Source: Candidatus Obscuribacteraceae bacterium
Lineage (GTDB): Bacteria; Cyanobacteriota; Vampirovibrionia; Obscuribacterales; Obscuribacteraceae
Direction of reading: 5' to 3'
Length of the DNA: 64,000 nucleotides
NCBI GenBank assembly: GCA_044226015.1
Contig: JBGAHS010000001.1
Coordinates: 1,056,001 to 1,120,000 of the forward strand
Positions 1 through 64,000 of the stretch are shown here, piece after piece. A program made the position numbers and the translations under genes. Below the pieces are notes generated by a model. It saw only the letters and a program-made list of their open reading frames with translations. It did not search any database and was not told the DNA's origin. Positions within the stretch are counted from its first letter, which is position 1, and every line of letters begins with the position of its first letter.

Positions 1-1
1 G

Positions 2-274
2 CAGACCGTGAAACGTCTAGCCCAGACAGCAAAAATAAAGAAAGAAATGTCTCCGCATACTCTCCGGCATAGCTTTGCGACTCATTTGCTTGAAAACGGA
101 GCAGATTTGCGGGTGGTTCAAGAATTGCTAGGACATTCCAGTGTTGTGACAACCCAACTCTACACACACATAAGTCGCAAACATCTCAAGAAGGCCTACA
201 TGAGTGCTCAGCTGAAGTTAGACGACCTTGCTTTTGCCCGAGAAGTCGAAAAACAGGCAAGTCTGGGTGATTGA
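2..274 (+). CDS. Tyrosine recombinase XerC/XerD family, C-terminal part (5' end outside window)
   Basis: [27 protein letters not shown]...TTQLY contains the HxxR, H and Y catalytic motifs; xerC vs xerD not distinguishable. Confidence 0.93.
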
Positions 275-322
275 GATGAGTAGTCAATTAGCTGATTTGT
301 TTCTTCTAATTGATAATTAATC

Positions 323-351
323 TTGAAAGAATACATGGTCTTGACTGTAAT
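323..351 (+). promoter_or_regulatory. Putative sigma70-type promoter for the 496..1620 gene
   Basis: TTGAAA (323-328), 17-nt spacer, TGTAAT (346-351). Confidence 0.4.
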
Positions 352-495
352 AGGGTACCTTTAGTGCAGGTTGCTTTGTCTTAGAGCGACCTGGGTCATC
401 AGGAAACGCGTTCTTCGAAAGCCGGGTTTGAGCAGCAGCTCCCCTGCAACGAATCCCTAGACCCGAAGTCACGGTCAACCACAGCGAGTACTTTA

Positions 496-1620
496 ATGCG
501 TAAAAAAACAGGTGAGGGCACCAAAATCGCCCAGGCAGCCAAAGAACTTGGCGTCACTTCAGTTACGATTCGGCGATACATTACTGAGTTCAACATTGAA
601 ACAACCTCCGACGAGAACGGCATCAAAGTTCTTCCGGCTCAAGCGATGGACGAGTTGGGAGAAATTAGAAAGCTAAAGGAAGAGGGTCTGACGAATCCGA
701 AAGTTCTAGAAATTTTGGAAGAGTCGAGAAACAAAGTCTCGGAAAAACCAAAGTCCAAAAAGGACAAGGAAGAGAAAGAAAAGGAAAAAGAGAAGGAAAA
801 GGAGAAAGAAGCTCCTGTTGCCAGGCGCGTTGCTAGAAAAGTGCAGGAAGCTCCTCCTGCTGCATCTCGTCGCAAAGCGAAAGAAGTCGTTGTAGAGCAG
901 GAAGAAGAGGAAGAAGAAGAAGACTCTGAAGATGAGTCTGAAGAAGTTTCAGAATCCAAATCGGCAGCATCTGATGAAGATGATGAGTCCGGCGATGATA
1001 AAGAGCCATCAGAAGCTCCTGTCCAGATCATCAGCGCAGATGGCAAATCGAAATACTCACTAACTTGTCAGACTTGCAATAAAACTTTCGAGCACATGAA
1101 TCCACGTTTGCGTGATTGTCTTGATTGTTATCGCATCAAGCGAAAAGAAAGACGCCGCGGTGGCGACAAGCACAAGAATGTTATTCAAAATCCGCTTGCG
1201 CAGCAGGTCGTTAGCAAAAATCAACAGCTCGCACAGCAACAGCAGCAAGGTGAGATGGAGCCAGCGGCACCAGCAGCAGCTCCTGCAGCTCTAGTTGCTC
1301 CTCGCGAACGTGTGGAACCAAGAAAAGTTTCCGTACGTGAACAGTTGAATTTTGCTCCAGTAGGAACAACTCCTACTGTATACCAGCAGCGCTCGCAAGT
1401 CCGCAGCTACAGAAAGGCGATTGAAGAGACAAGACAAATTACTTCGAATTTGAAACGTCGACTTGAGCGCCCTGACCTACCAGAAGCTGAACGTCGTTTT
1501 CTTGAGCAGATTTACGCTTACCAGCTAATCTTGCATCAGGGGTGGAAGCATTTGTCAGAGTACAAACAAGGTGATGGCGGCGGCGGTGGAAGCCGCGGCG
1601 AAAACCGCGCCGAAAACTAA
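496..1620 (+). CDS. Hypothetical protein: MerR-like HTH, charged low-complexity linker, zinc ribbon, helical C-terminus
   Basis: IAQAAKELGVTSVTIRRY HTH; KE repeats and poly-E/D; CQTC...CLDC; 374-aa ORF. Confidence 0.75.
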   Translation: MRKKTGEGTKIAQAAKELGVTSVTIRRYITEFNIETTSDENGIKVLPAQAMDELGEIRKLKEEGLTNPKVLEILEESRNKVSEKPKSKKDKEEKEKEKEKEKEKEAPVARRVARKVQEAPPAASRRKAKEVVVEQEEEEEEEDSEDESEEVSESKSAASDEDDESGDDKEPSEAPVQIISADGKSKYSLTCQTCNKTFEHMNPRLRDCLDCYRIKRKERRRGGDKHKNVIQNPLAQQVVSKNQQLAQQQQQGEMEPAAPAAAPAALVAPRERVEPRKVSVREQLNFAPVGTTPTVYQQRSQVRSYRKAIEETRQITSNLKRRLERPDLPEAERRFLEQIYAYQLILHQGWKHLSEYKQGDGGGGGSRGENRAEN

Positions 1621-1722
1621 CACTCATTAGCTGGGCAAATAAAATTCCGCAATTTACTGCTCAGTTCACGTCCGATTCACGGACAGACATCAATAATAGG
1701 CATAGTCAACTTCATTGAGGCT

Positions 1723-1926
1723 ATGCCTATTTTGTCATCAAATACTTCTCGCACTGAGTATCTGGATGAACGGGTTCTTGAGCTACTTCTCAAAGGCAAG
1801 AGTTGTCGCGAGCTTTCGGACGAGCTTGCCGTGTCTAGTTCAGAAATTCTCGATTCGATAAGAAGATTGATGAAAGCCTCTCCTGAAACTCAACGGAGTA
1901 AGACTTTTGATCAAGAAGTGAATTAG
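1723..1926 (+). CDS. Small HTH-like protein
   Basis: 67 aa; VLELLLKGKSCRELSDELAVS resembles a LuxR/sigma-r4-like HTH; GAGG just upstream of the ATG. Confidence 0.55.
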   Translation: MPILSSNTSRTEYLDERVLELLLKGKSCRELSDELAVSSSEILDSIRRLMKASPETQRSKTFDQEVN

Positions 1927-2020
1927 TTTCGCTCCAGGTTTAATTGAGTCGTGGACTCACTTTGTTGAATGTAATATCAAAAATTGATGCCTATTACGCA
2001 ATAGCTGATCCGCCGCTAAT

Positions 2021-3058
2021 TTAAAACGGTTCTGGCATGTCTTTGAGTGGCTGCGTATTAGCTGCAGGGTTGACTGGTGTCGCGAACGGGTCGGTTTCTC
2101 CTCCAACCAAACCAGGTACTGGCTGTGGCGGAGTTGGTGGACGATATTGTCCGACCGTGTCCGAACCTGTTAGTCCGGGCACTGCCCCTGGTGCTATCGG
2201 TGGAAGTGTATTGCTCATTCCTCGTGCATCAGGTGTTAATCCGTTGAGTCCAGGTGCTTCCGGTGCTGCGCCTACCGGTTTCACATATTCTTCAGGAATA
2301 ATCATTGTTTTGTTCAGCCGCACAGGGACTAATTCGTCTTCGTCCATGTAAAAGTCTTTGCCGCGGTATTTTTTTGCATACATGAAGCCCACACCGTTTG
2401 TGAATGAGCCCATCATTCCAGCAATGTGGTGACCGGTGTCTCTCACATCAAAACCGGCATTACGTTTCTTAGGTTTATCAAATTCGTGATTTGGATTTAC
2501 CGCAATGAACCCCGCAAAAGGCAGATGCCGTCCATCTGGCAGCACGAGCGATTGAAGACTGACCTGCAGCGAACCTGGTTGTCCCGCTACTTTTTGCGAC
2601 TTCGCAGGCACCACATGTGTAATCGCACCTACGATTTTGCTTCCGCGTGGTATCACTTGCAAATTGTTTTCTACGTAACCTTCATCCAGTGATAACGCAA
2701 AAATATCGCCTATCTTATTGCTTCCAGAAGAAATTTCATCCTCGAGCCTTCCAGTCAGTACAACACCTGGTTGAATTCTGTTAGCGAAGCCTGACATCTG
2801 ACCGCTTTGCCAGAAGTTTGGAGGTAGTTTACCCGGCATAACTTTTGACTGATTGAATGCTGGCGGTACTCCGGTGTGCAGAGTTCCTGGCAACTGTCCG
2901 ACCTGGTAATTCGTCGGCGGTTGCTGAGCAGGCAGCGTTGGATGTTGCATGTCCCACGGCGATCGAGCGTCAGCCGATTGCAGACCATTAATGGACCCTG
3001 TCAAGCTGAAAGCAAGAGCTGAGATCAAACTTAAAAGTCGTGAAGTGCGCGAGAACAT
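2021..3058 (-). CDS. Secreted hypothetical protein with a TrbI/VirB10-like beta domain and Pro-rich ends
   Basis: N-terminal signal-like stretch; GVVLTGRLEDEISS...IPRGSKIVG...LVLPDG pattern. Confidence 0.6.
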   Translation of the reverse strand: MFSRTSRLLSLISALAFSLTGSINGLQSADARSPWDMQHPTLPAQQPPTNYQVGQLPGTLHTGVPPAFNQSKVMPGKLPPNFWQSGQMSGFANRIQPGVVLTGRLEDEISSGSNKIGDIFALSLDEGYVENNLQVIPRGSKIVGAITHVVPAKSQKVAGQPGSLQVSLQSLVLPDGRHLPFAGFIAVNPNHEFDKPKKRNAGFDVRDTGHHIAGMMGSFTNGVGFMYAKKYRGKDFYMDEDELVPVRLNKTMIIPEEYVKPVGAAPEAPGLNGLTPDARGMSNTLPPIAPGAVPGLTGSDTVGQYRPPTPPQPVPGLVGGETDPFATPVNPAANTQPLKDMPEPF

Positions 3059-3196
3059 TCTTTTACAGGCTCCGATATATCGATCCGGAGTCTATCCAAG
3101 AATAGAAACGATCGCTATGTGAGGAATACGAAGCATGGTAAGATTCAAGGCTTGTGGTCTGCCTTACTGGCAGATAAACAAGATATATACATCACA

Positions 3197-3240
3197 CCCT
3201 TGCCTGCTCGAAAAGCAGGCCGTTTAGCCCAGAAGGGAGC
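3197..3240 (+). promoter_or_regulatory. Candidate S6:S18 ribosomal-protein leader
   Basis: CCCTT (3197-3201) pairs with AAGGG (3233-3237), covering the SD; inner hairpin GCCTGC/GCAGGC; unpaired CCC (3228-3230); directly before rpsF. Confidence 0.6.
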
Positions 3241-3245
3241 TTAAA

Positions 3246-3566
3246 ATGTCAGAAGATTTGAGAAAATATGAAACCGTGTTCATCGTTCGCCCAACATTGG
3301 ACGATGAATCCGTCGACCGCTGTGTAAACACAGTCGAAGAATTCATTAAAGGACAAGGCGGCAAAATCATTTCCACAGATAAGAAGGGTCGCAAGAGACT
3401 CTCTTATGAAGTGAAGAAATTGCGTGATGGTTTCTTCGTAACACTGCGCTACGAAGCTAAGCCAGAGACAATCACTGCTTTCAGAAGAATGATTCAGTTG
3501 AACGAAGATATTATCCGTTCAATCACCGTAACCCTTGAAGAAGCAGCACTACAGCTCAATATCTAA
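3246..3566 (+). CDS. rpsF: 30S ribosomal protein S6
   Basis: RKYETVFIVRP...GRKRLSYEVKK...EDIIRS; rpsF-ssb-rpsR order. Confidence 0.97.
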   Translation: MSEDLRKYETVFIVRPTLDDESVDRCVNTVEEFIKGQGGKIISTDKKGRKRLSYEVKKLRDGFFVTLRYEAKPETITAFRRMIQLNEDIIRSITVTLEEAALQLNI

Positions 3567-3601
3567 TCGTTCGAATTGCTACACACTAAGGGAGAAACTC
3601 T

Positions 3602-4060
3602 ATGAGCAGCCTCAGTAAAATCGTCATTTCAGGACGTGTGATTCGTCCGCCAGAAAAGCGTTTTACGCCAAACAACAATATAGCTGTCACTGAGTTTGCC
3701 ATTGCTGTAGATAGCAAGCCACGCCAGGATGGAACTGTTGAATCTCACCCGGTCAAAGTCATTGCCTGGAGAGACCTCGCAGAGCGCCTCGCAAATGAAC
3801 TCAAGAAAGGCGATCTCGTAGCTGTTGATGGACGTATTCAGTTCAATAACTACACAAACTCTGAAGGTCAACGCCGCAGAGACGTAGAAGTTGATGCTAT
3901 CGACGTTGAAAACCTCAGTCAGGTTGCGGCTGGTGGCGGAAGCGCTCCTGCTGTTGTTCCTTCGAGATCACCAGTGAAAGCCGCGTCTAAAACTAAAGGC
4001 GAAGCTGCGCCTGATGACCTCGACGCGATTTTCGCTAGCGAAGACGAAATTCCGTTCTAA
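3602..4060 (+). CDS. ssb: Single-stranded DNA-binding protein
   Basis: OB-fold motifs (KKGDLVAVDGRI), acidic tail EDEIPF, position between rpsF and rpsR. Confidence 0.96.
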   Translation: MSSLSKIVISGRVIRPPEKRFTPNNNIAVTEFAIAVDSKPRQDGTVESHPVKVIAWRDLAERLANELKKGDLVAVDGRIQFNNYTNSEGQRRRDVEVDAIDVENLSQVAAGGGSAPAVVPSRSPVKAASKTKGEAAPDDLDAIFASEDEIPF

Positions 4061-4085
4061 ACCTAACTTGCGAACTATTTAGATT

Positions 4086-4123
4086 AACCAGGCAAGCGCG
4101 GTCTCCGCGCTTGTGCGGTTTTT
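4086..4123 (+). terminator. Terminator-like hairpin between ssb and rpsR
   Basis: GCAAGCGCGG-TCT-CCGCGCTTGT followed by GCGGTTTTT. Confidence 0.45.
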
Positions 4124-4140
4124 GCTGATCGGGAGGAAAC

Positions 4141-4362
4141 ATGAACGTGGTCAAAGAAGCCCGTCCAGTGGTCGCGAAAACTTGCCGTTTATGCGCAAAC
4201 AAGACGGTCGTCGATTACAAGGACTCTGAGCTGCTCAAGAAATTCCTGAATGAACAGGGCAAAATTCTGTCCAGGACGGTCACAGGCTGTTGTGCCGAAC
4301 ACCAGAAGGAAATAACTCTGGCTGTGAAGAGAAGTCGCGAGATCGGACTCATTTCGCGTTGA
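4141..4362 (+). CDS. rpsR: 30S ribosomal protein S18 (zinc-binding C+ type)
   Basis: CRLC...VDYKD...GKILSRTVTGCCAEHQ...AVKRSR. Confidence 0.96.
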   Translation: MNVVKEARPVVAKTCRLCANKTVVDYKDSELLKKFLNEQGKILSRTVTGCCAEHQKEITLAVKRSREIGLISR

Positions 4363-4595
4363 CAACCATAGCCGCTAAGCTTGAGCGTATTGATGCCATG
4401 AGCTCGTCACGATTCTTCAAATTCTCGAGGAATCTAAACCGATTTCAGAGGCATTTAGCAAAGCTCTTGCCAGGTAGTGGACCTTGCTTTAGTCCCTGTT
4501 GTAAGATTACTAAATTGCCATGGAAGTTTTGAACTGAGTCTAGTGCTTAGTCGTAACTTCGAAGGTTTGACTACTGTCAACCTTGATTAAGCCCC

Positions 4596-4678
4596 GCCGA
4601 AGTGGTGAAATGGCAAACACGCTACGTTCAGGGCGTAGTGAGCATTAGCTCTTGTGGGTTCAAGTCCCACCTTCGGCA
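4596..4678 (+). tRNA. tRNA-Leu(CAG)
   Basis: Acceptor GCCGAAG/CTTCGGC + A; anticodon arm CTACG-TTCAGGG-CGTAG; long variable arm; T arm GTGGG-TTCAAGT-CCCAC; CCA not encoded. Confidence 0.95.
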
Positions 4679-4712
4679 AATTTTTAGCGATATGGAGTGA
4701 GAACGAAAAGGC

Positions 4713-5303
4713 TTGACACATTCAGGACCACCAGGACAAGGCGGACCCGGCGCACCCGGGCAAAGACCAGATGGCAGAAGAGAAATGCCACTGCTCAACG
4801 AGAGAATTCGTGATCGCGAAGTGCGATTGATCGATGAGGAAGGCACTCAGATGGGTATTATGCTCACTCGTGAGGCACTGTCAGTAGCTCGTGAACGAGG
4901 CTTGGACCTATTCTTGGTGCAACCGGATGCAAGTCCTCCCGTCGCTCGTATCATGGATTACGGTCGCTACAAATTCGAACAAGAAAAGCGCAACCGTGAA
5001 GCCAAAAAGAAGCATCACAATGTTGATGTCAAAGAAATCAAAATGCGCTACAAAATCGAAGATCACGATTATCAAGTGAAGCTTCGGGCAGCTCAGAAAT
5101 TCCTACAAGACGGCGATAAGATCAAGGTTTTGATCATGCTTCGCGGTCGTGAAGTTCAGCACAAAGGGCTTGCAATCGAACTGATGAACAGATTCTTGAA
5201 AGAGCTTGATGATCTTGCGATTGTTGATCGCGAAGCTAAGCTTGAGGGCAAGAGTGTCATTATGATTCTTTCCCCTAATCCGCAGAGAGCCCGTCAGAGC
5301 TAA
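4713..5303 (+). CDS. infC: Translation initiation factor IF-3 (start codon uncertain)
   Basis: NERIRDREVRLID...PPVARIMDYGRYKFE...KEIKMRYKIEDHDYQVK...LRGRE. Confidence 0.96.
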   Translation: MTHSGPPGQGGPGAPGQRPDGRREMPLLNERIRDREVRLIDEEGTQMGIMLTREALSVARERGLDLFLVQPDASPPVARIMDYGRYKFEQEKRNREAKKKHHNVDVKEIKMRYKIEDHDYQVKLRAAQKFLQDGDKIKVLIMLRGREVQHKGLAIELMNRFLKELDDLAIVDREAKLEGKSVIMILSPNPQRARQS

Positions 5304-5528
5304 TAGAGTCGAATCCTGTCAGTGTCTCTCTGCAAATTGTTTGTAGTGCTCACAGGGCTGTAAAGTCCCGCTTTGTTCATGTCAAGCAATAAATGCACTT
5401 AGGCGCAAATATGATTCCAGTGCAGATTTTGTGCAGCACGTTAAGGGCTAGATTTTCAGAATTCCCCTAGAGTTGGCACATCCCTTGGCAGTCTGCGATA
5501 CAATTCCAGCAATGTCGAGTGCTTAACT

Positions 5529-6203
5529 ATGTCGCGAATTCTAATAGTTGAGGATGAAGAAGGTCTTTCCGGAGCCATTCGTGAATGGTTGGAAGACGAC
5601 TACTATGTCGTTTCCGTTGCTACAGACGGCAGCAGTGCACTCAGCCGACTCTTAAACGAGAAATTCGAGCTTGTACTCTTGGACCTGATGCTTCCTTGCC
5701 TGAGTGGAATTGATGTTTGCAAGAAATATCGGGAAGCCGGAGGGCTTGCCCAGATACTTATGCTCACCGCGAAAAGCACCCTTGCCGCGAAGGAAGCAGG
5801 TCTTGATAGCGGCGCTGATGACTATCTGACCAAACCATTTGATATGCGCGAATTGTCTGCTCGGGTACGTGCTCTTCTTCGTCGTCCGCAGACGCAACCG
5901 CGCATCGTTCTTCAAGCTGGTGACATTAAGCTCGACCGTAACTCCCGCTCTGTGACGAAAGCTGGTCGTCCCCTGAAGCTTTTACCCAAAGAGTTCTTGC
6001 TTCTAGAAGTCTTGCTGGAATACTATGCACAGGTTCTCAGCACCGATGAATTAATCGATCATGTGTGGGGCGTGGATGCTGAAATAGCACCAGATACGGT
6101 GCGGTCTCATTTGAAGACACTGAGGAAGAAAATCGATGATCCTTCACGGTCATCCCTTATAAAAACTGTCCATGGTATGGGATACAAAATTGAGGCGGAC
6201 TGA
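5529..6203 (+). CDS. OmpR/PhoB-family response regulator
   Basis: REC domain (VEDE, LLDLMLP, LTA, KPF) plus winged helix (KTVHGMGY). Confidence 0.95.
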   Translation: MSRILIVEDEEGLSGAIREWLEDDYYVVSVATDGSSALSRLLNEKFELVLLDLMLPCLSGIDVCKKYREAGGLAQILMLTAKSTLAAKEAGLDSGADDYLTKPFDMRELSARVRALLRRPQTQPRIVLQAGDIKLDRNSRSVTKAGRPLKLLPKEFLLLEVLLEYYAQVLSTDELIDHVWGVDAEIAPDTVRSHLKTLRKKIDDPSRSSLIKTVHGMGYKIEAD

Positions 6204-7453
6204 TGTTTCGTAGTTTTCGCTGGCAAATCGCTCTCTGGTTTGTCGGACTTTCTTCGGTTGTCTATCTAGCATTAACAATAGTTGGAGCCTTTTGTTTTTA
6301 CAGCAGTTTGTCCCGCTCAATGGATGAGGAACTCAGAGTGGTGGCATCACAAATAGGCCATGCGATTGATGTGAGCGGAAATCAACCAACTTTTCGTGAT
6401 TGGCTTCGTGTTGTTGAAACTGAACCTGCACGCTCTATGATGAGTATGCAGCTCTTTGATTCAAACGGTCGTATCTTAGAGCATTACGGACCGCCTGGTA
6501 TTCCGCGCTTACTTGAAGGATTAAGTGAGTATTCTGAAAATGAACAGACCGTCAGAATTCTGCAAAGCAAGCTAACTCACAAAGGACGCCTTGTGGGCTA
6601 TTTGCAGCTACAGCTTCCTACTGGAAAACGAAACGACCTTACGAAAGAGTTTTTCGAAACAATGGCGTTGATGGCACCTTTAGTACTGGTGGGTTTTGGT
6701 ATCTGCAGTTATATTGTTTCGGGAATTGCCTCGAAACCAATCGAGCGACTGGTTCTTACTCTACAGCGCTTTGTCGCTGACGCCGGTCATGAGCTAAATA
6801 CGCCCGCTAGCATAATCCAAGCCAGGTCTCAATCTCTGGAGCGAAAGCTCTCCAAAAGGGAGATAATTGTTGACGATTTGCCGATAATTACGGCTGCAAG
6901 TCAACGCATGGGGCAGATTGTTAGGAACCTCATGTTGTTGGCCGAGCTTGATTGCGGAAATCAGAACCCTGTAATTAGACAAGTGCAGTTGAACGAAATC
7001 GTAAGCCGTATAGTGCAAGTATTTCAGCCTCGCGCTCAGGAAAAATACATTGAACTTCAGGTGTTCTTAGAGGTGACTGTTGTCCTTGCCGAGCTTGATG
7101 CTCTGGAATGTATTTTGACTAACTTGTTGGAAAATGCCCTTAAATATACTGAGTCGGGCGGAGTCATAACGCTTCGCTGCGCTGAAGTAGGAGGCGAAGT
7201 CTGTATTTCGATCCAAGACACTGGCATTGGGATTTCCGAAGAAAGTTTGCCTTTAATTTTTGATCGCTTTTATAGGGTTGATAAGTCGCGCAGTCGCGCA
7301 TCGGGTGGAAGCGGGCTAGGACTGGCAATTGTGAAAACTGTAGCCGAGAGGCTATATGGAAGAGTTGAGGTTGAAAGTCAACCAGGAATAGGTTCCTGCT
7401 TCTTTGTCTACCTGCCGCAGCCAAAAGGCGTTACACAAAAATTGCACACATAG
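6203..7453 (+). CDS. Membrane sensor histidine kinase
   Basis: Two TM segments, ADAGHELNTP H-box, NLLENALKY, DTGIG, GGSGLGL; TGATG coupling to the regulator. Confidence 0.95.
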   Translation: MFRSFRWQIALWFVGLSSVVYLALTIVGAFCFYSSLSRSMDEELRVVASQIGHAIDVSGNQPTFRDWLRVVETEPARSMMSMQLFDSNGRILEHYGPPGIPRLLEGLSEYSENEQTVRILQSKLTHKGRLVGYLQLQLPTGKRNDLTKEFFETMALMAPLVLVGFGICSYIVSGIASKPIERLVLTLQRFVADAGHELNTPASIIQARSQSLERKLSKREIIVDDLPIITAASQRMGQIVRNLMLLAELDCGNQNPVIRQVQLNEIVSRIVQVFQPRAQEKYIELQVFLEVTVVLAELDALECILTNLLENALKYTESGGVITLRCAEVGGEVCISIQDTGIGISEESLPLIFDRFYRVDKSRSRASGGSGLGLAIVKTVAERLYGRVEVESQPGIGSCFFVYLPQPKGVTQKLHT

Positions 7454-7518
7454 ATTTAATCTCTATTCTACACTGATCGGCACTATTTACTACTCTGCCA
7501 TGTGGAATAGGAGCGGCT

Positions 7519-9045
7519 TTGAAAACCATTGAAGTGCTTGTATCATTGCGGTTTTCTGGTGCTTTCTTTCCACGAGTGAGACGAAAATTCAAGCTGCGAA
7601 AGCTTTTCACTTTTCTGTCCATTGTGATGGTCCATTTTATTTCCTTTGCTGCTTCAGCACAGGAAAAACCGATAGAACTGCGTCCATTGGTTCCTTTCAA
7701 ACGTGCTCCGATTACTTTAGTTGGTGCAGTTGCCTTAGCTGAAAGAAATTACCCCAGGCTTCTCCAAGCGCAAGCCGAAGTTAGAGCTGCACAGCGACAA
7801 GTCACCGTTCAGAAAATTAAAGAATACAATCCGGACTCTATGCTCTCTTATCAAGACGTTGCCGGCTCGCACAATCGCCTTACACAAACACTTTTTTCCA
7901 GTCCTGTAATGCCGGCCACCCCTGGACCAGGACCCGAACAGGTGGAAATGCGCGGGCGTGCCTATAGTGGCGCTGGATTTATTGTTGACTGGGCTCCGCT
8001 CGATTTTGGCTTGCACAAAGCCCGAATAAATTTAGCCAGGGCAGAGTATGGGCTCACAAAGGCACGGTATGACTCTACCCTGCTTGATGTAAGCGTAGAG
8101 GCAGCAACTCGATATCTGGATGCGCTCGTTATGCAAGAGCAGGTCAAAGTTGCCCAGGCGAACGTTGATCGATTCGCCGACTTTAGCAAGGTTGTTCATG
8201 CTCAGGTAGATGCCGGTCTTAAAGCAGGTGCGGACGCATCTTTAGCTGATTCTCAGCTTGCAAACGCACAAAACGATTTGATTCGAGCCGAGTTGAACGA
8301 TGAACTATCTAAGGCCGCTTTGGCTTATATCGTAGGACTTGGCGGTGAGTTTTTGGAGATTGATTCTACTGGCATAGTTTTGGTAACAGAGCCTGCAGAT
8401 ACCCAAAAAACTCCACCGGTTTTCCAGCATCATCCGCTGGCGCTGGAAGGAAGAGCCGCTATCTATACGCATCTTGCTTCCAAGCGCATTCTCGACAAGG
8501 AGTACTATCCAGTTTTTCGTTGGCTTGGAGGAATCAATCTGCGAGGCACCACTTTCGGTAACAATCGAGGAGATGTCCCGAGCCCTGCTGTTAGCGGCAT
8601 TTTTCCGGTCGTGCCCAACTGGAATGTTGGACTAATGATTGACCTCCCGTTTTTCGACATCATTCGTATTCGCGCTGAGAAAAAAGTTGTTGATGAACGC
8701 ATATTGGCGGCAGAGCATGCATATGACCTTATCATTCAAGGCTTGAAAACAGAGGACGCTCAAGCTGTGGCAAGATTGCGTGCTTCGATCAAGCTCGCTG
8801 CGAATATGCCTGTTCAGGTGAAAGCTGCTCAGATGGCAGCACAACAAGCGCAGGCGCGCTACGAAGCTGGTTTGGCGACTGTTGCGCAGGTTGCAGAGTC
8901 CAATCAAATACTTGCCGATTCTCGTGTAAAGCTGGCAGTCTCTAATGTCGGTGTCTGGAAAGCTTTATTGGCGGTGGCATCAGTTCATGGAAATCTACGA
9001 AACTTCCTGCTTGAGGCTCAACGAGTAAACGGGGGGGCGCACTAA
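7519..9045 (+). CDS. TolC-family outer membrane efflux protein (start uncertain)
   Basis: Helical OEP repeats (AQARYEAGLA), WNVGLMIDLPFFD; first gene before the RND permease. Confidence 0.88.
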   Translation: MKTIEVLVSLRFSGAFFPRVRRKFKLRKLFTFLSIVMVHFISFAASAQEKPIELRPLVPFKRAPITLVGAVALAERNYPRLLQAQAEVRAAQRQVTVQKIKEYNPDSMLSYQDVAGSHNRLTQTLFSSPVMPATPGPGPEQVEMRGRAYSGAGFIVDWAPLDFGLHKARINLARAEYGLTKARYDSTLLDVSVEAATRYLDALVMQEQVKVAQANVDRFADFSKVVHAQVDAGLKAGADASLADSQLANAQNDLIRAELNDELSKAALAYIVGLGGEFLEIDSTGIVLVTEPADTQKTPPVFQHHPLALEGRAAIYTHLASKRILDKEYYPVFRWLGGINLRGTTFGNNRGDVPSPAVSGIFPVVPNWNVGLMIDLPFFDIIRIRAEKKVVDERILAAEHAYDLIIQGLKTEDAQAVARLRASIKLAANMPVQVKAAQMAAQQAQARYEAGLATVAQVAESNQILADSRVKLAVSNVGVWKALLAVASVHGNLRNFLLEAQRVNGGAH

Positions 9046-12000
9046 TGTGGTTGATTCGCCTTGCCATGAATCGTCCGGTAACCATGATGGTCGCAATTGT
9101 CACAATTCTCCTTGCGGCAGTTTTATCGATCGCGCGCATGAAAGTCGATATTTTTCCCAATTTGAATCTTCCGATCATATATGTCGTTCAACCTTATGGC
9201 GGAATGGATCCAGCTCAAATGGAGGCATTTTTAGTTTCGCACTATGAGAATCACTTTCTTTACATAACTGGAGTCGACCACATCGAATCAAAGTCAATCC
9301 AAAACGTCTCAGTAATGAAAGTGGTGTTTCAGCCTGATGCGGATATGGCAGAAGCTATGTCACAGGTGGTTGCGCAGGTACAGCGCTCAAGAGCCAAGAT
9401 GCCACCGGGAACGGTGACACCATTTATTTTGCGATTTGATGCCGGAAATGTTCCAATTGGATACCTGGTTCTTTCCAGTGAAACAAGCGATATTGCAGAG
9501 ATTGAAGACCTGGCCGATGAACGCATTCGTCCCATCGTTTCGACTATTCCTGGTGCTACCACGCCGCATCCTTTTGGCGGAAATGTTAGAACAATAGTAG
9601 TTACAGTGAATCCAGATCGATTGCGCTCATATCACCTTTCTACTGACGATATTGTTAATGCCGTTACGACAGGGAATATGATCGCTCCATCTGGACTGGT
9701 GCGCACGGGCGGGTTACAGCGGATAGCAAATATCAATTCTACTGTAAGCGGAATAAAAGAGCTTTCCGATTTGCCGCTCAAAACTGGAGAGGGAGTGACA
9801 GTCTGGCTTCATGATGTGGCGTCAGTTGAAGATTCCATGGATATACCCACGGGCTGGGCGCTTGTTAATGGGCGGCGAACAGTATTTATCGCTGTGTCGA
9901 AACTTGCCGACGCTTCGACCGTAGAAGTAGTGAAACGTGTAAAAGATGCTTTGCCGAAAATGCAGGCACAGCTTCCCGATGACATCCATATTGATTTCGA
10001 TTTCGATCAGTCAATCTATGTTACTGAAGCGGTGACTGGAGTGCTTTCCGAGAGTGTTCTTGGCGCCTTTCTGACTGGTCTTATGGTCTTGCTTTTTCTG
10101 CAGGATTTTAAAAGTGCTGTCATTGTTGTTGTCACAATTCCAGTAGCCCTTTTGACTGCTGCTGTCGGACTATGGCTAAGTGGTCAAACCGTAAACATAA
10201 TGACTTTGAGTGGTCTATCACTGGCGGTAGGAGTGCTTGTTGATGAAGCAACGGTTGCGATTGAAAACATCCATACTCACCTGGGAAGGGGGGCACCGCT
10301 TTTTCAAGGGATATTCAATGCCTGCTGCGAGGTTGTTACTCCACAGCTGCTAGCGATGCTTTCTGTTGTCTTTGTATTTCTCCCCTCTTTCCTGATGATT
10401 GGTACTACAAAAGCTCTGTTCGTTCCGTTGTCACTGTCAGTTGGATTCGCCATGGTGGCATCGTATGTTTTATCAAACACTTTGGTACCGGTGCTCGCGG
10501 GATGGATGCTGGGTACGCAAAAGAAATCTGAGCACCATAAGGGAGAAACTAAGAATGGTTTGATGGAACGCATCAAAAACTTTTATGCATCTATTCTTAC
10601 AATCTTGCTTAAGTTCCGGCTGCTGGTGCTCGCTGGATATACATTGATAGTGGTGATGATCTTAGCCGGTACCGTGCCTTTTTTGAAAACAGAAATTTTT
10701 CCCACAGGAAATCCCAGAAGCTTTCAAATGCGACTGAAGGCTGAGCCTGGTACGCGAATTGAACTAACCGAAGAATACACGCGAAAAGTTCTCGAATTGA
10801 TCAATAAAGAAGCTGGTTCTGGAAATGTTGAGGTTTCTATTTGTTATGTTGGCACGCAGCCTCCAAATTTTGGTGTAAGCAATGTCTACATCTGGACAAG
10901 TGGACCACAAGAGGCGGTCTTGTTGGTCGCACTGAATCACAAAGCCAAAATCCAGATGGACGAATTTAAGGAGAGGCTACGTGCAAAACTTAAAGAGGTA
11001 CTGCCTTCTGTTAGTTTTACCTTCGAAGCTGGCGACATAGTTACTCAGATAATGAACTTAGGTGCGCCTACTGCTATACAGGTCGATGTTAGCGGATCTA
11101 ACTTGAGCAAAGATTTTGCCTTTTCGCAAAAGCTGCTTGTTCAGCTAAAAAAGCTTCCCAATCTGCGTGACGTAAGCATTGTTCAGCCCCTGGAGTATCC
11201 GACCGTCAATATTCAGGTTGACCGAGCCAGAGCTGCCCAGATGGGAGTTACAACGGCCGACATCAGCAGAGCTCTTGTACCAGCAATTTATTCCAGTCGA
11301 TTTATAAAGCAAATCTGGTGGCGAGTGCCAGGAAAAGGGCTTTCCTATCAAGTTCAAGTGCAGTACCCATTGCAGAACATGGAATCACTTCAGGATGTAG
11401 AATCAGTTCCTGTCCACGCAGAGGGCGCATCGCCTTTTGTGCGAGATGTCGCTAAAGTAAACTACGGAACGATGATAGGTGAGTATGATCGATACAACTT
11501 ACAGCGCATGCTCAGTATTACCGCTAATGTTTCGGGGGGCGATTTAGGCCGAGCCGCAAGAGATGTCCGCCGGGCAATTGCCAGTCTGGGTGCGCCTCCG
11601 AAAGGTCTGTCTGTAGCTGTCCGCGGACAGGTGCCAACTATGGATAGTACTTTCGCTGGGCTCGCTAGCGGACTGTTATTGGCAGTGGGAGCTATATTTC
11701 TAATGCTTGTGGGCTATTTTCAGCGCATGCGTTTGGCACTTGCGGTACTGTCTGTGATACCAGCGATTCTCTCGGGGGTAGCCTCAATTATTCAAATGAC
11801 TGGCATAAGTCTCAATGTTCAGTCGTTTATGGGAGCAATCATGGCAATTGGAATTGGTGTTGCTAACGCGATTCTAATCATTTCCTTTTCCGAGACAAGG
11901 CGTATTGCCGGCGAATCAGCCGAGCTGGCTGCCAGAGAAGGCGCTGTAAGCCGTTTGAGACCTGTGCTAATGACGAGTATAGCAATGATAGCAGGCATGA

Positions 12001-12209
12001 TTCCAATGGCGCTCGGCTTAGCTGAAGGTGGAGACCGCACAGCTCCGCTTGGAATTGCTGTAATTGGTGGTCTTCTCTTTTCCACTTTTGTTGTCTTGTT
12101 CGTTTTGCCGATGGCTTACGCAACTCTGCAGAAGAAGGCCTCCACTGTATCGCCTGCGATGATAGCTGCTGACGCTATCGTCACTTCAGATTTTCCGATT
12201 GAAACTTAG
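9045..12209 (+). CDS. RND efflux transporter permease subunit
   Basis: 1054 aa; GVLVDEATVAIENI, SRLRPVLMTS, PLGIAVIGGL. Confidence 0.96.
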   Translation: MWLIRLAMNRPVTMMVAIVTILLAAVLSIARMKVDIFPNLNLPIIYVVQPYGGMDPAQMEAFLVSHYENHFLYITGVDHIESKSIQNVSVMKVVFQPDADMAEAMSQVVAQVQRSRAKMPPGTVTPFILRFDAGNVPIGYLVLSSETSDIAEIEDLADERIRPIVSTIPGATTPHPFGGNVRTIVVTVNPDRLRSYHLSTDDIVNAVTTGNMIAPSGLVRTGGLQRIANINSTVSGIKELSDLPLKTGEGVTVWLHDVASVEDSMDIPTGWALVNGRRTVFIAVSKLADASTVEVVKRVKDALPKMQAQLPDDIHIDFDFDQSIYVTEAVTGVLSESVLGAFLTGLMVLLFLQDFKSAVIVVVTIPVALLTAAVGLWLSGQTVNIMTLSGLSLAVGVLVDEATVAIENIHTHLGRGAPLFQGIFNACCEVVTPQLLAMLSVVFVFLPSFLMIGTTKALFVPLSLSVGFAMVASYVLSNTLVPVLAGWMLGTQKKSEHHKGETKNGLMERIKNFYASILTILLKFRLLVLAGYTLIVVMILAGTVPFLKTEIFPTGNPRSFQMRLKAEPGTRIELTEEYTRKVLELINKEAGSGNVEVSICYVGTQPPNFGVSNVYIWTSGPQEAVLLVALNHKAKIQMDEFKERLRAKLKEVLPSVSFTFEAGDIVTQIMNLGAPTAIQVDVSGSNLSKDFAFSQKLLVQLKKLPNLRDVSIVQPLEYPTVNIQVDRARAAQMGVTTADISRALVPAIYSSRFIKQIWWRVPGKGLSYQVQVQYPLQNMESLQDVESVPVHAEGASPFVRDVAKVNYGTMIGEYDRYNLQRMLSITANVSGGDLGRAARDVRRAIASLGAPPKGLSVAVRGQVPTMDSTFAGLASGLLLAVGAIFLMLVGYFQRMRLALAVLSVIPAILSGVASIIQMTGISLNVQSFMGAIMAIGIGVANAILIISFSETRRIAGESAELAAREGAVSRLRPVLMTSIAMIAGMIPMALGLAEGGDRTAPLGIAVIGGLLFSTFVVLFVLPMAYATLQKKASTVSPAMIAADAIVTSDFPIET

Positions 12210-12222
12210 GAGCAAGATTTCA

Positions 12223-13488
12223 ATGAAGTCAATTTTGAGGACGATTATTTTGAGCATGCTAGCTAGCCCGTTGCTTGCAGGATGCCAGTCTGCGCCACCT
12301 GATATCGAAGTCGGAAAACATAAAACGAGCGATGGTCTAAGTGTTGCAAGTGTAGCGGTTCAGTCGAAAAATCTTCAGAAACAGATTCGTATTCCGGCAG
12401 AACTGATTCCCTATAGAGATGTTTCTATTTACTCAAAAGTGCAGGGTTTCGTAAAACGAATAACCGTCGATAGGGGGTCCGCTGTATCGAAAGGGCAGTT
12501 GCTTATCGAGCTGGATGCCCCTGAGCTTATTGCGCAATACTTGGAAGCAGAAGAGAGGGTGGAAGCTGTAAAATCGGCATCGTTAGAAATGCAATCAAAA
12601 ATACAAAGGTCTGAAGCTGACCAAAAAGAAGCTGAAGCAAGGCTTGCCAGTGAAGAAGCTGTTCAGAAGCGAATATTGCACGCAGCTAAGACACCAGGAG
12701 CCATAGCAGAAACTGATATTGATGAAGCTCAACAAAAGGTGGCCGCTGGAATTGCCAGGGTTCAGGCTCTTGCTCAGTCAGTTGAAGTTGCACGATCCCA
12801 ATTTAAGACAGAGCAAGCAAAGGTAAAAGTTGCACAACAAGCCCTTTCGTCTGCTAAACAAATGAAAGAGTATTTGATTATCAGTGCTCCGTTTGACGGA
12901 GTCATAACTGAGCGCAATGTGCATGAAGGTTCGCTTGTCAGTTCTTCGTCCATGTCAGTCAAGCCAATGTTGCGAATTCAGCAGACCTCGATGTTGCGTT
13001 TGTTAGTGCCGATTCCAGAATCTGCAGTGTCTGGGATGGCGTTAGGCGTCCCTGTTAGTTTCACTGTTCCTGCCTTTACCGGCAGGGTATTCAGGGCCAG
13101 CATAAGCAGAATTGGTCATGCATTAGATACTAAAACGAGAGCGATGATTGTTGAAGCCGATGTTAAAAATCCTGATGGAGAGCTTGAACCAGGCATGTAC
13201 CCTGAAGTTCAGTGGCAACTAGAGCGACCTTATGCGACTCTATTTGTTCCGACTTCGGCTGTGTCAAGCAATGCTGATCAAACCTTCGTAATCCGCATAA
13301 AAAATGGAGTCACACATCGGGTTCAGGTGAAAGTTGGACAGACCATGGGTGACCTCGTTGAAGTCGTTAGTGATGATCTCGGGTCTGGCGATGAGGTGGT
13401 TTTGAGAGCTAGCGATGAGTTAAAGGATGGAACCAGCATTGTGAGTCGTAAAACTCTCGGAGCTGCGCAATCAGAACACGAAGAGTAA
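12223..13488 (+). CDS. RND periplasmic adaptor (membrane fusion) lipoprotein
   Basis: AGGAG SD before ATG 12223; LAGC lipobox; ISAPFDGVITER, LEPGMY. Confidence 0.93.
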   Translation: MKSILRTIILSMLASPLLAGCQSAPPDIEVGKHKTSDGLSVASVAVQSKNLQKQIRIPAELIPYRDVSIYSKVQGFVKRITVDRGSAVSKGQLLIELDAPELIAQYLEAEERVEAVKSASLEMQSKIQRSEADQKEAEARLASEEAVQKRILHAAKTPGAIAETDIDEAQQKVAAGIARVQALAQSVEVARSQFKTEQAKVKVAQQALSSAKQMKEYLIISAPFDGVITERNVHEGSLVSSSSMSVKPMLRIQQTSMLRLLVPIPESAVSGMALGVPVSFTVPAFTGRVFRASISRIGHALDTKTRAMIVEADVKNPDGELEPGMYPEVQWQLERPYATLFVPTSAVSSNADQTFVIRIKNGVTHRVQVKVGQTMGDLVEVVSDDLGSGDEVVLRASDELKDGTSIVSRKTLGAAQSEHEE

Positions 13489-13856
13489 GTCATCGCTAGA
13501 GTGACCTTGTAGTTTTCTAGGGTCAAACATTTCAATACATGTCGGATACTTTACAAACTGGATAAACTTGAACTCAGCTTCCGATCATAGTTATGACACA
13601 CATTTTCTGCTGTAAAGAAGAGTCTTTTCTTTGACTACAAAGCTTTGCGACCGCTTGTCGGGCTTCAATCTTGAGCTCTGCTTGAGAAGCAGCCCGAGGA
13701 AGGTCCTCAGATGTAGCATTCCGTGACAGAGCGCTTATATTTCCGAATGGAGATGCTATCATAGGTCATCCTGCTATACCCATGAGAGTACGCAGGCTCT
13801 GGTTGACCAACAAGTCAGTGTGGTCGACGGATACGTTTCTCTGTGGAGCGCGCATA

Positions 13857-14066
13857 ATGCCTAAAATGAAAACGAACAAGGCAGCTGCACGCCGCTTCAA
13901 GATCACCGCTACCGGTAAGGTCTTGCACAAGCAGGCTGGCAGACGCCACTTGAACGAATGGAAATCCGCCGATGTTAAGCGCAATTTGCGCGGCTGGGCG
14001 GCTGTTTCGCCAGCAATGGAAAAAGCAGTGCTGGAAATGTTCCCATACAAAAAGTATCTTCGCTAA
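13857..14066 (+). CDS. rpmI: 50S ribosomal protein L35
   Basis: MPKMKTNKAAARRFKITATGK; ATG at 13857 after GGAG. Confidence 0.96.
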   Translation: MPKMKTNKAAARRFKITATGKVLHKQAGRRHLNEWKSADVKRNLRGWAAVSPAMEKAVLEMFPYKKYLR

Positions 14067-14219
14067 ACCAGCGGTTTTGATATCAGCTGCATTGGTGCAA
14101 GTCTAAGGGAATCTCCTCCCCGATGGCGATTAGCGGTGATGCTGTTGGTAGAAAGAGCGGTTGGGTCTGGGATCTGTGACCCGACGCTGATACGAAAAAG
14201 ATCAAAGAAGGAGAGAGCA

Positions 14220-14588
14220 ATGGCTCGTGTAAAACGTGGAAATGTTCTAAAGAACCGCCACCGCAAAATCCTGAAATTCGCAAAGGGTTTCCGTGGCTCG
14301 AAATCAACTCTGTTCATAGCCGCTAACCAGGCTGTAATTCAGTCATGGCGCAATGCGTATCGTGATCGTCGTAAAAGAAAACGCGACTTCCGCAGCTTGT
14401 GGATTACCCGCATCAATGCTGCTTGCAGAGCGAATGATATTACCTACAGCTCGTTCATGAATGGCCTTAAGAAAGCTGAAATCACCTTGAATCGCAAGGC
14501 ACTTTCTGAAATGGCAATCAATGACCCTGCGGCTTTCGAAAGCTTGTTGAAAGTAGCAAAAGACAAACTCGCTGTAGCCAGCAAGTAA
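14220..14588 (+). CDS. rplT: 50S ribosomal protein L20
   Basis: MARVKRG...[31 protein letters not shown]. Confidence 0.98.
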
Positions 14589-14610
14589 GTCGTTGAGTTA
14601 GACCTTTATG

Positions 14611-14646
14611 AAAGGGGCGGTGCTGATGCTTCGCCCCTTTTAGTTT
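14611..14646 (+). terminator. Intrinsic terminator after rplT
   Basis: AAAGGGGCGG...TCGCCCCTTT followed by T-rich tail. Confidence 0.7.
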
Positions 14647-14650
14647 CCAG

Positions 14651-15457
14651 ATGAAAATCAAATCGATAGTAAGCGATTCTAATAGCACACTCAAAACCAT
14701 TCGCGGTTTGCATAAGAGACAAACGCGAGAGAAGGAACGCCTGTTCCTCCTGGAGGGTGAGCACTGCTTGCTGGAGGCTGTAAGCAAAAGCCTCGAGCTA
14801 AGATTTATCGTTGCCAGCGAAAGTTATTTGAATGAGCATTTGGACTTGCTCAACTCGCTTGGGCTTGAGGAAATTTCAGTTGTCGAAGACAAGGCTTTTG
14901 CAGACCTTATTACGACTACTACAAGCTGCGGTGTCGTCTCCGTTGCGAAAATGCCATCAGCGAGATTCTCTGATGTAGAGCACTGGCAGCCGCGTGTTTT
15001 GGTTGTTGCAGATGGCATTCAAGACCCAGGCAATCTTGGCACCATTATTAGAACCGCTTATGCAGCCCAAGTTGGTGGATTGATCATTCTCAAAGGTTCA
15101 GTCGATCATTTCAACCCTAAGGTTGTGCGCGCCTCCGTCGGTGCCTTGTTTGATTTGCCAATCATTGCTGATATTGAAGCAGAGCAATTGATGGAACTGC
15201 TGAAGCAGTTGAAAATCAGGCTCTTGTTATGTGAGGCAAGTGGAAGCAGAGCTTATTTTGATGCCAATTTGTCTAACAATGTTGCCATTGTTCTAGGCAA
15301 CGAAGGACAGGGGGTAAATCCAATGCTGCAAGATGGCGCAGATGAAACCATTTCAATTCCCATGAATCCGAAGAGCGAATCGTTAAATGTTGCCATAAGT
15401 GGCGGTATCATTTTATTCGAATCGCTGCGACAACGTCTGGCAGTTTCCAGCAGGTAG
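14651..15457 (+). CDS. TrmH/SpoU-family RNA methyltransferase
   Basis: QDPGNLGTIIRTA, LGNEGQG, ESLNVAIS. Confidence 0.94.
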   Translation: MKIKSIVSDSNSTLKTIRGLHKRQTREKERLFLLEGEHCLLEAVSKSLELRFIVASESYLNEHLDLLNSLGLEEISVVEDKAFADLITTTTSCGVVSVAKMPSARFSDVEHWQPRVLVVADGIQDPGNLGTIIRTAYAAQVGGLIILKGSVDHFNPKVVRASVGALFDLPIIADIEAEQLMELLKQLKIRLLLCEASGSRAYFDANLSNNVAIVLGNEGQGVNPMLQDGADETISIPMNPKSESLNVAISGGIILFESLRQRLAVSSR

Positions 15458-15466
15458 CAAAATAAA

Positions 15467-16435
15467 ATGCAGGGTCCTGATACTGAAAAGACAGAAGGTG
15501 CTGGAGCAAATGAGCCAGCACCTTCAGCCATGTCTCCTGAATCACCGAGCACCTTTTCGAACGCAGCCGATTCTCTCACGCAAACTGTTGACGCAGAACC
15601 AGCAATTAGTTCGCCAATTGGAATTAGCGAAGAGGCTGATCTTTCGCAGCTTCCCGAAACTGTGCCAAGTAAGTTTCCTGACTCAGCTATCGAATCTGCA
15701 CCTCCTGAAGAGGAAGCCGAAGAAACGGAAGATGGACACGGGAAGATAATGTCTGTTGTCGATCATCTCGACGAGCTGCGAACCAGGCTGATTCGAACTC
15801 TCATTGTCTTCGGTATTGCGATGTCGATCTCATTCTTCTATGGAAGGGAAATCATCGGATTTCTTGAGTTGCCTGCAAAGGGAATGCACTTTCAGGCACT
15901 TTCTATCGAAGAACCTGTGCTTGTATATTTCAAAGTTTCATTTTACGCTGCTGTCATGATGGCAGCACCCTGGGTGCTCTGGGAAATTTCTGCATTCATA
16001 GCACCAGGGCTAAAACGCAGTGAGCGAAAGGTTCTTGCACCAATTGTGTTTGGTGGTCCTCTGCTATTTGTTGCAGGCGCATACTTTTGCTACTCATGCG
16101 CTCTTCCGCCTATGCTGAGTTTTTTCAATTCTTTTAGCGGACCTATCGCACCTGTTCAACAGCGTCTCGATTACTATATTTCGCTCGTTACCACGATGAT
16201 ATTCTACATGGGTTTGTGTTTCCAGCTGCCCATCGTGTTGTTTGCGCTGTCTCTTGCTGGTATCGTGCGCTCCAATCATCTAATCGCTTTCTGGCGATAT
16301 GCCTTCGTTGGTTGTTCTGTTGTTGCAGCTGTCATTACACCCGACCCAACGGTGATATCCATGCTCATCGTTATGGCTGCGCTTCTGGCTCTATATTTCA
16401 TGACGATTATTCTTTTGAAACTGTTTGGGCGTTAG
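15467..16435 (+). CDS. tatC: Twin-arginine translocase subunit TatC with an acidic N-terminal extension
   Basis: HLDELRTRL, FIAPGLKRSE, FQLP, AAVITP; about 90 acidic/Pro-rich residues precede the core. Confidence 0.94.
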   Translation: MQGPDTEKTEGAGANEPAPSAMSPESPSTFSNAADSLTQTVDAEPAISSPIGISEEADLSQLPETVPSKFPDSAIESAPPEEEAEETEDGHGKIMSVVDHLDELRTRLIRTLIVFGIAMSISFFYGREIIGFLELPAKGMHFQALSIEEPVLVYFKVSFYAAVMMAAPWVLWEISAFIAPGLKRSERKVLAPIVFGGPLLFVAGAYFCYSCALPPMLSFFNSFSGPIAPVQQRLDYYISLVTTMIFYMGLCFQLPIVLFALSLAGIVRSNHLIAFWRYAFVGCSVVAAVITPDPTVISMLIVMAALLALYFMTIILLKLFGR

Positions 16436-16504
16436 AAACTCGCTTCTTATAATCGGAATGGCACAAACAAGTTGATATTTGTACGCGCAAGCGCTGCTGA
16501 TTTT

Positions 16505-16562
16505 CGCTCAAAGATTCACTACTCATTCGAGAAGAAGTCGCTGAGTAGTGAATCTTTGAGCG
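16505..16562. repeat. Perfect 21-bp inverted repeat with 16-nt loop
   Basis: CGCTCAAAGATTCACTACTCA (16505-16525) and TGAGTAGTGAATCTTTGAGCG (16542-16562). Confidence 0.9.
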
Positions 16563-16617
16563 GGCTCATACATTCTGGTTGTGAACTACCGTACAATTTA
16601 AAGAGAAGCCAGAATAT

Positions 16618-17994
16618 ATGCTTCGAATACGATGGTGGATATGGGTGATGACAGGTGAGAGCGGCAGCGTGAGCGCGGAAATCAGTAACTCAAATCTAAA
16701 CACTGGAGCAAAACTCGATACCTCTCAGTGCACAGTTGCTTCTAACAATGTGATTGATCCAAAATTGCTTGAAGCCTGCATCCATTGCGGGTTGTGCTTG
16801 CCTGCTTGTCCCACATATCTTGCAACTGGGCGTGAAAGTGAGTCTCCGAGAGGACGAATTCACCTGCTGAAACTCTGGCAAGAAGGTGAGCTGCCGCTGG
16901 ATTCGAGAATCGCTGAACACATCGATAGTTGTCTTGGATGCATGGGCTGCCAGACTGCTTGCCCTTCTGGTGTGCAATACGAGAAGATGCTAAATCAAGC
17001 GAAGCCACAATTGCTTCCCTTCCGCAACAAAAAAGTGCGTCGGCTCATGGCGCTTGCTTTTTCTTCAATCTTGCCAGACTACCCTCGGCTGCGAATTTTG
17101 GGGAAACTATTGCGCCTGTATCAACAAACGAAGTTGAACAAATTCTTGCCTGCTTTGCCAATTCCATCCAAGCTCAAAAAGCGACTTGCTGAATGGGAGA
17201 GTTTTCTTCCAAAGGTTCCTAAGTATGCGCCTTTGCCGAAACAGTCATGGGCACCTGGTCCCAAGAAGGGTGGGGTGCAACTCTTCTATGGCTGTGTTAT
17301 GGATGTTTTCTACAATCACGTCAATCATGCATCAATTCGCCTTTTGACAAAACAGGGAAAAGTTGTATCTACCCCCGAGCAAACTTGCTGTGGTGCCCTT
17401 GCACAGCATGCTGGTGAAGTCGAGATTGCACGAGATCTCGCCAAGAAAAATATCGAGTATTTTGAGAATGTTCAGGGGGACATCGTTGTTACTTCCGCTG
17501 GTTGCGGAGCCATGTTGAAGGAATATGGCGAAATTCTTGGGGATGATCCGTCCTGGTCAAAACGTGCGCATGAATTTTCTGCAAGAGTAAAAGATATTTG
17601 TGAATATCTAGGTGCAAACGAATTCAATTCGCCTCCAGGTCCTCTGAAAATGAGCGTTGCCTATCATGCAGCATGCCATTTGTTCAACGTTCAGAAAGTG
17701 AAGGATGCCCCCACTGATTTGTTGAAACTGATACCACAACTGCAAATGATTCCTTTAATTGATTTTGAACAGTGCTGTGGCAGCGCAGGAATATACAATC
17801 TTTTGCACACCGACTTGAGCCTGAAGGTTCTAGACAAGAAAATGCAGAACATAAAGGCAACCGGTGCTGATGCTGTGGTGACCACTAACCCCGGATGTTT
17901 GCTTCAGTTAGAGGCAGGCATTGCAGCTGAGAATTTGCCTATGAAGGTTTACCACCTCGTAGAATTGCTCGATGAAGCATATCAACAGAAATGA
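16618..17994 (+). CDS. glcF: Glycolate oxidase Fe-S subunit GlcF-like (start uncertain)
   Basis: CIHCGLCLPACPTY, CLGCMGCQTACPSGV, two CCG domains (TCCGAL, QCCGSAG). Confidence 0.85.
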   Translation: MLRIRWWIWVMTGESGSVSAEISNSNLNTGAKLDTSQCTVASNNVIDPKLLEACIHCGLCLPACPTYLATGRESESPRGRIHLLKLWQEGELPLDSRIAEHIDSCLGCMGCQTACPSGVQYEKMLNQAKPQLLPFRNKKVRRLMALAFSSILPDYPRLRILGKLLRLYQQTKLNKFLPALPIPSKLKKRLAEWESFLPKVPKYAPLPKQSWAPGPKKGGVQLFYGCVMDVFYNHVNHASIRLLTKQGKVVSTPEQTCCGALAQHAGEVEIARDLAKKNIEYFENVQGDIVVTSAGCGAMLKEYGEILGDDPSWSKRAHEFSARVKDICEYLGANEFNSPPGPLKMSVAYHAACHLFNVQKVKDAPTDLLKLIPQLQMIPLIDFEQCCGSAGIYNLLHTDLSLKVLDKKMQNIKATGADAVVTTNPGCLLQLEAGIAAENLPMKVYHLVELLDEAYQQK

Positions 17995-18006
17995 TTGTGA
18001 ATCGTT

Positions 18007-19215
18007 TTACTTAACCTGATTGCGCAACCACATCAAAGCTTGTCGCTGTTCGATGTCTTGATTTTTTGAATCAGTGCTGAAGAAAGAATCTGAATCAAAT
18101 AAGGATTTTGCGGAGAATGTGCTCTTGCTCCAATTGATGCCCCCAGCTTTGCCCGCGGTTTTATCTTGAAGCGCTTTATCGATTTCGGATAGAGTGCGAT
18201 CAGTGACTACGAGATCTTCATCAGCAGTCAACTCCAACTCTTCTTTGGTTTCTGCTTTGAGTTTAACTTTGACGGAGTTTTCTCCAGTTTTAGCCATTAC
18301 TCGGACGCGGGTAGAGCCTGGATTGACAATCTCTACATATGCTGTTGAACCGGGCTCTACGCTTACTCGTGCAGACGGCGTATCAATCGAGATTGTCTGT
18401 CCAAAGCTCGAAGCAAGAATATGTCCTTTGTCTATGCTGAAATTTCTTCCGCTGACTGCTTTTAGTCCTTGCGGTGACATCATGACGAAAGAACTTTCTT
18501 GAAAGTTCTTCCCTAAGCCAATTTGTGGCGATGGCAGCGCTTGCGGAACTGTCCAGAAGTGGAACTCAGAATTTTGCAGGCGAGCGGGTTCCTGAACATT
18601 TAGTGTTATCGGATGAGAAAGTGCAATCTCACCGACGTTTTCACTTACTTCGGGTCTCTCATTCTTCTTTTTGTTGGAATCGATCGAGAATTTGCTTGAG
18701 TTGAAGATGAGCGAAGGACGCTCTGAATCAGTTGAGTTGTCCTTTTTTTCTTTTTCAGATTTGCTATTGTTGGCACCAGGCATGGTGCCGTCCGAATCAG
18801 GAATAGAGGTCACTGAAAGTGATGGAAAACCATCTTGCTTAGATTGCTTTTGTGGTACGAAAAAACGCACCGGCGATTTTAAAATGCCTGTTTCGTACAA
18901 AAGAATAGTTCTTAAATCTATTCCGTGTGCACGGCCGCCCTCGGAACTCAGGAAGAAACTTGCAGGAAAGCCATTTCTGGCAAGAGACTTTGCAATGTCC
19001 GACAGGAATGGATAAGAGAAGGGGTTGCTAGGGTCGCCTTCGGCGGTGACAGTGCGTATCGCAGCTACAGCTGCTCCAGTACCAGGATAGGGCGCAGCTA
19101 GAGCCGGAAGCGTGGCGCCAAGCGAAGACATCAGCAAGGTAGCACTGATTAGCTGGCGGTTGTTCCAGAGGACACGTTTCAAATGCTTTTGCGACAAGCC
19201 CTTCAGTTCACGCAT
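18007..19215 (-). CDS. Secreted hypothetical protein, possible FecR-like beta domain at the C-terminus
   Basis: 402-aa ORF, signal-like hydrophobic stretch ending ALA, beta-rich C-half (ISIDTPSARVSV). Confidence 0.55.
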   Translation of the reverse strand: MRELKGLSQKHLKRVLWNNRQLISATLLMSSLGATLPALAAPYPGTGAAVAAIRTVTAEGDPSNPFSYPFLSDIAKSLARNGFPASFFLSSEGGRAHGIDLRTILLYETGILKSPVRFFVPQKQSKQDGFPSLSVTSIPDSDGTMPGANNSKSEKEKKDNSTDSERPSLIFNSSKFSIDSNKKKNERPEVSENVGEIALSHPITLNVQEPARLQNSEFHFWTVPQALPSPQIGLGKNFQESSFVMMSPQGLKAVSGRNFSIDKGHILASSFGQTISIDTPSARVSVEPGSTAYVEIVNPGSTRVRVMAKTGENSVKVKLKAETKEELELTADEDLVVTDRTLSEIDKALQDKTAGKAGGINWSKSTFSAKSLFDSDSFFSTDSKNQDIEQRQALMWLRNQVK

Positions 19216-19425
19216 AGCTACCTCTTATTCCTCATGCTGACAAGCGTCTATGTGACTGCTCTAATCTTAAATCATATACGTTATTGGTTGAAAAATGAAA
19301 CTGCTCGACAACACAGGAAAATTAAGCGGGACGTTGCTTAACAGATGAGGGCAAGAGAGTGATCAATCGCCCAGGGAAGCATATAATTTGCTCTGCAACA
19401 GGCTTCTTTAGCTGGGAGGACGACT

Positions 19426-20061
19426 TTGAAAGCTGAGCCGATAACCCGCCATAAACCGGAACTTTTTGAGGATGACATCCCAGACCATCGGCTGAAGCAG
19501 TATCTAGCGAAGTCTCTCATCGCAATTGACACTGAAACTCGCGGGTTGATCATTCCTCGCGACCGCCTCTGTCTTGTGCAACTCTGTGATGACGAAGGTG
19601 TCGTCAGTTTCGTTCGTTATCACGGCAAAGACGCTCCTAATCTGAGAAAGCTATTGCTAGCTGAGAATGTCACAAAGCTATTTCATTACGGAAGATTCGA
19701 TATCGCCGTCATGAAGCACTATATTGGTGTTTGGACTACACCTATCTGGTGTACCAAGATCGCTTCAAAGCTGGTCAGAACCTACACTGACAAGCACAGT
19801 CTGAAAGAGCTCTGTCGCGAACAGCTGGGCATGGAGATGGATAAGTCCGACCAGACAAGCGATTGGGCTCGCGATGACCTTAGCGAATCACAGCTTGAGT
19901 ACGCCGCCAATGATGTGCGAGTGCTGCCGCCGCTTTATCTGAAAATGAAAGCACTGCTAGAGCGTGAAGGCAGGCTAGAGCTGGCAGAGAAATTATTCAA
20001 ATTTTTACCGACTCAATGTGAGTTAGACCTCATGGGGTTTAACAACACTCTGGAACACTAA
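19426..20061 (+). CDS. Ribonuclease D-like 3'-5' exonuclease
   Basis: IAIDTET, FHYGRFD, CTKIASKL, QLEYAANDV (DEDDy). Confidence 0.92.
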   Translation: MKAEPITRHKPELFEDDIPDHRLKQYLAKSLIAIDTETRGLIIPRDRLCLVQLCDDEGVVSFVRYHGKDAPNLRKLLLAENVTKLFHYGRFDIAVMKHYIGVWTTPIWCTKIASKLVRTYTDKHSLKELCREQLGMEMDKSDQTSDWARDDLSESQLEYAANDVRVLPPLYLKMKALLEREGRLELAEKLFKFLPTQCELDLMGFNNTLEH

Positions 20062-20089
20062 AGCAATCTACGAGGTTAGAGGTTGATAA

Positions 20090-21544
20090 ATGAGTAAGCT
20101 GATTTACGAAAAGTCCACGCCTGGGCGCCGCGCTGAGATATTGCCTCAACCCGGAGTGCCGCGCAAAGAGTTAAGTGAACTCATTCCAGCGAAGTTTATT
20201 CGGAAGCAAAAACCAGCGCTTCCCGAAGTGAGCGAACTCGATGCAGTCAGGCATTTTGTTACTCTATCAACCAAGAATCATTCCATTGATACTGGTTTCT
20301 ATCCACTCGGCTCTTGCACGATGAAATACAACCCAAAAGTGAACGACGCAATGGCAGCCCTTGATGGTTTCCGTGAGTTGCATCCGTTGCAACCTGAAGA
20401 GCAAACTCAAGGTGCACTTGAGTTGTTGGATACACTGCAAGGTAAGATTGCTGAAATTGTAGGATTGCCGTCTGTGACTTTGCAGGCAGCCGCTGGCGCA
20501 CAGGGTGAGCTTCTGGGTTTGATGTTGATCAAAGCCTACTTCCAGCATAAGGGTGACCACAAGCGCACCAAAGTGATTGTGCCTGACACCGCCCACGGTA
20601 CTAACCCTGCCTCCGCTGCGATGGCTGGATATGACGTAGTTGAAATTGGTTCCAACGACCGTGGATTGGTTGACCTTGAAGCCCTCAAGAAGGTTTTGGG
20701 TCCTGATGTTGCAGCTATCATGTTGACGAATCCAAGCACGCTCGGCTTGTTTGAAGAAGACATTATGCAAGTGCAAAAGCTCGTGCATGAATGCGGTGGA
20801 TTACTTTATTACGATGGAGCCAATCTGAACGCCATTATGGGGCTGGTTCGTCCTGGTGATATGGGTTTTGACGTTTGCCATTTGAACTTGCACAAATCAT
20901 TCTCGACACCGCATGGTGGTGGCGGCCCTGGTGCCTGCGCTGTAGCATGTCGTGATTTCCTCGCTCCATTTTTCCCGGTACCCGTTGTCGCTAAGAAAGC
21001 TGACAAGTTTGTTTTGGATTGGGATCGTCCTCACACTGTAGGCAAAGTCAAAGGCTTTTACGGAAACTTCGGTATTTTGGTTCGCGCATTGACGTATATC
21101 GCTGCTCACGGTAAAGAGGGGCTCACCCAGGTTGCCCGCGATGCGATTTTGAGTGCAAACTATCTCAAAGAGAATTTAAAGCGTTCATTCAAATTGCCTT
21201 ACACACAGCCTTGTATGCACGAATTCGTATTGTCTGGCGTATGGCAAAAAGATCGTGGTTGTAGCACAACGCAAATTGCAAAACGTATGCTCGATTACGG
21301 TGTACACGCGCCAACGGTCTACTTCCCGCTTGTTGTTCCTGAGGCGATGATGATTGAGCCAACTGAAACTGAATCAAAGCAAACACTGGATGAATTCATC
21401 GAGATAATGCTTCAAATCGACAAAGAAACCAAAGAGCAACCAGATTTGGTGACCACTGCTCCGACGCGCACCCCAGTTGGAAGATTGGATGAAGCTCTGG
21501 CAGCGAGAAAACCAAATTTGCGTTGGACTCCACCACAAGAGTAA
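20090..21544 (+). CDS. gcvPB: Glycine dehydrogenase (decarboxylating) subunit 2
   Basis: [46 protein letters not shown]. Confidence 0.97.
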
Positions 21545-21561
21545 TCCGCTTCCGATTCGTA

Positions 21562-21741
21562 TTAGAGTCCAACGATTTGAAGGTCGCCGAGCAGTTCGGA
21601 CATGCCGTCATCGCCGCCCTCTTTTAAATAGTCCATGTAGTACTGATAGCCTTCGGCGATTACTTGCATACCTTGCAGGTGCTGAGGAGCTTCTTTGGTT
21701 TCGTTTCTTTTGGATTCTTCGTTGGTGGTTCTTGCGTCCAT
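21562..21741 (-). CDS. 59-aa small protein, copy A (not in ORF track)
   Basis: Hand translation MDARTTNEESKRNETKEAPQHLQGMQVIAEGYQYYMDYLKEGGDDGMSELLGDLQIVGL; GAGG SD; paralog differs mostly at synonymous sites. Confidence 0.85.
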   Translation of the reverse strand: MDARTTNEESKRNETKEAPQHLQGMQVIAEGYQYYMDYLKEGGDDGMSELLGDLQIVGL

Positions 21742-21773
21742 TGCTCTCTTCCTCGCGACCCCTGATGCTTTTT

Positions 21774-21828
21774 AGATTACGCAGCCTTTAGGGCTGACCC
21801 TGGTCTTGTTCGGGTCAGTTTTGGGTCA
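21774..21828 (-). promoter_or_regulatory. Putative activator-dependent promoter of copy A
   Basis: Minus-strand TAATCT (21774-21779); plus-strand TGGTCT/GGGTCA/GGGTCA at 21801, 21812, 21823 (11-bp period); same offsets as copy B. Confidence 0.6.
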
Positions 21829-21842
21829 ACAGTTAAAACAGT

Positions 21843-21870
21843 GGCGACCACGCAGAATTGCGTGGTTGTC
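21843..21870. terminator. Hairpin between the two small-protein copies
   Basis: ACCACGCA-GAAT-TGCGTGGT core; T run follows on the minus strand. Confidence 0.5.
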
Positions 21871-21886
21871 TCTGTTGTGTTGGGGA

Positions 21887-22002
21887 GCGGGCAGGGTTGG
21901 GCGCGGACAGGGTTGGGCGCGGGCAGGGTTGGGCGCGGACAGGGTTGGGCGCGGGCAGGGTTGTGAGCGGACGGGGTTGGGAGCGGACAGGTTGGGAGCG
22001 GA
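21887..22002. repeat. G-rich 16-bp tandem repeat, about 7 copies, consensus GCGGRCAGGGTTGGGM
   Basis: Units start at 21887, 21903, 21919, 21935, 21951, 21967, 21983 (15 bp), plus a partial unit at 21998. Confidence 0.95.
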
Positions 22003-22182
22003 TTAAAGTCCAACGATTTGCAGGTCACCCAAAAGCTCGGACATGCCATCATCGCCGCCCTCTTTCAAATAGTCCATGTAGTACTGATAGCCTTCAGCAA
22101 TTACTTGCATACCTTGCAGGTGCTGAGGAGCTTCTTTTGCTTCGTTTCTTTTGGATTCTTCGTTGGTGTTTCTTGCGTCCAT
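22003..22182 (-). CDS. 59-aa small protein, copy B (not in ORF track)
   Basis: MDARNTNEESKRNEAKEAPQHLQGMQVIAEGYQYYMDYLKEGGDDGMSELLGDLQIVGL; GAGG SD; 57/59 identical to copy A. Confidence 0.85.
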   Translation of the reverse strand: MDARNTNEESKRNEAKEAPQHLQGMQVIAEGYQYYMDYLKEGGDDGMSELLGDLQIVGL

Positions 22183-22214
22183 TGTTTTGTCCCTCGCCCG
22201 TCCCTTATGTTTAG

Positions 22215-22291
22215 AGAATATCGAGGGACTGGGTCAGCCCTCGGTCTGGTTTGGGGCAATTTTGGGTCAGTAGATAAAAACGCATGGGTCA
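22215..22291 (-). promoter_or_regulatory. Putative activator-dependent promoter of copy B
   Basis: Minus-strand TATTCT (22215-22220); plus-strand GGGTCA 22231, CGGTCT 22242, GGGGCA 22253, GGGTCA 22264, GGGTCA 22286. Confidence 0.6.
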
Positions 22292-22405
22292 TCTAAAACA
22301 AAAGCTGGCAGATGCTCTTAACCTTCAAAAAACGGAAGCGGCAGGGGGGGGATAGATATTCGTCTGAGACACGCGTGCAGAAATTTGAAGTTGTTTTCCA
22401 AACCC

Positions 22406-22450
22406 AAAGAGAAAAGAAGCAGACCTTCGATGCCTGCTTCTCTTTTCTTT
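22406..22450. terminator. Hairpin flanked by A and T runs, likely terminator of the 22486..22713 gene
   Basis: AAAGAGAAAAGAAGCAG...CTGCTTCTCTTTTCTTT. Confidence 0.55.
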
Positions 22451-22485
22451 CATCTGGGGGAGTTAAACTTACGAAAACATGGCTA

Positions 22486-22713
22486 TCAGCGCCAAATGTC
22501 CTGCTCTTCTCGGAGCATGTAGGTCTCGATGCTGAAGAAGACGCAGCCAGCACCTACAAACAGCAAAATCGTTCCTGGAATAAAGTATGCCGCAGGGTCC
22601 GTGCTGACGCCGGTCATATAGAGCATCCAGCATCCAGTGCCAATGACCAAGAGCCCGAACAATGCAAAGAATAGATAGAATGTTTGCTTGACGCTTTCGT
22701 AACTATATCTCAT
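22486..22713 (-). CDS. Small two-TM membrane protein
   Basis: 75 aa, two hydrophobic segments, GGAG upstream. Confidence 0.7.
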   Translation of the reverse strand: MRYSYESVKQTFYLFFALFGLLVIGTGCWMLYMTGVSTDPAAYFIPGTILLFVGAGCVFFSIETYMLREEQDIWR

Positions 22714-22889
22714 GGCTCACTTCTCCATCTTTTTCGCAATAATAGCTCCATGAATGTTGTGAGACCTCGTCCCTGTGGATGATGTGCTGTAAATGTTTGT
22801 GATCGCAAAACGGCAGCAGTCTCTTTACCAAAGCGTTTGAAAAGATAGTTTGGCGATGATTTCGGATGCCGAGTTAGAATAGCGATTAC

Positions 22890-23666
22890 TTGCCTGAATC
22901 ATATATTTGCTTAATGAATAGTCTTTTTGCAAAAAATAAGTTGCTACTCTCGATTCTCCTGATTGGACTACTGCTCATATGTTCTGTGTTTCTTCTGAAA
23001 GCGGTGCGTCGATGCTCAATGGCTCGGCAGTTTCGTGGACAACAAACCATTGAGTTGGTGCTGCAGAAATACGGTGACCAGGCGCGTATTCGTCTAAAGG
23101 CAAAATTCGAAAGAGCCGGTGCCATATATCCCCCTGCCGGACTCATCTTTCTTGGACTAAAGGCGGAAGAAGAGCTGCAGATTTATTCGCTTGATGAGCA
23201 TAGCAATTCGCCTCGATTCATCTGCTCCTTTCCGATTCTCGGAACAAGCGGAGTACTTGGGCCAAAGCTAAAGGAAGGTGATAAACAAATGCCAGAAGGG
23301 TTTTACAGAATCTCTGAACTTGAACCAAATACACCTTATCATGTGGCTATGAGAGTCGATTATCCAAACGAGTTTGACAAGGAAATGGGTAAGCAAGACG
23401 GACGTGCCACTCTCGGCGGTGACATCATGATTCACGGTGCTAACTGTTCTATAGGTTGCCTGGCTATGGGCGACCCTGCCTCAGAAGAGCTATTCGTCCT
23501 TGTGCACGATGTTGGTATAGACAATACAGAACTGTTGATGAGTCCATTTGATTTTCGCCATCCACCAGATGGCATTGTGCTTCCTGTTGAACCAGAGTGG
23601 ATCGGCGCTGTTTATTCTCAGCTAAATGCGAAGCTGAAGTCTCTTCCAAGCCCTGTTGAGAGATAA
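22890..23666 (+). CDS. L,D-transpeptidase (YkuD) family protein, YafK-like (start uncertain)
   Basis: GPKLKEGDKQMPEGFY, DYPN, GGDIMIHG..CSIGC. Confidence 0.88.
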   Translation: MPESYICLMNSLFAKNKLLLSILLIGLLLICSVFLLKAVRRCSMARQFRGQQTIELVLQKYGDQARIRLKAKFERAGAIYPPAGLIFLGLKAEEELQIYSLDEHSNSPRFICSFPILGTSGVLGPKLKEGDKQMPEGFYRISELEPNTPYHVAMRVDYPNEFDKEMGKQDGRATLGGDIMIHGANCSIGCLAMGDPASEELFVLVHDVGIDNTELLMSPFDFRHPPDGIVLPVEPEWIGAVYSQLNAKLKSLPSPVER

Positions 23667-23898
23667 GTCGCTTCATGCCTGAGAATGATAGTTTCTGTTC
23701 TGCACCTTGCTGGAGGAATCGACTGTTTCATCGGTCTTTTTTGACCTGGTAGCAGGTCAACCTGAATCGATTGTCGTGCATGAAAATTGAGTGAAATCCG
23801 ACCTGTCAAATTGTGCAGAATTCATGCGTGCTTATCCCTGTGAGGAATTAAGTGGGGCGATTACGATGTTTCCTGTAGGACATCTAGAGGGCGGGCAA

Positions 23899-24405
23899 AT
23901 GGGCGAACGTAATAACCAACCAGAAAACAGCGATTGTCATGAAAAAGGCACTTCTGCCGGCGAAAAATCAAATCTTTGCTTACTAGACATTGTGAATGGT
24001 GGAAAAGCTGGCGCATCAAAAAATGATGAAATCGTTGGTGTTGCGAAGAGTAGTCTCGGAGACGAACTCTGGCGTAAGACCGAGGGCGTTACTGGTTCTA
24101 TGGGGGCGGCTGCAGCGGTCAGCGAAGTGTTGTTGAAGGCTGGTCTTATGGACCACAGCGTTGGAACTGTTAAAGATGTGGCTAAAATTCTGAAAGAAAA
24201 GCACTGGGAGCCACGTAAAATGGATGAGCGTCAACCAGGTGACGTGATGCTTCGGACCAATGATGGTTTCAGTAACATTGGTATTGTTGGGCCAGACAAC
24301 ACAGTTTTCGTGAACCGTCGCAATGGAGTCTTTTCACAGATGTCTATAGGCAACTCAAGCTTACGTGAGAATGCGCTAGTCTTTCATCCACCCGAAAAGA
24401 AGTAA
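23899..24405 (+). CDS. Hypothetical protein with a degenerate NlpC/P60-like domain
   Basis: AKSSLG..GAAAAVSEVLLKAG...QPGDVM...SNIGIV; GAGG before ATG 23899. Confidence 0.55.
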   Translation: MGERNNQPENSDCHEKGTSAGEKSNLCLLDIVNGGKAGASKNDEIVGVAKSSLGDELWRKTEGVTGSMGAAAAVSEVLLKAGLMDHSVGTVKDVAKILKEKHWEPRKMDERQPGDVMLRTNDGFSNIGIVGPDNTVFVNRRNGVFSQMSIGNSSLRENALVFHPPEKK

Positions 24406-24573
24406 ATTTCGATCGATTCCAATTAATGTGATAACAGGTCTGATCGTCGGACCTGGTATTTTATTTCACAGTAAATACGACTTACTAATGCAAAAGCGAT
24501 ATATATTCACCCAGAGTTCAAAATGATTGGGGAAATTAGAGTGTGCCGATTGGATCATTTAATCCGGTTGACT

Positions 24574-26871
<2,298 letters not shown>

Positions 26872-26901
26872 CGCTTTCCAAAAAACCAGATGACTTCATT
26901 T

Positions 26902-26936
26902 TAAGGCGGTTCCGTCAAGAGTCGCCTTATTTCTTT
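26902..26936 (+). terminator. Intrinsic terminator after katG
   Basis: TAAGGCGGTT...AGTCGCCTTA followed by TTTCTTT. Confidence 0.6.
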
Positions 26937-26950
26937 GAGGACAGACGAGT

Positions 26951-28303
26951 TCAAACAGCCAAGGTTTGACTGGCGCGTTTTAGCGCCTCGTACAGTTCGT
27001 CCATGCTTTGATATCTATTCTCGGGAGCTTTCTCAAGGCTTTTATGAATGATCGCTTCAAGCACTTGTGGTAGGTCGCCTTTGTCTCTTGCAGCACTCAA
27101 CTGAATGGGTTTGTCATTAATCTGTTTTTGTAGCGTGTCTAGTACGTTGTCGCCGACGAATGGTGGATGACCCGCCAGCACCTCGTACATGATGCATCCA
27201 AACGCATAGACGTCACTTCTCTGGTCTAATAGCTGCCCCTGACAGTGTTCAGGACTCATGTATGTCGTTGTTCCAAAAACCTTGCCTTCTTTTGTGAGCT
27301 GTTCACTCGCTTTGCTTTCGGCTTCAATCTTCTTCGCTACACCAAAGTCCACTATGGTTACGTGTTCCTTGCCATTGAGTTGACCAAGAATAATATTGGC
27401 TGGTTTCAGATCGCGGTGCACCAAACCAGCCTTATGTGCATGTCCTATACCAATGCATGATTGCTGAAAAATATCGATGCACCTGGCTAGAGGGAAAGCT
27501 TCGAAGCGATTTAGAGCTCGGTACAGCGAGATGCCTTCGACAAAGTCCATAACGATATAAGGATGCTTTGATTCGCTTAAGCCGTAGTCGTGTATTGCTA
27601 CAACGTGAGGGTTAGCCATTTTGCTCAGGGCTTGAGCCTCTAGCTGAAAACGCTTTAGGTACTCAAGGTCTTTTGTACGGGAGAAATCCATGAACTTAAT
27701 GGCAAAGTCTTTTTGTAAAACGCGGTGGCGCGCTTTGTAGACAACGCTCATTCCGCCACGTCCGAGAACGCCTGTTATTTCAAACTTCTCGTCGAACTGT
27801 TGTCCACCGAGAAATTCAACTTCGTCTGCAGTTAGATTGACATAGCAATCAGCGCAAAATTTCACGTCGGCATCATATATGGTGCCGCACATTTGACACG
27901 CCATTACTTTGAATACGTTTCGTTTCGTCTCTTTTGGCTGTACTCGCTTCAAGAGCGCTTTTACCTTTGCGCTCAATTCCTTCAGATGGAAGGGTTTCAC
28001 CATGTAATCGTCGACGCCCGCGTCGAAGCCCACTTCTTTGTCGGCTAGCTCCACCCTGCCCGTAAGCAATATTACGATTGCATCGCCGCCTGCAGCTCGA
28101 TATTCCCGAACTATTTCAGGACCGGAAGGACCCGGCGGCATTTCCCAATCGAGTATCAGAACGTCAAACTTTTCAAGCTTTAAGATTTGCTGTGCTAGCT
28201 CGCCACAGGGTACAACAGAGACATCTTCACCGAAATGGGCAAACCATTCGAGTAGTGAGTCTCTGACTTGTTCGTCATCTTCTGCGACAAGTATTTTTGC
28301 CAT
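26951..28303 (-). CDS. Receiver domain, zinc ribbon and Hanks-type Ser/Thr kinase fusion
   Basis: AEDD, ILDWEMP, KPF; CQMC...CADC; GRGGMSVVYK, HRDLKPAN, DFG, YMSPE. Confidence 0.92.
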   Translation of the reverse strand: MAKILVAEDDEQVRDSLLEWFAHFGEDVSVVPCGELAQQILKLEKFDVLILDWEMPPGPSGPEIVREYRAAGGDAIVILLTGRVELADKEVGFDAGVDDYMVKPFHLKELSAKVKALLKRVQPKETKRNVFKVMACQMCGTIYDADVKFCADCYVNLTADEVEFLGGQQFDEKFEITGVLGRGGMSVVYKARHRVLQKDFAIKFMDFSRTKDLEYLKRFQLEAQALSKMANPHVVAIHDYGLSESKHPYIVMDFVEGISLYRALNRFEAFPLARCIDIFQQSCIGIGHAHKAGLVHRDLKPANIILGQLNGKEHVTIVDFGVAKKIEAESKASEQLTKEGKVFGTTTYMSPEHCQGQLLDQRSDVYAFGCIMYEVLAGHPPFVGDNVLDTLQKQINDKPIQLSAARDKGDLPQVLEAIIHKSLEKAPENRYQSMDELYEALKRASQTLAV

Positions 28304-28646
28304 ATACCCCTGCCATGGGCACGCCTGTCCTCATTATGCCACAAGACGCTTGCTTTAAGCAGTCCGTGGCAAGATTTGATAAATTCCGGAAGCCTTTAGG
28401 AACCCAAAATGCTTCCAGCAGCTCAATTTATAGCAGGGGCCTTACTGAATTCCGGATTTGTCTAGCTCCTTCGGCTCAGCCAGGTCTTCGGGACATTCGG
28501 TTCTGGGCAATGAACTGTTGTTCTGCCAGGCGGCGATGCAATTATTTTGATTTTTCAATTCAACACGAATTGGCAAGTAGGGCTCTCAGAACTTTTTCAG
28601 ATTTGCCCTCTAATATTTGCATTGTGAGTGTTTGGGAGAGAGAGAA

Positions 28647-29144
28647 ATGAGTGACACTGTAATCGGACCAGTAGAGCAACAAACTAAAGCCTCTGTAGCT
28701 GAAGGTAAGGAACTGGCGAAGATTCTCGAAAGCGACCGCAACGGTGGGGAACAAAAGGTTCGCACCCGATTGCTAAATGATGCTTTTGATTCGGCTCATG
28801 GAAAATTCAACATGGAAACAATTAAGAAATCTATGATTGAAGATTTGAATGCTCAACATTTGCCCGGATTGGAACTAAAGGAAGACAAGCTTGGCAATGT
28901 ATACAAAAAGGGATTGTCGATTCCTGGCACGAACATAGAATTGAACAATGTCTCCGTGTTCGATCGTTCGCAAGCAGATGCATACGTTGCTCACATGGAT
29001 GAAATCAACGGGCAACGACCACAAGAGCAAAGCAAGAAATCCGACGCAATTGACACCAGACGCGTAGACATCTTCGGTGCTGTCAATAATCTGGAAAAAC
29101 TTTTTGGACAGATTTATGAAGCAGGCAAGGAAAAGAAGAAATAG
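28647..29144 (+). CDS. Hypothetical protein
   Basis: Hydrophilic ORF with purine-rich SD before ATG 28647. Confidence 0.65.
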   Translation: MSDTVIGPVEQQTKASVAEGKELAKILESDRNGGEQKVRTRLLNDAFDSAHGKFNMETIKKSMIEDLNAQHLPGLELKEDKLGNVYKKGLSIPGTNIELNNVSVFDRSQADAYVAHMDEINGQRPQEQSKKSDAIDTRRVDIFGAVNNLEKLFGQIYEAGKEKKK

Positions 29145-29149
29145 TCCGA

Positions 29150-29890
29150 TTATGCGAAAGCTCGCGCTTTGAGTTTTTCAATGTGCGATGGTTTTAGTCC
29201 AGCTTTCATGATGCGCTCAACGTGCGAGGCATTTTGTGACTCTTCTAGGACTATTTTGTAAACGTCCGTGCCTTTCTCTGCCAGATAATTATCGACCTTT
29301 ATTTGCCCAGCTTTCTCTAGCTCGTTTCCGTATTTTAAGCGGCGCGCTCGGCTTATGCAGTAATCATTCGCAATTTGCTCTGGTACTATATCCAGTATCA
29401 TCAATAGAAGCATGCTGATGATTCCGGTTCTATCTCTTCCTGCAATACAGTGAAACAAGACCCCAGCCGAGTCTGCCTCGGCAATCGCAATCAACACCCG
29501 CGCAGTTCGTTCTGGCATCGCTGCTAGATGCTTTCTATAATAAAGTGGCGTGCTACCAAGTCTTGCGCCTTCATCCCAAGACTCGCTGTTCCATTCTCCC
29601 CAAAAGAGTTTGTTCTCCAGTCCATCATGCGGCAGAAACACAAACGATAGGGCATCTCCTATTTCGTACGCTGGAATTGCTTCGACTCGTTCTGATTCGT
29701 TTCGCAGGTCGACTATTGTTTTGATGCCGTAGCTTTTAAGGCTTTGCCATCCAGACTTAGTAAGATTATGGGGTGAATCCGAACGCACAAACAGCCCGCG
29801 TCGAATCACATCGCCTTTCTCGGTTTCCAGACCACCGAGGTCTCTGGTGTTGTGACAACCTTCCCAATTTAAATTGCGATCAATCTTCAT
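29150..29890 (-). CDS. Protein-tyrosine phosphatase family protein (Y_phosphatase3-like)
   Basis: NTRDLGG, IVDLR, FHCIAGRDRTG P-loop. Confidence 0.92.
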   Translation of the reverse strand: MKIDRNLNWEGCHNTRDLGGLETEKGDVIRRGLFVRSDSPHNLTKSGWQSLKSYGIKTIVDLRNESERVEAIPAYEIGDALSFVFLPHDGLENKLFWGEWNSESWDEGARLGSTPLYYRKHLAAMPERTARVLIAIAEADSAGVLFHCIAGRDRTGIISMLLLMILDIVPEQIANDYCISRARRLKYGNELEKAGQIKVDNYLAEKGTDVYKIVLEESQNASHVERIMKAGLKPSHIEKLKARAFA

Positions 29891-29948
29891 GCCAAAACGC
29901 TATCAGGACCACTGGGACCAATTGCAATTGCCTGTTATTTGTCTAGCT

Positions 29949-30506
29949 TTATGCCTTGAAATTCAAATGACCATAGTCCAGTTTGAACTTCGCATGGCTC
30001 AGTCTTTCCTTGAGCCTGGCTATTTCACTTCTGGTTCCTTTTATTGGAATAATGACGAGAAGTGCAAGTGAGTTGATGAACAAAAATGGTGTGGATGCAA
30101 TCATGATCTTGGACATTTCATCACCGATGAAGTCGTAATAGCACTTCAATGCTATCCAGCATCCGAAAAGATTAATCGCAAGAAATGTGAGCAGATGCGC
30201 GTATAGGAAAATTCGTTCTCTTGCCAGCAAAACCATCGTCTTCGATACTTCGGAATTGATCTCGCCCGCATTTTGAGTCTCTTGTTTGACTCGAGCAAAC
30301 GTTGGCATGCTGTCTGGAACCTTGATGCGCTCTTCTCCTTCGCCGATGCGCGCCGCGTGTTCTGGATATTCGTTTATATTGAACGAATTGGGAGCTACGA
30401 TAAATCCGCAGCCCCCACAAAATTTTGCCAGAGATTCAAGATGGTCGCCGCAATTGCTGCAGCTTTGCCCATACTCTACTGTACTCGCGGTGGCGTAGGT
30501 CATCAT
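29949..30506 (-). CDS. Zinc-ribbon membrane protein
   Basis: CSNC...CGGC followed by two TM segments. Confidence 0.7.
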   Translation of the reverse strand: MMTYATASTVEYGQSCSNCGDHLESLAKFCGGCGFIVAPNSFNINEYPEHAARIGEGEERIKVPDSMPTFARVKQETQNAGEINSEVSKTMVLLARERIFLYAHLLTFLAINLFGCWIALKCYYDFIGDEMSKIMIASTPFLFINSLALLVIIPIKGTRSEIARLKERLSHAKFKLDYGHLNFKA

Positions 30507-30833
30507 TTACGTCCCCTATAAATTCTTTGCTTTGGCTCTATCAGTAATATCTGATCGGTTGCCCTACTTGTCCATGGGAGTGTTCCCCATGCAACTGAAA
30601 GCTAAAGAAAACCTATATGACGATCCCAAAGTTACAGGACTCAGTATGGGAAATCAAGATATTTTTCTTTATCATTAAGAAGCTTTTGCATTTTTTCTGA
30701 CCTTGGCTTGAGCCGCATGGAATGCGGCTGTTAAGCATTTCGACATTGCAACATTTGTCCAGGTTTCCATGTGATATTGGAGCAATGATTTGCAAATTCT
30801 CAAGTGCATTTATTAGTTGCGCGTAAGCTTCAA

Positions 30834-32429
30834 CTAATTGCGTGTGAGCTTGTAAGCTGTCTTCACTAAGTTGAATGCAGCTGATGCGCTGAACTTTCCT
30901 TCCTGGAAAACTTCTTTGATGATGGCCTGGCGAATGCTCGCACCGCCCTCTTTCCAGATGAGCTTTTGCGCAAAAGGAAACGCCGCATCAACGAAGTTGA
31001 ACTCAGGGTTGATTGTGATTGCGACTCCTTCCAGAGTCAGTAGCGCTCGCATAATGTATGTGAAATCAGATGGCAATTTGAATGGATATCGGTAAACCAC
31101 ATCTGAGAAATCGAAAAGAACTTTGCGGAATCGCACGCGGGTAATTCCCTCGTTAAATCGCGCCTCCAGAATCGGCGTCAGCTCCTCACACAGTGCGTCA
31201 CGATCGGCAGCTGGGTCCAGGAAACCCATCTCGACGAAATCGTCAACTATGTGCCTGTATTCGCGTTTGACGACGTGCATGAATGCATTAGCCATTGCTT
31301 GCTTCAAATGAGGTTGGACACGTCCAACCATGCCGAAGTCGAATATGCCTACGCGTCCATCAGGCATGATGCGCATGTTGCCCGGGTGCGGGTCGGCATG
31401 GAAGAAACCATCTTCAAGCAGCTGCTTCAAGTAGAAGTTGACCCCAACCGCGGTAAGTTCGGTGCGATCGATGCTCAATTCTTCCAACGCATTTACGTCA
31501 GTGATTCTGGCACCAGGTACATACTCAATGGTGAGCACACGTCGACCGGTCATCTTCCAGATAATGCGTGGAATGTAAATGCGTTCATTGCCACGGAAAT
31601 TATTTCTGAATCTATCAGCGTTTCTACCTTCTCTGATGTAATCAATTTCTTCAAAGGTCGTTTTGGCAAATTCTTCGATAAGGCTTGGCCAATCGGTATG
31701 TCTGCACATGCTCGGATAACGCATGACCTCATCAGCTACGGCGCCAAGAGTTTCAACATCACGGGAAATAAGCTGAGTCAGGTTTGGTCGTTGAACTTTC
31801 AAAACAACTTCGCGACCATCATGCAATCTCGCTTTATACGCCTGGCTCAAACTTGCCGCAGCTATAGGTTTTGAATCGAATTCAGCAAATAACTCTTCAG
31901 GAGCTTTACCCAGATCTCGAATGATGGTGGCACGAGCGACATCATAAGGAGTTGCTTGTACTTCTTCTTGTAAGCTGGTCAGCTCAAGCATCGTGGGCAA
32001 CGGAACGAGGTCTGCCCTCGTGGACATAGTCTGTCCTATTTTTATAAAAGTAGGACCAAGATTGAAAAGTTTGGTGCGCAACCAGCGTCCAAGTTCGCGA
32101 TATTCCTCGAACTCTTGTGCACTCATCGCGTGTTGCTCATTATCCGAAGCTGGTGGAGACATGTCTTCAACACCGAACTCAGCCTCACGAATCATGCGCT
32201 CGTATTCAGCCTGGTGATATTTAGCGAAACCTTTGACCGTGACGATGATTGTCCAGGCGATCGGAATCACGCGCAGTGCTCCATCAAGCCCCTGCGTTCT
32301 GTAGATGCGCCAGAAAACTCTCCAGCAAGACATAAACAACTTCCAGGCTGTTACGTCTCGAAAAGTCTCTTTGATTGGGTCGTAGCCAATTTCTGTAGCC
32401 AAGCTTTTTATTCCGAGTTGGGTTCGCAA
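30834..32429 (-). CDS. ABC1/UbiB/AarF-family kinase
   Basis: LGPTFIKIGQ, AAASLSQ, VLKVQRP, FFHADPHPGN, DFGMVG. Confidence 0.95.
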   Translation of the reverse strand: MRTQLGIKSLATEIGYDPIKETFRDVTAWKLFMSCWRVFWRIYRTQGLDGALRVIPIAWTIIVTVKGFAKYHQAEYERMIREAEFGVEDMSPPASDNEQHAMSAQEFEEYRELGRWLRTKLFNLGPTFIKIGQTMSTRADLVPLPTMLELTSLQEEVQATPYDVARATIIRDLGKAPEELFAEFDSKPIAAASLSQAYKARLHDGREVVLKVQRPNLTQLISRDVETLGAVADEVMRYPSMCRHTDWPSLIEEFAKTTFEEIDYIREGRNADRFRNNFRGNERIYIPRIIWKMTGRRVLTIEYVPGARITDVNALEELSIDRTELTAVGVNFYLKQLLEDGFFHADPHPGNMRIMPDGRVGIFDFGMVGRVQPHLKQAMANAFMHVVKREYRHIVDDFVEMGFLDPAADRDALCEELTPILEARFNEGITRVRFRKVLFDFSDVVYRYPFKLPSDFTYIMRALLTLEGVAITINPEFNFVDAAFPFAQKLIWKEGGASIRQAIIKEVFQEGKFSASAAFNLVKTAYKLTRN

Positions 32430-32543
32430 ATAGGAGTTAGATATCCCTGGACCCCTATATTACGAGTATAGTTCCGTTGTCAGGCGGAATGGGACATAAA
32501 ATTAAGCTTGTTCGAAACAAAGAGCAAACGCACCTGAATCCAA

Positions 32544-33272
32544 CTACATCCGGACGCCGATGGCTTGATTTTGTAAATCGATTATCTCTTTCACACCTTT
32601 TTCGGCCAATTTCATCAGGTCAGCCAGTTTTGTGTGGTCGTAAGGCTTATCCTCGGCCGTCATTTGGATTTCGAGAATTTTGCCAGATTCAGTCAGCACA
32701 AAATTACCGTCCATTGCAGCCTGTGAATCTTCCTGATAATTAGGATCAAGCAATAGTTGTCCATTTATGTCACAAACGCTGACCGCTGCCATCGCTTCGA
32801 CAATTGGAAGGCTATCCCACTGGCATGATTTGCGCAGCTTCAGCAGGGCATCATAGAGCGCAACGTAGCCGCCACTTATGCTGGCGACTCTGGTGCCTCC
32901 ATCTGCCTGTAAAACGTCACAATCGATGGTAATGGTTCGTTCGCCTAGATGTCTTCTGTCTACAATTGCTCTAAGCGATCTACCAATCAGTCTTTGAATT
33001 TCCAGCGTTCGGCCGGAAGCCTGGCCCCTTGTCACTTCTCGTGTAGAGCGTACCAATGTGGAACCTGGTAGTAATGAATATTCGGCAGTTATCCAGCCCT
33101 CACCCTTGCCCATGAGAAACGCGGGAACGCGCTCTTCAATCTTGGCGGTGGTCAGTACTTTTGTATCGCCAAATTCGACGAGTACCGAACCGTCTGCGTT
33201 TTTTGTGAAACCGCGGGTGAATTTTATAGGTCTTAGCTGGTCCCATTGCCGATTGTCTCGTCGGCGAATCAT
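32544..33272 (-). CDS. rph: Ribonuclease PH
   Basis: GSVLVEFGDTKV, GWITAEYSLLP, GRTLEIQRLIGRSLR, DCDVLQADGGTR. Confidence 0.97.
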   Translation of the reverse strand: MIRRRDNRQWDQLRPIKFTRGFTKNADGSVLVEFGDTKVLTTAKIEERVPAFLMGKGEGWITAEYSLLPGSTLVRSTREVTRGQASGRTLEIQRLIGRSLRAIVDRRHLGERTITIDCDVLQADGGTRVASISGGYVALYDALLKLRKSCQWDSLPIVEAMAAVSVCDINGQLLLDPNYQEDSQAAMDGNFVLTESGKILEIQMTAEDKPYDHTKLADLMKLAEKGVKEIIDLQNQAIGVRM

Positions 33273-33502
33273 GCGCTCGCTCGCTTTCTAGTCTTATTTA
33301 CTAAGGGGATGAGAGGTATTTTAGCGGCATATACCAATCAAATATACCCGCAAGCGACCGAATAAACTCTATTGCCAGCCTGCATTGGAATTTTTATGAA
33401 GTTAACTTGATAACGTCCAAAAATTTTTTGGCATTTTCTGGAACCAAAATACCCTCATTCACATCTAGGGTGCCAGAAGAAAGATGAAAAACTGAACGAA
33501 AG

Positions 33503-33547
33503 AAAAGAAAAAACAAAACCGCACTGAAGCAGTTGCTCAGTGCGGTT
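33503..33547 (-). terminator. Intrinsic terminator of the Thr-rich lipoprotein gene
   Basis: AACCGCACTGA/TCAGTGCGGTT stem with an A run on the plus strand (U tail on minus). Confidence 0.75.
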
Positions 33548-33616
33548 CTGTTTACGATATCGTTTGAGTTTCAAGTTAGTAACTTGCAACTTTATGCTGC
33601 ATCAAACTACATCAAA

Positions 33617-33871
33617 CTACTTAGACTCAGTGCTGGTTTCGGTAGTGGTGGTGGTGGTAGCAGCGGTATCAGTGCCAGTTGCAGCAGCTGTATCGGTAGC
33701 AGCAGCAGTCGACGTTTCAGTTGTTGTTGTCGTTGTTGCTGGTGTTGTAGCGCTGGTGTCTGTTGAAGTAGTTGTAGTGGTTGTTGTTTCACCACCACCA
33801 CTGCAAGCTGATAGTGCAGCAGCCATTACAACGCTTGTAGCAGCTAGAGCTATTGTTTGGAATTTAACCAT
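33617..33871 (-). CDS. Small Thr-rich lipoprotein
   Basis: AAGGAG SD, signal peptide with LSAC lipobox, mature part made of T/A/S/E/D repeats, own terminator. Confidence 0.8.
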   Translation of the reverse strand: MVKFQTIALAATSVVMAAALSACSGGGETTTTTTTSTDTSATTPATTTTTTETSTAAATDTAAATGTDTAATTTTTTETSTESK

Positions 33872-34101
33872 AAAACCTGTTCGTCTCCTTCTCTATGGTA
33901 CGCCCTTCGTGGATGTATATCCTGTTTGGCTCCGCCCACTTGCTCATTGACAAGTTAGTAATTGCAGCCAATCTAAGCGGCCGCAATGATAACACCGAAA
34001 TCAACTGTGAGCAATTACTTTCTTTTATAGCGCTTAACTTTATGCGTGCAGAGCGCCGTCGCAATTAGATGCGGTGATTAACAAAGCGGACATTGTCGTT
34101 G

Positions 34102-35637
34102 TCAACGTAAGATAAGTGATTTGCCTGTCATCTCTTTAGGCTTCGTAATCTTCATGATTTCAAGAAGAGTCGGTGCGACATCTTCTAGCGATCCATTGGA
34201 TAGCTTTGTGGATCCGCCAAGTTGACCGCTGAAGTCTGCCACTATCAGTGGTACCGGGTTGGTCGTATGAGCAGTGTGTGGTTCGCCAGTTTTTAGATCT
34301 ATCATCTGTTCAATGTTGCCATGGTCTGCAGTGATGATTAGTGAGCCGTTCATCTTTCTGGTCGACTCGAGAAGTCTGCCGAAAGCCTCGTCGACGCTTT
34401 GTACGGCATCTATTCCTGCTTCCATGAAACCCGTGTGTCCGACCATGTCGGGGTTAGCGAAATTGATTACAATAAATGGATATTTTCCAGACTCGATTGC
34501 CTGGCAGGCCATTTCGCAAACTTTTGGCGTTTGCATGTTGGGTGCTTTGTCGTAGGTCGCTACCTTCAGAGATGGAACCAGTACTCTCTCTTCATCTGGA
34601 TTTTCAGCTTCCTTGCCGCCATTGAAGAAATATGTAACGTGAGCATATTTTTCAGTTTCAGCAACGTGAAGTTGTTTTATGTGATGGCATGCAAGCAGCT
34701 CTGGCAGAGTCATATGCATATCTTGCGATGGCAATTGCTCGGGCGAGAAAGCAACCGGCAATTTCAAACTGGAATCATATTCGGTAAGGCAAACATAAAA
34801 AATGTCTGGAACTACCGGTCTTTCAAATCCACTGAAATCAACTGTTGTGAGAACTCGGCTGATTTGTCGAACTCTATCCGGACGGAAATTAAAACAAATT
34901 ACCGCATCACCAGTTTTGATAGGACGATTGTTTACGACTGTAGGAAGAACAAACTCATCTGACTCGCCTCTTTCGTAGGCGAGTTCTACAGCTTCCAATG
35001 CTGATTTTGCTTCTAGTCCTTCTGAAAGTACAAGTGCACGCCAGTATTTCTCAATTCTTTCCCAGCGGCTGTCTCTGTCCATCGCGTAGTATCTGCCGCC
35101 AACGACACCAACAATGCCGTTCTTTTGAGCTAGCTTTTCTTCGAGTTCTCTCATAAAACGCTTAGCTGATTTTGGTGGCGTATCACGTCCATCAAGAATA
35201 GGGTGCACTACAAGTTCGGGCACCTTTTCTCTGCTGGCTAGCTCTAGAAGACCATCGAGATGGTCCGGGCTTGAGTGCACGCAGCCATCGCTCACTAGTC
35301 CGATAAGATGCAATGCCGAATTATTTTTTCGTGCATGCTCGGAGGCGGCGGTGAAGCATGGGTTTTTGAAAAAGGTTCCATCAAGAATGGTTTTGCTTAT
35401 TTGGGTGAGTTTCTGTATGACAACTCTTCCGGCACCAATATTCAGGTGTCCGACCTCAGAATTGCCCATCAAACCAGGCGGCAAACCCACAGCAATTCCA
35501 GATGCATCCAGCAAGCTGTTGGGAAACTTTGCCAACATAAGTTCGTAGTTAGGTGTTTTGCTGGCAAGAATTGTATTTCCGCGGCGCTCTTCGCTGACGC
35601 CCCATCCATCAAGGATAAGAAGAGTTACTGGTCCCAC
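34102..35637 (-). CDS. gpmI: 2,3-bisphosphoglycerate-independent phosphoglycerate mutase
   Basis: LILDGWG, MGNSEVGH, GRYYAMDRD, AETEKYAHVTYFFNGG, TADHGN; GTG start after AAGGAGG. Confidence 0.97.
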   Translation of the reverse strand: MGPVTLLILDGWGVSEERRGNTILASKTPNYELMLAKFPNSLLDASGIAVGLPPGLMGNSEVGHLNIGAGRVVIQKLTQISKTILDGTFFKNPCFTAASEHARKNNSALHLIGLVSDGCVHSSPDHLDGLLELASREKVPELVVHPILDGRDTPPKSAKRFMRELEEKLAQKNGIVGVVGGRYYAMDRDSRWERIEKYWRALVLSEGLEAKSALEAVELAYERGESDEFVLPTVVNNRPIKTGDAVICFNFRPDRVRQISRVLTTVDFSGFERPVVPDIFYVCLTEYDSSLKLPVAFSPEQLPSQDMHMTLPELLACHHIKQLHVAETEKYAHVTYFFNGGKEAENPDEERVLVPSLKVATYDKAPNMQTPKVCEMACQAIESGKYPFIVINFANPDMVGHTGFMEAGIDAVQSVDEAFGRLLESTRKMNGSLIITADHGNIEQMIDLKTGEPHTAHTTNPVPLIVADFSGQLGGSTKLSNGSLEDVAPTLLEIMKITKPKEMTGKSLILR

Positions 35638-35780
35638 GCGTCCTCCTTCGATTAGTAGCAATTGAGCTTTAGTTGCTAAGAAAAAGTTCCTATTATAGGT
35701 TGGTTTGTAATTAGTGATAAAAACTTCTGCGCTTGGCTGAGCTTTGCGCTACTCTTTTTGTACGCGCCCGAGAAGACACG

Positions 35781-36584
35781 ATGCAAAGTCATGAGCTTTC
35801 GAAAAAAGATGAGGAAAAGGCTCTGCCAGAGCCTGATCAGACGCAAGCTTCGGGTGATGGTTGGGAGTCGGCTGGCGCCGCATTGCCAGCCGCAGAGCCG
35901 ATAAAGGAAGCATCAGTTGTTGTCGCCGAGGCTGCCCACGAGCTGAGATTACCTATCGCTAATATAAAACTTCTGGTTGAAACGCTTCTTGATGGAGCGC
36001 TTGACGATAGAGAGGTTTGCAAGAGAATGCTCAAACGTGCCTATCAAGAGGTTGAGCGCTTGCAGGCTTTAGTATCTGACTTGCTGGCACTTGAGCAGGT
36101 GGCCGAGCGGCGCAATGATTTGAAATGCGAATGGATGCTTTTGAAAGAACGCGTGAAGTACGCAGTTGAAAGTGTCTCGAAACAAGCAAGAGAGAAGTCC
36201 GTGGAAGTGCTCATAGACATTGATGATGCACTTCCCATCTTTGCCAACAAGGGGCAGCTCGACCAGGTGATTTTGAATCTATTGGAAAACGCTGTGAAGT
36301 TCACCGAAGATGGTGGGCGCGTTTCGATCATTGGTGGACCGAAGCCCGGGTGTTTCCGCATCGAAGACACCGGTATTGGTATGCCCGAGTCAGAGATTCC
36401 CAAAATTTTTTCCAAGTTTTATCGCATCGACAAAAGCATTTCAAAAGGCGGAACTGGTCTCGGACTTTCTATCGTGAGGCAAGTTCTTGATCTGCACGGT
36501 GCTAAAATTTCAGTCAAATCACAGGAAGGTGTGGGCTCCTGTTTCTCACTTGAGTTTCCCAGTTCAAAACCAGGAGTTCGTTGA
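35781..36584 (+). CDS. Cytoplasmic PhoR-like histidine kinase lacking a sensor domain
   Basis: AHELRLP H-box, NLLENAVKF, DTGIG, GGTGLGL; adjacent to the regulator and phoU. Confidence 0.85.
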   Translation: MQSHELSKKDEEKALPEPDQTQASGDGWESAGAALPAAEPIKEASVVVAEAAHELRLPIANIKLLVETLLDGALDDREVCKRMLKRAYQEVERLQALVSDLLALEQVAERRNDLKCEWMLLKERVKYAVESVSKQAREKSVEVLIDIDDALPIFANKGQLDQVILNLLENAVKFTEDGGRVSIIGGPKPGCFRIEDTGIGMPESEIPKIFSKFYRIDKSISKGGTGLGLSIVRQVLDLHGAKISVKSQEGVGSCFSLEFPSSKPGVR

Positions 36585-36586
36585 GT

Positions 36587-37330
36587 ATGAGCAAGACACA
36601 ACAAAAGATCATGCTCGTCGATGACGATGACACCATAGTAGAGACTCTGGAATTCAATTTAAGTCGGCAAGGCTACGGCATAACTATTTTTCGCAATGGT
36701 CAATCTGCACTTTCCGGTGTGGATCGTTCTAGCCCTGATTTGATTATTCTTGATTGGATGCTGCCTGATATGGTGGGTCCAGAAATCTGTAAAGTCTTGC
36801 GCAGCCGTGCGGTTGAAGTGCCAATCTTAATGCTTACAGGGCGTTCTACTCCGAATGATGTGGCGGAGGGGTTGCGTTCTGGTGCAGATGATTACCTGGC
36901 TAAGCCTTTTAGTACCGTTGAACTGCTAGCCAGAGTGCAAGCGCTTCTGCGCCGAGCTGGAAAAAATCCACGCTCCAGCAAGCTTATTGTTGGCACACTG
37001 GAATTAGATGAGGAAGCTCGCTCTGTCACTCATAAAGGCAAGAGCATTGATGTTTCTCCAAAAGAATTCAATTTACTCAAAGTGCTGATGATGAATGCTG
37101 GTAAGACGATGTCTACAGAGGTGCTGCTTAACCAGGTTTGGGGTTATGATTTCCAGGGAGACGCTAAAACGGTTGCTGTGCATATTCGGTGGCTGAGGCA
37201 AAAGTTAGAGAAAGACCCGCAAAATCCAGAATTGCTGGAAACAGTGCATCGATTGGGTTACAGGCTCAATCAAAACAAAGAAGAGCTTAGTGGTGGCAGC
37301 AAAGAGTCAACGCAGGAGAATGGAAAGTGA
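36587..37330 (+). CDS. PhoB-like response regulator
   Basis: ILDWMLP, KPF, TVAVHIRWLRQKLE, ETVHRLGY. Confidence 0.9.
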   Translation: MSKTQQKIMLVDDDDTIVETLEFNLSRQGYGITIFRNGQSALSGVDRSSPDLIILDWMLPDMVGPEICKVLRSRAVEVPILMLTGRSTPNDVAEGLRSGADDYLAKPFSTVELLARVQALLRRAGKNPRSSKLIVGTLELDEEARSVTHKGKSIDVSPKEFNLLKVLMMNAGKTMSTEVLLNQVWGYDFQGDAKTVAVHIRWLRQKLEKDPQNPELLETVHRLGYRLNQNKEELSGGSKESTQENGK

Positions 37331-37968
37331 AAACTAGAGCTGTCACTTTGATGAAAGAAGATGTGCTTGCTCTGGGGCGCCTTGTTAGTGAAACCATGCA
37401 AGAACTTTCACGTGTGCTCAAGAAAGATTCAAGTGCTAAGTTTGAACACATGATCAAGTATGAGGAGCAAATCAATGCTGCCTGTCAGAAAATTGAGGAG
37501 AAGTGTCTCGACCTTCTGAACGAGAATAAGGATTTGACCCAGGCTGAAAACAGAGCTCTGGTTGGTAGCACGTTGATTGCTGCGAAGTTTGAGCGCCTGG
37601 CTGACCATGCTTATCGCGTGGCGAAGTATGTTTCTTGGGTCGCGTCGGAAGATGTTCAGATTCCTCCCGAATTTTTAGAAATAGTGGGTGTCGTCTCTCG
37701 CATGGTTGACGACGTGTTGCTCTGTTTTCTGACTGATAATGTTGAGCGCATCGAAGAGATTATGCAGCGCGACAGTCAGATCGACTATTTGCATGATTGG
37801 CTCTCTAAGCAACTTTTGCAGGATATTGGAGAACAAAATCAGGAAGATGCTCAGACCACAATGCAGCTTCTATTTTGCATTCGTTATCTCGAGCGTATGG
37901 GTGATGCCTGTACATCTGTGGCAAAACGCGTACACTTCATAGTTACTGGTAAACGTATTGGAACTTAG
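37327..37968 (+). CDS. phoU: Phosphate signalling protein PhoU
   Basis: Two helical repeats with ERLADHA and LERMGDAC. Confidence 0.9.
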   Translation: MKTRAVTLMKEDVLALGRLVSETMQELSRVLKKDSSAKFEHMIKYEEQINAACQKIEEKCLDLLNENKDLTQAENRALVGSTLIAAKFERLADHAYRVAKYVSWVASEDVQIPPEFLEIVGVVSRMVDDVLLCFLTDNVERIEEIMQRDSQIDYLHDWLSKQLLQDIGEQNQEDAQTTMQLLFCIRYLERMGDACTSVAKRVHFIVTGKRIGT

Positions 37969-37983
37969 TTGAGGACTTAAGAT

Positions 37984-39060
37984 TTGCCCATTCTAATTCT
38001 TGCTGGCGAAGAAGAGTTGCTGATTTCTGAACGAATTGAGCATGCTAAAGAGCAGCTGCTCGACCCTGCCTGGGCTTCATTCAATCTTGCGCGCATCAAC
38101 AAACCTGAGCTAAAGCAGGTAATTGATGAATCTGCCACCGTTCCGTTTGGTCCTGGTAATAAGCTCATACTATTTGAGCAATGCGAGTTGTTTACCAAAA
38201 AGCGTGGTGGCAAATCTGATGATGATTCGTCAAAGGCCAAAGCTAGCGGAGCCAAAGCAGAGAAGCTGTTAGATGACCTTGATAAAGCGCTTGCAGGTGT
38301 CGCTCCTAACACTTATTTGATATTCAGTTGTCCCGCAAATTTCGATAAGACCTTGAAAGTTTCAAAGGTTTTTGAAAAGCACGCTGACATTGAGACTTTT
38401 GAAAAAATGAAGTTCTGGCCCGGAGCTGCCAACCCAGAGCTTATGAACTGGTGCCGCAAGCGAGCCCATAAATTTGGTGCAGTTATTGATGATGAGGCAA
38501 GTGATTATCTAGCTGAGAGCAATGATGCTAACTTGCGAATGATAGCAATGGAAATTGAGAAAGCTGCTATCTATATTCTGCCTGAAAAACGCATAACACT
38601 AGAGGTGGTGGCACAGCTTAGTCCGCACTTCTCCAATGTTTTTGCTTTGCTAGACCATTGGGTTTATGGAAACAGCGATCAGGTGCTTTCAAATGTGGAA
38701 GAGGTTCTTTCCAAACAGTCTGCTATTCCAGTATTTGCTGCAGTTCAGACCACGCTAAGTAAGTGGCTGACAATTAAGGCTGCTTCCGAGCGTGTTATCG
38801 CTAGCTTGCCTGGCGGTCGTGGGATTCAGCGGCGTGAATTGCCGGTTTCTGAAATGCAAAAGAGGCTGCAAACAGAATTGAAAATAAATCCTTGGGTTTT
38901 GAAAAACGATCTCGAACGTTTGCAACGGGTCAGTCTGGAGAAATTGGTTAGCAAAAAGCGAGAATTGACAAGGCTGGAGAAATTGGTTAAAAGCGGCATG
39001 CTGGCTGATTCGCATGCCTTGACCATGTTTTTCAGCTCAGAGGACCTGCACGCTCATTAA
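37984..39060 (+). CDS. holA: DNA polymerase III delta subunit
   Basis: ILILAGEE..., LDPAWASFN, TVPFG, MEIEK pattern. Confidence 0.82.
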   Translation: MPILILAGEEELLISERIEHAKEQLLDPAWASFNLARINKPELKQVIDESATVPFGPGNKLILFEQCELFTKKRGGKSDDDSSKAKASGAKAEKLLDDLDKALAGVAPNTYLIFSCPANFDKTLKVSKVFEKHADIETFEKMKFWPGAANPELMNWCRKRAHKFGAVIDDEASDYLAESNDANLRMIAMEIEKAAIYILPEKRITLEVVAQLSPHFSNVFALLDHWVYGNSDQVLSNVEEVLSKQSAIPVFAAVQTTLSKWLTIKAASERVIASLPGGRGIQRRELPVSEMQKRLQTELKINPWVLKNDLERLQRVSLEKLVSKKRELTRLEKLVKSGMLADSHALTMFFSSEDLHAH

Positions 39061-39078
39061 CAATAAAGAGGAAGCCGT

Positions 39079-39801
39079 ATGCCCGAATCGCAGTTCGTAA
39101 TTGATGAAATCACTGCCAAAGACACCTGGCGTATTTTTCGCATTATGTCAGAACTTGTTGAAGGTTTTGATTCCATGTCCAGGGTCGGACCTGCGGTAAG
39201 TATATTTGGTTCTAAGCGTTGTTTGCCCGGCGACCCTGAATATCTGTTGGCCGAAAACCTATCCTTTAAGTTAGCCCAGGCTGGGTTTGCTGTCATAACT
39301 GGCGGTGGACCAGGCATCATGGAAGCCGGCAACAAAGGCGCCATGGAAGCGGGTGGAAGGTCTGTTGGACTGAACATAAAGTTGCCAGAAGAAAAAAGAC
39401 CCAACCCGTATCAAACCGTGAGTCTAGACTTCAGGTATTTCTTTCTACGAAAGCTGATGTTCATCAAATACGCTATGGCATTCATCATTTTGCCTGGTGG
39501 CTTTGGCAGCCTTGATGAATTATTCGAAGCGCTAACACTAATGCAGACCAATAAGATAAAGCGCTTTCCACTTTATTTAGTTGGTTCGGATTTCTGGGGC
39601 GGACTTGTTGATTGGATGCGCACCACTGTGGTTAAGCGGGGATTACTTTTTGAAGACGAGCTATCTCTTCTTACTGTAATTGATGACCCTGATGAACTTG
39701 TGCGTCAGATAAGCTGGTGCGAAAAGGAAAAGTGTTATCTCAGTCCTGAAGGTATTCGCGCTTTCTATAAGGGGTTGACTTCAGATGAGCCCGAAAAATA
39801 A
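39079..39801 (+). CDS. LOG-family Rossmann protein (TIGR00730-like)
   Basis: ITGGGPGIMEA, FFLRK, PGGFGSLDE. Confidence 0.93.
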   Translation: MPESQFVIDEITAKDTWRIFRIMSELVEGFDSMSRVGPAVSIFGSKRCLPGDPEYLLAENLSFKLAQAGFAVITGGGPGIMEAGNKGAMEAGGRSVGLNIKLPEEKRPNPYQTVSLDFRYFFLRKLMFIKYAMAFIILPGGFGSLDELFEALTLMQTNKIKRFPLYLVGSDFWGGLVDWMRTTVVKRGLLFEDELSLLTVIDDPDELVRQISWCEKEKCYLSPEGIRAFYKGLTSDEPEK

Positions 39802-39939
39802 GTCAAGATGAATTCTTCCGGCAACTCTCCCAGATCTGCAAGCATTTCAAAAAATCTGAATGGTTCGGTGATGCGAAACAGCGGAGCCGCCACACAAATC
39901 TTTTTGCAATAACTGTTATCGCTCATGGGCTTGCTCTGA

Positions 39940-41028
39940 TTAGTGAGAGTGCCTTTTACGAAGTGCGAGTTTTTCCAATCTTCGCGCCTCTGCTTTTACA
40001 GAAGCAATTCGTTCTTCATTGAGTGGATGTGTTGAGAGCAGCCCCAGTGCTTTGTTGTCTGAACTGCTCGGGTCTTTTTGCAGGCGCTCGAAGAATGCAA
40101 TCATTGCATCTGGACGATAGTCGCTGTCCAGTGCGAGCTGAACTGATGCCATGTCCGCATCATGCTCTTGTGCTCTGCTGTAGCGTAAGCTGTCCATGTC
40201 CTTTGCGGTAGATAGGGTCTGCGCAATTTCGTCTGCATGCTCTGGGCTAGTCAGTCCGAGGCAGACTTGTACGACAGTCCAGAGTCCCATCTGGTGTCCC
40301 CATTTTTTCAAAGTATCTCGATGAATGACATGTCCGATTTCATGCCCTAGAACGCCAGCAATTTCGGAGTCGTCCGTGGCGCGTTGCAGCAGTCCCCGGT
40401 TTACAACGATGATTCCGCCGGGGTAAGCAAATGCGTTTATGTGGTCATCTGATGCCACAATAAATTCAAAACTATAAGGGTTGTTTTTCAAGTGAGAGAC
40501 CAATCGCTGTCCGATGCGATTTAGTCGCTCAAGATCAGGTCCGGAAGGATCCTTTCTCACGTTTGTTGAGAGCAGCCTTCCAAAGCTTGATTCTGTGTGG
40601 GGATCCATGCTGGTAATTAGAGTGGTGCACAGCCAGTCTGCCGAAAAGTAAAAAGCTAGAAAAAACACACCCACAATTCCTAGTGTTTTCCACCAATAGG
40701 TCTTTTTCTCGCTGCTAACTCTGTAAAGCTTCAGTTCTACTTCCTTTGCTTGGTTGGCAATCCTATTTTCGCCACAATTTTGCAAAGCCGATATTAACTG
40801 GTGATCCTCCGAAACAATTGACACACCCCGTGTCGCATCAACGAGTTTTATGCGATCCTCATTATGCCCGCCTAACTCAATCTCAAAGTCTGAAAGAGAC
40901 AGAACTTCGTTGGTATTCTCATTAAGAATGATCGCAACTTTGTTGTTTTCCAAAAAAGAAAGGTCTCCATTGGAGAACTTTCCAGAACTATCCCCATAAA
41001 ATCTGACTTTGTAATTGCGTTCGTCCAT
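39940..41028 (-). CDS. M48-family metallopeptidase
   Basis: NAFAYPGG, HEIGH, SRAQEHDAD, STHP. Confidence 0.92.
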   Translation of the reverse strand: MDERNYKVRFYGDSSGKFSNGDLSFLENNKVAIILNENTNEVLSLSDFEIELGGHNEDRIKLVDATRGVSIVSEDHQLISALQNCGENRIANQAKEVELKLYRVSSEKKTYWWKTLGIVGVFFLAFYFSADWLCTTLITSMDPHTESSFGRLLSTNVRKDPSGPDLERLNRIGQRLVSHLKNNPYSFEFIVASDDHINAFAYPGGIIVVNRGLLQRATDDSEIAGVLGHEIGHVIHRDTLKKWGHQMGLWTVVQVCLGLTSPEHADEIAQTLSTAKDMDSLRYSRAQEHDADMASVQLALDSDYRPDAMIAFFERLQKDPSSSDNKALGLLSTHPLNEERIASVKAEARRLEKLALRKRHSH

Positions 41029-41037
41029 TACATGGTC

Positions 41038-41745
41038 TCACCCTATGAGCGAGAGCAGCCCGCCACCACCGGCGGGGACGTATTTTCTAATCCACTGTCC
41101 GAATGCTCTTGGGTTTCGCGTTTGAATCCATACTCTGCCTGGTCCCGTAAATTCGCAGCCCAAGCCTTCTCCGCTCGTCACAGATGAAACCCATCCTGTT
41201 CCTGCTTTCACAATTTTGTAGTTGGTGTCACCAGACCATGCTACAAGATGTCCGTTATCGACTACCATTTTTTGTCCGGCTTGAATTGGCAATTCCATGA
41301 TTGCTCCGAATGCGCTGACTGCGAAATGCCCCTGACCTTTCAAATGCAAAACAAAAAGACCTGCTCCTGAAAATACACCTGCTGTTAGTTTTTGCGCTCG
41401 GGTGTTCAACTCGACATTTTCAAATGCGGCTAGCATACAACCGTTTTGCACGTAGTAATCTTGACCGGCTTCAATCGAAATTATCTGCACATCTCCTGGA
41501 ACGGAGGGCGCAATAATCACATCTCCAGATCTGTCTGTAGCTCTGATGTCTTGGAAAAAGAGCGTTTCTCCTCCGAGAACTGAGCGTTTCATCGCGCCCA
41601 TGAAACCGCCCCACATGTGTCCATGAATTTCGAGATGACCGCTCTTCGCTACCATGGCACCTGACTCAGCTTTCATGGACTCGCCGGCTTCCAGGTGGGC
41701 CGAAATAACTGCATTGGTGCCTGCGTGCTTGATTTCGAAGTGCAT
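41038..41745 (-). CDS. AIM24/TIGR00266-family protein
   Basis: AESGAMV, GGETLF, VDNGHLVAW, SGEGL..FTGPGRVWIQTR. Confidence 0.92.
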   Translation of the reverse strand: MHFEIKHAGTNAVISAHLEAGESMKAESGAMVAKSGHLEIHGHMWGGFMGAMKRSVLGGETLFFQDIRATDRSGDVIIAPSVPGDVQIISIEAGQDYYVQNGCMLAAFENVELNTRAQKLTAGVFSGAGLFVLHLKGQGHFAVSAFGAIMELPIQAGQKMVVDNGHLVAWSGDTNYKIVKAGTGWVSSVTSGEGLGCEFTGPGRVWIQTRNPRAFGQWIRKYVPAGGGGLLSLIG

Positions 41746-41820
41746 ATACTACTCCCGTAAAGTCATATTCCTTGATACCCGATCTGTCTACAAGCAAAAC
41801 AAAACATGGACGAACAGGTC

Positions 41821-42282
41821 TTAGACTTCCAGAAGTCCGATATTTTGAGGATAGTTCCGAAGTGTTTCCAGCAGAATTGCAACAGCTTCACGTTGGCTAC
41901 GCCAGATAAATTTCTCGCGTACTTCGTTTTCGAGAATCCAGCGAAAATCGTCATGCTCATCATTCAGTGTTGGTACTGCGTCGGGCTCAATTTCTGCGGC
42001 GAAAACAGGAAGATGTACAATGCAATTTGTTGGACGAAATAGAAATGTTTCAATATATTCCACCATAAACATGCGCACAGGCATGAGGCTGGTTTCTTCC
42101 ATCAATTCTCTCTTCGCGGCTTCTATCGCGCTTTCGTTTTTTTCAGCAGAGCCATAAACTCCCTGCCAGGTGGATGGGAATGCATCGTCCTTTTCCGACC
42201 GATGGAGTTGAAGAAACTCGTAGCCGCTTTTGCTGCAGCGATAAGGGTAAACCGCTACACCTTCTGCTATGAGTGGAAACAT
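41821..42282 (-). CDS. NUDIX hydrolase
   Basis: GSAEKNESAIEAAKRELMEETSL Nudix box; LNDEHDDFRW. Confidence 0.9.
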   Translation of the reverse strand: MFPLIAEGVAVYPYRCSKSGYEFLQLHRSEKDDAFPSTWQGVYGSAEKNESAIEAAKRELMEETSLMPVRMFMVEYIETFLFRPTNCIVHLPVFAAEIEPDAVPTLNDEHDDFRWILENEVREKFIWRSQREAVAILLETLRNYPQNIGLLEV

Positions 42283-42465
42283 TGTTTGTCCTTTGTTGTC
42301 GGCTGTTCTTGCTTCTAAAGGTTTTATTCACGAGTTGTGCGGAATATTCTATTTGACTTGTCCCAAGTTCGCTACTTCTTATAAGGAACTCGTAATAAGG
42401 CGCCGATTTCCAAATTGAGGCAGAGTCTGCAAGTAATGCTCAAATTGGTGCTAGAATCAAAAAGT

Positions 42466-43731
42466 ATGACAGAAAGCCCTTATGCAGCTCTGAGGATTAG
42501 AGATTTTCGTTTTTTGCTGGCCGCAAGACTTTTTGTCACGGTCGCTGTGCAAATTCAGTTCATGGCTGTTGGTTGGCAGCTCTACTCATTAACAAAGAGT
42601 CCCCTTCTTCTCGGATTGCTTGGTCTTGCAGGTGCTTTCCCTGCTATTGGGGTTGCGCTCTACGCCGGACATGTCGCGGATATAGTTGACCGTCGAAAAA
42701 TTTTGATTTGCGCTGTCGTGGTTTTAACTACATCGATGGCTCTTCTTGCGTGCTGCTCGTTTGGATTAGAGTCAAAATTTCTTGTCCCTTTGATTTATAT
42801 TTGTATTGCTGTAACGGGCTTTGCCAGAGGTTTCTACGCTCCAGCGATATTTGGTCTCATATCTGACATTGTGCCTCGTGAGCTTTATGCAAATGCTGCC
42901 GCCTGGAACAGTTCGATGTGGCAAACCGCAGCTGTCATGGGTCCTATTCTCGGCGGGTTGCTTTATGTGGCGTTTGGTGCAGGGCTTACGTATACCTTCT
43001 CAACTTGCTTGATTCTTGGTTCTTTTGTTTGCTTCATGATGGTAAACGCGAAAACTGAATTCAAGAAAACCAATAAGGAGAATGGTGCGGTTGCGAACAT
43101 CAAGGAAGGTCTGAAATTCGTCTTTTCAAATCAAATTATTATTGGCTCAATGGCGCTTGATCTGTTTGCTGTCTTATTTGGTGGTGCGGTTGCACTTCTG
43201 CCCGTGTTTGCATCTGACGTATTTCATTCTGGTCCGCAAGTGCTTGGTTTTCTGCGCGCGGCACCATGTGTGGGGGCACTTCTCACATCAACTTATTTGA
43301 CTCACAATCCGATTAAGTCGAACGCCGGATTGATGCTTATGATTGCCGTTGCGGGCTTTGGGCTTTGCATGATTTGCTTTGGACTGTCTAAGAATTTGTA
43401 TCTTTCCTTTGGATTGCTAGCATTTAGCGGATGTCTCGATGGCATTAGTGTGTATGTTAGAAGCACTATTTATCAGCTTCTCACTCCGGCAGATATGAAA
43501 GGTAGAGTAGCTGCGGTCAACAGCATGTTCATCGGTTCATCGAATGAAATCGGCGAATTTGAATCTGGTCTGGCTGCCCGCTTGCTTGGTCTGGTTCCTT
43601 CTGTGGTTTTTGGGGGAACGATGACGATTCTTGTTGTACTGGTGACGATGTTAAAGGCTCCGAAGTTGAGAGCGTTAAACATGCAAAGTCTTTATCCGGA
43701 ATCGACTAAATCTGAAACCTCTAATGCCTGA
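42466..43731 (+). CDS. MFS transporter
   Basis: Multiple TM segments, GHVADIVDRRK motif A. Confidence 0.92.
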   Translation: MTESPYAALRIRDFRFLLAARLFVTVAVQIQFMAVGWQLYSLTKSPLLLGLLGLAGAFPAIGVALYAGHVADIVDRRKILICAVVVLTTSMALLACCSFGLESKFLVPLIYICIAVTGFARGFYAPAIFGLISDIVPRELYANAAAWNSSMWQTAAVMGPILGGLLYVAFGAGLTYTFSTCLILGSFVCFMMVNAKTEFKKTNKENGAVANIKEGLKFVFSNQIIIGSMALDLFAVLFGGAVALLPVFASDVFHSGPQVLGFLRAAPCVGALLTSTYLTHNPIKSNAGLMLMIAVAGFGLCMICFGLSKNLYLSFGLLAFSGCLDGISVYVRSTIYQLLTPADMKGRVAAVNSMFIGSSNEIGEFESGLAARLLGLVPSVVFGGTMTILVVLVTMLKAPKLRALNMQSLYPESTKSETSNA

Positions 43732-43928
43732 TGCTGCAATAGATTATGGCGCTCGGTTCGCTAATTGTGAATTGTTTTTTCAGTAACAGAGCATAAAGCG
43801 TGGCAGAAATTTTGCTCCAAATGTGTGATTTGGGGTTAGGATGGTTTTAGTAGGTGTTTCTCGGCAGAGAGCACTTTGCTTACTGATTCAGATGTGGCAG
43901 GCTTAGTTGCTCAAATGAATCAGAGGAG

Positions 43929-45065
43929 GTGAAAGTGGCAGACTCAGAAAAAGACGCTTCAGGCTTTGAGATATCATTGCAGTCTCTGGCGGAGCAGCAA
44001 GAAAAGCTGCTGAAGCAACAAGAGTCAATTCTGGCGATAATTGCAGAGTCAAGCAAACGCTCAAAAAAAGATGTGTGGGATCGAATCGGTGCCATTGCTC
44101 CCATTCTAAGTGGCACAATCTTGGCTCTGGGCGGTACCTATTTCACCGTTGCGTACAACCAGCAGCAACTCAAATTGCAAGAAGTGCAAACAATTGAGAA
44201 ATTCATTCCTCATATGCTTGGAGATGAAAAAAGCAAGCGCGCTGCAATTCTTGCTATTTCATCGATTGCAGATGCGAAGCTTGCAGCTAAGGTTGCCTCG
44301 ATTTTTGCCAGTCCTGGTACCGTGTCTGCGTTGGAGTCGATTGCAGAGAATGACTCGAATGCTGACCACAAAGCATTGAAAGGCGCTCTGGCACGTGCTC
44401 TCGATAATATGGCTGAGTCCTATCGTATGGACAAAAAATATGATGAGGCAATTCTTGCATATCAAAAAGCGTTGCAGGTTCAAGAGCAAGCATATGGCAG
44501 ATTTAGTCCAAAGCTCGTTCCCGAGCTCGGTCGTATAGCCGAACTGAATATGATTCACAAGAATTATTCAGATGCCGAGTCCATGATAAAACGTTCCGCA
44601 GACATTCAAAAGCAAACCTATGGTTCTGACTCTGCTCAGTTTGCTTCACAGCTGAGAAGGCTGGCGAGCATCTATAAGGAGCAAGGGCTTGATGCTAAAG
44701 CGCAATCAGTTCTGAGTCAGGCCAGCGCAATTGAGCAGAAAATTCCTGGTATTGCTCGTGGTGGCGATATCGACGTTGTGGCTGAGCCGACGCTTGATAA
44801 TTTGCCTGAGACTAATCCGCTTCCTGGTACTGCGAACCCTACTAGTCCAGGTTTAGCAAAAGAAGGTTCTGCTTCTCCGCCTGCAGGTGAGAAGCCGGCG
44901 AAAGTGATTTCCAGTGGCGAAGCTGTGCCTGCTTCTGATGCGGCAAGCAAAGCTCTCGCTGACAGCAAGCCGAGCCAGGACAGAAGCACTCATTCTGGCA
45001 GTACTAATGAAAGTAAGCCGGAAGAAGAATCTGAGCGTCCCGAAACCGTTCAGCCTTTTCCTTAA
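43929..45065 (+). CDS. Membrane-anchored TPR-repeat protein
   Basis: One TM; kinesin-light-chain-like TPRs (ALDNMAESY..YDEAILAYQKAL); disordered tail; GAGGAG SD. Confidence 0.8.
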   Translation: MKVADSEKDASGFEISLQSLAEQQEKLLKQQESILAIIAESSKRSKKDVWDRIGAIAPILSGTILALGGTYFTVAYNQQQLKLQEVQTIEKFIPHMLGDEKSKRAAILAISSIADAKLAAKVASIFASPGTVSALESIAENDSNADHKALKGALARALDNMAESYRMDKKYDEAILAYQKALQVQEQAYGRFSPKLVPELGRIAELNMIHKNYSDAESMIKRSADIQKQTYGSDSAQFASQLRRLASIYKEQGLDAKAQSVLSQASAIEQKIPGIARGGDIDVVAEPTLDNLPETNPLPGTANPTSPGLAKEGSASPPAGEKPAKVISSGEAVPASDAASKALADSKPSQDRSTHSGSTNESKPEEESERPETVQPFP

Positions 45066-45210
45066 TAACAGTTTTGTCATTAACTTAAAAGCTGTTTAGA
45101 GTCCTGTACTGATTGGCGTCTGGCTTTGTTCCAGAGCCGTCTTGTTCTGAATTAAGCAGTCAAATGTGCTAGATTATTGTTCCTAGAGCATCCATACCTT
45201 CGGGGGTTTT

Positions 45211-46413
45211 ATGGCGGAAACGGTGCACGCGTCTAAGCTTGCCGACTTCTTACTCGAGCTTGGAGTATTCAAGCAGGAAGAGATTCAAGAAGCCGTCCAA
45301 ATTGCGATACAAATAAACTTGCCCCTGGGTCGTGCTCTTGTCTTATCCAACAAAATGCCGGAGAAAGACCTTCGCATCGCTTTGCAGCTGCAAGCATTGC
45401 TGCGCGAGGAAGCCATAGACATTGAGACTGCGCGCATAGCGTTTCAATCGGTAAAGAATGAGAAGTCGAGTTTGTCTGATGCTTTGCAAAAACTTGGAGT
45501 ATCAAATCGAACAGGCGCTGAAGATTTGCAAAAAAGCAAGCTTGCGACTTTGTTGATCGATGCCGGTTTAGTATCACAAGAGCAAGTTGATGAGGCTATG
45601 AAAGTTGGCTATGAGACGGGCGCTCCTGTGGGACGTATGCTCACTCTGACTGGTGTAGTTGAACACAGCGTTTTGGCTCGAGCTTTGGAAGTGCAAGTGC
45701 TGCTGCGTGAAGGAAAGATGAGTCACGGCGAGGCAGTTGAACTTCTGCGCTCCGAGAGTTTGCGAATACTGCCGGTTGAAATGACAGCACAGCAGCGTGG
45801 TTTATCAAAGCAAGACCCGAACAAGCGGGTGCGTTTGGGCGAGCTCCTCATGCTTTCTGGCGTCCTCACTGAAGGCGACATGTTGAATGTTCTGGAAGTT
45901 GGTTTGACGACACCAAAACCGCTTGGAGATATTCTCATTGAAATGGGTTTGATTTCGCAAGCAGTTCTCGATATGGCGCTTAAATTGCAAAATATGATTT
46001 CGAGTGGTGCAATCGACATTCGTGCAGCTGCCGCTGCTCTGCAAGAGCTTGCGATTACAGGAAAGGCTGTTGACCCTAAGGACTGCAGTAAGTTGAGCGA
46101 AGAGTCAGATATTCGTCTTGGTGATTTGCTTCAGCAAACAGGACTTGTTGACACTGCTGACATTCAGGAAGCAATCGCTTTGAGTTCTACCTATCCGGCA
46201 ATGATAGGTAAGATGCTTGTTGTTGCAGGTTCTATTGATGAAGGTACTTTGTTGGCTGCACTGAGGTGCCAATTCCTACTCAGAAACAAGGCATTAACAG
46301 AAGAAGAAGCAAGCCAGGCGCTTCTTTATGCCCAGCGACATCGCATCAGTCTTGATGACTCCCTTGAAGAACTGGGTATTGCTATACCCGCCCAGCTTCG
46401 TCGGGATAGTTAA
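45211..46413 (+). CDS. Stand-alone protein of four MshEN/GSPII-E N-terminal-like repeats
   Basis: RLGELLMLSGVL, PLGDILIEMGLI, RLGDLLQQTGLV, IGKMLVVAGSI and related motifs. Confidence 0.75.
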   Translation: MAETVHASKLADFLLELGVFKQEEIQEAVQIAIQINLPLGRALVLSNKMPEKDLRIALQLQALLREEAIDIETARIAFQSVKNEKSSLSDALQKLGVSNRTGAEDLQKSKLATLLIDAGLVSQEQVDEAMKVGYETGAPVGRMLTLTGVVEHSVLARALEVQVLLREGKMSHGEAVELLRSESLRILPVEMTAQQRGLSKQDPNKRVRLGELLMLSGVLTEGDMLNVLEVGLTTPKPLGDILIEMGLISQAVLDMALKLQNMISSGAIDIRAAAAALQELAITGKAVDPKDCSKLSEESDIRLGDLLQQTGLVDTADIQEAIALSSTYPAMIGKMLVVAGSIDEGTLLAALRCQFLLRNKALTEEEASQALLYAQRHRISLDDSLEELGIAIPAQLRRDS

Positions 46414-46415
46414 GT

Positions 46416-47621
46416 ATGCGGGAAAATTTTACGGTGCGTGCTTTCCGGAATTTCCGGATTTTTTCGCATACAGTGACTTTCGCGCTTTTGTTCTGTCTTA
46501 TTGCACAATCAGCGATAGGAGCCCAAGCCGGTTATGCCGCGGAGCTGGCGGCGGACCGCAGCGCGCCAAATGCCCCTGCGGCAAGTGATGCGGCGAGCCC
46601 AAACGCTGAAGGCAGCAAGAATGCTTCATCAGCCAATCCATCCGAAAAAAATACCCAAGCTAAGACCTCATTGTGTGATGAAACCGTATCTGGTGGCAAG
46701 CAACTATCTCTTGAGGAACTCACTATATTCAACGGTGACGATAGTTCCGCCAATGAAGAGAGAAAAAAAGATATCGCAAAACGTGTTTTCGATGAAACAG
46801 GACTTGTGAAGCCTCGCCCCATGAGTACTAAGGAAAAAGACAGATTGCGTAAGGCTTTTGATGAAGGTAGCGCGAGTAAGTACTCTGTGCAAGAGCTTCT
46901 TGACGCTGGCGTCTTCAAATTCAAACCAATCGTTAATCTCCACCCTAAATGTAGCAGCAGCGAAGATGATAAATCTGTTCGTCTTCGTGACGGATCTGCT
47001 CTCGATATAGACAATGCAAGTTGGGGCAAGAAGAGCATTCCAGCTAAAATCGTTTATGGAGTTATGCACTCCACAGAAGATGGCGACGCCGGTGCCAGTA
47101 AGACAATAGATTATTGGAATAACGATTGTAGTGCCGGAAAGCGGAGTTCATCGACTCCGTTTGTGGTCGACCGAAATGATGATATTTATGTGACTGCTGA
47201 TTTTGAATCTCGCTGGCAACGACATTGCTCTTCGAAATTGACTGGCATACCTGGAGTGGTCAATTGGAATTCAGTTGGGGTTGAAATTACTCATTCCACC
47301 GAGAAGCAACTCGACTATACCAATGAACAAATGTTGAATGTCGCGCGTCTCTGGACCTATATTTTGCAGAGAGCACAAATTCCTGACAGCAAGATATACA
47401 CCCATGCTGAGCTGCAGGGGCATCTTCCGAAAGACCATGTTAGTTTCAGAACAGACCCCGAAGGTTTTGACTGGGCGCGGTTTGGAAAAGACATGAATGA
47501 ATTGCGAAAAATGAGCGGGCTTAAGCCTCCTGTCGATACCGATCTGGCGGAAGGGTCAGGGAAGACCGTTCCCCAAAAAGCCATTGAGGATGCTTTTTTT
47601 GATACGCAACCCAGGTCCTAG
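46416..47621 (+). CDS. Secreted N-acetylmuramoyl-L-alanine amidase (Amidase_2-like)
   Basis: VMHST, SVGVEI, YTNEQ, IYTHAE, TDPEGFDW; N-terminal signal/anchor. Confidence 0.75.
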   Translation: MRENFTVRAFRNFRIFSHTVTFALLFCLIAQSAIGAQAGYAAELAADRSAPNAPAASDAASPNAEGSKNASSANPSEKNTQAKTSLCDETVSGGKQLSLEELTIFNGDDSSANEERKKDIAKRVFDETGLVKPRPMSTKEKDRLRKAFDEGSASKYSVQELLDAGVFKFKPIVNLHPKCSSSEDDKSVRLRDGSALDIDNASWGKKSIPAKIVYGVMHSTEDGDAGASKTIDYWNNDCSAGKRSSSTPFVVDRNDDIYVTADFESRWQRHCSSKLTGIPGVVNWNSVGVEITHSTEKQLDYTNEQMLNVARLWTYILQRAQIPDSKIYTHAELQGHLPKDHVSFRTDPEGFDWARFGKDMNELRKMSGLKPPVDTDLAEGSGKTVPQKAIEDAFFDTQPRS

Positions 47622-47684
47622 CCAATCGAGTGGCTTTTTGCGATCCAGCACCAGATAAGCAACGGAACGCCTTCCACACGTACG

Positions 47685-48443
47685 TCAGGTTGTTGCCAAT
47701 CGAACACGTTTGAGCAAATCGTCCAGCGCAGGTTTCGCTCCTGCGGATTCAGGCAGCAAGCTTTTTTGCCCAGAGACTTCCAGATTTTTGAGCATTCGCT
47801 GAAACTCGTGTTCGTGAAACTCTAGATCCTTATTGCTGAGAGTTTGTTTTTCTTTTGTGCTGCTTTTGCGCTCTATTAGTTCGTCAATGAAGTTCAGGTG
47901 AAATCTTGTTTCATTCAATTTTTTCAAATTCGCTTCGATTTCTCCCGTTTCCATCAAATGAATGCCGGTCAAGATTACTCTGTATGTGTACAGCAAGGGT
48001 TTTATTCTCGCAGGATTTTCCTTGTTGAATAAGTTCCACTGATTGTTCGCAAACCCTAAATAGTGGTGAACATGCATTCGGGTGATGCAGTCTTTTGCAA
48101 TTTGCTTCAGTTCTTCGTGCTCTGGCGATGTTCTAATTATCAGTGGTGAGTAGAGTTGCTCGAGCACATACCCATTCTTTTTCAGGAGCAGTTTGAAAAA
48201 CTTCTTTATGTCATGCGTCACAAGGTCTAATTCTATGTTGTTGCGAAACTCAGAAAGCTCTGTCGTCTCCTCGCTTTCATCCAGCCCGATGATTTCACTA
48301 ACTGGAAGTATATGCACACCGCGCAAATCCCAATCAGAATCTGGAGAAGGGAAACCATATAAGTGTGCACCACTTACAGTGGCAAAAAGCAAGGGGAATT
48401 TGTGCTTGTCTGAGGCTTCAAAGAGTTCGGCTGGGAAATTCAT
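47685..48443 (-). CDS. RlaP/YcgL-type predicted nucleotidyltransferase
   Basis: SGAHLYGFPSPDSDWDLRG, KKNGYVLEQL, KPLLY. Confidence 0.88.
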   Translation of the reverse strand: MNFPAELFEASDKHKFPLLFATVSGAHLYGFPSPDSDWDLRGVHILPVSEIIGLDESEETTELSEFRNNIELDLVTHDIKKFFKLLLKKNGYVLEQLYSPLIIRTSPEHEELKQIAKDCITRMHVHHYLGFANNQWNLFNKENPARIKPLLYTYRVILTGIHLMETGEIEANLKKLNETRFHLNFIDELIERKSSTKEKQTLSNKDLEFHEHEFQRMLKNLEVSGQKSLLPESAGAKPALDDLLKRVRLATT

Positions 48444-48552
48444 GGCTTCCTTTCAATGCTTGTGATATGTTTTGTCAGTTAAGATGATTCTGCTTTGTCG
48501 TAACGAGCTCACGAACTCCGAGAGTTTACTGTGTCTTAATTAAGGCTGTTTG

Positions 48553-49503
48553 TTACTCAACTCGGGACTTTCGTGCCTTAATCAAAAACTCGTTGCACCA
48601 TTCATAATCTGGACGTTCAGGAAGCTTCGTATTTTCGAAGGCGGCATCAAAGTCTTTGTGAAGATTCAGGCGCCACTCATTTACTTCTTCCCATGCAAGC
48701 TCACCATTGCGAATCGCCATGAAGCGCTGGCGCTCATCTGCAACTTTCACAGGAACAAAGCCTTCTTTTAGGATTGTGATTCCGGATAGGAGAAGTCGAA
48801 CAAGGTGCATTACATGCTTCCATTTCAGTTTGCCCAAAGTTCGCAAATCTTGCTCAAGTTTTCTAAATTGCGATATGACGTAGCCGTTGTAGGTTTGATA
48901 GACCAGGCACGATAAGAATTTTTCCCTGTTTTCCAAGAGTTCCGCAGCAAGGGCATCTTGCTCTTCGATAATCGGAGTGTATAGGCACTCAAGTACATTC
49001 GGGTTTGCCTTCAACGCAAGAATTAGGAACTTTTGCATTTCCCAATAACATTCTTGTGTCTCATCGTTTTCAATTTGTTCTGGAATTCCATAGAGTGACC
49101 ATTGCATTCTAGTTGGTGGAAGATAGATGCCTCTGCGGTCAATGTCCGAACTGTCGACATCGAGTCCAAAAGCGCGAGAGCCGACGATGCAACGATAAAT
49201 TACGTATTGAAATAGATCGCGGTCTCCAGGCTCTGCATCCGGGCGATCGAAATGCAGGTTTTGCAGATGCTTTCTGATAGCTAATTCGCTACGGTGCAGG
49301 CTTGCGCTCTCGCCATCGGGAAAAAGCACCTGATAGGCATTTTTATTGTTTTCCGGCGCTTGTACTATTTTGCCGACAGCGCCCTGTCTTCTAATTGAGT
49401 TGCCGTCTCGATCTCGCAGCTCAACTACAGTGACAACTTGTGTCCCCACAGGTAATACCAGTGACTCTTTAAGTTTTTCATGCTCTTCTGACATAAATTC
49501 CAA
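48553..49503 (-). CDS. RlaP-type predicted nucleotidyltransferase with an N-terminal SH3-like domain
   Basis: GSRAFGLDVDSSDIDRRG, KANPNVLECL, KHVMHLVRLL; start may be ATG 49494. Confidence 0.88.
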   Translation of the reverse strand: MEFMSEEHEKLKESLVLPVGTQVVTVVELRDRDGNSIRRQGAVGKIVQAPENNKNAYQVLFPDGESASLHRSELAIRKHLQNLHFDRPDAEPGDRDLFQYVIYRCIVGSRAFGLDVDSSDIDRRGIYLPPTRMQWSLYGIPEQIENDETQECYWEMQKFLILALKANPNVLECLYTPIIEEQDALAAELLENREKFLSCLVYQTYNGYVISQFRKLEQDLRTLGKLKWKHVMHLVRLLLSGITILKEGFVPVKVADERQRFMAIRNGELAWEEVNEWRLNLHKDFDAAFENTKLPERPDYEWCNEFLIKARKSRVE

Positions 49504-50883
49504 TTACATTACAAGCGGGTCGAGGTGCCAGCCGCCATAGAGCCTAAAAAGATGAATCCACGAACCAATCGTGACTGCCGCGTTAAACAACAGGAAGCTC
49601 AACACTGCGATTTCTCCAACAGAAAGCTTCCACCTTCCGATAGATTTAGTCTGAGCTCCACATTGCATTAGCCCGCCAATTATCAATGCCATAATTGGTA
49701 TTTCAGAGGTAATGAGATATCGTCCTTGCGGACCACCCAGGTTTTTTGTCGATGCTGCGATCATCAATGCGATGTTAATTGTCAGGCAAAGCGCAAGGCT
49801 GAACCACATAATCAGAGGTTTGCCTTTGCCTTTTACAGCCAACTTTGAGCGCATGGTGGCAAGAGCAACTTGTGTCAATGGTGCCACTGTTGCAACTAAC
49901 ATGTAGAATCCGTAAATCCAGTACACTGGACGCCAGATGTATCTCGTCATATAGCCAAAAAGGCTCCAATAGCTGAACATTGTCAGCCGCCACCATTTGT
50001 GATCTTTTATTATGTGCGATGCGGGCAGGTAGTATGAAAGTGGCTTGTGATTAGCAACTGCCCACGACTTAAACATGGTTTGTGTTCCAGAAAAATCGCC
50101 AGGGTACTGAGTGTTGTTCTGATAGAACCACCAAGCTGAAACTACCACAGCAAGCACGCCTGCTGCTACGAAAGATGCCAGACCTGCAAGCAAACTTGTT
50201 CCATTTAGAAAGATAGATGCTATCAATGGTATTGCCACCACAGGTAGTATTGCGAGTCCAGCGTATTTTGAAATAGCAACCCAGCCGGAAAGTGCTCCGA
50301 TTATCATCGTTCGGTTAAAGCGCAAGCCCGAGGACAGCGATTCAAAGCTCAGCCACAAAATTATGCTTGCAAGCGCAGAAGATGTTGAATCACAGTTTGC
50401 GTACGAGTGAATAAATACAAGTTGGGGGTGGAGAATTATGGCTGCTGGCAAAGCCAGGGCTGCAATCAGATTCTTGGGAAACAAAAGTTTTCCGATGTAG
50501 TACGCCGCTAGCATCATCCACGCGCCCATGAAGAGGCTTCCAAGGCGTTCTGTTAGGGCGATTGATTCAATAGGAAATAGTGACGAAATAAGCACATGAG
50601 GGATATAACCCATTTGCGGAAGCGAGCCATAAACCGCTGATGCGCCACCATCAAAAACCTCTTTTGCCATAGGCAGTCGATGATGTTCCGTCAAGAATTT
50701 GATCACCCAGTGGTGCGCAAATTCGTCTGGTGCCTCGACCATAGGTAACATGAAGAGCCACGGCAGGCGAAACATCAAGTAAGCGCCGCCCAGGCAGAGG
50801 TATTCTTCGAGCCTGACTTTGCCGGAAAGGCCAAACGCTGAAGGGTTTGAATTTGTCTCAGAAGAGGATGAAAGCTGCTGCAT
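49504..50883 (-). CDS. GT-C-fold membrane glycosyltransferase (family 39/DUF2142-like)
   Basis: APDEFAH in the first loop, many TM segments, QGRY motif. Confidence 0.78.
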   Translation of the reverse strand: MQQLSSSSETNSNPSAFGLSGKVRLEEYLCLGGAYLMFRLPWLFMLPMVEAPDEFAHHWVIKFLTEHHRLPMAKEVFDGGASAVYGSLPQMGYIPHVLISSLFPIESIALTERLGSLFMGAWMMLAAYYIGKLLFPKNLIAALALPAAIILHPQLVFIHSYANCDSTSSALASIILWLSFESLSSGLRFNRTMIIGALSGWVAISKYAGLAILPVVAIPLIASIFLNGTSLLAGLASFVAAGVLAVVVSAWWFYQNNTQYPGDFSGTQTMFKSWAVANHKPLSYYLPASHIIKDHKWWRLTMFSYWSLFGYMTRYIWRPVYWIYGFYMLVATVAPLTQVALATMRSKLAVKGKGKPLIMWFSLALCLTINIALMIAASTKNLGGPQGRYLITSEIPIMALIIGGLMQCGAQTKSIGRWKLSVGEIAVLSFLLFNAAVTIGSWIHLFRLYGGWHLDPLVM

Positions 50884-51206
50884 TGGACTCTCTTGCTATC
50901 CCCTTTGCATTTTAGCTGATATGTTTGCTTGAGAACTCAAATCTTGTTTAGAGGAGATTTATTTGCGAAATTGATGACGCGATTAATTTTTGGCTTATTC
51001 CCTGGTGAGCTTAATTTTGCGGATTCATTTGGGACCTGGTCTATGTTCCAAAGAACCCAAAGACCTTGGGTTGCTTTGTATGGAAGTATATTTGTGGAAA
51101 CGCTTTTCAGGCGGAATGGTGCTGCGTTCTCATAGGTGCAAAATCAAATGAACAAGCATGTCCTAGTTTAGTCTCACTGCCATTTGCAAGGAGCTGCTTG
51201 TCCGAC

Positions 51207-51770
51207 TCAGCTATACGACCCCTTTATTTCGTCGCCCATGAGCACCAGGTCTGCCAGCTGGCGCATTGGCTCGATATATCGTGTGTATGCCTCTTCAACA
51301 TGAATGCTGTGCTTTATTGTCTCGATTGTGTCACGACCGCGTTCAACATCTCGCCGAATGCGTCTTGCCATCCTCTGATCAACCGGCGTATCTATAAATA
51401 TTTTCAGGCTGCAGATTTCATCGAGCGGGCTGTGAAAGGCGAAGATGCCCTCCACAATGACAATTCCGTTTTTCGGCGCGGGAATTAGCTGTGTGCCTTT
51501 TCGGCTGCAACTGCGCATGTCATACACGGGAATCCAAACATCTTCGCCATCTTTCAGGCGGAGGCATGCATCCGCACAGGCGTCCAGGTCGACCGCCGAC
51601 GGGTGGTCGAAGTCATAGGAGCCGTCGGGATTCAAATCGAGCTTGTCGAGGCTCTTGTAAAAGTGGTCAGTGGCTACAATCGATGCGCCGACAAACTTGT
51701 GCGAGAGTGTTGACTTTCCGGACCCAGAGCCGCCGCAGACGGCAATAATTTGCGGAGAACGTTTTCTCAT
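51207..51770 (-). CDS. udk: Uridine kinase family protein
   Basis: GGSGSGKST, DHFYK, FDHPSA, IVEGIF, RRIRRDVERGR. Confidence 0.88.
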   Translation of the reverse strand: MRKRSPQIIAVCGGSGSGKSTLSHKFVGASIVATDHFYKSLDKLDLNPDGSYDFDHPSAVDLDACADACLRLKDGEDVWIPVYDMRSCSRKGTQLIPAPKNGIVIVEGIFAFHSPLDEICSLKIFIDTPVDQRMARRIRRDVERGRDTIETIKHSIHVEEAYTRYIEPMRQLADLVLMGDEIKGSYS

Positions 51771-51937
51771 CTTTACCAGTTGTTGTTTTGAGATTTTTTG
51801 GCGTGCCCATGAATTAGACTAGATGAGCCTCGGAAAGAGTTCAAGCCTCTTGTTAACACACGATAAACTGCTTGGCAGATTATTAATTGGCGTTGAGCAT
51901 CTTCACGAAGGAATGCACCCTGTGGGGAACTGAGCAA

Positions 51938-54745
51938 ATGTGGAAAGTGCTGCTTGCACTTGTATGTCTGGTAATTCTAGTGGTGCCGTCAGTCACCTGG
52001 TGGGTCACGCAACGCCCAGTTCCAGTGCTCGAGGGAATCGGCTCCGTCAACGGCTTATCTAAGCCGGCTCTGGTCAGATATGACGGGAGGGCAATTCCGT
52101 ACGTCAAAGCTGAGACTGACGAAGACGTTTATGCTGCGCAGGGTTATGTTGTGGCACGAGAGCGCATGTTCCAGATGGATATGCTTCGTCGGGCTGCGGA
52201 AGGGCGCTTTTCGCAGGTCTATGGCATCTCCGCGCTGCTGACTGATCGAATGAATCGAACAATCGGTTTCGAGCGTCTTGCAAAAGAAGAGTTGAAGAGT
52301 TTGACTCCGCAAGCTCGTAATGCACTACAAGCTTATTGCCGTGGTGTCAATGCGTACCTGACAGAGAATGACGACAAACTTTCTGTTGAATTTACTGCTC
52401 TCGGTTACAAGCCTGCTCCCTGGCGTGAAATCGACACATTGGCAGTCATGAAGTATCTAGCTTATGAGCTAGATGAGTCATGGAAACTTGATGAATTGCG
52501 CTGGCGAATCACGACACAGGTCGGTGACAATATGGCCGCCAAGCTATTCGAAGACAACTACTCTGTAAGTTCGTGGAGTCCAGACCTTGCTATTTCCGGT
52601 GTTGCAAAATCAACTTTAATAAGAGCCGCCGCACAACCTATTAAGCAGGCAGGTGCAGATTCGTCTCCACTTCCATCGCCGGGTGCGCCTTCAACAGCGG
52701 CGCCTGCTGGGGCTCCAGCTCGGGGAACTGTACTGAGAACGCCCGGGCGAGTTCTCAATCCATCAAATTCTAGAATGATGGGACCATCAGGTTCTACTCA
52801 AAACACTGCACCAAATGTAGTGCCATCGACATCATCACCCCAGACTCTCGGTCCTGATCATTCACCTTTGCGGATAAGTTCTCTTTCTGGTGCGCAGTCG
52901 AACGCAGCGGTTTCGTATAGCCGCAGTTCAAGAGGGACCGCGAGCAACCTGGCAAAGAGAGCCTTGCCCACTGTGAGTGCTGGCTTAGGGCAGGGCATTC
53001 ATCAATTAGCTGCTCAGCCACCATTCTTCCGCAAACCAGATAGAACCTGGGGAAGTACAAACTGGGTTCTTTCTCCGGCATATTCAAAATCTGGTGGCGT
53101 AATGCTTGCTTGTGATAAGCACTCTGCGCTGACTTTCCCTTGCGAGTTCTTTCTGATTTCATTGAGTTCTGCAAACTTGCATGTTGCTGGTGCCACCCTT
53201 CCAGGTGTGCCAGGCGTAGTGTTCGGAAGGAACGATCGCATCTGCTGGTCAAGTTCATCAATGCATGCTGACGTGCAAGATTTGTTTGTTGAACATTTCA
53301 CATCTGAGGTAGAAAACAAATACAAATCGACTAGCAAAATCGAAACAGCTCAGGAATTCAGAGAAGCCATACCCGTGAGATTTGGTGCCGATGTTGAGCA
53401 TAAAGTGACGATAACCCGCCATGGTCCTGTTTTATTCCGTGATAAGGACAGTGGAATTTCGCTTAATTGGTCAGGCTATGAAACAAAGAAACCGTGGCTA
53501 AACACGATATGTGCAATCAATCGCTCAACTGATTGGAATGACTTCCTCAAGAACTTGAGCATTTATGGCGGACCTCCTCAATTGTTCGTCTACGGCGACA
53601 AGTCTGGTCACATCGGCTGCCATGCTGCGGGTGATGTGCCGGTGCGAGCTGGTGGTGGACAAGGCACCACGATGACAGAAGGCTGGAATACCACTGGCGA
53701 TTGGGTCAGCATGGTCGATTTTACTGAGTTGCCTCAGACCTTCATTCCTGCGGGCTCTGCTCCGCGACCTTCAGGCGATTTCTGCATCGCTGCTGGTCAA
53801 AAAATATATTCGATACCAGCTACAGCGAGTCGATATGGACAGCTATGGGGACATCAGTGGGATTCGCCTTACCGAGCCGATCGTTTGGCTCTGTCGCTTC
53901 CAAAAGGAAAGAATGGACAGAAACTAGATTTGCTCGACTTCAGTGCCTATCAGGGAGACCAGCTACAGATGTTGGCGAAGCTGGTGGTCGATGAGTTGAA
54001 GAAAGCCATGGATGCAAGCAAATCGATTGACGCATCGCAGACCAAGGCAATGGAGCTCATGCAACATTGGGACCTGATCGTTAAAGAAGACTCGGCGGCA
54101 GCAAGCTGTTTTGAATCATATGTTGGAACTCTCGCTCGACGCATTCTCGAACCCAAGCTTGGAAAACAGACTACAGATGAATACTTCCAGCACTGGCCGT
54201 TGTGGACTACGCTGGTTGAACACTATCTGCGCACCAAAGACAAAGACTTGACGCCGACAGAGGAAAGAATTCCAGACACGTTTCTGATTACGACGTTTGC
54301 GAAATCAAATACGAGACTTAAACAGTACTTCAATAGTGAAGACGTTAAAGACTGGCTCTGGGGCAAGGCTCACCTGGCTAATTTCAAATTGGTCGGAATG
54401 TATGACGGAGCGAAATGGTTGCACAATTTGCTTGATATTAAAGGAGTACAGGTTGGCGGCGACAGTAATTGTTTGAACGCATGCGATATTGATAGAACGA
54501 TTCAGTCTGGTCCATTTCAAGCAAAGAATGGTCCCACCGTTAGACTCTTGATCGATCTTGCAGACGATGACACGTTCTATGGCAACCTGGCTTTAGGACA
54601 ATCAGGGCATTACAGCTCTCCTTTTAAACAAGACCAACTGAAGTCATGGTTACAGGCAAACCCATTGCCTATCGCATTTTCAGAAGCACAAGTTGAGAAG
54701 CAATGTCGGCAGAAGTTTTACCTTTCTGCACCCGGCAGCAGATAA
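51938..54745 (+). CDS. Penicillin acylase (S45 Ntn-hydrolase) family protein
   Basis: AQGYVVARERMFQMD, GSTNW, GATLPGVPGVVFGRN, TRHGPV, GQSGH. Confidence 0.88.
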   Translation: MWKVLLALVCLVILVVPSVTWWVTQRPVPVLEGIGSVNGLSKPALVRYDGRAIPYVKAETDEDVYAAQGYVVARERMFQMDMLRRAAEGRFSQVYGISALLTDRMNRTIGFERLAKEELKSLTPQARNALQAYCRGVNAYLTENDDKLSVEFTALGYKPAPWREIDTLAVMKYLAYELDESWKLDELRWRITTQVGDNMAAKLFEDNYSVSSWSPDLAISGVAKSTLIRAAAQPIKQAGADSSPLPSPGAPSTAAPAGAPARGTVLRTPGRVLNPSNSRMMGPSGSTQNTAPNVVPSTSSPQTLGPDHSPLRISSLSGAQSNAAVSYSRSSRGTASNLAKRALPTVSAGLGQGIHQLAAQPPFFRKPDRTWGSTNWVLSPAYSKSGGVMLACDKHSALTFPCEFFLISLSSANLHVAGATLPGVPGVVFGRNDRICWSSSSMHADVQDLFVEHFTSEVENKYKSTSKIETAQEFREAIPVRFGADVEHKVTITRHGPVLFRDKDSGISLNWSGYETKKPWLNTICAINRSTDWNDFLKNLSIYGGPPQLFVYGDKSGHIGCHAAGDVPVRAGGGQGTTMTEGWNTTGDWVSMVDFTELPQTFIPAGSAPRPSGDFCIAAGQKIYSIPATASRYGQLWGHQWDSPYRADRLALSLPKGKNGQKLDLLDFSAYQGDQLQMLAKLVVDELKKAMDASKSIDASQTKAMELMQHWDLIVKEDSAAASCFESYVGTLARRILEPKLGKQTTDEYFQHWPLWTTLVEHYLRTKDKDLTPTEERIPDTFLITTFAKSNTRLKQYFNSEDVKDWLWGKAHLANFKLVGMYDGAKWLHNLLDIKGVQVGGDSNCLNACDIDRTIQSGPFQAKNGPTVRLLIDLADDDTFYGNLALGQSGHYSSPFKQDQLKSWLQANPLPIAFSEAQVEKQCRQKFYLSAPGSR

Positions 54746-54758
54746 CTGAGGAAAAAAA

Positions 54759-56366
54759 ATGGCTAGAGTACTGGTAGCAGATGAGATTAGTCCTGAGGGA
54801 ATCGAGCTTATGAAACGCTCGGTTGACGTGGATTACATTCCTGACGTGAGTCATGAAAAGTTGTTGGAAATAATTCCACAGTACGATGCTCTGCTAGTTC
54901 GAAGTCGCTGCAAAGTTACTCGTGATGTTCTCGAGAAATCTGTGAACTTGCGCATCGTTGGGCGTGCCGGAGTCGGTGTCGACAACATCGATTTGCAAGC
55001 TGCAACAGAAAAAGGAGTTCTGGTGATCAATTCACCTGAAGGGAATACTGCAAGCGCCTCAGAGCATACAATCGCATTAATGATGTCATTGTCACGACAG
55101 ATTCCCACAGCCGACTCTTCTATGAAAGATGGACGGTGGGATCGCAACAAGTTTATGGGTTCGGAACTTTTCAACAAGACTCTCGGTATTGTCGGGCTCG
55201 GAAAAATTGGAAGTCGCGTTGCAAATACTGCTCAGGCATTGGGCATGAAAGTAATTGCATTTGACCCATTTATGAGTGCTGAAAAAATTCGCGAGTTGAA
55301 TGTTAGGGCTGCGACATTGCAGGAAATTTGGGAAGAATCTGATTACATCACTTTGCACACCCCAAAAACAAAAGATACTGCGGGCATGATAAACGCAGAT
55401 GTGCTCAACAAGATGAAGAAGAATGTTCGCATTGTGAACGCGGCTCGTGGTGGGCTTATCGACGAAGCAGCTCTTGCTGCAGCAATTAAAGATGGACGCA
55501 TAGCGGGGGCGGCTCTCGATGTCTTTTCTGAAGAGCCTCTGAAAGAGTCAGTATTGCGTGAACTCGGTACAAAGGTGGTTTTGACTCCACACCTCGGCGC
55601 TTCTACCGAAGAAGCTCAGTTCAACGTGGCAATTGATATTGCTGAGCAAATTAGCGATTACCTCACAGGTAAGCATGTTCGCAGCCCCGTCAATTTGCCG
55701 TCGATGAGACCAGAAGTATTGAAGCAACTGGGTAAGTTTGTTTGGCTTGCTGAAGCTATGGCCGCTGTTGCCGGAGAGTTTCTGCAAGGCAACATAAAGG
55801 AAATAGATATTGTGGTGAGCGGCGACCTCGCGAAGAAGGACACAGCTCCTCTGGCGACAGCTGCATTGCGTGGGCTTTTCGCATCCAGAATGGAAGGCGT
55901 GACCTATGTGAATGCTCCAATCGTCGCTAAGAACCATGGTGTTTCTGTTAAACAAAGCAATCTCGGAAGTGATAGCGAGCGTTCAGAAATTATTCTCACC
56001 CTCAAAGGTGACAATGGTGTCTCGCGCTTGACCGGAACTGTTCTTGCGCATGATGAGCCTCTCATCACTCGCATCAACGATTTCCCGATCAACCTTACAC
56101 CTCAGAGGTACATGCTGTTTACCAGCCATCGCGATCAACCAGGTATGGTTGCTAAAGTGGCAGGTTTGCTAGGCGAATTCGATGTAAACATAAGCACTAT
56201 GTCTGTGGCCCGTGTCGGCGTGCGAGAGGAAGCCGTTATGGTCATGGGCTTAGACGATTATCTGAACAAGCGTCTTCTAGGAGACATTGAAAAAGCAGAT
56301 GGAATCCATTTGGCACGATTTGTTTCACTAGATCACCTTCCGCAAGAGACGGTGAAGCTCAGGTAA
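54759..56366 (+). CDS. serA: D-3-phosphoglycerate dehydrogenase (with ASB and ACT domains)
   Basis: GRAGVGVDNID, GLGKIG, NAARGG, TPHLGASTEEAQ, HRDQPGM. Confidence 0.97.
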   Translation: MARVLVADEISPEGIELMKRSVDVDYIPDVSHEKLLEIIPQYDALLVRSRCKVTRDVLEKSVNLRIVGRAGVGVDNIDLQAATEKGVLVINSPEGNTASASEHTIALMMSLSRQIPTADSSMKDGRWDRNKFMGSELFNKTLGIVGLGKIGSRVANTAQALGMKVIAFDPFMSAEKIRELNVRAATLQEIWEESDYITLHTPKTKDTAGMINADVLNKMKKNVRIVNAARGGLIDEAALAAAIKDGRIAGAALDVFSEEPLKESVLRELGTKVVLTPHLGASTEEAQFNVAIDIAEQISDYLTGKHVRSPVNLPSMRPEVLKQLGKFVWLAEAMAAVAGEFLQGNIKEIDIVVSGDLAKKDTAPLATAALRGLFASRMEGVTYVNAPIVAKNHGVSVKQSNLGSDSERSEIILTLKGDNGVSRLTGTVLAHDEPLITRINDFPINLTPQRYMLFTSHRDQPGMVAKVAGLLGEFDVNISTMSVARVGVREEAVMVMGLDDYLNKRLLGDIEKADGIHLARFVSLDHLPQETVKLR

Positions 56367-56372
56367 TTTCTC

Positions 56373-58949
56373 ATGCTCGCGTCTGTTTCGAAATTAGTAA
56401 GAGTAAGCTGCTTGCTCGTACTCCTTATCGGACAGACGCTTGTATTTTCGTGCTGCTCAAGCCCTGTCTTTGCTCTTGATGTCGAGGGTATGGTTAAAGA
56501 CGGCTTGAAAAATCAAATGCCCAAAGTGATTCAGCAAGAGCCGATTAAGGTTGAACGCAAGGCGCAAAAACTTGACGATCTAATTCCGCGTCAGGACATT
56601 CCTTATAGCTATCCACCGATGATTCCTCTTCAAGGCATCACCATTGGTGGCTTGGGTCCTAAAGCTGTTTTGAGCCTTGGAGAAAACTATTTTGTTGTTC
56701 GCAGTAATTCCGGCGTCACCAGTATGGTTGATCTCTACAAGCAAAACAGGCAGGCTGGCAAAGCGAACTTCGTAACTCTAGACTCAGTCTTGCATCCTTA
56801 TTTCGCGTTTTGTAATCGCGTAAATGCATCCACGATAAAACGCTATCTCTTGCCGCAAATAAAAGCCTTGCTTACATCAATGTTGCGAATTGCGGTGTCT
56901 GATTACAAACAAGCAGATGATGTTGAGGTTCGAACTGACGTTGAATGCAACATTGCCTTTCTCAGCCTTGCCTTGAAACTGATTGACCCTGAATTCGCCA
57001 TACCAGCTCTTGGACGAGTGCCGCAAATGGTACAAACAGACTACGATGCTGTTGTGTTTGCAAAGCCGGGAAAGAGTGCAATCTTCGATCGCAATGAGGA
57101 TTTTACTTGCTATAAGCCACAAGGTTGGTTCCGCAGCAGCCCCGAGCTGACCACATTCTTTAGGGTTAAGACCTGGCTTTCCAGGCTCAGCTATCCTATC
57201 AATGATGTGACCTTTGAAGCTGATGGCATCAAGGTAAATAACTTTCGTCGTTCTGTCTTGCTTTATAGATGCCTTGATCTCGCCCGGGTCGATGGCAAGC
57301 CTGCCTTCGATGCTTGGACAAAGATTATAAAAGGTATGTTCTTACTTGGCTCACAGGTAGAAAATTGGCAAGATAGAAATCTCTATGCTCACGATTACAA
57401 AACTGTTTTCAAAGTAAATAACCAGAGTACAGAATTGAAATGGACTCTCGGTGCCCTGGCAGAGCCGCTCTACAGAACCAAGCTCTTGCTAGCAGTTCGA
57501 AAGCAGAAGCCTTTGAGTTTGGGTTCTACCTCTATTTTTGACCTTGAGGAAACTCAAAAAGCAAAAGAATCAGTTGCCGCATTCCGCTTTATGCCAAACA
57601 TTGGTTCGCCGGAAGACCCGTGGTTGACGTATGCAGCAAGTCTGTATCCCAAACCCGGTATTAGCACCAATGTATTTCCTGTTGGTCTTCTGGATTTGAA
57701 TGCGTGGGGAGCGCCTCAGGCGGCCAATTTCTTACTTGATAGCGCCTGGGCAATGGACGAGAGTATGCCGAAGACTGTCAGCGAACTCAAGCGATGGGTG
57801 TTGCGCAGAGGTCTGGGTGGGCAAGTACAACCAGTTGAAAGTCGAATTTGGGGGTTGCTCTCGCCTAGCTGGCGACTGCTTCCGGAAGGCATTCAAACAG
57901 CGCTGCGTGGTGAGATGTGGGCAAATCGAAGATTGGAAACAGTGCTTGCTGCCTGGCTCGACAGTCAACTTGCAATTGCTCCTCAAAATTATTCGGCAGG
58001 AAGCGGAGGTCCATCGAACTCTGATGTCGCAGCTGGTGACAGTAGTGATGAGGGTGTTGAAAATGCAATGGACAAGATGCCGATAGGTGAAAGCCGTCAT
58101 CGTCCAAGTGCGGCTACTGCAGCAACTAAGAAAATAGATACAGCTGCCGGAAAAAGTGCAGCTGTCGTAACCGGAAACAGCGGTGTCAATCGCGCTGGGA
58201 CTCCCAACTCTAATGCACAAAGCGCGGGCATGCAGAACCCCGGCACTAGCATCAAGACGCCCAATGCAGCGACAGGCTCAAGTTTGAATTCCAGACTGGC
58301 AATTTCAAACAAGAGTATTCCCGAGCGTCCATTGAACGCTGCTGTAGCTGCTAATGCTGTGACTACGCCAAAGCCCATGAAGCCAGCGATGCAACGTAGA
58401 GCCGCCCGCGGACATTTCCTTGACCCCTGTCCTGATGTGTACAACAGATTACTTGCAGACACACAGCGAGTTGATAAAGACCTTACTGCATTGGGCTTTC
58501 CTCTTGACCCCAACTTGAAGAGAGGTCTGGACGACTATACTCGTTTATTCCAGCGACTGGCAAAAATTGCAAAAGATGAGTGTGAGGGACGCACACCAGT
58601 AGCCGAAGATCTAAATCTCTTAGGCAACATTGACTTTATACTCGATAAAATCGATGTGCCACTACCAGCGGTTCTGCCTGTTTACCCTTCTGCAAAATTC
58701 GATGCATCATCTTCTGCTGACGATAAGGGCTTTACTATGTCCTTAGGACGACCCGGTCTTCTATATATTATTTTGATGAATAAGAACACTAAGGAGTGGA
58801 CGCTGGCTCGTGGAGCCGTTTACACCTACTATGAGTCGTTCGGAACAAGTTTGACTGAGGAAGAGTTAGTTTCCAAAATTGATTCTGGAACCATGCCAGT
58901 TCCGTATTGGACCGAACGATTCGATCTCTTGCAAGCGGATAGAAAGTAG
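56373..58949 (+). CDS. DUF3160-like secreted protein
   Basis: FVTLDSVLHPY, EDFTCYKPQG, C-terminal ARGAVYTYYE and W; internal low-complexity insert. Confidence 0.7.
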   Translation: MLASVSKLVRVSCLLVLLIGQTLVFSCCSSPVFALDVEGMVKDGLKNQMPKVIQQEPIKVERKAQKLDDLIPRQDIPYSYPPMIPLQGITIGGLGPKAVLSLGENYFVVRSNSGVTSMVDLYKQNRQAGKANFVTLDSVLHPYFAFCNRVNASTIKRYLLPQIKALLTSMLRIAVSDYKQADDVEVRTDVECNIAFLSLALKLIDPEFAIPALGRVPQMVQTDYDAVVFAKPGKSAIFDRNEDFTCYKPQGWFRSSPELTTFFRVKTWLSRLSYPINDVTFEADGIKVNNFRRSVLLYRCLDLARVDGKPAFDAWTKIIKGMFLLGSQVENWQDRNLYAHDYKTVFKVNNQSTELKWTLGALAEPLYRTKLLLAVRKQKPLSLGSTSIFDLEETQKAKESVAAFRFMPNIGSPEDPWLTYAASLYPKPGISTNVFPVGLLDLNAWGAPQAANFLLDSAWAMDESMPKTVSELKRWVLRRGLGGQVQPVESRIWGLLSPSWRLLPEGIQTALRGEMWANRRLETVLAAWLDSQLAIAPQNYSAGSGGPSNSDVAAGDSSDEGVENAMDKMPIGESRHRPSAATAATKKIDTAAGKSAAVVTGNSGVNRAGTPNSNAQSAGMQNPGTSIKTPNAATGSSLNSRLAISNKSIPERPLNAAVAANAVTTPKPMKPAMQRRAARGHFLDPCPDVYNRLLADTQRVDKDLTALGFPLDPNLKRGLDDYTRLFQRLAKIAKDECEGRTPVAEDLNLLGNIDFILDKIDVPLPAVLPVYPSAKFDASSSADDKGFTMSLGRPGLLYIILMNKNTKEWTLARGAVYTYYESFGTSLTEEELVSKIDSGTMPVPYWTERFDLLQADRK

Positions 58950-59082
58950 TCGAGCGCGAATTGTAAGGATTTTGGATCTTCTGTAAATCGTAAGTAAGAA
59001 GCCCGTTATTTGTTGCTGTCTCGCTAGTTCAGGCATGTCTCTTGCGTGATAAGCTGCGATTAGCGATTGTTGAGGCAAATCT

Positions 59083-59838
59083 ATGACATCATCTTTTCCT
59101 GCAGAGAACAAAACTGCCCTTGAACTTCCCGGAGCGGTGCCATTTGATTCTCAAATCTGGTTGCAGTATTTCAAACAAAACAAAAGCCTTCGATCTGCAA
59201 TACGCTTGCCCGAGCGCATTGAGATAAACGCGGAGCTACGGAAACCATTGTTGCGTTCACTTCAAAAATTTCAGATTGGTGAAACTGGAGAAGGGAGACA
59301 CTTACGTTATTTTGCCAAGCGAACTAATGATTCCTCATATTCGCAGTGTATCGATTTGTTTGTTAAGGAAGAGCAGTCACACGGACAGATGATTGCTGAA
59401 GTTATAGCAGCAATTGATGGACGGGTTCTTTCCTGGCACTGGACTGATTGTGCGTTCATTTTGCTGCGCAGAGTTATGGGGCTAAAAACAGAATTGATGA
59501 TTTGTCTCATAGCCGAAATAATTGGGAAGTGTTTCTATAGGTTGCTTGCAGATCGAATCAACAATACCCAGTTGAGCAATGTTTTTGCTTTCATTGTGTG
59601 TGACGAAATTGCGCACTTGCGTTTTCATTCAGAGTTCTTGAATAAGCAGCTGGGTGCTTATCACTGGCTGCTGAAGTTTTTTGTGTACTATTCCTGGAGC
59701 ATCCTTTTTTATACAGCTTGTTTTGTATTTGTGCTTGACCACAAGGACACACTCAAGAAGCTTGAGCTGAGTCCCCCAGACTTTGTCGGACTTTGTTCGA
59801 AAGAGTTCCAACGGGCAGCCAGATGTGTTTTTAACTAG
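59083..59838 (+). CDS. Ferritin-like domain protein
   Basis: FQIGETGEG, EEQSH, AEII, DEIAH diiron-type motifs. Confidence 0.8.
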   Translation: MTSSFPAENKTALELPGAVPFDSQIWLQYFKQNKSLRSAIRLPERIEINAELRKPLLRSLQKFQIGETGEGRHLRYFAKRTNDSSYSQCIDLFVKEEQSHGQMIAEVIAAIDGRVLSWHWTDCAFILLRRVMGLKTELMICLIAEIIGKCFYRLLADRINNTQLSNVFAFIVCDEIAHLRFHSEFLNKQLGAYHWLLKFFVYYSWSILFYTACFVFVLDHKDTLKKLELSPPDFVGLCSKEFQRAARCVFN

Positions 59839-59918
59839 TTTTGCCAACTGCTAATTGATTGTCCAACAAGACTTGCAGTTCAGCATGAGTAGTTTCAGGT
59901 CGAGTTAACGCCGCCGCA

Positions 59919-60087
59919 GACTTGCTGTCACCTATTATTCAATGTCAGATGGGATTCACCAGGGATTCGCTGTATCCACAGTGAGGCGGTTTCACTGCCA
60001 CACGTGATTCACTGTCAAAAGGGTTCGATGCCACGCATGATTTACTGTCAGGCGCGATTCAATATCACACGCGATCTGCTGGCAGCT
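59919..60087. repeat. Degenerate 17-bp tandem repeat, consensus about GATTCACTGTCA-N5
   Basis: Units at 59919, 59936, 59989, 60006, 60022, 60039, 60056, 60073, with partial units at 59953 and 59964. Confidence 0.75.
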
Positions 60088-60091
60088 GAAT

Positions 60092-62080
60092 CTACTGTGC
60101 AGCTCGTCGGCGTGCGGCTTCAATTGCTGCTACCGCATCTGGCTGTTTAAGGCGTTCCATGGTGGAATCATATGCATGTGTTACCAGTTTGTTTAGTGTC
60201 TCCAGCGAAACACTAAACGTCGTTGTCGCCACATCCGGAAGCCCAGTTTCGGCAATTATGTGTCCTTTAGGGTCGGGAAAGCGAGCTTTGAAATCGTTGT
60301 AATAACTCATTTCTCGCATATGCAGGAAGTAATCCCACGGGGCAAGCGGTCCTGTTGGAGGTTGACGAACGAATCCAATCTTTGACACTATGGCTGGTGC
60401 CTGTGAGAGTTGTGCAGGGGTTGGATGGTAATAGAATCCATCTATCAATTCTCTTCCCTGGTACATTACAGGCTTCATATTTAAGCCGTTCGTCGCTGCA
60501 GTCGAGGCTGCCAATGCGGTGGGTAAGTCAATGTTTTTGCCTTCGAAAACAACTGGTGTTTTCGTTATCTTGTCTGCGGCAACAATGCGCAGGTTGTCCT
60601 TTGGTTGAAGCTTGTAGTTATCTACAAATTCCTGAAGCCATGGCTTGAAGTCAATTGAGTAAGGGTAGAGATTCCATGGATCCATTACATGAAAGCACTT
60701 CGCCAGGGTGTCAATGCGTGGGTAACGAAACTCATTGCTCATAAGAATGTTTCTGATTTCTGCAGCCGAATAATTGTTAGCAAATAGTGTTGCAACGAGT
60801 GAGCCACCAGAGACGCCGGTAATCTTTGAAACAGGCACCTTCGCGTCTTCGATAGCTTTCAAAAATCCGGCATGAGCTGGGGCTTCAATGCCACTTGCGC
60901 CTAAAACAATCTCCAGCCCGGGCAACTCACCATCTTTTGGAACTGCATTCTTCGCCGCACGTGGTGCTGCTCCAGATTCCTCGGTTTTCGCCAGAAGTCC
61001 ATCTTTTTTCACAGGCGATGTTGCCAGCTGTTCAAGTAGCTTTGTTTTGCCAGCGTTAGGACTTTCGCCTGCTAGTGCAGCTTCTTTCTTTACTGTTGCT
61101 CTGGCGAGCTGTTCTAGAAAATCGACTTGCGGACCATTTGTTCCACCGTCGGCTTTTATGCCCATCTTCCTGATCGCGTCTTCAACAAGTTTGACTTTCT
61201 CAGCCTCAGTTAAATCTTTGAGGCTGCGCTGACCTGGTTTTCCGTCGAGTTCTATATCATCTGTTTTCTTAGAGACGTTCCTGCTTTCAAGCCACTTAGA
61301 ACCTAATGCAAAGGTTCCGCCAACGAACGCCATGCTCGCCATACTTTCTTTGATTTCTTGTGCGTTGGCCAGTCTGCCTTCTTTTATTGCTGCTGCTTCT
61401 GCGCTTACAAAACCCGCTGGCACACCTGATGCAACTCCTGCAAGAACCTCTGAGCGCAAGGTGGCGGCAACTGGTGAACTCACCATGGTGTTGAGTCCGC
61501 TTTGCTCGATAGCTGAAGCTGCTTTACTTAAGCCCATGCCTAAATATGGGCTGCTGAAGCCGAGCATGGCAAAGGCTGCACCTTGTGCTAGCCCGGTCTT
61601 TCCTTTCTCTTTTACAAAATCGAATGTTCCAAGGTTTGCATCATTTAGTGGCGTAAATAGCGATCCGTAAATCAAGCCGGTTGTACCGGACAGTGCAGCC
61701 TCACGCGACGCGAATTGAAGCATGCTTTGGTTTGCAGCAGCTTCTCCTAGCAGCTTGTTTGCAGCACCGCCAACGGTGGCTCTCAACGCTAAGAAAGGTA
61801 CCATCATACCGACCGCAGAACCTAGTTGTTGCGCATACCAGCGTCCGCTGCCAAACTCGGCATGAGTTGGTGCTTCCACTCCGATGGATCTAAACCCGTT
61901 CTGAACAGCGCTGTCAGCCTTAGCTCCGCCCCATTGTGCGATAGCTCTGACCGGAGACTCAATTCCAGCATATGCGGCTGATTGCAAAAGTTCAGTTGCG
62001 AGACCATGCGACTTTTCAGGCTCTAGCAAACTCGTTTTGCTTAGCCGAACAAGATTATCATTGTGAGCCGCTGACTCCAT
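60092..62080 (-). CDS. Patatin-like phospholipase with a long Gly/Ala-rich hydrophobic N-terminal region
   Basis: IVLGASG..AHAGFL, GVSGG nucleophile elbow, IDGF. Confidence 0.8.
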   Translation of the reverse strand: MESAAHNDNLVRLSKTSLLEPEKSHGLATELLQSAAYAGIESPVRAIAQWGGAKADSAVQNGFRSIGVEAPTHAEFGSGRWYAQQLGSAVGMMVPFLALRATVGGAANKLLGEAAANQSMLQFASREAALSGTTGLIYGSLFTPLNDANLGTFDFVKEKGKTGLAQGAAFAMLGFSSPYLGMGLSKAASAIEQSGLNTMVSSPVAATLRSEVLAGVASGVPAGFVSAEAAAIKEGRLANAQEIKESMASMAFVGGTFALGSKWLESRNVSKKTDDIELDGKPGQRSLKDLTEAEKVKLVEDAIRKMGIKADGGTNGPQVDFLEQLARATVKKEAALAGESPNAGKTKLLEQLATSPVKKDGLLAKTEESGAAPRAAKNAVPKDGELPGLEIVLGASGIEAPAHAGFLKAIEDAKVPVSKITGVSGGSLVATLFANNYSAAEIRNILMSNEFRYPRIDTLAKCFHVMDPWNLYPYSIDFKPWLQEFVDNYKLQPKDNLRIVAADKITKTPVVFEGKNIDLPTALAASTAATNGLNMKPVMYQGRELIDGFYYHPTPAQLSQAPAIVSKIGFVRQPPTGPLAPWDYFLHMREMSYYNDFKARFPDPKGHIIAETGLPDVATTTFSVSLETLNKLVTHAYDSTMERLKQPDAVAAIEAARRRAAQ

Positions 62081-62195
62081 TCCACCGCCTGACTTCCAAC
62101 CCTCAGCCAGTGTCTCATTGGGTCATATATCTGTCTGTGGGAAATCCACCACGGACATCCATCCTGTAAAAAAATTCATTAAGAGAGATTGCGAA

Positions 62196-63296
62196 CTATT
62201 TTTTCTTCTTCTTCTTGCTGCTTGCTGGCTTGTCTTTAGTCGCGTCGCCTGTGTTCTCGCTCTTCTCTGTCGATTTCTGGCCCGGTGCGGGTCCTTTGAG
62301 TGAGTACATGTACTTCTGGTTCCATGCAATTTCAGGGTCGTCTGGCGCAATTTTTAGCGCGGTGTCGATTTCTTTTCTAGCGTTGTCTCTGTCGCCCTTG
62401 TAGAACATCGCAACAGCTTTGTAGTAATGCCCATTTGCATTCATCGGGTCGATATCGAGCGCTTTGTTGTATTGATTCATCGCTTCATCGAAATCACCAC
62501 GAGCAGCATAAGCGCGCCCCAGATTTACTCGTGCGGGAGCGAAATCTTCTAGATTTGCGACTAGCTCTTCGTAGTCATTAAGCGCTTCTTTGTCTTTTTT
62601 CGCTGCAGCCATTTTAAATTCTTCGGCATATTTGTCTTTGATTTTTGGTTTCGGTCCGTAAATCAGCGCCTCTGGTTTAGGTGTTAGTTTTGCAGGAACA
62701 CCTTTAATTGCGCCGAGATCCACATCGGCAAATGTTCGTCGGTCGCCTGCAGGCACTGAGCCAGGAAGCTCAACAATTCCTTCTTTCAGAGTGGTGTCAG
62801 AAGGGTCTGCAATTCTGTAGCTGACTTTTATGTGTCGAATTGGTGCAGGGTTGAGGTTGATGACCTGTACATTCACAACTGCTGTTGTATCTTTGACTGT
62901 CGGTTTCTCGAAGTTCACATCAATGTTTTCCATCGCAGAAACATTGTCGTAATTGATGATGTAATTGACGAGATAGTACATCGCGCCAGCAGTGCCGATG
63001 CCGAGCAAAGCAATTATCAGGTTGAACAGTTTGGTTTTTGCACCACCAACTTTGTCCGACTTTGCATGATTGACGAAAAAGTTTGTTTTGAGTCCGCCAG
63101 CGTGACCCGCCTTACTCAGCTCTGACTCTTTCAGTGTGGGCTCAACGCCAAGCGAACGAAGTCCGTTAATCGCATCCTGATTATCAGGGTCGAGATCTAA
63201 GACTGCTTCGTACTCACGAATGGCGTCATCTGATTGCCCCTGGAAATGGAGTCTCTTAGCTGTTTTTAGATGCTCCAGAGCAGACCGTTCCGACAT
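62196..63296 (-). CDS. TPR-containing membrane protein
   Basis: N- and C-terminal TPRs (NLGRAYAARGDFDEA), one TM, central beta-sandwich-like region. Confidence 0.8.
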   Translation of the reverse strand: MSERSALEHLKTAKRLHFQGQSDDAIREYEAVLDLDPDNQDAINGLRSLGVEPTLKESELSKAGHAGGLKTNFFVNHAKSDKVGGAKTKLFNLIIALLGIGTAGAMYYLVNYIINYDNVSAMENIDVNFEKPTVKDTTAVVNVQVINLNPAPIRHIKVSYRIADPSDTTLKEGIVELPGSVPAGDRRTFADVDLGAIKGVPAKLTPKPEALIYGPKPKIKDKYAEEFKMAAAKKDKEALNDYEELVANLEDFAPARVNLGRAYAARGDFDEAMNQYNKALDIDPMNANGHYYKAVAMFYKGDRDNARKEIDTALKIAPDDPEIAWNQKYMYSLKGPAPGQKSTEKSENTGDATKDKPASSKKKKKK

Positions 63297-63318
63297 TCTT
63301 TGTCTCCCTTATTAGAAC

Positions 63319-64000
63319 TTACTGACCGCTCGGCGCGCGGAAATTGTTCACATAATCCAATCTTAGCTTGCCATCGTTATCCTGGTAATACTGTTGCAAA
63401 ATTTGGTCGAAACGCCAGCCTTTCATTGCCAGCATGTTGGCCCCGTGTTGGCTGAGTCCGCGGGCGCCGTTTCCTGGACCTCGGTAGGTGAATATCCAGT
63501 TGCTTCCCGACTCTTGAACGTCAAGAATGCCGGCGGTGCTGAAGCCCAGCATCTTTGCCAGTGCGACTCCGTAGACTTCTCGGGACTTCTTATAGCCCAT
63601 AACCTGTATGGAGTCAGCGTTTCCGGTGTTAGGGTCCCAGCGCTTTATAGTGACGCCTACAATCTTGGGCACGCCTGTTATTTTCTCCAGCAAAACCTTG
63701 CTGACTACCGATTTGCGGATGTTCAGGTTCTCCATTTCATCGCCTACCCAGGCGCGATAGAAACCTGGCTTTACTTTGCCGGAGTCTTTCAGAATCAGCC
63801 CTCTGGTCATCATGACTGCCTGGAACGTGCTCGCTGCTTCGCGTCCCATGCCTTTGTAAGCCTGGTCTCGCACATCGGGAACCAAGTCAAAGCCTTCACT
63901 TTTCCACTTCGAGCCAGTTCCCATATGGGCCCAGGCATAACTGCGTGCTGCTACTGCCTGTGCTTTCAGAGCCTCGGGATGCCAACTGGCAGGCATTTCT
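63319..64000 (-). CDS. SpoIID/LytB-domain protein, partial (5' end outside window)
   Basis: EMPASWHPEALKAQAVAARSY, DQAYKG, GLSQHGA, ILQQYY. Confidence 0.9.
   Translation of the reverse strand, partial: EMPASWHPEALKAQAVAARSYAWAHMGTGSKWKSEGFDLVPDVRDQAYKGMGREAASTFQAVMMTRGLILKDSGKVKPGFYRAWVGDEMENLNIRKSVVSKVLLEKITGVPKIVGVTIKRWDPNTGNADSIQVMGYKKSREVYGVALAKMLGFSTAGILDVQESGSNWIFTYRGPGNGARGLSQHGANMLAMKGWRFDQILQQYYQDNDGKLRLDYVNNFRAPSGQ

Follow-up and report, generated by a model that had tools for sequence, protein, structure and literature searches.

Export signals that do not use the Sec route usually take the form of a conserved N-terminal module placed before variable cargo. LXG, MIX and the planctomycete extracellular motif are N-terminal leader motifs of polymorphic exoproteins. 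A precedent for action in trans is provided by Lap1 and Lap2 (DUF3130/DUF3958), which are targeting factors of the T7SSb (PMC9600955), and a small secreted regulator has been described in Pseudomonas aeruginosa, where the 81-aa ExsE sequesters a chaperone (PMC7303211). For the predator Vampirovibrio chlorellavorus, which is related to the organism studied here, a T4SS has been proposed on the basis of prediction to deliver proteins (PMC4451040), and the PHO box is built from an 11-nt head-to-tail repeat unit (PMC4415409). Obscuribacterales are common, uncultured, non-photosynthetic cyanobacterial relatives with many large proteins that possess extracellular-type domains and lack a signal peptide, and our literature searches found no description of the route by which such proteins leave the cell.

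We analyzed a window of 64,000 nucleotides (the whole stretch of DNA under study) from a genome of this order, which contains two unannotated ORFs of 59 codons each together with the following features:

22003..22182, minus strand: copy A, gene of a 59-aa, putatively leader-only protein (P0001; ORF, codon comparison, AF2 model)
21562..21741, minus strand: copy B, gene of a 59-aa, putatively leader-only protein (P0002; ORF, codon comparison)
22192..22195, minus strand: GAGG, Shine-Dalgarno-like, 9 nt ahead of the ATG of copy A (sequence)
21751..21754, minus strand: GAGG, Shine-Dalgarno-like, 9 nt ahead of the ATG of copy B (sequence)
22215..22279, minus strand: promoter-like element of copy A, with TTTTAT, repeats from 22269, a TATTCT -10 box at offset 49 and the ATG at offset 87
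21774..21838, minus strand: promoter-like element of copy B, with the first repeat at 21828, a TAATCT -10 box and the ATG at offset 87
21883..22002, no strand: 16-bp tandem repeat, 7.6 copies, between the cassettes (repeat scan)
21843..21870, no strand: hairpin of 12 pairs between the cassettes (folding; z of -1.6 for the whole spacer, which is weak)

A preliminary description of this DNA had singled out the pair as two 180-nt minus-strand ORFs lying 441 bp apart, each with a GAGG Shine-Dalgarno motif, and differing in ten synonymous and two amino-acid-changing codons. Coordinates and spacing were re-derived as claimed, the GAGG is in place before both ATGs and a recount of the codons returned the same figures, the two changes being N5T and A15T. 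The 12 differing codons contain 14 nucleotide differences, corresponding to a pS of 0.31 and a pN of 0.021 (NG86; Fisher p ~1e-6). Since the differences crowd at the 3' end, with seven in codons 45-59 as against two in codons 1-27, gene conversion between the copies may add to their 5' identity. No copies other than these two are present in the host genome. Orthologue pairs reveal selection independently of any such conversion: over 34 core codons, the orthologues of the relatives G003 and G005 (same genus) give a pN of 0.025 and a pS of 0.70, and copy A compared with the G005 orthologue gives a pN of 0.20 and a pS of 0.66. The dN/dS check across orthologues that the preliminary description had suggested thus places pN far below pS, and the constraint holds. 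The earlier view of both copies as real, maintained genes is borne out by the purifying selection seen between paralogues and between orthologues, by the conservation of a promoter-like element and by at least ten more short homologues. The 59-aa peptide is homologous to the N-termini of longer, uncharacterized proteins; the objection that it is a fragment of a known longer protein nevertheless does not apply, because the peptide has its own stop and a conserved length and because no HTH, helical or beta-rich domain remnant was found near the peptide genes. In a metatranscriptome (one run, 10% of words) gcvPB and a 75-aa gene were covered and the peptide genes were not, a result that is uninformative on the latter because it consists of contigs only.

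The neighbours of the pair are gcvPB, an exonuclease, a small membrane protein, YkuD and a catalase-peroxidase. Neither a RiPP-modifying enzyme nor an RRE gene was found among the 40 window proteins scanned, in agreement with the earlier remark that no modifying enzyme is adjacent, and no Rfam family was detected in the peptide region. Between the cassettes, the 16-bp repeat has no close match elsewhere in the host genome, and the hairpin may end the transcript of copy A. The orthologues of G003 and G005 are single-copy genes encoding 57 and 59-67 aa and are situated between ABC transporter and permease genes. The same transporter-permease junction is without a peptide gene in the host genome, as is the gcvPB locus in five relatives; gene and promoter therefore occur at different sites as a cassette of ~300 bp. 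Elsewhere in the window we noticed a polar-start protein without Pfam match 1.6 kb from the pair (23791-24405, plus strand), a phoRBU-like row of histidine kinase, OmpR-type regulator and phoU genes (35781-37968, plus strand), at which none of the top-scoring sites of the TGACC box described below is located, and two adjoining RlaP-family nucleotidyltransferase genes (47685-49494, minus strand).

The preliminary description had also ascribed a hydrophobic tail (LLGDLQIVGL) to the peptide, a feature that proves weak on the Kyte-Doolittle scale, where the best 11-residue mean is 1.15 and the best 19-residue mean 0.11. The 59-mer is acidic with a net charge of -7 and contains no signal or membrane segment; the low hydropathy and this charge rule out the tail both as a signal peptide and as a membrane anchor. 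An AlphaFold (AF2) model predicts a confident amphipathic helix at residues 20-40, followed by a Gly turn, a short helix at residues 47-51 and an extended tail. A fold search with this model returned no informative match (best Z 2.8), and the prediction of a two-copy complex of residues 14-59 scored 0.02 and carries no weight either way. There was no usable match in Pfam, NCBIfam, PHROGs or the ESM Atlas and only a chance-level match among PDB sequences (Trp-cage, E 1.8), so the family, unrecognized in the preliminary description, was matched by none of the curated collections either. Within the 16 stand-alone forms G42 is invariant and G43 is conserved in at least 90%, the second Gly reaching 56% family-wide. 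Counted from Gly42-Gly43, the invariant K40 occupies position -4 and D37 position -7. The nearest orthologues carry an Asp at a site where 88% of the family has Ser.

As judged by sequence comparison, the 59-mer is the stand-alone form of an undescribed module of ~45 residues with the layout helix-LKxG-x-SG[IV]SxxFG, for which 89 segments yield the family consensus Y-x2-Y-x3-L-K-x-G-x2-S-G-I-S-x2-F-G. A single-protein query gave matches in seven of 61 genomes, the host included. A 12-row profile detected the module in 41 of the 104 genomes that make up a single family of Obscuribacterales in our set. Run against 1.84 billion representative proteins, it picked out 54, and of these P0038, P0043 and P0054 (with 6-13 short repeated stretches each) were discarded as repeat artefacts before alignment. 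We set aside a tally of 49 out of 107 genomes as a module count, since it also includes matches to a motif-less helical domain. A profile of the stand-alone forms had no match in 300 genomes from elsewhere in the phylum, none of 540 candidate stretches from a metagenome scan was confirmed, and a crowded and hence weakly informative search with the stand-alone profile A3 returned no longer homologues. Literature searches, with a coverage short of subscription journals and supplements, found no description of the module or the regulon. Within the databases and literature searched, microprotein family and regulon thus appear as real and undescribed entities.

The module is almost always positioned near the N-terminus and occurs in five settings, some proteins carrying it twice. 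Class (a) consists of stand-alone proteins of 57-99 aa (ten of the 54 library matches plus others), whose completeness was checked on the DNA for G003, G005 and G034 only. The module is fused to an HTH-like domain in class (b) (weak Pfam matches, best E 1.9e-4, below cut-off), to a helical domain of ~190 aa in class (c) and to a beta-rich domain in class (d), where six of seven wide loci are divergent from the gene of a giant polar-start protein; in class (e) it is the leader of long, diverse proteins. The host genome contains no class (b), fused class (c) or class (d) form. Separate proteins of ~200 aa with the helical domain of class (c) and no module are encoded in many relatives and, in two copies, in the host. 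A fold search with this domain gave no clear match; the best hit, a Cbp3 homologue (Z 6.8, rmsd 3.8, 141 aligned), was discounted because it falls within the chance range for helical bundles. The two module-less proteins of the host (G000 C8:254362-254979 and C10:10774-11367) are candidate partners of the peptide. At L041, L042, L044, L045, L053 and L054 the beta-rich carrier is divergent from a polar-start giant of 2,400-2,900 aa or more, one of which ends in a C-terminal GGDEF domain, and these loci often lie beside receiver-kinase and histidine-kinase genes. A degenerate module precedes an unrelated domain at L017:880-1614 (G007), on a long branch near the stand-alone group, and may represent a recent fusion.

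Class (e) comprises 24 proteins from 20 loci, with LysM in six, RHS in two and annexin in three of them (two of the three annexin matches being below cut-off) and at least one of these domains in ten of the 24. In all 24 the module follows a polar start, mostly at residues ~25-70. The proteins start polar by inspection and lack a signal peptide, hydropathy having been computed for the host-genome carriers. LysM and RHS are extracytoplasmic domains, and proteins that bear them without a signal peptide need a non-Sec route. The carriers are often followed by a partner gene of 200-215 aa and are sometimes organized in tandem arrays. The host genome itself encodes four strong long carriers (30-48 bits) and a weaker fifth, as compared to at most 6.5 bits for a mid-protein control. 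Tandem long carriers at L084, L086 and L070, many with a ~210-aa partner gene, look like polymorphic effector-partner cassettes. In profile-profile comparison, the stand-alone profile A3 matched the profile A7, built from 22 long-carrier leaders, with a probability of 97.7% (E 2.4e-12, 47 ungapped columns); on this measure the stand-alone forms scored 95.0% with the closest long-carrier subfamily and 98.5% with class (c). In a tree of 43 columns, whose bootstrap is unsettled, the long carriers form a clade of their own (99/98) with the peptide outside, and the stand-alone forms are scattered and poorly resolved.

The module ends where the 59-mer ends. The tail of the peptide matches the pattern (LP/FG)xLxIxD, which peaks at residues 40-60 of polar-start proteins, with 8 per 10,000 positions there versus 0-4 elsewhere. 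A matrix of the LP-type tail did not place the peptide above its own shuffles (52/200), and an unbiased search for k-mers enriched in polar N-termini yielded nothing decisive. Genome-wide, the pattern may represent a wider leader motif of the lineage (for example in the window at 28647-29144, plus strand), and a looser form of it is present in five of 25 cargo paralogues versus 41 of 605 polar background proteins. A 386-aa polar-start protein (G000 C3:77145-78305) was considered as a module carrier and rejected, having only 7.8 bits and a terminator-like hairpin before its gene; it possesses a ChaN/HopBA1-like domain and a motif-like stretch and is encoded downstream of a boxed pilin-like gene.

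Both copies are preceded by an element of four TGACC(C)-like repeats at offsets 0, 11, 22 and 33, that is with an 11-bp period, plus a -10 box at offset 49. The element is without a canonical sigma-70 pair, and the repeats overlap the -35 region. According to the preliminary description the flanks of the two genes have diverged, which is true of the spacer between box and ATG (24 of 48 positions differ) and untrue of the 48-nt upstream element, which is 75% identical. With a matrix built from 11 other sites, and hence independent of the two promoters, the element scores 52.4 bits at copy A and 45.5 bits at copy B; these two take the 10th and 13th place in the genome. Sites above 20 bits number 16 in the host genome (11 of them seeds) versus none in the reversed genome. 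The strong sites, ~14 besides those of copies A and B, are intergenic, and their targets include three 43-aa hydrophobic peptides, a 69-aa peptide, a pilin-like gene, a lipoprotein-like gene and five polar signal-less proteins. No box was found at six module carriers or candidates of the host genome, at its seven other pilin starts or, among its best 70-bp box scores, at the two motif-less helical genes, and none of the box-controlled polar proteins of at least 100 aa is among the module matches. Box-controlled polar proteins are encoded, among other places, at C11:282899, C1:270049 and C6:35587.

The orthologues keep the element at an unchanged distance from the ATG. In relatives, the box precedes two of three stand-alone homologues and adjoins five of six class (c) loci (three by the full matrix, four by a 17-bp core), where it precedes a small polar protein; for classes (b), (d) and (e) it was seen at one of two, two of 16 and one of 24 loci, respectively, and reversed controls gave none for the stand-alone homologues or for any of the four fusion and carrier classes. 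These counts are to be read with the noise of the 17-bp core matrix (80 vs 36 genome-wide), the unequal length of the loci and thresholds set after part of the data had been seen. A DNA pattern search found the element in two of five genomes; a stricter pattern, too strict in effect, found it in one of 104 genomes and in no relatives. Since an 11-nt head-to-tail unit defines PHO boxes, we infer that an OmpR/PhoB-type activator may bind the element, and the host genome contains 41 OmpR-type domains, including a regulator encoded at C8:110022 next to a divergent pair of boxes. Other winged-helix regulators also use 11-bp-type spacing. Two groups of boxed peptides deserve mention in their own right. 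Four unannotated hydrophobic peptides of ~43 aa with Cys-x-Cys near the end are encoded at G000 C12:399324-399850 and C1:749581 (L059, L060), three in tandem and three boxed, with no family match. The boxed 69-aa peptide (G000 C10:52155-52361) has near-identical paralogues at C8:67415 and C8:66413, 1 kb apart, and a D-V-F-G-E-L stretch in its C-terminal part that resembles the tail of the 59-mer family.

Export machinery was searched for in the host genome, which is 92% complete. Within this assembly there was no match to a T3SS/flagellar export gate (FHIPEP), to an eCIS/phage sheath or to CagE_TrbE. A VirB4/TraC-like ATPase, present in eight of eight genus genomes, is encoded in a chromosomal cluster; it matches TraC_F_IV above the Pfam cut-off (E 1.8e-15), NCBIfam matches being below curated cut-offs. 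In seven of seven relatives the gene is one open frame of ~900 aa, and in the host it contains two adjacent stops at C1:183870-183880, from a lesion or an assembly error. The cluster (G000 C1:182285-193398, L057) also contains TadE-like genes. VirD4-like matches are located in other, mobile-looking regions apart from this cluster, one of them an ICE-like block with a VirD4-like gene at G000 C10:63035-71720. The pilin-like gene, called by sequence pattern only and without Pfam or NCBIfam match, encodes a signal peptide, a polar linker and two hydrophobic segments; it has 13 matches in the host and occurs in 106 of 107 genomes of the order with 1-34 matches each. Eight near-identical pilin-like genes are found at G000 C3:78548-79072, C3:86005 and C6:245241-292024. 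Matches to peptidase C39 fall in ORFs of 243, 2322 and 2886 aa, none of them seen in the window.

We thus start from the two genes and the selection acting on them, the module they share with other proteins, the portability of this module and the common upstream element, all of which are observed directly. The explanation that we favour, tentatively and at well under an even chance, is that the leader-only 59-mer serves as a trans-acting export tag for tagless proteins that are induced with it and exported by a T4SS-like machine. It is preferred because the peptide is the module alone, because it shares its element with module-less polar proteins and because fused versions adjoin such proteins. 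An OmpR/PhoB-type regulator would bind the 11-bp repeats and induce the two copies along with one pilin-like gene and the genes of further small peptides and of small polar proteins without a signal. A component of the export machinery would recognize the amphipathic helix and the G-x-S-x-x-[FL]-G tail, in cis on the long carriers, and the free module would supply the same recognition in trans, as may the helical and HTH fusions beside box-controlled cargo genes in relatives. The free peptide would bind the co-induced tagless proteins and bring them to the type IV-like machine, and duplication of its gene would raise the dosage. Several findings speak against an export tag. HTH, all-helical and beta-rich proteins of cytoplasmic appearance begin with the module as well, and in profile comparison the peptide is nearer to the helical fusions (98.5%) than to the long carriers (95.0%), whose clade in the tree excludes it. 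On the same side count the Asp of the nearest orthologues in place of the family Ser, the lack of the box at the module carriers and other pilin starts of the host and its rarity at class (d) and (e) loci, a pilin call by pattern only, the two stops and sub-cut-off NCBIfam matches of the VirB4-like gene of the host, and an LP-type tail matrix that did not lift the peptide above its shuffles. Moreover, with the module detected in 41 of 104 family genomes and the pilin-like gene in almost every genome of the order, the module cannot be the general export signal. A wider and more doubtful version would be a modular export code for the chromosomal T4SS-like machine, in which one 45-residue helix-turn-tail label has three uses, namely in cis on LysM, RHS and annexin effectors, on cargo-side adaptors and as a free microprotein that licenses or senses the export of the entire set of co-regulated tagless proteins.

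The leader evidence, that is the profile match and the LysM, RHS and annexin carriers, would equally suit a peptide that is itself a minimal export substrate, either a decoy that competes for the leader receptor and restrains the long carriers as long as the regulon is active, or an exported sensor in the manner of ExsE and FlgM that ties transcription to an open channel. Its small, acidic, cargo-less nature fits this role, the peptide is boxed and the long carriers are not, as a switch between substrate classes would need, and the HTH fusions would be exportable regulators. However, neither a chaperone nor an anti-activator gene adjoins the peptide gene in three loci, the 92% complete genome lacks a recognizable T3SS or flagellar export gate, and the fused versions beside tagless box-controlled cargo would be left without explanation by this role alone, so we consider it unlikely. 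The trans tag and this rival share the premise of a leader, so that export in either form (trans tag and decoy or sensor together) stands at slightly better than an even chance. Rather unlikely in our view is a module that works inside the cell as a docking helix for a common partner, be it a signalling protein or the ~200-aa helical domain, with the free peptide as a feedback regulator under its own regulator or as the split half of a helical-domain protein. Small feedback proteins such as MgrB and Sda are common in two-component regulons. The weak HTH-like fusions, the frequent position of beta-rich fusions beside receiver-kinase and histidine-kinase genes, the split and fused occurrence of the helical domain, the closeness of the peptide to the helical-fusion class, the tree and the patchy distribution all favour docking. 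It leaves unexplained, though, why the module heads signal-peptide-less LysM, RHS and annexin proteins; the kinase adjacency is weak evidence because kinase and regulator genes are very common, as the 41 OmpR-type domains illustrate; the model of a fused protein, with a pLDDT of ~50-70 for the module versus ~90 for the domain, indicates no confident packing; and the two motif-less helical genes are absent from the best box scores of the host.

The preliminary description had offered three functions, of which an adaptor fits best. A signalling peptide or modified-peptide precursor fits poorly because the module heads long unrelated proteins, no modifying enzyme was seen in the window and the sequence departs from the double-glycine leader pattern. 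Such a precursor would release a 16-mer by cleavage after Gly42-Gly43 or be cross-linked at its Tyr cluster, and its product would perhaps auto-induce a regulator that binds its own promoter. The nearly invariant GG of the stand-alone forms speaks for it, as do the regulator-activated promoter and small size, which are known from pheromone loops, and the ABC transporter gene directly upstream in G003 and G005. The host genome, however, has the same ABC gene without a peptide beside it, and the same sequence is found at the start of proteins that reach 1,500 aa and more. Double-glycine leaders have hydrophobic residues at -4 and -7 by consensus, where K and D are found here, and the second Gly is poorly kept in the wider family (56%). 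With no modifying enzyme among the 40 window proteins, no curated precursor family in Pfam or NCBIfam and C39 matches in the three ORFs named above, we regard this reading as improbable. Most improbable of all is that the ORFs have no function and are left over from a longer gene, their likeness being due to recent duplication and gene conversion. Such leftovers would account for the homology to the N-termini of longer proteins, for differences uneven along the gene and for the missing RNA cover in one run of contigs only, yet pN is far below pS in copies and orthologues, orthologues of 57-67 aa end alike at another chromosomal site behind the same promoter element, and no remnant of a fused HTH, helical or beta-rich domain lies nearby.

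If the favoured reading of a tag in trans holds, the locus would reveal an export leader plus a small trans-acting factor in this lineage. The module would then serve as a marker for candidate exported proteins and the 59 residues as a bait for the receptor. With its ~16 sites, several of which precede other very small genes, the promoter element delimits a regulon that can be tested. Even if the export reading is wrong, the protein module is new and portable and comes in a microprotein version that stands alone.

Compared with the systems introduced above, the 59-mer resembles Lap1/Lap2 in being a small helical protein with part of an export signal that would act in trans on cargo, as proposed here. 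The Lap proteins are WXG100-like, carry an FxxxD motif and co-occur with LXG effector genes (PMC9600955). The 59-mer has the family motif G-x-S-x-x-F-G and not FxxxD, and no long effector gene adjoins it in three loci. Set beside a WXG100-like hairpin, its model shows one long and one short helix (best structural Z 2.8). The 59-mer, a single long helix followed by a short tail, has a promoter to itself, is encoded away from cargo and recurs in cis on long proteins; no homology to Lap proteins was found. Like FlgM, and like ExsE (PMC7303211), it would be a small cargo-less protein linked to an export pathway and a regulon, from which it differs by the T3SS/flagellar gate not found here, the absence of an adjoining chaperone and of sequence similarity. 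Its promoter-like element resembles the PHO box and OmpR/PhoB operators in its 11-nt head-to-tail units upstream of a -10 box without canonical -35, and differs in that the unit is TGACC(C), not CTGTCAT or GTTCACC, and repeated up to four times (PMC4415409). Unlike those of the PHO regulon, the listed targets are not recognizable phosphate genes. V. chlorellavorus belongs to the same class of organisms, and a conjugation-type machine is proposed for protein delivery there too, as a prediction in another order and with no substrate signal described in the part of the source cited (PMC4451040). With LXG, MIX and the planctomycete motif, the module has in common a conserved N-terminal position before variable cargo, often a partner gene of ~200-215 aa and some tandem arrays. 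It differs from all three by a new sequence without Pfam or NCBIfam match, by its presence in one family only and by its stand-alone microproteins.
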